This document shows, piece after piece, positions 1-32,231 of a stretch of 32,231 nucleotides of DNA. The position numbers and the translations under genes are program-made. The DNA comes from a virus (taxonomy: Duplodnaviria; Caudoviricetes). Location: positions 1-32,231 of the IMG/VR virus record IMGVR_UViG_3300020044_004975. One strand, given 5' to 3'. The notes beneath the pieces are model-generated. The model was not told the origin of the DNA. It saw only the letters and a list, made by a program, of their open reading frames with translations, and searched no databases. How positions within the stretch are numbered: position 1 is the first letter of the stretch; every line of letters starts with the position of its first letter.

Positions 1-438
1 GGTGTTGATGTTGGTTCGGGGTACACCGATGTAGTCCCCGGTTCTGAACTTGGTAGCCAAGGCAATTTTAGGTTTTCTACCCCTGAAGTTGCCCCCGAAG
101 AATCAGGCGGCATGGGCGGTGCTGGCCTCGCCGCCGCTGGCGCTGGCGGTGCTGGTGCGGCTGCTTACTACGCAAAGGTAAAAAGAGAAGCCCGACTAGC
201 GGATGAACGTGCAAAACGGGTAGCTGAAACCAAACGAGGCATCCTCAAAGACCGTGCGCAAGTAGAGGTTGACGAAGACCGCGATGCCAGAGCCCGTGCG
301 CAAAACGAAGCTGACCGTGCTGCTAAAGCCCAAGCCCAAGCTGACGCTGAAGCAAAAAGCCGCGCAATCCAAGCGGAAATTGATGCATTGACAGTTGTTA
401 CAAACAATCATCAAACCCTTATTTGGTTGGATATGTAA
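1..438 (+). CDS. Partial, probably chimeric ORF (Ala/Gly-rich, then coiled-coil)
   Basis: Frame is open from base 1. GC-rich until ~390, then AT-richer, ending VVTNNHQTLIWLDM. Composition and strand differ from the phage core. Confidence 0.4.
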   Translation, partial: GVDVGSGYTDVVPGSELGSQGNFRFSTPEVAPEESGGMGGAGLAAAGAGGAGAAAYYAKVKREARLADERAKRVAETKRGILKDRAQVEVDEDRDARARAQNEADRAAKAQAQADAEAKSRAIQAEIDALTVVTNNHQTLIWLDM

Positions 439-1619
439 TGGCATATCAAGTAATTACTCCAGTCCAAATTGGTCAGACGGCTATGACTACTAGGTACTCT
501 ACTGTCTATACAGTTCCTGCCAACACAAGGACATACTTAAAGCAGATGGACATTTGCAATACAAGTGCATCCCCCATCAACATTTATGTATCGATTGTGC
601 CTAGTTCAGGTACGGCAGATACAACAAACTCTCTTTACTATGCCACTCAGTTGACTGGTAATACAACTCTTTCTTGGTCGGGTACACAGATTATGAACAC
701 TTCTAGTACCCTTCAAGTCAAGGCATCGGCAACGGGTGTAACAATAACTGAATCTCCTTATGAAATAGGTGCAGATAATAAAGGAGAACTTACTCCTAAT
801 GTTTTAGAATTTAGTACAGAAGTCAATTATGCAGCGGGTTTAGTTCCTGTACCATTTATTGATTATATATATGCTAATAGAAATTATGTTGTAAGAGGTG
901 TACCCGGAGATTCAGTACTTTATAATAGTATTACTTATTATCCTGGTGATTCATTTGTGGGTGTTTCTGGAGTTGTGTTTTTTACAAGAACAGGTACTGC
1001 ACGTGTTAAAGGATGTATAAGAATTAAAAATTATGACAAATTTAGTGGTGGTTCATCTTATAAAATAATTGATTTATTAGATGAATTTTGGGACTATCGT
1101 TCTATGGCATCGCATTGTTATTTAAAAGGATATTGGAGAGAAGAAACATATCGATTTGGTATTGTTGCTTGGGACAAATTTGGTAATCCTTATGCGGTAA
1201 GGTGGATTGGAGATAAAACAATAGCATCTCAATCACATAGTTCCGGAGATTACAAATTGTTAAAAGGATATGCAGGTTATGCACCATTAGGTGGCGATGA
1301 TTATTATAATTTAATTGCAATGGGATTGTCATTTGACAATATTGATATTACAGATATTGCTGATAAAATATCAGGTATTAGTATTGTTAGAGTAGAAAGA
1401 GACAAAACGGTATTAGCACAAGCATTATTATTACAATGTGTACATAGAGAACAAGGTACTGTAAGTGCTCCAGTAAGTACTTGTCAACCAGTTTACGATT
1501 GGTGGGTTTCACAAGCTACTGATGAAAATACTGCTGAAACTAACGGTATTCTTGAACATTCTTTGGAACAACAAGCTAGAAATGGTGCTATTGCTGAGGC
1601 ACAACTAGAATCAACTTAA
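438..1619 (+). CDS. Composite virion-structural-like ORF, probably chimeric
   Basis: Likely start MAYQVITP at 438. Thr/Ser-rich beta segment to ~748, then an abruptly different segment with ETYRFGIVAWDKFGNPYAVRWIGD (recalled resemblance to crAss-like tail proteins), then an acidic helical tail from ~1515. Confidence 0.4.
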   Translation: MAYQVITPVQIGQTAMTTRYSTVYTVPANTRTYLKQMDICNTSASPINIYVSIVPSSGTADTTNSLYYATQLTGNTTLSWSGTQIMNTSSTLQVKASATGVTITESPYEIGADNKGELTPNVLEFSTEVNYAAGLVPVPFIDYIYANRNYVVRGVPGDSVLYNSITYYPGDSFVGVSGVVFFTRTGTARVKGCIRIKNYDKFSGGSSYKIIDLLDEFWDYRSMASHCYLKGYWREETYRFGIVAWDKFGNPYAVRWIGDKTIASQSHSSGDYKLLKGYAGYAPLGGDDYYNLIAMGLSFDNIDITDIADKISGISIVRVERDKTVLAQALLLQCVHREQGTVSAPVSTCQPVYDWWVSQATDENTAETNGILEHSLEQQARNGAIAEAQLEST

Positions 1620-1722
1620 TAGCAAAATCTTGTCTATTTATTAATTTAGATTGTGGTTTTTCTTCTTTTCGGTTTTTATTGATAAATAAAACCCCTGTGT
1701 TAGTGTTATCGTACTGATTCAT
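1588..1722 (-). pseudogene. Truncated N-terminus of a DUF736/SSB-like phage protein
   Basis: Hand translation MNQYDNTNTGVLFINKNRKEEK matches the recalled N-x-G-x-L-F-x-N start of this family. The expected PDY motif is missing and the frame runs into the foreign flank at ~1655. Confidence 0.5.
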
Positions 1723-1725
1723 TTT

Positions 1726-1839
1726 TTAATGTATTAAATTGTTTATAATTGATTGCCATTCGTTACTGAGTTCTTTACTGCTGAAGAGAATTCCTGCGAA
1801 TCCTACTCCTGCTAGAAAGTACATTATCTTACTTTTCAT
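1726..1839 (-). CDS. Small hydrophobic protein (37 aa)
   Basis: Hand translation MKSKIMYFLAGVGFAGILFSSKELSNEWQSIINNLIH; tiles between its neighbours. Confidence 0.55.
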   Translation of the reverse strand: MKSKIMYFLAGVGFAGILFSSKELSNEWQSIINNLIH

Positions 1840-2017
1840 ACTGCTCTCTTAATCGTTCTAGGTATAATACAAAATCCATAGCTTCCTCCTGAGCGTGATT
1901 AATCCATTCTAAGGTTGTTAAATCATTTCTCTCTAGGTTTGTTCCGTACTTCTTTATTCCTGATTCAGAACGTTCTGCGAATTTATTCATTACCTGTATT
2001 ACTATTCTATCTACCAT
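1829..2017 (-). CDS. Small phage protein, possible all-alpha NTP pyrophosphohydrolase-like fold
   Basis: G-x-x-KYG and EWINHAQEEAMD (EExxD) motifs. Confidence 0.55.
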   Translation of the reverse strand: MVDRIVIQVMNKFAERSESGIKKYGTNLERNDLTTLEWINHAQEEAMDFVLYLERLREQYEK

Positions 2018-2091
2018 CTTATTTTATTTATTGAGTTTAACAAAAAGTACATAAAAATGCATCCCCATATAAATCCTGCAATATATACCAT
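2011..2091 (-). CDS. Small membrane peptide (26 aa)
   Basis: Hand translation MVYIAGFIWGCIFMYFLLNSINKIRW; fills the gap between two genes. Confidence 0.5.
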   Translation of the reverse strand: MVYIAGFIWGCIFMYFLLNSINKIRW

Positions 2092-2092
2092 C

Positions 2093-2791
2093 TTATTCTA
2101 CATTAAATTTTTTGAATAGTGAATTATAGTACTCTCTGCATTCTAGTACTCGTTCCTTGATCTTTTCGATTATAGCATCATTTCGCTCTATCTTAAAAGC
2201 TTTTACTCTTTGGTGCTTAGGAAATCTATCAAAGTTATGTTTAGCTCTTATGAATTCTTCTATCTCTAAATCCTCATCTATTACTCCTTGCTTCCAGTAC
2301 TCAGCTCTTATCTCATCTAGCACCTGCTTTTCAGGAGTATTAATCAAACAATAAGCTAAAGTAGCTACCTGCTTATTTGTAAGCCATAAATAACCTTGAA
2401 GCTGAAAATAGTACTCTTTAGGAATATCCTCATCCTCCATAAAGAAAGGAAAGCTAGTACCTGAGTAACTTACTTTGATATCTGCTAGAATAGAATCCGT
2501 AGATACATCGGTATGCCCTTTGATATAATCATTCTCATATCTCTCCTGACCTCCGTTCTCTATGTAATCGAAATCTAATCCCCATCCTAGTACTTCATTT
2601 GCTAGAGCTATTCCTTCTTTCTCGCATTCCATACCTTTACTAGTATGCTTAGAACTAAAGTCTTTATAGATACCTAGCTCATTTTCCTTAAATACATCCT
2701 CTATAAAGGTTTTACAAGTTTTAGAAAGAACCTCCCCTTTAGTTTTAGGGGAAGTCATTATCTTACCTATTGCACTACATCTTACTTTCAT
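2093..2791 (-). CDS. Lambda-exonuclease/YqaJ-like PD-(D/E)xK exonuclease
   Basis: RCSAIGKIM N-terminus, G-x-x-x-E, GHTD, DIK and YYFQLQGY motifs; adjacent to ERF. Confidence 0.8.
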   Translation of the reverse strand: MKVRCSAIGKIMTSPKTKGEVLSKTCKTFIEDVFKENELGIYKDFSSKHTSKGMECEKEGIALANEVLGWGLDFDYIENGGQERYENDYIKGHTDVSTDSILADIKVSYSGTSFPFFMEDEDIPKEYYFQLQGYLWLTNKQVATLAYCLINTPEKQVLDEIRAEYWKQGVIDEDLEIEEFIRAKHNFDRFPKHQRVKAFKIERNDAIIEKIKERVLECREYYNSLFKKFNVE

Positions 2792-2801
2792 AATAAATAA
2801 T

Positions 2802-2885
2802 TTATTTATTTCTTAGATTACTAATTTGTAATACAATTGCCCAAAGTGGTATAGCAATTATGAGTGAATTTATTACTTGTATCAT
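2802..2885 (-). CDS. Small membrane peptide (27 aa)
   Basis: Hand translation MIQVINSLIIAIPLWAIVLQISNLRNK; ATGA overlap with the ERF stop. Confidence 0.55.
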   Translation of the reverse strand: MIQVINSLIIAIPLWAIVLQISNLRNK

Positions 2886-3460
2886 ACCTGAGATAGTCTA
2901 AAGATTTGTACCTGAGTTAAAGCAAATTTATCTAATAAAAGTTCTTTAGTTACTTTACCTTCTTGCAAAGCAGTAATAGCTGAGTTAAATCTTTCTTCTG
3001 AGAGAGTTTCTTTTTTCTCAGTATCTCTAAGTTCATTTCCATCATTATCTACGGCCTGAAGAGATAATAAACTTTGTAATGTAGCTCTTCTAAAGTAGGT
3101 AACTCCTGCTATTTGCTTCTGAGGATCATTTAAGATAGGTAGTAGTAATTTACTCTCTACTTTCTCTCCAGTTTCAATATCAATTATCTGAGTTACTACG
3201 CATCCTTCTAGAATAGGTTGTAAGATAATTAAATTGTATTTAAGTAAGATAGGTTCGACTGCATCTAAAATAGCGTTTAAATCAGCGTATTTCGATTTAA
3301 AGAAAGGGTTATCCTTTCCTTTAGTTACTCCTTTAATCTCATGTTTTGCTTTCCATAGCTTGCAGTAAATACCGAATCCTTGCAATACTACCTTTTCTTC
3401 TAGTGCCTGAATTTCGATAAGATTCTCAGTTACTTCTGCTTGTTCTTTCTTTGTTCTCAT
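2882..3460 (-). CDS. erf: ERF-family single-strand annealing protein
   Basis: NPFFKSKYADL, G-x-x-TY-x-RR and D-x-DGN motifs. Confidence 0.85.
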   Translation of the reverse strand: MRTKKEQAEVTENLIEIQALEEKVVLQGFGIYCKLWKAKHEIKGVTKGKDNPFFKSKYADLNAILDAVEPILLKYNLIILQPILEGCVVTQIIDIETGEKVESKLLLPILNDPQKQIAGVTYFRRATLQSLLSLQAVDNDGNELRDTEKKETLSEERFNSAITALQEGKVTKELLLDKFALTQVQIFRLSQV

Positions 3461-3475
3461 TTTTTAGGTTTTAAA

Positions 3476-3490
3476 TTATACGCAAATATA
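3476..3490 (-). promoter_or_regulatory. Early promoter, Bacteroidota -7 box (TATATTTGCGTATAA)
   Basis: TAnnTTTG consensus; the 15-mer recurs at 4477 and 10287, each just upstream of an ATGAGAAC start. Confidence 0.8.
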
Positions 3491-3494
3491 GTAA

Positions 3495-3884
3495 TTAAAA
3501 AGTAATTAATCCCCATAGGATAGATATCTTTCTTCTTTGCTTAGGAGCTTCATTCTCTACAAAAATCATCGTTCTTTGATTATCCATCTTTTTACTCCGT
3601 TGTTTTAATAGCCATTCTTGTTGATCTCTATTAACTGCTTCATAAAAATCATAAACTAGAGCAGAAGTAGGAGGAGATAAGTAATTCCATTTGTATAGTT
3701 TCTTTCTTCCTTTAGTTAATTTTGTAATGATTCCTTCTTTTCGCATTACTATAATAGCTCTATCATTTATTTTTAAAGCTCTAGTAATGTGCTTACAGGT
3801 AAAAGGTTCTTCTTTTACGCAGTATTCGTAAACTAACTCTAGCAGTTCTTTGTACTTAATTAGTACTTCTTCTCTTTTACTCAT
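3495..3884 (-). CDS. Hypothetical protein, possible winged-helix DNA-binding domain
   Basis: ORF track; FTCKHITRALKI...MRKEGII followed by a beta-hairpin-like pattern. Confidence 0.55.
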   Translation of the reverse strand: MSKREEVLIKYKELLELVYEYCVKEEPFTCKHITRALKINDRAIIVMRKEGIITKLTKGRKKLYKWNYLSPPTSALVYDFYEAVNRDQQEWLLKQRSKKMDNQRTMIFVENEAPKQRRKISILWGLITF

Positions 3885-4092
3885 TTGTTATAGGTTTTAT
3901 ATTTATTCCTTTAGTCCAATATCCGTTACTTAAATCCAGTAGTACATTCGATTCTTCATCATGCACCATTTCCCAAGCTATTGTATTTACTTGTACTCCT
4001 GATAGCTTTCCTTTTGAGCATACTTCTATCTTTAGTACTCTCTCTATAGAGTTTTCCCATTTAATTTTTTCTCCTCTCCGTAGAACGCTCAT
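3877..4092 (-). CDS. Hypothetical protein (likely start MSVLRR at 4092)
   Basis: ORF track 3877..4203 trimmed to avoid a long overlap with the upstream gene. Confidence 0.6.
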   Translation of the reverse strand: MSVLRRGEKIKWENSIERVLKIEVCSKGKLSGVQVNTIAWEMVHDEESNVLLDLSNGYWTKGINIKPITNE

Positions 4093-4303
4093 AGTACAGT
4101 ACTTTAAGTTCGTGAATAGTTCGTAAATCTTCGATAGGTAGTTTAGAATAGATAGTGTATAAAGCACTACGAAAGCTAGGAGATTCTCTAGCATAACTTC
4201 CATTCTCTTTAAGTCCTCTCATTCGATAGCCTATTATATCTGCTAGGATAATTTCTCTTAATAGATTCTCTTGTTCTTCCTGTTCTTCTAAATGAAATCT
4301 CAT
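4061..4303 (-). CDS. Hypothetical protein
   Basis: ORF track; ATGA overlap with the upstream ORF. Confidence 0.65.
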   Translation of the reverse strand: MRFHLEEQEEQENLLREIILADIIGYRMRGLKENGSYARESPSFRSALYTIYSKLPIEDLRTIHELKVLYYERSTERRKN

Positions 4304-4467
4304 TTCTCAGGTTTTATAAGTTCTACTTCTTTGATTAAAGGTAGCCATAGATCAGCTCTTTTTTTAGCATCAGCTTCTGATACTGCTTCGATAATTTTGT
4401 AGGCCGTTCTCCAGGTACAATCTGAAGCTTTCGTTTTACATTTGTAAGTTACTTTATACGTTCTCAT
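4300..4467 (-). CDS. Small early protein (55 aa, MRTYKVTY...)
   Basis: Hand translation MRTYKVTYKCKTKASDCTWRTAYKIIEAVSEADAKKRADLWLPLIKEVELIKPEK; directly behind the promoter at 4477. Confidence 0.75.
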   Translation of the reverse strand: MRTYKVTYKCKTKASDCTWRTAYKIIEAVSEADAKKRADLWLPLIKEVELIKPEK

Positions 4468-4476
4468 AGTTTTAAA

Positions 4477-4491
4477 TTATACGCGAATATA
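4477..4491 (-). promoter_or_regulatory. Early promoter variant (TATATTCGCGTATAA)
   Basis: One mismatch to the 15-mers at 3476 and 10287. Confidence 0.7.
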
Positions 4492-4519
4492 AACAAATTT
4501 CATTTAATAATACTTTTTA

Positions 4520-5047
4520 TCAAAAATATTTAATCTTCTCCTTATACTCTCTAATCAATTCTTTCAGCTCTTCTTTATCCCATTTCTTCGTATCGTGGCA
4601 TAAAGTTTCAAGAAAAAAATATCCATCGTTACCTATTTTGTTTATTAAACCATTTCGGTATTCTAATAAATTTCCATGTTTATGCTGGTTACAAGCTACA
4701 CATTGAGCGTGTACGTTGTCCGGATGAAACCGCACCGCAGAATGTCCTCCTGCACTCCAAAAGTGTCCAGCATCGTATTTTGAGCCTAACTTCCCACCGC
4801 AGGAAATACACGAAAGGTCTTTGTCTCGTAGCCTTACCCACTTGTTAAATACTTGTTGAGCCATTTTAAGATAGTCCGAAGTGGTTAGTAAATCTTCTTT
4901 CTGCTTCTTCTTTTTTTCCTTCTTTATCTTATCCAGGTTCTTTAGAGCTAGTTCAGTTTTAGTACATAAGTAGCAGAGCTTATCGAAGGTTCGAAATGGA
5001 GTAAAGATTTCTCCACATTTTTTACATGATTTATCGAAGTTTGTCAT
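4520..5047 (-). CDS. ninG: NinG/Rap recombination endonuclease
   Basis: CxxC N-terminus, FNKWVRLRD, CISCG, DAGHF and RFHPDNVHAQCVACN motifs. Confidence 0.9.
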   Translation of the reverse strand: MTNFDKSCKKCGEIFTPFRTFDKLCYLCTKTELALKNLDKIKKEKKKKQKEDLLTTSDYLKMAQQVFNKWVRLRDKDLSCISCGGKLGSKYDAGHFWSAGGHSAVRFHPDNVHAQCVACNQHKHGNLLEYRNGLINKIGNDGYFFLETLCHDTKKWDKEELKELIREYKEKIKYF

Positions 5048-6198
5048 AAAGGAAGGTTTTTAATAATCTTTTCTAAAACTCTTACTACTATAGAATTTCC
5101 TGCTTGCTTGTAAGCTTGTGAATCTGATACTACTGAGAAATCAAATGTATCAGGAAAGTTCATTAGCCGAAAGCATTCTCTAGGAGTTAATCTTCTTATC
5201 TTAAATCCATCAGTATATAATTGATCCGTATTCCCTCCTCCTCCTGTAGCTGTATCAATAGTATTCGCTTCTTTGTTAATATGCCTACTTACTACTTTTC
5301 CTTTATTATCTCTATTATAAGATATTATTCCTTGTAGTAAACTTAAGTTTATTGAATCTCCTTCTTCTGCTATTTCGTAACCTGATGAAGTAGCTGATTT
5401 AACTTTTAATGTATTATCAGTGGGGCAAATAGCACCATTAGCTCTTAGTGCATTAGCTATATCTTCTTCACTTTTTGGAATAAATATAAATCCTGTTCCT
5501 TTATCTTCATGATTTACATTATGATTTATAAATCCTTTAATCATTTTTTCGCTTAAAAAATACTTTTGATTTACTTCTTCTTCTAGAACATCTTTTAATC
5601 TCTTTGTTAAATGTTCTTCAGCAGGAAATCGAAAGTTATTATCCGAATCATCTCTGATTCCTATGATAAATACTCTTTCTCTATTCTGAGGAACTCCATG
5701 TTCTTTTGCATTAAGAACTTTCCAGTATAAATGATAAGGTACTGAATCCTCATAAGGAAATAAAATAGGCAGTCCATTTACTGATTTTCCTCCTAAAAGA
5801 TTTATCCATTCCTGAAAGGTTTTTCCGTTATCATCTGAGAGTAATCCTTTCACATTTTCGAATATAAAAAATCTAGGTTTGTTCTTTGCGATGAATTCGT
5901 GAGAGTTAAAAAATAGAATTCCTCTTTTATCTTCCTTTCCTAATCTCTTTCCTGCTAAACTAAAAGCCTGGCAAGGAGGAGAAGTCATATATATATCTAA
6001 ACTTTCTTTAGGAATCTCTCTATCGTATACATTGAAAGGATAGTATTTAAGTTCTCCATAGTTATGTATATAAGTTGTTCGTGCGTACTTATCCATATCG
6101 CAAGAGAATATAGTTTCATAATCAATTTTTAATCTTCTTAGTGCCTGATCGAATGCTCCTACTCCTGAAAAGTCGCTACCTACTTTAATTTTTCTCAT
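5044..6198 (-). CDS. DNA cytosine-C5 methyltransferase
   Basis: Motifs I FSGVG, IV PPCQAFS, VI ENV, VIII QNRERVF, IX RRLTPREC and X GNS. Confidence 0.95.
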   Translation of the reverse strand: MRKIKVGSDFSGVGAFDQALRRLKIDYETIFSCDMDKYARTTYIHNYGELKYYPFNVYDREIPKESLDIYMTSPPCQAFSLAGKRLGKEDKRGILFFNSHEFIAKNKPRFFIFENVKGLLSDDNGKTFQEWINLLGGKSVNGLPILFPYEDSVPYHLYWKVLNAKEHGVPQNRERVFIIGIRDDSDNNFRFPAEEHLTKRLKDVLEEEVNQKYFLSEKMIKGFINHNVNHEDKGTGFIFIPKSEEDIANALRANGAICPTDNTLKVKSATSSGYEIAEEGDSINLSLLQGIISYNRDNKGKVVSRHINKEANTIDTATGGGGNTDQLYTDGFKIRRLTPRECFRLMNFPDTFDFSVVSDSQAYKQAGNSIVVRVLEKIIKNLPL

Positions 6199-6467
6199 AA
6201 TAAATCTTTTAGTTCTTTGTTCTCTTTCTTTAATCTTAAATTCTCTTCATGTAAAGAATACATCTTTTTTATTACCTGATTATGCTCCTCTTCTAGCTTG
6301 TGAAATACTATAGTAGCTTCCATAAGTTCCTGAGTTCTTTTCTCCATAGAGCTGATTAAATCAATTCTAGTAGGATGCTTTTCTTTTATTTCATCTATAG
6401 AGTTTATTAGTACTCTCCTGAGCAGTAAAAGTTGGCTATGAGCTAGTATTAAATCTAGTTGTTTCAT
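6195..6467 (-). CDS. Hypothetical coiled-coil protein
   Basis: ORF track; heptad-like C-terminus. Confidence 0.65.
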   Translation of the reverse strand: MKQLDLILAHSQLLLLRRVLINSIDEIKEKHPTRIDLISSMEKRTQELMEATIVFHKLEEEHNQVIKKMYSLHEENLRLKKENKELKDLL

Positions 6468-7348
6468 TAGAAAGGTAAATCATTAGTTTTATTCTTAGTT
6501 CTTTTAATTGCATCTATTCCTCCGATAGTGAAACCTAGTCCCCTATTAAAATCAAATAGTAAAGGCTGCCCTAGTTCGGTTTGTTGCCCTCCAGTATCTC
6601 TATCTTTAATCTTTTCTATATCTATCATAGTTTGATATTTCATAGTAGGATGCTTTACTAGTCTATGGATTACTATCATGTCATCGCATCTATTTAGAAA
6701 AGGCTTTCCACCTTCGATATGAGCTTTAAGAGGAGGCTTCAAATGTCCTACCCATTGGTGGTCTTGTGGATAAAGCATCCCAGTTCTACCTGATTCTGAG
6801 TTAGGATGGGTGCTAATGTAAAGAGTTTTATTCGATTGATTACAAAATTGTCTAGTTTCATTCAGAAACTCGTAGTTATCGCTATGCTGCATTCCTCTAT
6901 CTAATCCAGTAAAAGGATCAATAAAACCTACATCGCAGGGAGTACTCCCAATTATATCTAGCATCTCTTTAGGCTTATAGAGTTTAGAGTTATCTACGAA
7001 TTTAAAATAGTTCTCTATGTACTTTTCTGCGTTCCGTATCTCTGAATAGGTTAAATCTCCAAAGAAACGACCTGAGTACATTTGAATAAAATCTCTCATT
7101 ACTTGACCTGAAGAATTCTCTCCCATCCAAATAGTAAACTTAAGCTCATGATTTGTAGCTAGTGCTAGAAAGTACCACTCCATCCAGTACGATTTACCTA
7201 CGTTATCATGTCCTAGAACGATATTGAGTTGTTTACGTTTGAATCTTAGATAGTCATCTAGTACGTTTCCGATTCCTAAACCTTTAGATATCTTTCCTTC
7301 TTTGTAATCGTTCAAGTATTGTGTGCTATGTCCGTCTTGTAGTATCAT
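6467..7348 (-). CDS. DnaB-like (RecA-fold) replicative helicase
   Basis: Walker A GHDNVGKS, Walker B-like GFIDP, KIKDRDTGG; follows the initiator; ends NDLPF. Confidence 0.8.
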   Translation of the reverse strand: MILQDGHSTQYLNDYKEGKISKGLGIGNVLDDYLRFKRKQLNIVLGHDNVGKSYWMEWYFLALATNHELKFTIWMGENSSGQVMRDFIQMYSGRFFGDLTYSEIRNAEKYIENYFKFVDNSKLYKPKEMLDIIGSTPCDVGFIDPFTGLDRGMQHSDNYEFLNETRQFCNQSNKTLYISTHPNSESGRTGMLYPQDHQWVGHLKPPLKAHIEGGKPFLNRCDDMIVIHRLVKHPTMKYQTMIDIEKIKDRDTGGQQTELGQPLLFDFNRGLGFTIGGIDAIKRTKNKTNDLPF

Positions 7349-8021
7349 TTCTTCTCTGATTTTCTTCCATTTGTCGCATTACGTTTTCTGCATAGAGATC
7401 GTCTACGGATTTATACGTTTTAGGTTTCTCTTTGTAGTTATCCCAAAACAATCCTTGCCATCCGTTACTGATAGATTCATTAATTACAAACTCTATACAT
7501 TCTTCAGTTTTAGTATCTAGAACTTTCTTCAGGTTGTTTATAGAAGCTTCGCTTAATTTCTTCTTTATCTCTTTACGGTAGTTTATCCAGTTGTTTAAGA
7601 GTTTATCTTTATCTTCAGGTAGTTCTATTATGTTCTTTGTTATATGTTTTATTATACTACTAGTGCTTTCACGTTGCTTTGTCGTGTGCTTTATCATCGC
7701 TTTGTCAAGTGCTTTATCAAGTGCTTTATCAAAATTTGATAGAGCTATTATATTTGATGAATATTGATTTTTACTCTTTTCTATCATCTGAATGAAACCA
7801 AATTCTACTAAATCGTTCAAAGTTTTGATATAAGTATTATACGATCTTATTCCTATAGCTTCCTTTGCCATAGTTGTAGGAAGTCCAAATTTCTCTTTCC
7901 ATCCTAATCTATTACAGTGTTCTATAATGAAAAAATAGAGAGCTGAATGATTCGGAGAAATCTTTTCAGGATTTGAAAAACTCCAGTCAAACCAATTCCT
8001 AGATAGTTCGTAACTGTTCAT
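7326..8021 (-). CDS. Replication initiator (lambda O-like organisation)
   Basis: N-terminal wHTH (LNDLVEFGFI), central repeat DKALDKALDKA over DNA iterons, C-terminal W-x-x-YRKE...SISNGWQG; upstream of the helicase. Confidence 0.8.
   Translation of the reverse strand: MNSYELSRNWFDWSFSNPEKISPNHSALYFFIIEHCNRLGWKEKFGLPTTMAKEAIGIRSYNTYIKTLNDLVEFGFIQMIEKSKNQYSSNIIALSNFDKALDKALDKAMIKHTTKQRESTSSIIKHITKNIIELPEDKDKLLNNWINYRKEIKKKLSEASINNLKKVLDTKTEECIEFVINESISNGWQGLFWDNYKEKPKTYKSVDDLYAENVMRQMEENQRRNDTTRRT
7665..7745. repeat. Iteron array, putative replication origin
   Basis: GCTTT(A/G)TC at 7676, 7688, 7699, 7711 and 7723; degenerate copy at 7665; inverted copy at 7735-7745; AT-rich tract at ~7620-7660. 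Confidence 0.75.
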
Positions 8022-8329
8022 AGCTCAGTATCTAAATATTGTTCCATTGTTTTAGCTACTATTCTATAGTTACTCAAAGTATGAATAGTATGCTTATAGT
8101 TCAGGAAATCGTATTGATTAAGCTTATCATAATTTACATTCTGCCAATGAGCTACATTTCTTATTATAGCTCCGTAATCCCATGCTTTCTGAGTTTGAAA
8201 ATGATTATTGATAAACCATTTAATTTGCTTTTCTTTTACTCCTGCTTTTAGTAATCCTTCATAGCAGCAATCAATAAAAAATGCCGAATTTTCGTAATTG
8301 GCAAACGTTTCTTTTAATTTGTCATTCAT
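8018..8329 (-). CDS. Hypothetical protein
   Basis: ORF track; ATGA overlap with the initiator gene. Confidence 0.7.
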   Translation of the reverse strand: MNDKLKETFANYENSAFFIDCCYEGLLKAGVKEKQIKWFINNHFQTQKAWDYGAIIRNVAHWQNVNYDKLNQYDFLNYKHTIHTLSNYRIVAKTMEQYLDTEL

Positions 8330-8344
8330 GACTAAAAAATTTAT

Positions 8345-8440
8345 TTAATAAAAAACCCTACTAATTTTCGCTGCTTCCACCTAGCTACTAATCAATAGGG
8401 CATTAAATCCTTTCAGTTCTATAATGTGGAAGCGAACTTT
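8345..8440 (-). ncRNA. Structured leader RNA: two hairpins with complementary loops and a U-tract
   Basis: Hairpin 1 AGUUC/GAACU with loop GCUUCCAC. Hairpin 2 CCCUAUUGAUU/AAUUAGUAGGG containing GUGGAAGC, followed by UUUUUU. The G-U pairs work only on the minus strand. Confidence 0.65.
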
Positions 8441-8442
8441 GG

Positions 8443-8450
8443 CAAAGTTA
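8443..8450 (-). promoter_or_regulatory. Bacteroidota -7 box (TAACTTTG)
   Basis: TAnnTTTG immediately upstream of the structured leader. Confidence 0.6.
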
Positions 8451-8816
8451 AAAATATCCTTCGTTTATCTGCAATTTTATTTGAACAATTTCTTCCCAGT
8501 TTTCAGCATTTAATACTGCATTCTTAATATTCTTTTCCTGAGGAATAGTTATAAGCCCTTGTACAATATCTGCAGTATACATCTTATAGATTTTATCTTT
8601 ACTCTTAGTAAAAACATCGTGCATACGGATTCCATGAAGTACAGAAGCGTGGTTTTTATCAAAGATTTTTCCGATAGCTGAAAGAGAATAATTAGCTTTT
8701 CTGAGTTGATCATAAAGGTAGTATCTCTTATAGATTACATCCTGCCTTCTGCATACTTGCTTTAATTCGTACTGCTCTATTAGTACTTGTATATTTGCTA
8801 TAAAGTTATTTTCCAT
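8448..8816 (-). CDS. DnaA C-terminal-like HTH protein (likely start MENNF at 8816)
   Basis: YSLSAIGKIFDKNHASVLHG resembles DnaA domain IV SL-x-x-IG-x-x-F-x-RDH-x-TV-x-H. Confidence 0.7.
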   Translation of the reverse strand: MENNFIANIQVLIEQYELKQVCRRQDVIYKRYYLYDQLRKANYSLSAIGKIFDKNHASVLHGIRMHDVFTKSKDKIYKMYTADIVQGLITIPQEKNIKNAVLNAENWEEIVQIKLQINEGYF

Positions 8817-9033
8817 CGTACTGAGTTTCAAAGTATTTCTGAGCAGTAGGAGAGCTTGGCCAGTGGGAAGAATAAATACCATCGTTGAAAGCATCCATAA
8901 TTACTTCTTTCTCTTCTTCTAAAGCATCTTTAAGTAAAGTTAAAGCTCTATTGAAAGCAAACTGACTAGATGGCTGAAAGTACTCTCTTTCTTTCTCTAG
9001 CTTTTCTATTATTTTTTCTAAAGGAGTTTTCAT
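8806..9033 (-). CDS. Hypothetical protein (likely start MKTPLE at 9033)
   Basis: ORF track trimmed to the ATGA overlap; EKEVIMDAF...AQKYFETQY pattern. Confidence 0.65.
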   Translation of the reverse strand: MKTPLEKIIEKLEKEREYFQPSSQFAFNRALTLLKDALEEEKEVIMDAFNDGIYSSHWPSSPTAQKYFETQYDGK

Positions 9034-9227
9034 AGTTTTTCGATTTCGGTTTTTACTTCTTGCCAATAGTTTAATTCGGTAATTGGTGTTTCTAGTTCGT
9101 GCCAATCAATAGCATCTACTATTTCATCTACTACTTTTAAAACGCATATTTTTGCTTTTTCATTATCTGCTATTACATCTCTAATAAATGAGAAATGTAA
9201 ATGAAAAGCTTTCTCTTTCGGTGTCAT
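9030..9227 (-). CDS. Hypothetical protein
   Basis: ORF track; MTPKEKA...YWQEVK. Confidence 0.7.
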   Translation of the reverse strand: MTPKEKAFHLHFSFIRDVIADNEKAKICVLKVVDEIVDAIDWHELETPITELNYWQEVKTEIEKL

Positions 9228-9397
9228 AGCTCTACGATATATTTAATTTCTGATTCTTCTATATCATTCAATTTAAGGAACTCAAAAACTGCAGCAACTA
9301 CAGTAAGAGCTTCTAAGGTAGTTCCTCCGAGTAAAGGTCTTATTCCTTCTTCAGGATTCCCTCTTTCAATAAAGTAAGTTATATGATACGTTTTCAT
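9224..9397 (-). CDS. Small early protein (57 aa, MKTYHITY...)
   Basis: Hand translation; ATGA overlaps at both ends. Confidence 0.7.
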   Translation of the reverse strand: MKTYHITYFIERGNPEEGIRPLLGGTTLEALTVVAAVFEFLKLNDIEESEIKYIVEL

Positions 9398-9654
9398 TTT
9401 GTTTTCTCTGCGTTAGTTAACCATTGTCTAAAAGCCATCTGCATATTTATCTGTTCTTCTGATACCTCTTTAGATACTCCTTTCATTACTCTTTCATCTA
9501 TTCTCCTGATTTGAGAGCATAAGTTAGTAGTAGATATTTTCATTTCTCTAGTCAAAAGATTTTGATCATTTAAATCTTCGATAAAATCAGCTAGTACTGG
9601 CAGCAGTCCGATAGTAGCTAGTAGTTTCATTTCGTTACTCATTTTCTTCTTCAT
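9394..9654 (-). CDS. Hypothetical protein
   Basis: ORF track; true start may be a few codons in (MSNEMK). Confidence 0.65.
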   Translation of the reverse strand: MKKKMSNEMKLLATIGLLPVLADFIEDLNDQNLLTREMKISTTNLCSQIRRIDERVMKGVSKEVSEEQINMQMAFRQWLTNAEKTK

Positions 9655-9775
9655 TAATAGTTATTACTCCTTCTCCGTTACATTCAATGCATTCACACCA
9701 AACATATCTTGATTCTTCCATATCTGCTACTTCATAGTGTCCTAGTCCAGAGCATTCTAAACATTTTATTTCCAT
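9635..9775 (-). CDS. DnaJ-type zinc-finger mini-protein (46 aa)
   Basis: Hand translation MEIKCLECSGLG...CIECNGEGV, with two CxxCxGxG motifs. Confidence 0.75.
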   Translation of the reverse strand: MEIKCLECSGLGHYEVADMEESRYVWCECIECNGEGVITINEEENE

Positions 9776-9777
9776 AA

Positions 9778-9984
9778 TTATTTATTATTTATGATTTCAT
9801 TTGCTCTTCTCATTCCATCTAAATATCCTTGATGATGTCCTGCATCATATTTAGATTGAATTCTCATATCGTAATTTTCCTCAAGTAAGCCATAAATGTA
9901 TTTTTTATGCTCCTCTGATTGTTTTAAAAAAGTTTCATTCGTAACCATTTCTACGATGAATTCTACAAAAGTTTGTTTTTGCAT
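9778..9984 (-). CDS. Hypothetical protein
   Basis: ORF track. Confidence 0.65.
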   Translation of the reverse strand: MQKQTFVEFIVEMVTNETFLKQSEEHKKYIYGLLEENYDMRIQSKYDAGHHQGYLDGMRRANEIINNK

Positions 9985-9996
9985 TTTAAATAGGTT

Positions 9997-10113
9997 TTAA
10001 AGTGAGTAAAAGTAAAATACGATACCTAGTACTAGAAGACCTGCAAAAAGTCCTATTAGAGAGTTTTTCTCCTCTGAGTTTCTAGGAGTGAAATAATTGA
10101 TTAAGTTTCTCAT
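9997..10113 (-). CDS. Small membrane protein (38 aa)
   Basis: Hand translation MRNLINYFTPRNSEEKNSLIGLFAGLLVLGIVFYFYSL; one C-terminal hydrophobic helix. Confidence 0.7.
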   Translation of the reverse strand: MRNLINYFTPRNSEEKNSLIGLFAGLLVLGIVFYFYSL

Positions 10114-10268
10114 AGTTCATAGATTTCAAAGGTTACACATTCATCTGAAGTAGTAGCTAGTTTTGTTCTAGCGTACTTGTTAGCATCTATCTCATCGTAG
10201 AAGGTATCTACTTTAGAATAGATTACATTTTCTTCAGCATCTAAAAAATTGATTTTGTACGTTCTCAT
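10110..10268 (-). CDS. Small early protein (52 aa, MRTYKINF...)
   Basis: Hand translation; first gene behind the promoter at 10287. Confidence 0.75.
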   Translation of the reverse strand: MRTYKINFLDAEENVIYSKVDTFYDEIDANKYARTKLATTSDECVTFEIYEL

Positions 10269-10286
10269 AATTTATTTCGTTAAAAG

Positions 10287-10301
10287 TTATACGCAAATAT
10301 A
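10287..10301 (-). promoter_or_regulatory. Early promoter (TATATTTGCGTATAA)
   Basis: Identical 15-mer to 3476-3490; heads the early region. Confidence 0.8.
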
Positions 10302-10425
10302 AATACTATTTAAATACGTTGTACACTTTTTAACAAAAAAAGTTTAATTATTCTTTAGGTACGATTTAAAACCTAGTGTTTATAAGGCTTTCAGAGAGAA
10401 CTTAACTTTTACGGATTTTACCTTT

Positions 10426-11427
10426 TTACCTTACTTTACCTTCGATTATGCGTAAATTCTGAACTACAAAATCTCCACTAGGTTCAGTTTCTACATAAGC
10501 GAATCCATGATTCCATCTGTTTACAGGCATATAATCAGGTCTTAAACCACATAAAGCACCGATACTCCAACAAGTAACTACATTTCCATTTAGATCATTC
10601 TCGCTATGTTCTGAAGTTTGGTGGTTATGCCCTGCCATAGAAGATACTTTAGCACGCATATAAAGACCTCTAGCAGAGTTTACAGGAGAGAATATAGTAT
10701 GCATCTCGTGTCCGTGAAGGAGGGAAAGTTTGCCTATCTTAATAACTTGCTTAGATTTAATCTCAGTTACTCCTAGTTCTCCAAAGCGAAGTACATTCTT
10801 AAGTTCAAAATCAGCTATTCCTAGAAGCTCTGGAGCTGAAGTCTTAAGATAGTTTTCCCATCTATCTTCGTGGTTGCCTATCTTAAAGTATATAGGGCAG
10901 TCGAATTCATCTTTCAGTTGTTTAAGAAAAGCTCTAGTCATTTCTATCTCTCCGTTTAGGTCTCTTAAACGTCTATCTTTAATGAATCTAGATGCCTGAT
11001 ACATATCCATTGTATCTCCGTTAAGGATAATAGCATTCGGCTTCTTTTGATAACCCCAATCTAAAGCAATAGATAGAGCTTCTTCATCGTGATAAGGAAG
11101 ATGGATATCTGAAAGGATTAAAACTCGGTTATTTCCTTTAGGTATCTTAAATGGTTTCTGCTCTTTGTAATCTGATTCAGGAACTTTTAACCATCCCTGA
11201 GCTAATCGCTTTTGTTCTTCAGTTCTTTTCGACATAGTTACACTAGCTGTTTCATTTTTTTTCCCTCCTCCTTCTCCTCTATAATATCTTACCTGCCCTC
11301 TAGCAGTATCATAAGTAGTAAAGTCTAAAGGATGCTCTTTACATAGCATTTTAGCTATGTTATTCGTAGTACAATGAGAAAATTCTTCTAGAGCTTTTAG
11401 TACTATATCTCTACGATAGTTACTCAC
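10426..11427 (-). CDS. Calcineurin-like metallophosphoesterase with an N-terminal helical domain
   Basis: SDIH, GDxxD, GNHE, HGH and GHNH motifs. Confidence 0.9.
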   Translation of the reverse strand: MSNYRRDIVLKALEEFSHCTTNNIAKMLCKEHPLDFTTYDTARGQVRYYRGEGGGKKNETASVTMSKRTEEQKRLAQGWLKVPESDYKEQKPFKIPKGNNRVLILSDIHLPYHDEEALSIALDWGYQKKPNAIILNGDTMDMYQASRFIKDRRLRDLNGEIEMTRAFLKQLKDEFDCPIYFKIGNHEDRWENYLKTSAPELLGIADFELKNVLRFGELGVTEIKSKQVIKIGKLSLLHGHEMHTIFSPVNSARGLYMRAKVSSMAGHNHQTSEHSENDLNGNVVTCWSIGALCGLRPDYMPVNRWNHGFAYVETEPSGDFVVQNLRIIEGKVR

Positions 11428-11759
11428 TATCCTCTATTCTTAATAATCTTTCTGATAGCTACTCCGATAGCTTGAATAATCTTCTCTCCGAATTCAGGAG
11501 TAATATCTACATCTACATCAAGCTTTTTTCCTTTCTCTTTATGAATCTTTACATCCACATTCTTAGTATCTAGAGTAGCATCTAAAACTTCATCTTTTCG
11601 TACAATAGTAACATCTACATTTTTAGTATCTAAATTGATATCTAAATCTTTTTTCTTTCTTTTCATAAATCTTTGTTTTAACGCATTAAATATATCTTCT
11701 ATAGGTAAACCTACATAGAACGTAATAAAAGCTCTTAGAACGAATAAAAACCTACTCAT
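11427..11759 (-). CDS. Hypothetical protein with a duplicated LDTKNVDV motif
   Basis: ORF track; start uncertain. Confidence 0.6.
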   Translation of the reverse strand: MSRFLFVLRAFITFYVGLPIEDIFNALKQRFMKRKKKDLDINLDTKNVDVTIVRKDEVLDATLDTKNVDVKIHKEKGKKLDVDVDITPEFGEKIIQAIGVAIRKIIKNRG

Positions 11760-12223
11760 TTAGCAATTTCGAAATGCATCCAATCGTAATTCTTTTCTAT
11801 TCCTAGTCCTATAAAGCCATGTTTATAGAAAATATCTATCATAGGTTGGTATTCAGCTCTAGCAAATCTAGCAGTTTTACTAGTTTCGTGTAACTGATTT
11901 CTTACAGGATCTAAATCAATAGCTATTCCCCAACTATGTTTTGAGAATTCAGTACCTCCTCGCATCTTTCTAAATGTAAAGCATCCACCGAATAAATCTA
12001 TTCCTAGCTCTACGATTTTCTCATATCCGTAATAAGCTAGAATATCTTCAAATACTTTACGGAAGTTTTCCTTTACCAACTTATGGCATCGCATTCTATT
12101 CACTTTAGTATCTAAATCCCAAGCTAACCGCATAGGATAAGGTAAATCTAGAGTTACTAGATAATCAGCTCCAGTAATAGTAGGAGTTCCGTAAGCTTTA
12201 ATAGTTTCTTTTGTCGTTAACAT
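11756..12223 (-). CDS. Endolysin, peptidase M15 family
   Basis: R...SKHSWGIAID and DWMHFE zinc-ligand motifs; follows the holin. Confidence 0.9.
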   Translation of the reverse strand: MLTTKETIKAYGTPTITGADYLVTLDLPYPMRLAWDLDTKVNRMRCHKLVKENFRKVFEDILAYYGYEKIVELGIDLFGGCFTFRKMRGGTEFSKHSWGIAIDLDPVRNQLHETSKTARFARAEYQPMIDIFYKHGFIGLGIEKNYDWMHFEIAK

Positions 12224-12224
12224 A

Positions 12225-12650
12225 TTATTTCGATTTATCCTTTTCTTCTCTAGCTCTCTGAACGAATATAATTAGATTCTTCCATAGGTTCTTTCCTGTA
12301 ACCGCATAATAGGATTCATTGATACTTTTACCTTCAGTTACAAGACAAAAAAGAGTAAATCCTTTAGTAAGTAAGAATTCAATATTTGTATAGTTCTCTG
12401 AGATATCAGATAAGATAAATTTCTCTGCTAGAAATATCATGACGATAGCTCCTACATAAAGAAGAGTTTTAGTAATAGTATCTGACATTCTACGAGATTT
12501 AATAGCTTGCCATCCTGATAGCCTTACTACCTTCCATAAGCCGAAATAAAGGTCTAGAATAATAGCTCCGAAAGTAATTAAGATAAGAGGAGTAATAGGA
12601 GCTAATAGAGTAGCAATAGAAAGCCCTAAAGCGACTAGATAACTTTTCAT
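12225..12650 (-). CDS. Holin
   Basis: About three hydrophobic helices, IKSRRM and E-x-x-SINE motifs, charged tail. Confidence 0.8.
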   Translation of the reverse strand: MKSYLVALGLSIATLLAPITPLILITFGAIILDLYFGLWKVVRLSGWQAIKSRRMSDTITKTLLYVGAIVMIFLAEKFILSDISENYTNIEFLLTKGFTLFCLVTEGKSINESYYAVTGKNLWKNLIIFVQRAREEKDKSK

Positions 12651-12874
12651 ACTGCGTACTTAGATAACTCGGTTAAAGTCCATGCTTCTACTTCAGTATC
12701 ATTCCAATCATTCTCATAAGTGAATCCTGAAAGAGTTACTCCGAAGGTAGTACTATCCGTTACCAGGTTAACTAGTACTTCGCATGATTTAGAAGCTATA
12801 GTATCTAGAATAGTAATTACTTCTACTCTAGGATTTTCGATTTCTACGTTGAATTGAGGGAATTTGTAAGTCAT
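12647..12874 (-). CDS. Hypothetical protein, possibly tail-fibre associated
   Basis: ORF track; position after the lectin-like protein. Confidence 0.6.
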   Translation of the reverse strand: MTYKFPQFNVEIENPRVEVITILDTIASKSCEVLVNLVTDSTTFGVTLSGFTYENDWNDTEVEAWTLTELSKYAV

Positions 12875-12878
12875 AATT

Positions 12879-13469
12879 TTAAGATAAAGTCGTGCCTGTT
12901 ACGTTGCACACTCGAACGTAAATTGTTAAATAAGCTGAAGCTTTACCTCCAGTTTCTAGTACCTTTCCTCCTAAATCAGTAATAAAAACTAGAGTTCCAT
13001 CGTAATCCGTAGAAGTATGAAAGTATCTCTGAGTACTACCAAAGTTAAAAGGAGCGTAATTCATTCTATAAGGTTTTTTTGAGAAATCGCATACATTCAT
13101 AACTTCTCTAGCATTCCATAGATTCCATCCTGTAAGCCCTCCGATAGTAGCTGATAGCTTTAAATCTATTGCAGTATTCCAGTTACGATAAGTAGTAGCA
13201 TCTCCTATGTAATAACAAAGCACCTGAGAGTTATCGTAAGTAGACCAATCTATTACTATTCCATTTGCGTATGTGCTTCCTCCTGCCGTATCAGTAAATC
13301 TATTAGTATTTCCGAAAGGATTATTTGAAGCTAAAGTAGTAAAGTTCGTTAATCTTCCTCTAGTAATATCATCTCCTGTCCGATAAGAACTTGTTTGCCC
13401 AGTTTGAAGTAATTTCATACCTACAGGAGCAGGAGTACTAGCTACTGATTTTATGTATAAATCTCTCAT
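12879..13469 (-). CDS. DUF1566/Lcl-like (C-type lectin fold) putative receptor-binding protein
   Basis: LLQTGQT, NWNTAI, GLTGWNLWNAREV and a terminal YVRV resemble the degenerate W-x-x-A...GW-R-L-P-x-x-x-EL signature. Confidence 0.55.
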   Translation of the reverse strand: MRDLYIKSVASTPAPVGMKLLQTGQTSSYRTGDDITRGRLTNFTTLASNNPFGNTNRFTDTAGGSTYANGIVIDWSTYDNSQVLCYYIGDATTYRNWNTAIDLKLSATIGGLTGWNLWNAREVMNVCDFSKKPYRMNYAPFNFGSTQRYFHTSTDYDGTLVFITDLGGKVLETGGKASAYLTIYVRVCNVTGTTLS

Positions 13470-13837
13470 AGCTGAGTAATATTAAGATTAATTACTGAAG
13501 CAGTACTAACTGATACGTTAATAGTATCTCCTGAAGCTATAGACGTTCCTAGAGTATAAGCAGAACCATTCTTTAAAATAGTAGTAGTAGGAGAGTTCTT
13601 TACATTCGCTACTGAATCAATACTTAGAGCATACGGAGCATAGATATCTACTGTAGTACTAGACATTAAATCAATAGTCCATAGTACAGGAGCTAGAAGT
13701 CTTAAGCTCTGAGAAGCATCGAATCCTGTAATGCATCTAGAATCAAAACTAGTTCCGTTATATTCACTTGTTATTAATAAGTCGTTTGCTAGTATGCTTC
13801 CTGTAGTTGCTAGTTCCGATATTCGTTTGTTCTGCAT
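13466..13837 (-). CDS. Putative tail/fibre structural protein
   Basis: KRISEL...NDLLI fibre-type N-terminus; Ser/Thr-rich beta C-terminus. Confidence 0.6.
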   Translation of the reverse strand: MQNKRISELATTGSILANDLLITSEYNGTSFDSRCITGFDASQSLRLLAPVLWTIDLMSSTTVDIYAPYALSIDSVANVKNSPTTTILKNGSAYTLGTSIASGDTINVSVSTASVINLNITQL

Positions 13838-13901
13838 TAGTGATTTTATTTAGATATATTTCTAATTTCTTTACATTCTCCTTCTTAGGCTTATAACTCA
13901 T
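13764..13901 (-). CDS. Small basic ORF (45 aa, MSYKPKKENVKKLEIYL...)
   Basis: Hand translation; ATGA-coupled to the upstream gene; overlaps the downstream gene by 74 nt. Confidence 0.45.
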   Translation of the reverse strand: MSYKPKKENVKKLEIYLNKITNAEQTNIGTSNYRKHTSKRLINNK

Positions 13902-14395
13902 AAATACCATCCGTTTAGATAATTATTATACGCAGGAAAAACATCCCCTGAAGTATTTGTATTGTATTCAGGATAAAGATATCCGAATGAAGTCATGTGA
14001 TCTAAGAATCTTTGAGTGTAGTTCTGAGCTATTTGACGTTCTTTCTCTACTAAGTAATCTACTTCTACTTTTTCTACGTTTACTGCATTCTCAGAGCTAT
14101 GCTTATATACTCCCTTATTAGCAATAGTGTAAGATGCAAAAGGAATATATTCGACCATTGCCCAATGTATTAAAAGGGGCTTAATATAAGTCAAAACTAA
14201 ATTCAAATAAGGATCGGCTAAATCATTATCTAAGATATCATTTTGAATCTTCTGAAGTAGGTTAGTGCCTAGATAGTTTTGAACGTGAATATCCTGAGCT
14301 ATCTTTACAAACTGAATAAATTTATCAGTATCTACTGAACCGCCTAAAGCAGTTAAAGATACTATGTCATTTCTTGATATTAATAGTGCTTCCAT
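13898..14395 (-). CDS. Putative head-tail adaptor
   Basis: Directly after the portal; helical, with an AQD...LG-x-x-L pattern. Confidence 0.6.
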   Translation of the reverse strand: MEALLISRNDIVSLTALGGSVDTDKFIQFVKIAQDIHVQNYLGTNLLQKIQNDILDNDLADPYLNLVLTYIKPLLIHWAMVEYIPFASYTIANKGVYKHSSENAVNVEKVEVDYLVEKERQIAQNYTQRFLDHMTSFGYLYPEYNTNTSGDVFPAYNNYLNGWYL

Positions 14396-16161
14396 TATCG
14401 TACGTCTGATGGTAAGTTAGGGTTATTAGGAGAGAATCCTTTTAAAGGTAACTGATTAGGATAGAATGAAACTTCGTAAGGATTCGTTACTTTGTAGCCT
14501 TTAATCTCAGCTTTTCTAGTTCCGATTTCTTGATAACCTTCTTCGATTTTATTTAAGTCAAGCATATAAGTAACTCTACTCCATTTGTGATGGCATCTAG
14601 CTCCTCCTTTATATTTAAAAATATCATAAGTATTTGCTCCACCTTCACCAAATCCTGCATTAACTACTTTAGCACTCATAGCATCAATGTCTTCCTTTCG
14701 AAATAGTCTATCTTCTTTAGCCATCATAGCCTTACAAAAATCGCGATCAGGTACTTTATTCCCTGTGTATTTGTAGCGTACTTTGAAGTATTTTAATTCT
14801 CCTACTTTCTTATCCTGAGAACTCTTTAATTTAGGTAAAGGATTTCCAGTCTGAACTAGGTTAATTAACTTGCTTAGAAAGCCTGTTTTAGGTTCTAGAG
14901 TAGATTCAGCATCTAGAAGAGTATTATCCAAGTCTTCTTCATTCTCTCCTACTTCTCTTTCATCTACAAGTACCCATTCTTCAGATAATTGATTTCTATC
15001 TACTTCATCTAAGATAAGTTGTAAATCATTCTGAGAGCTTAACTGAGTTTCTTCTACTTTACCTGAAGCATCCTGAAATTCCAAAGGTTTAAGAGTTTCA
15101 AAATAAAGCTTTAATTTGATTCCGTTATAAGCTAGAATCTTATCATAAGCTTCGATAATTAAATCCTGATAAGGTCTGATAACCATATTGTAATAAAGTA
15201 CAAAGGAGTTCTTTAATTCATCTGCATTTGAAGAGAATCCATTACTAGAGCTGATACCAAATAGAAGAGGAGAGGTTACGTTATGTCCTAGCATGATTTT
15301 ACGCATACATTCCTCTGATAGATATTCGTAATGTTGAGGAGCATCATTTAATGGGATATCATCTATAGTAGTTTTTTGAGCATCTGAATGATTAAAGGAG
15401 ATAATTACTCTCTTTCCTTTGCTTCCTGTAAGTTTAGAAGTTACTTTAGATTCGGTTTCGTCCATCTGCTCCTCTGAAGGAATTCCATTATTAAAGTTTA
15501 TAACCTTAGTACCTGAGAATCCATTCTGAACCTCGTTGATTAAATAATCTGAGATCTCCTGTTCTAATACGCAATAAGGTAAAGCTCCTTGATAGTCTAC
15601 TAGAGAGAAATACTTCATCCCTACGGAATAAGGTTGTACCATTAGAATCTCTAAAGGTTCGCTAGAAGTTCCGAAAGCAGGAATTCGCTTAGGAGGAAAT
15701 TTCTTAGTATCGCTCCAGTTATCAGAGTAGTAGTAAGCTTCTATCTTTCCTTCCTTATTACATTTCTCAGGTCTAATTAAATGTACAGGTATATGCGAAG
15801 TTTTAGCGATAGTTTTTCTATCCTTTGAATAGATAACTTGAATAGCGAATTGCCCTAGCATTTTAGCATCCATGATTTCTCTTTTCGTATCATCTTTAGG
15901 AAAGAGAGTTATCATATGAGCATAATCATTCGGTTTAGCTGAAGCATCTAAAGCTTTTAATCCTCTTCCGTAAATCAGCTTAGAGATATTATTAATTATC
16001 GCATTATTCGAAGGAGAATAAGTATATCTATCTATCAAATAAGTATAGTAAGAATCATTTTCTCCATACGTTACCCAGTCTTGACGATTACTCTCCATTA
16101 CTACAGGAGTTTCATAAGCACTAAGTTCTACTGAACGTATATTATTTATTTTATTCTCCAT
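14395..16161 (-). CDS. Portal protein with a C-terminal MuF-like extension (likely start MENKIN at 16161)
   Basis: WVTYGE, SPSNNAII...IYGRGL, NGF, IMLGHNVTSPLLFGI and IRPYQ portal motifs; RDFC...GGARCHHKW in the extension. Confidence 0.85.
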   Translation of the reverse strand: MENKINNIRSVELSAYETPVVMESNRQDWVTYGENDSYYTYLIDRYTYSPSNNAIINNISKLIYGRGLKALDASAKPNDYAHMITLFPKDDTKREIMDAKMLGQFAIQVIYSKDRKTIAKTSHIPVHLIRPEKCNKEGKIEAYYYSDNWSDTKKFPPKRIPAFGTSSEPLEILMVQPYSVGMKYFSLVDYQGALPYCVLEQEISDYLINEVQNGFSGTKVINFNNGIPSEEQMDETESKVTSKLTGSKGKRVIISFNHSDAQKTTIDDIPLNDAPQHYEYLSEECMRKIMLGHNVTSPLLFGISSSNGFSSNADELKNSFVLYYNMVIRPYQDLIIEAYDKILAYNGIKLKLYFETLKPLEFQDASGKVEETQLSSQNDLQLILDEVDRNQLSEEWVLVDEREVGENEEDLDNTLLDAESTLEPKTGFLSKLINLVQTGNPLPKLKSSQDKKVGELKYFKVRYKYTGNKVPDRDFCKAMMAKEDRLFRKEDIDAMSAKVVNAGFGEGGANTYDIFKYKGGARCHHKWSRVTYMLDLNKIEEGYQEIGTRKAEIKGYKVTNPYEVSFYPNQLPLKGFSPNNPNLPSDVR

Positions 16162-16510
16162 AAGTAAGGAAGTCGTTATTGCTATTATTCGATTTGTATC
16201 TATTCGCTCCATCTAAGATATTAGGGGAGAATTCCTGTAGGTTCGTTTGAGAAGTTACAAAGATTCGATCTCTGAAAGATTCTACTCCTTCGTAGCCATA
16301 AATTACTAAGTTATAATATCTATTTTCTAGAAGCAAATCCTCAGTAGTAAATTCTACTACATAGTACCATTCAGCTTCTACTGATGAATCTATAGTAAAG
16401 GTTTGAATAGTCTTATTAGAATCATCCTGAAGAGTTAAATAAGTCATATATTCAGCTCTAGGAATAACTCTTAAAGTCTTTAAGCCAATATCAGGAGTTA
16501 ATATAATCAT
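16151..16510 (-). CDS. Hypothetical virion protein
   Basis: ORF track; beta-rich; first gene after a late promoter. Confidence 0.65.
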   Translation of the reverse strand: MIILTPDIGLKTLRVIPRAEYMTYLTLQDDSNKTIQTFTIDSSVEAEWYYVVEFTTEDLLLENRYYNLVIYGYEGVESFRDRIFVTSQTNLQEFSPNILDGANRYKSNNSNNDFLTYGE

Positions 16511-16517
16511 ATCTATT

Positions 16518-16542
16518 TAACTACCTTCTAAAGGTTTGTTCC
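16518..16542 (-). promoter_or_regulatory. Putative late (ECF-type) promoter GGAACAA-N13-AGTTA
   Basis: One of four phased copies; abuts the upstream terminator; 7 nt before ATG. Confidence 0.7.
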
Positions 16543-16577
16543 AAAAAAAAAGGAGTAGAACTTAATCCACTCCTTTT
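16543..16577 (-). terminator. Intrinsic terminator after the tail tube gene
   Basis: GGAGTGGA/TCTACTCC stem followed by T9. Confidence 0.85.
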
Positions 16578-16595
16578 AAAACGCAAGGTAGGTTA

Positions 16596-17150
16596 TTAAT
16601 CAGTAATGATAGTAGCTCCATCAAATACATCAGATAGAGTAGCTTCAGTATCGCAATCCAAGAAATTGGCAGGGGCATTCTCCATGGCTGTAAAGCTCAT
16701 ATTATAACCATTAAAATCACCCAAGTTTGTACCACTAGAAATAGTTCCTGCAGTCATATCAGCTCCTCTTTCAAGTCCTACAATAAAGTATTGACCTGAA
16801 CGAGTTCGTACTACAATATGAGGTCTACCATAAGCTAGAAGCTTAATAGTTTTATGAGTAATAGGATCTTGCTTCTTTAACTGAGCTACTACTACTTGTT
16901 CAAAATAAGTAGTTCCGTTATCTCTAGAAGTTTGAATAGTTTGTTCAAAAGAGTTCGCTCCTTTCAACTCATATTTGTAAAGTTCAGTAACTCCGTTAAT
17001 ATTCGTTACTAAATCCTCTAGTCCAGGAGTAGCAGAATAAGTTACATCATCAGGATAATTAATCCCAAAATTGATAAAATAGATCGCATCTAATCCTGAT
17101 ACTGAATCTTTGCATGATTCAAGGCGACCATTAGAAATATCACAAGCCAT
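16596..17150 (-). CDS. Major tail (tube) protein
   Basis: MACD...C, RDNGTTYFEQ and GDFNGY motifs; follows the capsid gene and is flanked by terminators. Confidence 0.7.
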   Translation of the reverse strand: MACDISNGRLESCKDSVSGLDAIYFINFGINYPDDVTYSATPGLEDLVTNINGVTELYKYELKGANSFEQTIQTSRDNGTTYFEQVVVAQLKKQDPITHKTIKLLAYGRPHIVVRTRSGQYFIVGLERGADMTAGTISSGTNLGDFNGYNMSFTAMENAPANFLDCDTEATLSDVFDGATIITD

Positions 17151-17173
17151 AGCTATATTTTTTAGTATAAATT

Positions 17174-17207
17174 AAAAAAAAGGGAGTAGGACTTTAACCC
17201 ACTCCCC
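17174..17207 (-). terminator. Intrinsic terminator after the capsid gene
   Basis: GGGAGTGGG/CCTACTCCC stem followed by T8; sequence related to the 16543 terminator. Confidence 0.85.
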
Positions 17208-17225
17208 TATTATTTGTGGTCTAAA

Positions 17226-18176
17226 TTAGTCGATAAAATATACTACGCAATCTTCCAAAATTCCGATTTGTGTACCTGCAGTATATCGCATTACAAAACG
17301 TACATTTTGAGAGCCATCAATCATAGCCATATCAATAATTTTCACTTCCTGAGCATCTGAAAGAAGTCCAGTACCGAAGTACAAGTTCTCAGTAGTAGTA
17401 GCTAGCATTTCGTTGTTATTCAATCCGTTTGCTACAAAAACAGGAACTCCATCGAAAGAAAGTCCTGCTCCGATTCCGTACCATTGAGTACCTTGTGCGT
17501 TAGTACCTGCACCACCAACACCTGCTGCTGCGAAACCTCCCAAAGAACGAACGTATGCACGAGCTACATTTTGAGAAACATAAAGTTTCAAACCTTCTTT
17601 TCCATACAAGCGAGCAGGAATAGCATCTACTACTTTACCCATTTCAGCGATAACGTTTGAAGCAGTAACTACAGAACCACCTACTACTTGAGCAGAAGGA
17701 ATACCTGTACCTGCTTGAGCGATAGCTTCAGTAAAGATACCTGTAAATTCTCCGTTGTTATCGCTATCTCCATGCCATAGAGAAGTTTCAGTAGCTTCTG
17801 CTACTTGTCCTAGCATACGAGCTAAAAGGAAATCTTGGAAAGATTTAGGAAGTACATCATAAGCTGAATAACCCATTTCGATTGCGTTCCAATCTGAACG
17901 GAAATCTTTCTTACACAAAAGAACGTTAACATCCAATTCTTTTGGTTCGATTACACGCTCAGTCAAAGTGATAGCTCCTGATGCAGTAAAGTCGCAAGAA
18001 GCATCTTTAACTAGGTCAGCAGAATCAAAACGCTTGATAGTTTGACGAAATTTAACGTTAGGAATAACTGATACTCCTCCGTTTTCAATAGTGTTCGCAG
18101 AAAGCAAAGCAGCACCGATATATTTACCAGCCGATTCTCCGCTATAAGTTGTTGTAATGTCTAGGGTCGTAGCCAT
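17226..18176 (-). CDS. Major capsid protein
   Basis: 316 aa after the scaffold; ITTTYSGE, PNVK, CDF, LWHGD and NLYFGTGL motifs; distinct codon usage; own terminator. Confidence 0.85.
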   Translation of the reverse strand: MATTLDITTTYSGESAGKYIGAALLSANTIENGGVSVIPNVKFRQTIKRFDSADLVKDASCDFTASGAITLTERVIEPKELDVNVLLCKKDFRSDWNAIEMGYSAYDVLPKSFQDFLLARMLGQVAEATETSLWHGDSDNNGEFTGIFTEAIAQAGTGIPSAQVVGGSVVTASNVIAEMGKVVDAIPARLYGKEGLKLYVSQNVARAYVRSLGGFAAAGVGGAGTNAQGTQWYGIGAGLSFDGVPVFVANGLNNNEMLATTTENLYFGTGLLSDAQEVKIIDMAMIDGSQNVRFVMRYTAGTQIGILEDCVVYFID

Positions 18177-18196
18177 TTTTTTATAAATTAAGTTAA

Positions 18197-18796
18197 TTAA
18201 TACAATTTACCCAAAACTCGGTCAATAGAGCTTTGATTTTTCTTTGATGAGTAACGGAATACTTCTACCTTAGATTCGTTCTCAGGGTTGTATGAGATAG
18301 GTTCTACTGCAGGAGTACTCAATTCTACTTTTTTAGAATCTAGTTCTTTCGCTAGAGCTTCCTTTTCTTCTTTCAATTTAGAAAGTTCAGCTTTCAAAGT
18401 TTCGATTTCGCTAGAGAAGTGATGTTCTTTAACTACTGATTCAATAGTGCGTTTAGGTTGACGTTCCATCTGAGCCTCTTCAGCAGGTTCTCCTCCAGTT
18501 GCTTCTTCAGGTTGCTCAGGTGTTACTGCTTCTTCTTCTGTTGCAGCTTCTTTGATTTCTTCGATCATACCTTCAGTAGCTACTACTAGAATCATTCCAT
18601 TCTCTAGTTCGTATTCTCCAACAGGTACAGGTACATTTCCGTCAGGAGTTACTACATAAACTTCCATTCCTGCCTCAAAAGCATCAGCTTCTAGGATAGT
18701 TACTCCATCAGCTAACTTCATTTGAGCTAGTTCTACGATTACTGCTTTACCTAGAATAATCTTTCCGATAGCAGATAGTTTTTCTTTAGTTGTCAT
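18197..18796 (-). CDS. Capsid scaffold protein
   Basis: PVGEYELENG...EG-x-I-x-EI domain, acidic linker, coiled coil; precedes the capsid gene. Confidence 0.75.
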   Translation of the reverse strand: MTTKEKLSAIGKIILGKAVIVELAQMKLADGVTILEADAFEAGMEVYVVTPDGNVPVPVGEYELENGMILVVATEGMIEEIKEAATEEEAVTPEQPEEATGGEPAEEAQMERQPKRTIESVVKEHHFSSEIETLKAELSKLKEEKEALAKELDSKKVELSTPAVEPISYNPENESKVEVFRYSSKKNQSSIDRVLGKLY

Positions 18797-19176
18797 TATG
18801 CCATGTATTTATTTGCTCCGTTAATAGCTGAATTTACATCTAAACCATTATCAGCGAATTCTTTCCATCCAGGAATATCTTCACGTTTCAAACCTAAATC
18901 AGCTGCACTCTTAGTTGCACGTTCCCATAGTTTATCTTCAGCAGCTTGGAATTTAGAAGCTACAGGATAAAATTTCTTAACTAGAGCTACTTGTTTATCA
19001 AACTCTGCTTTTGCTTTATCTGCTGCTACTACTGCACCATCTAAATCAGTAGCTACTTTAATAGCATTTGTAGCCATTGTTTTGATGTCATCAGCTAAAG
19101 CTAAATCTACTTTCATTTCAGAGAGTTCTACTTTACTTTCAATCTTAGAAAGTTTGTTTAGTACATTTTTGTTCAT
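18796..19176 (-). CDS. Helical head-module protein, putative internal (cargo) protein
   Basis: KNVLNK...KVELS...KVDLA-L-x-DD leader; paralogous to 19213..19587. Confidence 0.65.
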   Translation of the reverse strand: MNKNVLNKLSKIESKVELSEMKVDLALADDIKTMATNAIKVATDLDGAVVAADKAKAEFDKQVALVKKFYPVASKFQAAEDKLWERATKSAADLGLKREDIPGWKEFADNGLDVNSAINGANKYMA

Positions 19177-19183
19177 AACTAGT

Positions 19184-19208
19184 TAACTTATTTGATTTTT
19201 ATTGTTCC
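19184..19208 (-). promoter_or_regulatory. Putative late promoter GGAACAA-N13-AGTTA
   Basis: Same boxes and spacing as 16518-16542; 7 nt before ATG. Confidence 0.7.
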
Positions 19209-19212
19209 ATTT

Positions 19213-19587
19213 TTAAAAAGCAGAACTTCCTACTAAATTTCCTAGAGCAGTCGACCAGTCAGAAATATATCCTTGTAGTTTTTTTTCTTCTTTGTATAAT
19301 CTATCTTTAGCAGCTCCATAATCAGAAGGTAAATCTACTCCTAGTTTTTTTGCAGATTCTTCTAGTTGAATTCCTATTTTAGCTACATAATTTACCCTAC
19401 CTAAAATTTGTTTAGCATTATCTATTCCTTTTTGAACATCTTTTTTTAGTGCTAAAATTTTATTTACTTCATCTCCTGCAGGTTCTTTAATCATATTGTT
19501 AAGAGCAGATTTAAAATCATCCATTAATGATAAATCTACTTTTACTTCTGATGCATACATTTTGTTTAGTACATTCTTTTCTTTCAT
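19213..19587 (-). CDS. Helical head-module protein, putative internal (cargo) protein
   Basis: KNVLNK...KVDLS-L-x-DD leader; SAKKLG motif shared with its paralog (SAADLG). Confidence 0.65.
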   Translation of the reverse strand: MKEKNVLNKMYASEVKVDLSLMDDFKSALNNMIKEPAGDEVNKILALKKDVQKGIDNAKQILGRVNYVAKIGIQLEESAKKLGVDLPSDYGAAKDRLYKEEKKLQGYISDWSTALGNLVGSSAF

Positions 19588-19760
19588 GGTCTTGTTATAT
19601 TTCTAATTATTATTACTTGTTGCTTAGTTGTATTATGTCCTCCTTCTAAAGCTCCTATTCCCTGAGCAGATAGTTCTCCAGTACAACACTTTGAAGAGTA
19701 GGTATTATCCTTACATAGACATCCTCTCTTTCCTCTTTTAGGACTAGTTTTCGACTGCAT
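19584..19760 (-). CDS. Small Cys-rich protein (58 aa)
   Basis: Hand translation MQSKTSPKRGKRGCLCKDNTYSSKCCTGELSAQGIG...; fills the gap exactly with stop/start overlaps. Confidence 0.75.
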   Translation of the reverse strand: MQSKTSPKRGKRGCLCKDNTYSSKCCTGELSAQGIGALEGGHNTTKQQVIIIRNITRP

Positions 19761-20362
19761 CAGAAAGCTCTTGAAATAGTAAATCTAGCATCCCAAAGTT
19801 TAGCAGTAGCTGAAGGATAGATATATAATTCTATCCCATTTTCAGTACTTTCATCTCCTAAAATTTGAAAGGTCTGAGTAAATAAGTGAGGAGCATTAGC
19901 TTGTAGTGGAAAGTTAACTACGTTTGAATATCCGTTATAAGGAATTCCACTAGTACCGAAAAATATATTAGCGTGAGTATTTACACTAGTAGTTTGATAA
20001 GCAAATGAAATAGAAATAGTATATAATACTCCATTCTGAAAATAGAATTTATTATTGTTAAATTCATTAAGAGTACCTAACAGGATTCCTTCATTATTCT
20101 CTATAACTTGTTCTACTGCAGTTAAACTTTGAGCAGTACTAAAATTTATATGCTCATCATCTTGTACTACTTGATACCCTGAAAATGGAATTTCAGAACT
20201 ATTCGCTATTTGAAGAAATTCGTTACCATTTGCATAATAAATTCTCTCATCTGAATAAATAATAGCTCCTTCTTCAGGTACTGCATTGTAATCATTCTCA
20301 CTTTTAAAGTTCTCTAGTACGTTATCGAACTGAGAATTTCTAGTATTTCTTTCTTCTATCAT
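19760..20362 (-). CDS. Hypothetical virion protein, possible head decoration or fibre
   Basis: Beta-rich C-terminus (GVLYTISISF); lies in the head module. Confidence 0.55.
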   Translation of the reverse strand: MIEERNTRNSQFDNVLENFKSENDYNAVPEEGAIIYSDERIYYANGNEFLQIANSSEIPFSGYQVVQDDEHINFSTAQSLTAVEQVIENNEGILLGTLNEFNNNKFYFQNGVLYTISISFAYQTTSVNTHANIFFGTSGIPYNGYSNVVNFPLQANAPHLFTQTFQILGDESTENGIELYIYPSATAKLWDARFTISRAF

Positions 20363-20937
20363 GCGTTCAATATATTTAAGATTTCATTTAATAATTCTTC
20401 ATCTGATTTATCAGTACTTAATTTAGCTTCTGCAGGTTCGAAATATCCTTCGATACTAAATCCTTTAATCTCTCCTGCTTTTACTTTATCCCATACTTCA
20501 GGGTTATCTACTTTCATAGAAATCATCCAAGTACCTACAGGAAGTTCAAAGCCATAGATAGCTGATTTATCTAGTTTAGTATCTTCGATTATCCATGATT
20601 CTACTACTGACATTCCTTCGATTTTCATCTGATGCTCATAAGTAGCATTATTCTGATTTGATCGTTTCAAGAATAACTCTGAAGCTTTACGAATAGTTTC
20701 TTTAGAGAAATAGATATAAAATTCTCCGTTATCTTTATCTCTACGATAAATTTGCTTATCAGGAACTAATCCTGCTCCCATAAGAATCTTCTTCTCCTCA
20801 TCTACTGATTTAAGTTCTATCAGTTGTTTATTTAGAGCTATCCAGTTCTCCTCAATAGCAGGAGATTCTACTACCGATACTGCGTGAATCCCTTGTTTTT
20901 CAGAAGATTCATCTAAAACCATTTCTATAATGTTCAT
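20359..20937 (-). CDS. Prohead protease, XkdF/S78-like
   Basis: G-x-x-LVPDKQIYR, TYEH, GTWM and GFSIEG motifs. Confidence 0.85.
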   Translation of the reverse strand: MNIIEMVLDESSEKQGIHAVSVVESPAIEENWIALNKQLIELKSVDEEKKILMGAGLVPDKQIYRRDKDNGEFYIYFSKETIRKASELFLKRSNQNNATYEHQMKIEGMSVVESWIIEDTKLDKSAIYGFELPVGTWMISMKVDNPEVWDKVKAGEIKGFSIEGYFEPAEAKLSTDKSDEELLNEILNILNA

Positions 20938-20944
20938 AACGTTC

Positions 20945-20969
20945 TAACTAAATTTATTTATAGTGTAGC
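20945..20969 (-). promoter_or_regulatory. Putative late promoter GCTACAC-N13-AGTTA
   Basis: ACA and AGTTA at the same spacing as the other copies; 7 nt before ATG. Confidence 0.6.
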
Positions 20970-22877
20970 ATTTTTTATTCTATTCCTATCTAGACTTTGA
21001 GCAGTAGTAACTTCTCCACTCACTACATATGCTTGAACAGGTTGTGAATTTAACTGAGCTAATTGATTTACAGGATTATTTCCTACAATGTTAAAGTTTG
21101 GCGACATAATAGAACTAGCAGTAGGCATACTACCGCCTCCACCTTCTCCACCTCCACCACTTGGGATAGTTCCTCCTTCAAATTTAGTAGCTGCAATTTT
21201 CTTGATGTTAAGTAATCCTGCTGCTACTGCGGCTGCTGCTGCTACTGCACCTAATACTGGACCTACTACTGGAATTGATGACATAGCACTAAATGCACCA
21301 TTCGCTGCTTTGAATGTATCAATAGTTGCCTGTCCAATCTGAGCAGCTTTTTGAACTTTAAATGCTCTCTCTTGTGATTTAGCTGAACGACCTTGAAATA
21401 ATTCCGCTAGATTTCCGAGCGTATCGAACATATTTTTAGCTCCATCTACTAAGCCTTCATTCACCTCTTTGCGATGCGTTTTCATCGCTTCTGCCCACTT
21501 GATTTGAAGTTCTTCTAGTTTACTAAACTTTTCTTCTTCAATTATGATTTCTTCTTCAGGAAGGGCTAATAATTCTTCTTGAAATGCTTTAGCTGATGCT
21601 AGTGCTTCAGCTTGTGCTTTTTCTTGTTCTGCTAATTTTTTAGCATTATATTCCTCATCTATTTCTCTGAATAATTCTTGCTCCGAAATGTAAAGTTCTT
21701 TCTTTGCTTCATGTTCAGCAGCTGCTGCTTCAAGTTCTGCTTCTCTTGCTTCTTTTGCTCTTTGTTCTGCTTCCTTCCGAGCATTTATATCAAGCAATTT
21801 AAGGTCAGTTTGGGCATCTTTAAGGTCATTCTTCATTGTGTTCAAGTCCTTCTCAGCTTGATTCACAATATCTTTTAACCCCTTAGCCATCCATCCGCTC
21901 TGCTCCTGAACAAACTTAATCGCAGCAATGGAATTCTCCATCTCCTTGATTTGTTGTTCTTGGAATTTAATAGATGCTTCTATCTTTTGTTTTTGAAGTC
22001 CTAAAGAAGATTTACCTTCTGCTTCTGCCAGTTGGATAAGTCTATCGTAGTTCTTCTGCTCATTCTGAAAGTTTTCTTTTGCTGCTTCGGCTGCCTCACG
22101 TTCTTTATCCATCTTGGCATCCATTTGTGCCATATGTTTTTTATGAGCTGCCTTCCTAGCTTTATCGTTATCATCTTCGATAAGTCCAAGAGCAATTAAT
22201 CCTTTTTCGACTGCTTGGATAGCCCAAAGCCATGGCATGAAGAATCCTACCACTACTTTCATTACTGGTCCAAGTCCATTGAACCACTTGATAGCTTTCT
22301 GAACTGCTAAACTAATAGTATCAAAATGCTCATAGACTAAACCTAAAGCAAGTAAAAGCAAACCGATACCTGTAGCACCAATAGCCGTTTTGATTCCTTT
22401 AAATGCAGTAACCCCTGCAGTACCTAGAGCTTTGAATGCAGGAACTCCTTCCTTAATACCTTGAAGTCCTTGTGCCATAGCCATAGCACTTTGTACCTTA
22501 AGTAATGCATCCTCTACTGCCGCACTATCAGCACCCATTGCACCCATAGCACCCTGTACAAGCTCAAATCCACTTGCCATTCCTCCTAATGCTCCTCCTA
22601 ACTTTTGAGAAGTTGTAAGAGATAGAGCTTCGATTCCTGCATCAGTATCTCTAATAGTTTTTCGCATTCCTGCTACTTGCTTAGAGAGCTTCTTAAACTC
22701 ATCAGATGAAGTATCTCCTGCGTGAGCCATCAACATTAATTGATCCTCCATATCTCCCATTTGGGTAGTAAGAGGAACAAGTTCTTCGCTAACGCCTTCT
22801 ATCGCATCACCTAAGTTATTTATAGAGCTTGTAGCTGACGCAGTATCTATGGTTATTTTTGCTTTATACTCTTCCAT
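20958..22877 (-). CDS. Tape measure protein
   Basis: Long Ala/Gly-rich helical protein with TGIGLL, IPVVGPVLG and AYVVSGEV motifs. Confidence 0.85.
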   Translation of the reverse strand: MEEYKAKITIDTASATSSINNLGDAIEGVSEELVPLTTQMGDMEDQLMLMAHAGDTSSDEFKKLSKQVAGMRKTIRDTDAGIEALSLTTSQKLGGALGGMASGFELVQGAMGAMGADSAAVEDALLKVQSAMAMAQGLQGIKEGVPAFKALGTAGVTAFKGIKTAIGATGIGLLLLALGLVYEHFDTISLAVQKAIKWFNGLGPVMKVVVGFFMPWLWAIQAVEKGLIALGLIEDDNDKARKAAHKKHMAQMDAKMDKEREAAEAAKENFQNEQKNYDRLIQLAEAEGKSSLGLQKQKIEASIKFQEQQIKEMENSIAAIKFVQEQSGWMAKGLKDIVNQAEKDLNTMKNDLKDAQTDLKLLDINARKEAEQRAKEAREAELEAAAAEHEAKKELYISEQELFREIDEEYNAKKLAEQEKAQAEALASAKAFQEELLALPEEEIIIEEEKFSKLEELQIKWAEAMKTHRKEVNEGLVDGAKNMFDTLGNLAELFQGRSAKSQERAFKVQKAAQIGQATIDTFKAANGAFSAMSSIPVVGPVLGAVAAAAAVAAGLLNIKKIAATKFEGGTIPSGGGGEGGGGSMPTASSIMSPNFNIVGNNPVNQLAQLNSQPVQAYVVSGEVTTAQSLDRNRIKNATL

Positions 22878-23034
22878 TTCTAATAGCTTTTTTTAGTTTG
22901 CGTTCACGAATTGCTAGGTTAAATACTTCCTTAACCGAAGTAGGTATTTTATACTTCCCTTTAGCTATTTCTACGTTCTCAGAAATGCCGTAGTGATTCG
23001 AAAGTCTGAGCATATTTAATACGTTTGTTATCAT
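22864..23034 (-). CDS. Small protein (56 aa, EIAKGKY motif)
   Basis: Hand translation MITNVLNMLRLSNHYGISENVEIAKGKYKIPTSV...; overlaps both neighbours. Confidence 0.7.
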   Translation of the reverse strand: MITNVLNMLRLSNHYGISENVEIAKGKYKIPTSVKEVFNLAIRERKLKKAIRNGRV

Positions 23035-25373
23035 CCTTGTTGAATTATTTGTAAGTAAGTAGTTTCTATAGTTCCATCGAAATATTCGTAAGTAATAGGA
23101 ATAGTATATACTAGTTCTCTTCCTTCTTCATTTACTAGTTGTTCTCCTATTTCTCCTATTAGATAATTGCCTTCTTCAGTAATTAAAGAATAAATCAAAT
23201 TAGTATTCTCAGGAACTACTATATCTAGTCTAGTATCTTCAAAGAGTTCAGTTTCAGAAATGGAAATAACTCCTGTTCCTGTAATGTCTATAGTAGCTTT
23301 ATAAACTCCATTCGGTACAGGTACTGCTACGTTAACTAGACTAGAACCACTAAATCCTATCTCTCCTGCTATCTCTCTAATAGGTGCTAAAGGTCTGAAA
23401 TCATTTATCAGAGTAAACTCTACTTCTCCTGAAGTAAGGTCTGATTTCATCTCATTAATAATATATCTCTTATCTCTAATTACTAAGCGATCATTTAATT
23501 TTAAGCTAGTAAGAATAGTTATAGGAAGATTCGCTTTAACGTAAGTAAGTCTATTCTTCTTATTGAATAAGTTAACTATGTAATTAAAGTAGTAAGTTTC
23601 AAATAGTGAATTGTTAATAGCAGTATTCCACAAAGTAGAAGTTTCAGCTCCCCAGTTAAGAGAGTAATCTATTCCTGATACTCTTAAATCCTGCCCGAAG
23701 CAAGTATAAGAATTCAGAGCATCTACTGAAGTACCATTATCAAAGTACCATACATTCGTTGAGATTCCTCCGAACTTATATAGAAGTACAGGCTTGGGAA
23801 CGTAAGGCTTAAACTCAGGAGCAGTACCTAGAGCATAACCTACTTGTATATCTTCATTAGTAAATCGGTTAAACATTAGATTTTCAAAAGGACTTTCGAT
23901 AGAGTATTCTTCTCCATCATAAGGAAAGCTATAATCTAGATTCCCATACTGCCTATTAAAGAACTGATTAAACTGAACATTCATAAAGCTCAATGAATCC
24001 TGATATTTAAAGCGAATAGTTCTATAGAGTTTGATACGTTCTATATCTATATTCTCTACGATAGTGTACTTAGTAATATCCGTTATTTGTCCTTTACCAT
24101 ACCAATCTTCTAAAGGTTCTATCTGATAGGTATTCTCTATTCCATAGCAAGTAAGATTAAATTCTTTTAGTACTCCTGCGAAGAAATCAGCTACCTTCAT
24201 ATCAGGCATCATATCTGCCAAGTTAACATAAGCTAAAGCAGTCTGAGTAAAGTTCGTTATTGAGTAATCAGGAAGAGATACTACTATTCCTCCGATAGTT
24301 CCTGTAAAGTAGCTATTTATTATTGAGTCAAATGTAAGAGTCGTTTCAGCTCTTAAAACAAAGTAGCAGGTATTATCTATAGAAGGATCGTTATTATCAG
24401 TTACTAGATTATAGGTATTATTTCCTACTCCTTGAATAGTATTAACTAATGTACTATTGATAAATATATCTATCCAGTAAATCAGAGTAGTATCTGAAGT
24501 ATTCGAAATAGTTATATCTATGTAGTGCATAGGATTATTCAGAGCTGAAGGAATCGTAGTATATTGAATGGTATTAGCATCTAAATCTATCGTAACATAA
24601 TCTACTACTTCAGGATAAGTATAGTTAACTGAATCAAAATCTATCGGAGTATCTTGTGTTATAAAAGTAGGTGCTTCTGATTTCTTAAGCCATAGATAAG
24701 CATTAGAAAATTTTGGATCTCCTAAGAAAGTTCCTTGAAATGAAACTCCGTAATTATCTTGAATTACTTCAAAGATATTTCTTACTCTATAAGCAGGAAA
24801 TAGCTCATTGAATACTATAGCACCTACAGAAGTATCTATATTATCATCAGGAGTAGAAGGATTATCATACTGCCAAACTCTTTGAGAACTTATTAAAGGA
24901 TAGCATACATCGTAATCAGTAGCACTAGCCTCTACTCTAGCTTGTACTTCAGCTCCAGTATAATCAAATGAATCTTCTGAGTAATCTAATTGAGATAATT
25001 TATCCTCTCCGAATTTATCCTTAAGAGTTAACACATCTCCGTAGAAGGTAACTGAATAATTATCTACTGCTCCATTCTTTAGGTTCGCTTTCTCTAGTTG
25101 AATCTTACCTCTACGAAATGGAGTTAAGTCTATCTCTATATACGCATCTCTACGCATATTATGATTTATAGTACTATCGTAATCTGAGTTATAGAAGTGC
25201 TGAAAGATTCGATTATTTACCTCCGAAGCAGGTATAGTAAATGACTGAGAGAAGTCAGTAAATACCTTAGAAATATCTGAGATGTTTTGAACTGAAGAAT
25301 TGATATTAATCTTCTCATCATTGAAGAGTTCTATGCGTTCTCCCTCAACGTATATTTGTACGTTTCTCTTCAT
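23031..25373 (-). CDS. Tail tip/hub protein
   Basis: 780 aa; DFSQSFTIPAS-x-x-NN-x-IF N-terminus, YPLI and LKLNDRL motifs. Confidence 0.7.
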   Translation of the reverse strand: MKRNVQIYVEGERIELFNDEKININSSVQNISDISKVFTDFSQSFTIPASEVNNRIFQHFYNSDYDSTINHNMRRDAYIEIDLTPFRRGKIQLEKANLKNGAVDNYSVTFYGDVLTLKDKFGEDKLSQLDYSEDSFDYTGAEVQARVEASATDYDVCYPLISSQRVWQYDNPSTPDDNIDTSVGAIVFNELFPAYRVRNIFEVIQDNYGVSFQGTFLGDPKFSNAYLWLKKSEAPTFITQDTPIDFDSVNYTYPEVVDYVTIDLDANTIQYTTIPSALNNPMHYIDITISNTSDTTLIYWIDIFINSTLVNTIQGVGNNTYNLVTDNNDPSIDNTCYFVLRAETTLTFDSIINSYFTGTIGGIVVSLPDYSITNFTQTALAYVNLADMMPDMKVADFFAGVLKEFNLTCYGIENTYQIEPLEDWYGKGQITDITKYTIVENIDIERIKLYRTIRFKYQDSLSFMNVQFNQFFNRQYGNLDYSFPYDGEEYSIESPFENLMFNRFTNEDIQVGYALGTAPEFKPYVPKPVLLYKFGGISTNVWYFDNGTSVDALNSYTCFGQDLRVSGIDYSLNWGAETSTLWNTAINNSLFETYYFNYIVNLFNKKNRLTYVKANLPITILTSLKLNDRLVIRDKRYIINEMKSDLTSGEVEFTLINDFRPLAPIREIAGEIGFSGSSLVNVAVPVPNGVYKATIDITGTGVISISETELFEDTRLDIVVPENTNLIYSLITEEGNYLIGEIGEQLVNEEGRELVYTIPITYEYFDGTIETTYLQIIQQG

Positions 25374-26443
25374 TACACTACTGAGTTAATAATGTCGTTA
25401 GCGAATTCGAATTCTAAAGAGTAGTTTATAATCTTAGTATTGATTACTTTCAATTTAGCCAGAGATTTAGAACGTAGTTTTACAGGAAGTCCATTTAATA
25501 GAATCCGTTCCGATAGCATAAGCTCCTGAAGAGGAATATTCATACTTTCATCTCTTATTCCTGTATTTAGTTTAATACTTCGAATACCATTAGCATTGAA
25601 TTCTTTCCTTTGTCCTTCTAGTACTGAGTAATCTACTAAATCAGTTTGAAGTAAATTGTAAGTTGTAGCAGTACTATCTATTTGTTCGTTTGAAGCTCCA
25701 AAGAAAAATTCTCTCTGCCATGCTCCATATCTATTTACAAAATCGCAAACGTATACCTGATTCCTACATTCGTGAATAGGTCTGAAAGTATATTTAGCTA
25801 AAGGATTAAAATCTGAATCTAGAAGTTCTAAAAGATTTCCATCTGCATACCAATCAGGATTCACTCTAGGAATATCTTTAATAGCAGTTCCTCCTATTCC
25901 TAGTACACTAGTACTTCCAGTTTTTAGGTTCGTATACTTGACATCTGAAACTATATCAGCTGTTCTATCAAAGGTTATATGTCCTGCAGAATCTAAAGGA
26001 GTATTTCCTACTAGTGCATTCTCATCGTAATGATAATAATAAGTACCTGCAGTTAAAAAATAATTTCCTATCTGACGATTATATCCTTCTTCATAATAGC
26101 CATAACCATCAAAGCCTAAGTAAGTAATCGTATCTAATAACGTATAAACTCCTCCGTATAATTTATATCTCTTTACTTTAATATTGCAGTACTGCGAATT
26201 CGGAGTATCTTCTATGCTATCAAATGGAGTTTGCCATGTATTATGATTAATAAACTCTCTTACATAAGGAGAAATATTATAGGTAGTTTGAATCTTAGTT
26301 AAACTAGGAATAGGTTTCGATAATGTATGCTGAGGAATAGTAGGAGGAAAGCCTGAATTCCATAGAAAGATTTCTATCTTACTACCTGCCTGTCCAGTTT
26401 CATTTACCTCAATTATAAAGGGGCTTCTTGCAAATATTTTCAT
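25373..26443 (-). CDS. Tail protein (distal-tail-like)
   Basis: ARSPF N-terminus, FVNRYGAW, LNTG and LMLSE motifs; precedes the hub gene. Confidence 0.6.
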   Translation of the reverse strand: MKIFARSPFIIEVNETGQAGSKIEIFLWNSGFPPTIPQHTLSKPIPSLTKIQTTYNISPYVREFINHNTWQTPFDSIEDTPNSQYCNIKVKRYKLYGGVYTLLDTITYLGFDGYGYYEEGYNRQIGNYFLTAGTYYYHYDENALVGNTPLDSAGHITFDRTADIVSDVKYTNLKTGSTSVLGIGGTAIKDIPRVNPDWYADGNLLELLDSDFNPLAKYTFRPIHECRNQVYVCDFVNRYGAWQREFFFGASNEQIDSTATTYNLLQTDLVDYSVLEGQRKEFNANGIRSIKLNTGIRDESMNIPLQELMLSERILLNGLPVKLRSKSLAKLKVINTKIINYSLEFEFANDIINSVV

Positions 26444-26961
26444 TGTGTAAAGTTTTGTCTCATGATACTATTAATTAACTTGGAAGCATCCAATCCGTAC
26501 GCCTTAGTTATCTCTTCAGGCATTCGCTTAATAGCATTTTCAAAAGGTTTTGTAAAGAATAAAGAAGGCTTAATCCCATTCTTAAATATTGACCTAGCAA
26601 TCAAAAATTTAAGAGATTTTCTACTGATGAACTTTCCATTCTTATCTCTAGGTGCTATTCCCTTTCTTACTATCCATTTATCGAATACTTTCGGAGGAGG
26701 CATCTTACTCTTATAGCTGAATTGAGTATTATACTTCTTATTAATTCCACTTACTCCTTGATCTTGGAAAAAGCCATACTCCTCCATCGTAAACAATATC
26801 TGAATCGAATTCGGGAAAGCTTCTACTTCTCCGTCAATAGAGTTATAGAGATTCTTAGAGGAGTTCTTGCCTAGTCTTGATAGGTTTGATTTACTCTGCT
26901 GAATAACGTACTTTCTTAGCTCTTCTAAAGCCTTCTTAGTTTCGTCTCGATTCATCAGCAA
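26440..26961 (-). CDS. Putative tail completion/neck protein (HK97 gp10-like)
   Basis: Basic protein with LYNSI, YG-x-F-x-DQG, PP, IARSI and GIKP-x-x-FF motifs. Confidence 0.65.
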   Translation of the reverse strand: MLMNRDETKKALEELRKYVIQQSKSNLSRLGKNSSKNLYNSIDGEVEAFPNSIQILFTMEEYGFFQDQGVSGINKKYNTQFSYKSKMPPPKVFDKWIVRKGIAPRDKNGKFISRKSLKFLIARSIFKNGIKPSLFFTKPFENAIKRMPEEITKAYGLDASKLINSIMRQNFTQ

Positions 26962-27407
26962 ATAGACATCTCGTTAGGAAGAATAATATCTAATGTCATT
27001 GCCCATCCTGCTAGAAGGTTTTCGAATCTCTCCGTAAAAGGTTCGCAGGAAGCATTTCCCACTATCTCTAGTCTATCATTAAGCTCTCCTCTTCGAAGTA
27101 ACTCAGCTACTCTAATTAAGATAATAGAAGTAGTATTTAGTACTTCCTGCTCATTATCATTTCCTCTAAATCTATCAGTAGTTTCACTCTGCGAAATATC
27201 TACTACATCCATCGCCATAATCGTAACGTTAAATCGGAGAATATTCGATTCAGGTGACATATTATTGACAATTATATGCACTAAAGGGAAAAGAGTTTGT
27301 TTATAGTTATCTATATCATCTAGGCTTCCAGTAGTAATAGAAGTTACTAAAGGAATATCCTCAAAAGCTTCTCTTAAGGTATCAATTAAATAGGTGTATG
27401 CTTTCAT
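26955..27407 (-). CDS. Putative tail terminator protein
   Basis: FPLVHI and EPFTERFEN-x-LAGW motifs; size and context fit. Confidence 0.55.
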   Translation of the reverse strand: MKAYTYLIDTLREAFEDIPLVTSITTGSLDDIDNYKQTLFPLVHIIVNNMSPESNILRFNVTIMAMDVVDISQSETTDRFRGNDNEQEVLNTTSIILIRVAELLRRGELNDRLEIVGNASCEPFTERFENLLAGWAMTLDIILPNEMSIC

Positions 27408-27682
27408 ATTTTAGCTCTTCTTCTTATTTCGTTTACTTCTATTGTACTCTTTTCTTTCTCAAATGTTAAAAAGGTTAGTGCTTGATGAAGGGAAAGTTTA
27501 GTGACTTCATCGAATTTTGTAACATCTCCTTTTGCTGCTGCATATATTGAGCTATACCATCCCCACCGCTCTCCAAATTGAGTTCTTTCGCTATAATCTC
27601 CAACTCCTCCTGATTCATCTCCTTCATCTGCTCCTGCAAAAAGTCCATCGTACCTTCTAATAATTCGCTTCCTAAATTCCAA
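27404..27682 (-). CDS. -1 frameshift extension of the tail assembly chaperone (gpT-like)
   Basis: The ORF opens at a T9 run, lacks an ATG, and abuts the next gene with an ATGA overlap. Confidence 0.75.
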   Translation of the reverse strand: MEFRKRIIRRYDGLFAGADEGDESGGVGDYSERTQFGERWGWYSSIYAAAKGDVTKFDEVTKLSLHQALTFLTFEKEKSTIEVNEIRRRAKI

Positions 27683-28173
27683 AAAAAAACATTCGCTGAG
27701 ATTGCTACATTTAACGGCATCGCTTTCATTACTTCAGCGTAGTTTATACTTGATTCGTACTCCTCTATATCGTATCTCTCTCCTTTGGTCTTAGTAATAG
27801 GTCTGAATAATACTGCCATCGCATTGTGCATAGTTGACCAGTCGCTCATATACTTTTCAGCATCCATATATTCTCCCCATGACATAGATTCTAAGTGAGG
27901 AATAAAACCGAATTCAGTACCTGCTAGTTTAAACCTATGAATCAACGTTTGGTCATAAGCTTCAAACATCTTAGTAAACTTATCCGTTAACTCTATAACT
28001 GAATTTACTTCTAACTTTAGAACTGCTGATAAAGGAATCTTACAAAGTACGGAAATCATCTTTTTAGCAGAGATCTCTTGCTCATCATTAGGGTTACTTA
28101 TCTTCATCAGATACTGATACTGCTCTAGAGTTATCTCTGATAAATCAGTAGGGATATATAATTTCGCTTCCAT
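27475..28173 (-). CDS. Tail assembly chaperone (gpG-like)
   Basis: EITLEQY, FGFIP-x-L, GEYMD and AVLFRP motifs; contains the slippery GTT TTT TTT TGG. Confidence 0.7.
   Translation of the reverse strand: MEAKLYIPTDLSEITLEQYQYLMKISNPNDEQEISAKKMISVLCKIPLSAVLKLEVNSVIELTDKFTKMFEAYDQTLIHRFKLAGTEFGFIPHLESMSWGEYMDAEKYMSDWSTMHNAMAVLFRPITKTKGERYDIEEYESSINYAEVMKAMPLNVAISANVFFWNLGSELLEGTMDFLQEQMKEMNQEELEIIAKELNLESGGDGIAQYMQQQKEMLQNSMKSLNFPFIKH
27681..27689 (-). other. Programmed -1 ribosomal frameshift site (T9)
   Basis: T TTT TTT heptamer in the correct phase; joins the two ORFs into a ~256-aa product. Confidence 0.75.
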
Positions 28174-28182
28174 TCTATTTAA

Positions 28183-28207
28183 TAACTTTTTTTAATTAAT
28201 ATGTACT
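28183..28207 (-). promoter_or_regulatory. Putative late promoter AGTACAT-N13-AGTTA
   Basis: ACA and AGTTA at the conserved spacing; 9 nt before ATG. Confidence 0.6.
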
Positions 28208-28214
28208 ACCTTGC

Positions 28215-28222
28215 TATATTTG
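28215..28222 (+). promoter_or_regulatory. Bacteroidota -7 box (TATATTTG) facing the plus strand
   Basis: Same 8-mer as the early promoters, 5 nt upstream of the sRNA hairpin; no clear -33 TTTG seen. Confidence 0.6.
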
Positions 28223-28227
28223 TAACT

Positions 28228-28286
28228 GCTTATGTTCTCATAATAAGTTTTAGGTTTTAAGGGGATTCTTCGGAGTCCCTTTTTTT
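28228..28286 (+). ncRNA. Putative trans-acting antisense small RNA (~60 nt)
   Basis: Hairpin GCUUAU[GUUCUCAUA]AUAAGU, linker UUUAGGUUUUAA, then a terminator; complementary to early-gene start regions. Confidence 0.7.
28259..28286 (+). terminator. Plus-strand intrinsic terminator with a C(UUCG)G tetraloop
   Basis: GGGGATTC-TTCG-GAGTCCCT then a T-run; the G-U pairs, UUCG loop and U-tract all fit only the plus strand. Confidence 0.8.
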
Positions 28287-29427
28287 ATCTGATATGATAC
28301 GTTCCTCTATTGGGATTTCCTAGTGCTTTAGTAATAAAATATCTCGATGCATCTATTCCGTGATTCCATTTATCCTCAGGTATGCTCTTATTAGTTTTTT
28401 CAATCCAGGAATAGTTTTGAAACTCTTTAATCAGGTTCTTAGAATCCTTATCTATTACTATCTTATACTCATTCATTAAAGATATACCTGCAGTTACGCT
28501 ACCTGCTCCCTTCTCTGCTTCTACGATATTTAATCCTCTTTGCCTAAGCTCTGATATTAATCTAGGTTCTGCAGAATCAGCTACTATCAGTTCTTTATCT
28601 GCGTACTGCCTATTATAGTCGTACAAATGTCCTGTATTTAATCCTACTTCAAAGAAGCACTCCTTTAGATAGATTTCCTTTCGCTTTCTATTTATACCTA
28701 CCTTAATTAAGGTGCTAGGGTCATTAGAGAATCCGAAATCTTGTCCGAACCCTGTTATCTCTCCATCCCTATAATCTCCTATCTCAAAGTTGCTAAAGAT
28801 AGCTCCTGTAGGTTGCGCCCTCTCTCCAGTTCCGTATACTTTCCACCAATAAGAGTTATTTTTCTTACTCTCTATATCTTCTATCTGAGCAGTAGTTAAG
28901 TGAGGATTATCCCTATAGGTTGTAATGATAGGAGGATTCTTCTCAATGTATTTATCTAACCAATGTTCAGAAGGCATCGCAGGATTAAAATCAGCTATTA
29001 TTCGATGTCTAGTTCTAGGAAAAAGTTGGTCTATAGTTTCTTCAGGGAACTGATTCGCTTCATTTATCCATAAGATATCTCTACTCCTTCCGTGTATTTT
29101 ATCAGGGTTATCTGCTCCGTAATAAGATATAAGATTTCCGAATAGATTAAACTGATGGTCTGTTTTATTATGAAGGTTTGAATTATATAGATTATGCTTT
29201 ACAAGTACATCATAGAAATCCTTCCAAGCAGTAGCTTTAAGAGCAGTAAAAGTATCTCTCACTATATCTATCTCTAGTCCTGCATTTTTATACTCTTTAC
29301 AAAACCAAATTAAGTAATAGATAGTAGAATAAGTTTTACCTGATCTAGTCCCTCCCTGTAGGAGAGTAATCCTATTCTTAGGTACATTATTTTTTAAGTA
29401 AGTAAAGTTAGGATTCGCTTTCTCCAT
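28285..29427 (-). CDS. terL: Terminase large subunit (PBSX-like)
   Basis: Walker A GGTRSGKT, Walker B WINEA, DFNP; nuclease motifs DFGF, DSAEP and NHGIDA. Confidence 0.95.
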   Translation of the reverse strand: MEKANPNFTYLKNNVPKNRITLLQGGTRSGKTYSTIYYLIWFCKEYKNAGLEIDIVRDTFTALKATAWKDFYDVLVKHNLYNSNLHNKTDHQFNLFGNLISYYGADNPDKIHGRSRDILWINEANQFPEETIDQLFPRTRHRIIADFNPAMPSEHWLDKYIEKNPPIITTYRDNPHLTTAQIEDIESKKNNSYWWKVYGTGERAQPTGAIFSNFEIGDYRDGEITGFGQDFGFSNDPSTLIKVGINRKRKEIYLKECFFEVGLNTGHLYDYNRQYADKELIVADSAEPRLISELRQRGLNIVEAEKGAGSVTAGISLMNEYKIVIDKDSKNLIKEFQNYSWIEKTNKSIPEDKWNHGIDASRYFITKALGNPNRGTYHIR

Positions 29428-29755
29428 CCTTTAACCATTCAGGAAGATTTATATCTATATTAGTTTGTTCTATTTGCTGAACAGGAGAACCATAAGCCGA
29501 ATCCATTAGAGCTTTATATGCATTAACATTTCCATTTTTAGCTTCTAAAACCATTTTAATACTTATTAACTGCTCCTGAGATAATTTCTCTATAACTTCA
29601 GTAATATCATTCTTAGAGTTCTCTAAAATGTTTAAAGCCCATTTTGCATCTGTAGATCTATTACGCACTCCTTTAGGATAACCTGCAGGATTTCCACTTT
29701 GTCCTTTCTTAAATAATTTAGCTCCTTTAGGAACTTCTCCTTTCTTAAATGGCAT
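29408..29755 (-). CDS. terS: Terminase small subunit
   Basis: FKKGQSGNPAG-x-PKG motif; immediately upstream of terL. Confidence 0.75.
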   Translation of the reverse strand: MPFKKGEVPKGAKLFKKGQSGNPAGYPKGVRNRSTDAKWALNILENSKNDITEVIEKLSQEQLISIKMVLEAKNGNVNAYKALMDSAYGSPVQQIEQTNIDINLPEWLKDGESES

Positions 29756-29774
29756 ATCTGCTATATTTCTGCTA

Positions 29775-30206
29775 TTAAAATAATCTTCCTATTCCCTCTA
29801 GAGCTTTAACTACATCAGGATTATTATCGTAATGTACTGATATATTAAGCTCCTTTACTTTAGCTACTTTAGCTTCATTACTTCCTGTAGCATATACTCT
29901 CGATTCAGGTATTCCTAACTTCTCAGCAGTAGATAGCATTCCTTCTTTACTATCTCTAGCACTAATTATATAGAGTACTGCTCCATCTGATATAAGTGAT
30001 TCTGCTCTTTGCTTTCCTCTTTCTGTAGATAGAGTACCATCGTAATCAAAAGATATCTTCTCTCCTGCTAATTTTGTTCTATAGGCATCATAACAAATAG
30101 CTGATCTCTGGTCTTCCTTGTATTCGGATTTCATCTTTTCGTCACTCATACATCTCTGCATAAAGTCAGACTGCTTTTCTCCTGCGTTAGGCTTTGGTAT
30201 CGGCAT
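29775..30206 (-). CDS. Fusion: small MPIPKP...RCM...AICY domain plus HAD-like phosphatase
   Basis: HAD motifs FDYDGTL, ISAR, K and HYDNN after a ~45-aa N-terminal domain. Confidence 0.75.
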   Translation of the reverse strand: MPIPKPNAGEKQSDFMQRCMSDEKMKSEYKEDQRSAICYDAYRTKLAGEKISFDYDGTLSTERGKQRAESLISDGAVLYIISARDSKEGMLSTAEKLGIPESRVYATGSNEAKVAKVKELNISVHYDNNPDVVKALEGIGRLF

Positions 30207-30627
30207 CTTTATATGTATTATATACGTTAGTTAGTTTCTGCATAAATTCCCTCCAACATGAAGCACAAGTAGTAGATTCTTCTTTTCGGTTAAAGATTCT
30301 ATTATACATCTTCAAGAATACCATAGCTTCAGAAGGTTTAATTCTATCCGTATTTCTATCGTACCATTCTTTGAAAAATAAGTACTCTTCTTCTAGCATA
30401 CAATTAACTTTTTTGTATGGAAATAGTTCATTTAGCTTCTGCTTTCTTTCATCGCATCCACAATCTTCTCCTACCATCCATTTAACTAGCTTCTTTATTC
30501 CTGTAGCTTCAGTTATCTTCTCTATTGTATCTCCTAATCCTTCTGAAGGAGCAGTAGTATAAACTTTCTCTGCATTCGCTTTTTCTAGCTCTGCTTTAGT
30601 TCTTCTTTTTCTTTTTGGCTTTTCCAT
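30187..30627 (-). CDS. Cys-containing phage protein
   Basis: GLGDTIEKIT-x-ATGI, DCGC-x-x-R and CASC motifs. Confidence 0.7.
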   Translation of the reverse strand: MEKPKRKRRTKAELEKANAEKVYTTAPSEGLGDTIEKITEATGIKKLVKWMVGEDCGCDERKQKLNELFPYKKVNCMLEEEYLFFKEWYDRNTDRIKPSEAMVFLKMYNRIFNRKEESTTCASCWREFMQKLTNVYNTYKDADTKA

Positions 30628-30638
30628 TTCTCCAGTTA

Positions 30639-31172
30639 TTAAATTCGTTCATACTCTTCGTTTTTAAGATCTATAAAATCTTCTTCTATTTCATTCTTTA
30701 TTCTTCCTTTACAATTCTTCAAAGTATTAAAGATAGATTTCAGCGAAATGTTAGTTCCTTTAGCTAGAGTTCTCATACTTTGCCCTTCCTGAACATGGAG
30801 TTCAAATAGTATCTTATCGTAAGTATGCCATCTATCTACTTCTTCTTCTATCTTCTCCTGAATAGTATTTAAGGCTTTATGATAGGTTATATCTAGTTCT
30901 TCTGAGCTTAGAGTAAGTACTGAATCTATATCTACTTTTTGAACTTTTGATTTCTGCTTTTCGTAGGTTATGAAAGTATTCTTTAGAATCCTCCAAATGT
31001 AAGCTACATTAGGTTCTCCGTTTATTATTACTTTATCTCCTGCATTAGAGTTGTGAATTCGAACGTACATCTCCTGTACGATATCTTCTGCGTAGTTATG
31101 CTCTCCAAAGTTCTTTACTATAGATACCCACTCTTTGTGATGCTTTACTAGAATATTAGACCAATCTTTCAC
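30639..31172 (-). CDS. ECF-type RNA polymerase sigma factor
   Basis: Region 2 AEDIVQE-x-Y, region 4 HTH SMRTLAKGTNISLKSIFNTL; 177 aa; GTG start. Confidence 0.85.
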   Translation of the reverse strand: MKDWSNILVKHHKEWVSIVKNFGEHNYAEDIVQEMYVRIHNSNAGDKVIINGEPNVAYIWRILKNTFITYEKQKSKVQKVDIDSVLTLSSEELDITYHKALNTIQEKIEEEVDRWHTYDKILFELHVQEGQSMRTLAKGTNISLKSIFNTLKNCKGRIKNEIEEDFIDLKNEEYERI

Positions 31173-31189
31173 ATTGTTTATATTTCCGT

Positions 31190-31197
31190 CAAATATA
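31190..31197 (-). promoter_or_regulatory. Bacteroidota -7 box (TATATTTG) for the sigma-terminase operon
   Basis: Consensus match 17 nt before the GTG start and just downstream of a terminator. Confidence 0.7.
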
Positions 31198-31228
31198 CGA
31201 TTATATTTTAATCAATTATTTTAAGGTT

Positions 31229-31257
31229 AAAAAAAACTCCTAGCGTGAACTAGGAGC
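31229..31257 (-). terminator. Intrinsic terminator
   Basis: CTCCTAG/CTAGGAG stem followed by T8. Confidence 0.85.
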
Positions 31258-31449
31258 TGATTTACTTACATAATTATCTAGCTTCTTTAGAGTTTCAATC
31301 GAAATAGGTTTCTTATTTAAGAATCGATCAATATGATACTGATGCATTTTATATCCTAAATTCTTTATCTCAGTTACTATTTGATTTCTGCTCTTTGTAA
31401 GTAGGATAACTTTAAGCTCTTTTCTTAACAAGTCATCGTTTATATACAT
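31240..31449 (-). CDS. Small Cro/CI-like HTH protein
   Basis: SRNQIV...HQYHIDRFLNKKPISIETLKKL pattern. Confidence 0.6.
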   Translation of the reverse strand: MYINDDLLRKELKVILLTKSRNQIVTEIKNLGYKMHQYHIDRFLNKKPISIETLKKLDNYVSKSAPSSR

Positions 31450-31471
31450 AGCTTAAAATGGAATACTTGTT

Positions 31472-32230
31472 CTATTCATTATTTTTTAATTTATTTGATT
31501 TGATTGACAAGTCTTTTTCGAAGTTTATTTTTGATTCTTTCAACTTTTGAAAGATTTGAAGGATTGAAAGTTCCGCAATATTGCGATCAATTTGAGGTCC
31601 GCAAACCTCGTCAATTGAGGAATTCTTGATCAAGGAAAGAATTGAATTCGCCTCTTTTTTGATTTTGAAGTCAACAAGATCGGATTTTGATTTTTCTTGC
31701 AATTGTTTTAAAACATTATTTTTCGCGAGTTCTTGAATCTTTCCCGGATCTTCAGGATTCAAATGAAATAACTTTTTCAATGAATTCAAGATCACTCTTG
31801 GAGGAATCAACGAGAAATCAAGTCGTCCGGTTGATTCAAAGATCCTCCACAAAGGAAGAATCTCTTCGATCAAGAATTCCGCTTCAATCGTTTTCTTTTT
31901 CGATTCCGAGACAAAGCCTCGAGACTCTTGAGAAAGTTCTTCTTGTGCCTTAATTAGCGACTTGAGAGCCGGAATTCTCCTTGTTTCGTAGGCCTTCAAG
32001 ATCTGACAAAGATAAAAAGAGGAAAAAGATTGAAAGTGATTGACGGGGATATCAAGTTCACCTTTGACCGCCAATCGGAAGGCGACCACGATCTCGGAAG
32101 GCGAAAATCTTCCAAGTTCCGAAATAATAAATTCAATAAGAACTGCCTTCTCGGATTCTCCGGGTATGTTTTGAGCCTTGATCCCGATAAGCGCGAAAAC
32201 ATATCGAAGAGATTTTTTGACTTCTTCTTC
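31472..32230 (-). CDS. Partial ORF from a compositionally different source, possibly replication-associated
   Basis: Frame is open to the window end (EEEVKKSLRYVFALIG...EIVVAFRLAVKGEL); TC/GA-rich and TA-poor, unlike the core. Confidence 0.55.
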   Translation of the reverse strand, partial: EEEVKKSLRYVFALIGIKAQNIPGESEKAVLIEFIISELGRFSPSEIVVAFRLAVKGELDIPVNHFQSFSSFYLCQILKAYETRRIPALKSLIKAQEELSQESRGFVSESKKKTIEAEFLIEEILPLWRIFESTGRLDFSLIPPRVILNSLKKLFHLNPEDPGKIQELAKNNVLKQLQEKSKSDLVDFKIKKEANSILSLIKNSSIDEVCGPQIDRNIAELSILQIFQKLKESKINFEKDLSIKSNKLKNNE

Positions 32231-32231
32231 G

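Follow-up and report, generated by a model that had tools for sequence, protein, structure and literature searches.

A candidate antisense RNA gene beside terL in a Bacteroidota-type phage, predicted to pair with the start codons of the phage's own early genes

Introduction

Why should a phage with nearly all of its genes on one strand carry a short, complete transcription unit facing the other way, in the gap behind its terminase gene? To our knowledge, little is known of how lytic Bacteroidota phages switch off their early genes, and an antisense RNA encoded at such a site would be one means of doing so. The locus lies in a 32,231-nt stretch of viral DNA (IMG/VR record IMGVR_UViG_3300020044_004975; hereafter the window), for which the original prediction placed an antisense RNA gene in the terL-chaperone gap and aimed it at the start codons of many early genes. 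Having followed this up by comparison with relatives, by pairing calculations with controls and by searches for known RNA families, we consider it reasonably likely that the unit is a phage gene for an approximately 60-nt trans-acting antisense RNA that represses the translation of the phage's own early genes.

The window is tailed-phage DNA with a G+C content of 34%, nearly all the genes of which are borne by the minus strand: the early and replication genes occupy ~1.8-10.3 kb, the lysis and structural genes extend up to 28.2 kb, and these are followed by terL, small genes and a sigma-like gene. Its promoters conform to the TAnnTTTG -7 element described for the Bacteroidota primary sigma factor, which has a spacing of 4-5 nt to the start site (PMC6847099). 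The closest terL proteins among annotated phages, those of the Bacteroidota-infecting Phocaeicola, Bacteroides and Nonlabens phages, are just 33-38% identical and no DNA-level match to annotated phages was found; therefore, there is no cultured relative to test. By its sequence the phage is of the Bacteroidota type.

Some further features of the window are recorded here in their own right. The coding strand of the chaperone-like gene contains a T9 run at 27681-27689, overlapped by a second-frame ORF (27404-27682), and this run is likely a programmed frameshift. On the minus strand at 8340-8450, a TAACTTTG promoter leads into a leader of ~100 nt, which contains complementary segments and closes with a terminator-like sequence; this leader precedes the replication genes, folds with a z of just -1.5 and is possibly an attenuator or a second small RNA. 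The window ends (1-1657 and 31450-32231) are unmatched in the complete relative G002, the left one bears a plus-strand ORF giving a crAss muzzle-like match, and a gene of ~80 aa expected at the ends, which by position we would guess to be ssb-like, seems cut at both junctions. Both ends are probably chimeric.

Results

Anatomy of the unit

The unit and its neighbours are arranged as follows:

27475..28173, minus strand: chaperone-like tail-module gene, an ORF assigned to a PHROG of unknown function; downstream neighbour of the unit
28181..28204, minus strand: candidate late-promoter motif of the chaperone operon, ACAWA-N12-AGTTA, which overlaps the opposite-strand sRNA promoter in its upstream part
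28215..28222, plus strand: predicted TAnnTTTG -7 element, reading TATATTTG, with the start site predicted at 28227-28228
28228..28248, plus strand: weak 5' hairpin of 6 bp with loop GUUCUCAUA, carrying the anti-start-codon seed GUUCUCAU at 28234-28241
28248..28260, plus strand: single-stranded, U-rich linker, UAGGUU with an AGGU core; the second pairing segment, complementary to A-rich AAACC leaders
28259..28286, plus strand: intrinsic terminator with a UUCG loop and a U7 tail, the U-tract overlapping the terL stop codon
28285..29427, minus strand: terL, terminase large subunit (PHROGs); upstream neighbour of the unit

The promoter box, hairpin loop, linker and C(UUCG)G-type terminator claimed for 28215-28286 (+) are thus all present in the sequence. 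The unit was also claimed to be unique and, within the window, a detector asking for TAnnTTTG and then a hairpin with a U-tract within ~100 nt indeed returns 28215-28286 alone. A -33 TTTG stands 19-20 nt upstream of the -7 box in three relatives (L004, L009 and L441); the window reads TTTT at this position. For the predicted RNA (28228-28286), the folding energy is -15.9 kcal/mol (z -3.05), the terminator contributing almost everything, versus -7.1 kcal/mol for the opposite strand; the 5' hairpin folds at -2.6 kcal/mol (z -0.8), with its loop 70-100% unpaired in fold predictions. Among eight aligned terminator sequences, two-sided changes occur at five of the ten pairs with no pair broken, and the many G-U pairs fix the functional strand. 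In these fold models, the terminator is strand-specific and operates on the plus strand.

Two other readings of the locus were rejected, namely a minus-strand coding mini-gene, the ORF of which lacks conservation, having 3, 13 or 19 codons in some relatives and being missing in others, and a terminator of terL, for which the hairpin is on the wrong strand. The ACAWA-N12-AGTTA motif is probably a late promoter, and a similar motif stands before the chaperone gene in relatives, both with and without the sRNA unit.

Conservation in relatives

Gathering relatives via terL or chaperone homology yielded 176 loci (1.69 Mb, redundant), in which the detector found 29 units, 19 of them antisense and 17 directly after terL. 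Counting the window, there are 13 distinct post-terL unit sequences, across all of which the six TAnnTTTG consensus positions are invariant. The GUUCUCA seed is found in nine of the 13 (window included), with other 5' parts in four; it remains constant in these nine although the flanks drift, and the stem register of the 5' hairpin differs among relatives. Since the unit was found at just 9 of 45 terL loci, it is accessory at the post-terL site, and the gene order is retained although most relatives have no unit. Taking these observations with its anatomy, we regard the unit as a real, conserved candidate sRNA gene.

Post-terL units with different 5' sequences occur at L018:8634-8717, L005:4942-5011, L444:3243-3312 and L027:1925-2007; we found no convincing own target for the L018 unit, and the other three records have no early regions. 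Family counts from pattern scans are to be read as 'at least' values. These scans returned mainly chance or already-known loci, with the terminator in 3 of the 119 matches listed, and a further scan gave one more L441-type record and one unrelated unit among the matches listed. Model R1 recovered L441 at E 0.001 and gave weak scores (17-28 bits) to other units and to FopS loci, its second-best outside match (L196:3618) being a plain 3' UTR. Against Bacteroidia chromosomes, it matched in 2 of 151 genomes, both apparently at gene-end terminators, and in neither of two FopS-bearing genomes.

The 3' part of the unit occurs more widely. In viral contigs, for 106 of 119 matches to TAGGTT before a terminator, the nearest 75 nt contain no promoter, and the linker may thus also serve some generic purpose. 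In the viral contigs L165-L283, where TAGGTT precedes an ordinary terminator, an anti-AUG (TTCAT) often lies just upstream, with L772:1500-1570 listed alongside, and a similar 3' end was found in a Bacteroidia chromosome. Such 3' ends are possibly 3'-derived RNAs or a protein-binding site.

Predicted targets in the phage's own genome

All eight regions of complementarity that had been claimed were found as exact matches in the sequence:

3452..3474, minus strand: leader and start of erf (ssDNA annealing protein, PF04404, gene 2882-3460), 9 nt (3452-3460) plus 13 nt (3462-3474); -23.1 kcal/mol
6192..6203, minus strand: start of the C-5 DNA methyltransferase gene (PF00145, gene 5044-6198), 12 nt; -22.0 kcal/mol
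10261..10271, minus strand: start of the 52-aa gene 10110-10268, first in the first early operon, 11 nt; -21.0 kcal/mol
4460..4475, minus strand: leader and start of the 55-aa gene 4300-4467, 9 nt (4460-4468) plus 7 nt (4469-4475); -21.0 kcal/mol
10107..10114, minus strand: start of the 38-aa gene at 10113, a weaker target, 8 nt; -17.7 kcal/mol
4309..4316, minus strand: leader of gene 4303, a weak target, 8 nt; -16.8 kcal/mol
3891..3899, minus strand: leader of gene 3884, a weak target, 9 nt; -15.9 kcal/mol
9991..10000, minus strand: leader of gene 9984, a 10-nt exact match

The energies are ViennaRNA duplex and cofold values, computed for the RNA segment 28228-28261 against 22 early and 30 late start regions. 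Because the window holds 80 exact matches of at least 8 nt to the predicted RNA, single matches of 8-10 nt are not significant alone. The complementarity signal sits in erf, the methyltransferase, 10268 and 4467; of the 'many early genes' first proposed, about four strong targets stand and the rest reduce to about three weaker ones, with 3884 and 4303 lying near the best late start (-15.1 kcal/mol). The seven strongest-pairing starts are all early. The shuffle controls bore out the distinction between early and late genes: for early starts, the mean of the best five is -21.0 kcal/mol against -13.1 (sd 1.3) for shuffles (0 of 1000 shuffles), whereas for late starts, which are not enriched, it is -14.2 kcal/mol for the real RNA and the shuffles alike (482 of 1000). 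In a genome-wide pairing scan, the four early starts take ranks 1 (erf), 4, 6 and 7, with three intragenic sites interleaved. The value of -21 kcal/mol is reached by 4 of 22 early starts in the window, against just 2 of 669 starts sampled from two Bacteroidia chromosomes. With the four main targets, cofolds from the predicted start sites come to -17 to -19 kcal/mol and cover the AUG in each, with bipartite pairing predicted for erf, 4467 and 10268; the target leaders are themselves almost unstructured (-1.7 to -2.5 kcal/mol).

On the coding strand, the start tag ATGAGAAC has five copies, at the starts of 10268, 4467 and 3460, in the unit itself and within the sigma gene. That the first gene of each early operon bears this tag is true in the window and untrue in G002, G003 and G036. 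The box preceding 4467, TATATTCG, departs from the consensus. Another TATATTTG is found at 31190-31197 (-), directly before the sigma-like gene (GTG start 31172), which is untagged. The 18-25 kb between the unit and its targets, correct for the window, reflects the point at which the contig was opened, since erf lies ~5.6 kb from the unit in the complete genome of G002.

The confinement of all five copies to one strand, and the position of the gap copy ~35 nt from the late-type motif, might suggest that ATGAGAAC serves a phage protein as a DNA operator, with the terL-gap copy regulating the late promoter. Yet in the targets the copies fall on the AUG, the gap copy is flanked by a conserved promoter of the opposite strand and a strand-specific terminator that co-varies, and the sequence varies by lineage, which makes an operator extremely unlikely in our view.

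Co-variation of the seed with the start tag

The unit had been predicted to co-vary with the early starts of its own genome, and this is seen across relatives and lineages, with exceptions. The tag ATGAGAAC opens 12 of 259 ORFs in seed carriers versus 3 of 2458 in other relatives, counts which are not independent because the seed carriers form one clade. It opens erf in every seed carrier showing that gene, including G003 and L441, the erf genes of which are 33-35% identical to that of the window; erf opens with ATGAGAAA or ATGAAAA in L014, L015, L017, L018, L019 and L524, which have 56-58% identity and lack the seed. In L448, erf is tagged and the post-terL gap falls outside the coverage of the record. 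The 4467 ortholog is tagged in five of five carriers versus none of seven others, and other genes are tagged in some carriers only, mostly via a change of Lys to Arg at codon 2.

The linker, too, differs between lineages together with the erf leader. The window erf pairs at -22.3 kcal/mol with its own RNA versus -14.8 with that of G003, and the G003 erf at -16.4 with its own versus -12.0 with that of the window. As exceptions, one G036 leader pairs better with the window RNA (-25.6) than with the G036 RNA (-18.6), and G002-type leaders pair equally with the window and G003 RNAs. A holin-like late gene is tagged with ATGAGAAC in G003 (oriented 17938) and G036 (oriented 7116); hence, the same RNA could control the timing of lysis in these two carriers.

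Units of the same design in other lineages

Elsewhere in related phages, similarly designed units precede the scaffold gene (G008, G016), lie within early regions (G028-G030) or, in G017, occupy the coding strand where the late and early genes meet. Those at G008:20172, G015:23922 and G016:5880 have a FopS-like UUUUCAUAG seed and are situated between a 58-aa gene and the scaffold gene, in a related clade whose early genes are borne by the opposite strand.

Pairing with the early starts of the own genome is stronger than for shuffles in all five genomes tested (z -3.2 to -5.8), and pairing with its late starts in one of the five. In a perfect-match test of eight units against the early starts of ten genomes, which left out the sister genomes G002, G036 and G016 as well as units without an early region, the own genome ranks first for six of the eight; at p = 0.1 this gives 2e-5, if the units are independent. 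By z, the own genome ranks fourth of ten for the G005 unit, an incomplete record, and eighth of ten for the G008 unit, for which it is first by raw score. For G028-G030, the own-genome match may reflect local ancestry because these units sit in early intergenic regions, those of G029 and G030 overlapping leaders. In G017, the seed reads UUUUUUUCAUG and the erf start ATGAAAAAAA; this A-type seed and the erf start of the same genome match over 13 nt, and the G017 ortholog of 10113 starts with ATGAAAA, likewise matching the unit of that genome. Being on the coding strand, the G017 unit cannot be cis-antisense.

These placements bear on whether the post-terL unit might be a by-product, that is, a divergent promoter with an insulating terminator which shields terL from antisense transcription, built round an inverted early-leader relic, or else a cis-antisense RNA acting on a terL-chaperone read-through transcript, for which lambda OOP would be the model. 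Such an origin would account for the coding strand resembling an early leader with a 3-codon ORF behind it, and for the leader overlap of the G029 and G030 units; further, with a weak opposite-strand terminator, a read-through RNA would be fully complementary. It is hard to square with a seed that is held in nine distinct units as the flanks drift, with the variable mini-ORF, with the gene order being kept although most relatives have no unit and with the match of the coding-strand G017 unit to its own early starts. We regard both versions as unlikely.

Another question is whose mRNAs the RNA was selected to bind. Several off-diagonal unit-genome pairings beat shuffles as well, so that units pair with the early starts of other lineages too, and the patchy distribution of the unit fits an accessory competition function. 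RNAs of the FopS and GibS type are reported to regulate host genes (PMC11697453, PMC7366714), and in the chromosomal sample 2 of 669 starts (~0.3%) pair as strongly as the main targets. The selected targets might accordingly be host mRNAs or the early mRNAs of co-infecting related phages, with own-gene pairing secondary. We think this improbable: the tag is enriched in the carriers' own genes, the own genome comes first for most of the units in the perfect-match test, and tag loss would benefit a phage aiming solely at others.

Comparison with known RNA systems

The unit resembles FopS (RF04319) in its primary-sigma promoter, 5' start-codon seed, U-rich AGGUU linker and intrinsic terminator, with a length of ~60 nt as compared to ~65-70 nt. 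FopS RNAs are described as having several targets, at the 5' ends of polycistrons, with one copy reported in a Caudovirales phage, and in vitro FopS-10 prevents translation by pairing next to the start codon (PMC11697453). The differences are several. The seed of the window unit is GUUCUCAU and that of FopS UUUUUCAU, the flanks differ and the R1/R1' seed is absent. FopS is multicopy, whereas the unit is single in the window, both by the detector and with just one model R1 match under E 1. The phage unit has a weak 5' hairpin, although it otherwise shows the promoter, single-stranded 5' part and terminator of FopS; and FopS targets are host PUL genes, whereas those predicted here are the phage's own early genes. 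The FopS covariance model scores the 116-nt stretch at 17.8 bits (E 0.73), below the gathering cut-off of 56; as a control, 9 of 10 true FopS loci score 70-82 bits with it. GibS of B. thetaiotaomicron (RF04182) is likewise trans-encoded and pairs across the start codon, with two seeds (R1 and R2) on one target (PMC7366714). It differs in having a 142-position model, as against the ~60-nt unit, and host metabolic targets, and its Rfam model gives no match to the unit up to E 10. Rfam, the library of which includes the FopS model, has no relevant match for the window or for ten loci with similar units.

The likeness in design to FopS raises the possibility that the RNA acts through a protein, serving a host RNA-binding protein, for instance RbpB, as a decoy, or that it protects or activates the tagged mRNAs. 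RbpB is reported to bind single-stranded regions of FopS and GibS and to relieve repression (PMC11697453), and the AGGUU linker is common to FopS and many 3' UTRs; but the predicted pairing covers the AUG itself and the nearly unstructured leaders leave an activator nothing to unfold, on which grounds we hold this to be very unlikely.

The original prediction drew its comparison with the P1/P7 c4 and P4 CI RNAs. These have short bipartite targets and undergo processing. As an analogy the comparison holds, in that a phage RNA would act on phage genes in trans via short complementary segments, with P1 c4 RNA being described as a trans-acting repressor of Ant synthesis (PMC8546580). It goes no further: there is no Rfam C4 match, the anatomy is that of FopS and GibS, and the unit is a stand-alone transcription unit with several start codons in three operons as predicted targets. 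Lambda OOP and P22 sar are each encoded in cis to the single overlapping gene that they target. Like the present unit, both are short antisense units which lie within a phage genome and are equipped with a promoter and a terminator of their own; in contrast to them, the present unit overlaps only the stop codon of terL and pairs best with distant partners.

Lysogenic immunity, which had been suggested as a role, found no support and is unlikely, since neither an integrase (PF00589) nor an HTH_3 repressor (PF01381) matched in any of five records, one of them with terminal repeats, in a search covering these two families. There is no antirepressor among the 52 window proteins (PHROGs), and none of 301 Bacteroidia genomes yielded a prophage relative above 39% terL identity. 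The phage is apparently non-temperate. No description of this RNA was found in the literature covered, most subscription papers being outside it, and the accessible part of a general listing of phage sRNAs contains nothing of this kind (PMC13492144). We conclude that the unit would work like FopS and GibS but belongs to neither, nor to C4.

Discussion

The reading that we favor, of an RNA repressor of the phage's own early genes, can be cast as a sequence of steps. Host RNA polymerase would transcribe the RNA, a stable one, from the onset of infection. The seed in its loop would nucleate on AUGAGAAC at the AUG, and the linker would then zip onto the A-rich leader upstream, such that pairing over the start codon and leader of the erf, methyltransferase, 10268 and 4467 mRNAs would likely block ribosome loading. 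Bacteroidota lack Shine-Dalgarno pairing and the leader carries the initiation signals; therefore, the leader and start codon are a natural place to block the ribosome. Upstream adenines are reported to tune initiation in Flavobacterium (PMC6847099), and hence pairing over an A-rich leader would be expected to hinder loading. As the RNA accumulates, it would damp early translation as a delayed negative feedback, which would help to bring the early phase to a close in a phage that has no recognised repressor, and the overlapping late-type promoter on the opposite strand may couple its synthesis to the early-late switch.

More tentatively, and as less likely than not, we posit a wider principle: Bacteroidota phages, some of them without a protein repressor, may run their early programme by an RNA repressor addressed via the first codons and leaders of genes. 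A change of Lys to Arg at codon 2 would then move genes into or out of the regulon, and each lineage would have a pair of RNA and tag of its own, with the silencing of related phages that enter the cell as a further possible effect.

Cast as a 60-nt RNA matched to a tag peculiar to the lineage, the hypothesis is a precise one and is testable with the existing GFP reporters described for Flavobacterium (PMC6847099). If it is true, the design seen in FopS and GibS would extend from host metabolism to viral self-regulation, the converging second codons of unrelated early genes would be accounted for, and a compact, programmable silencer would become available for use in Bacteroidota.
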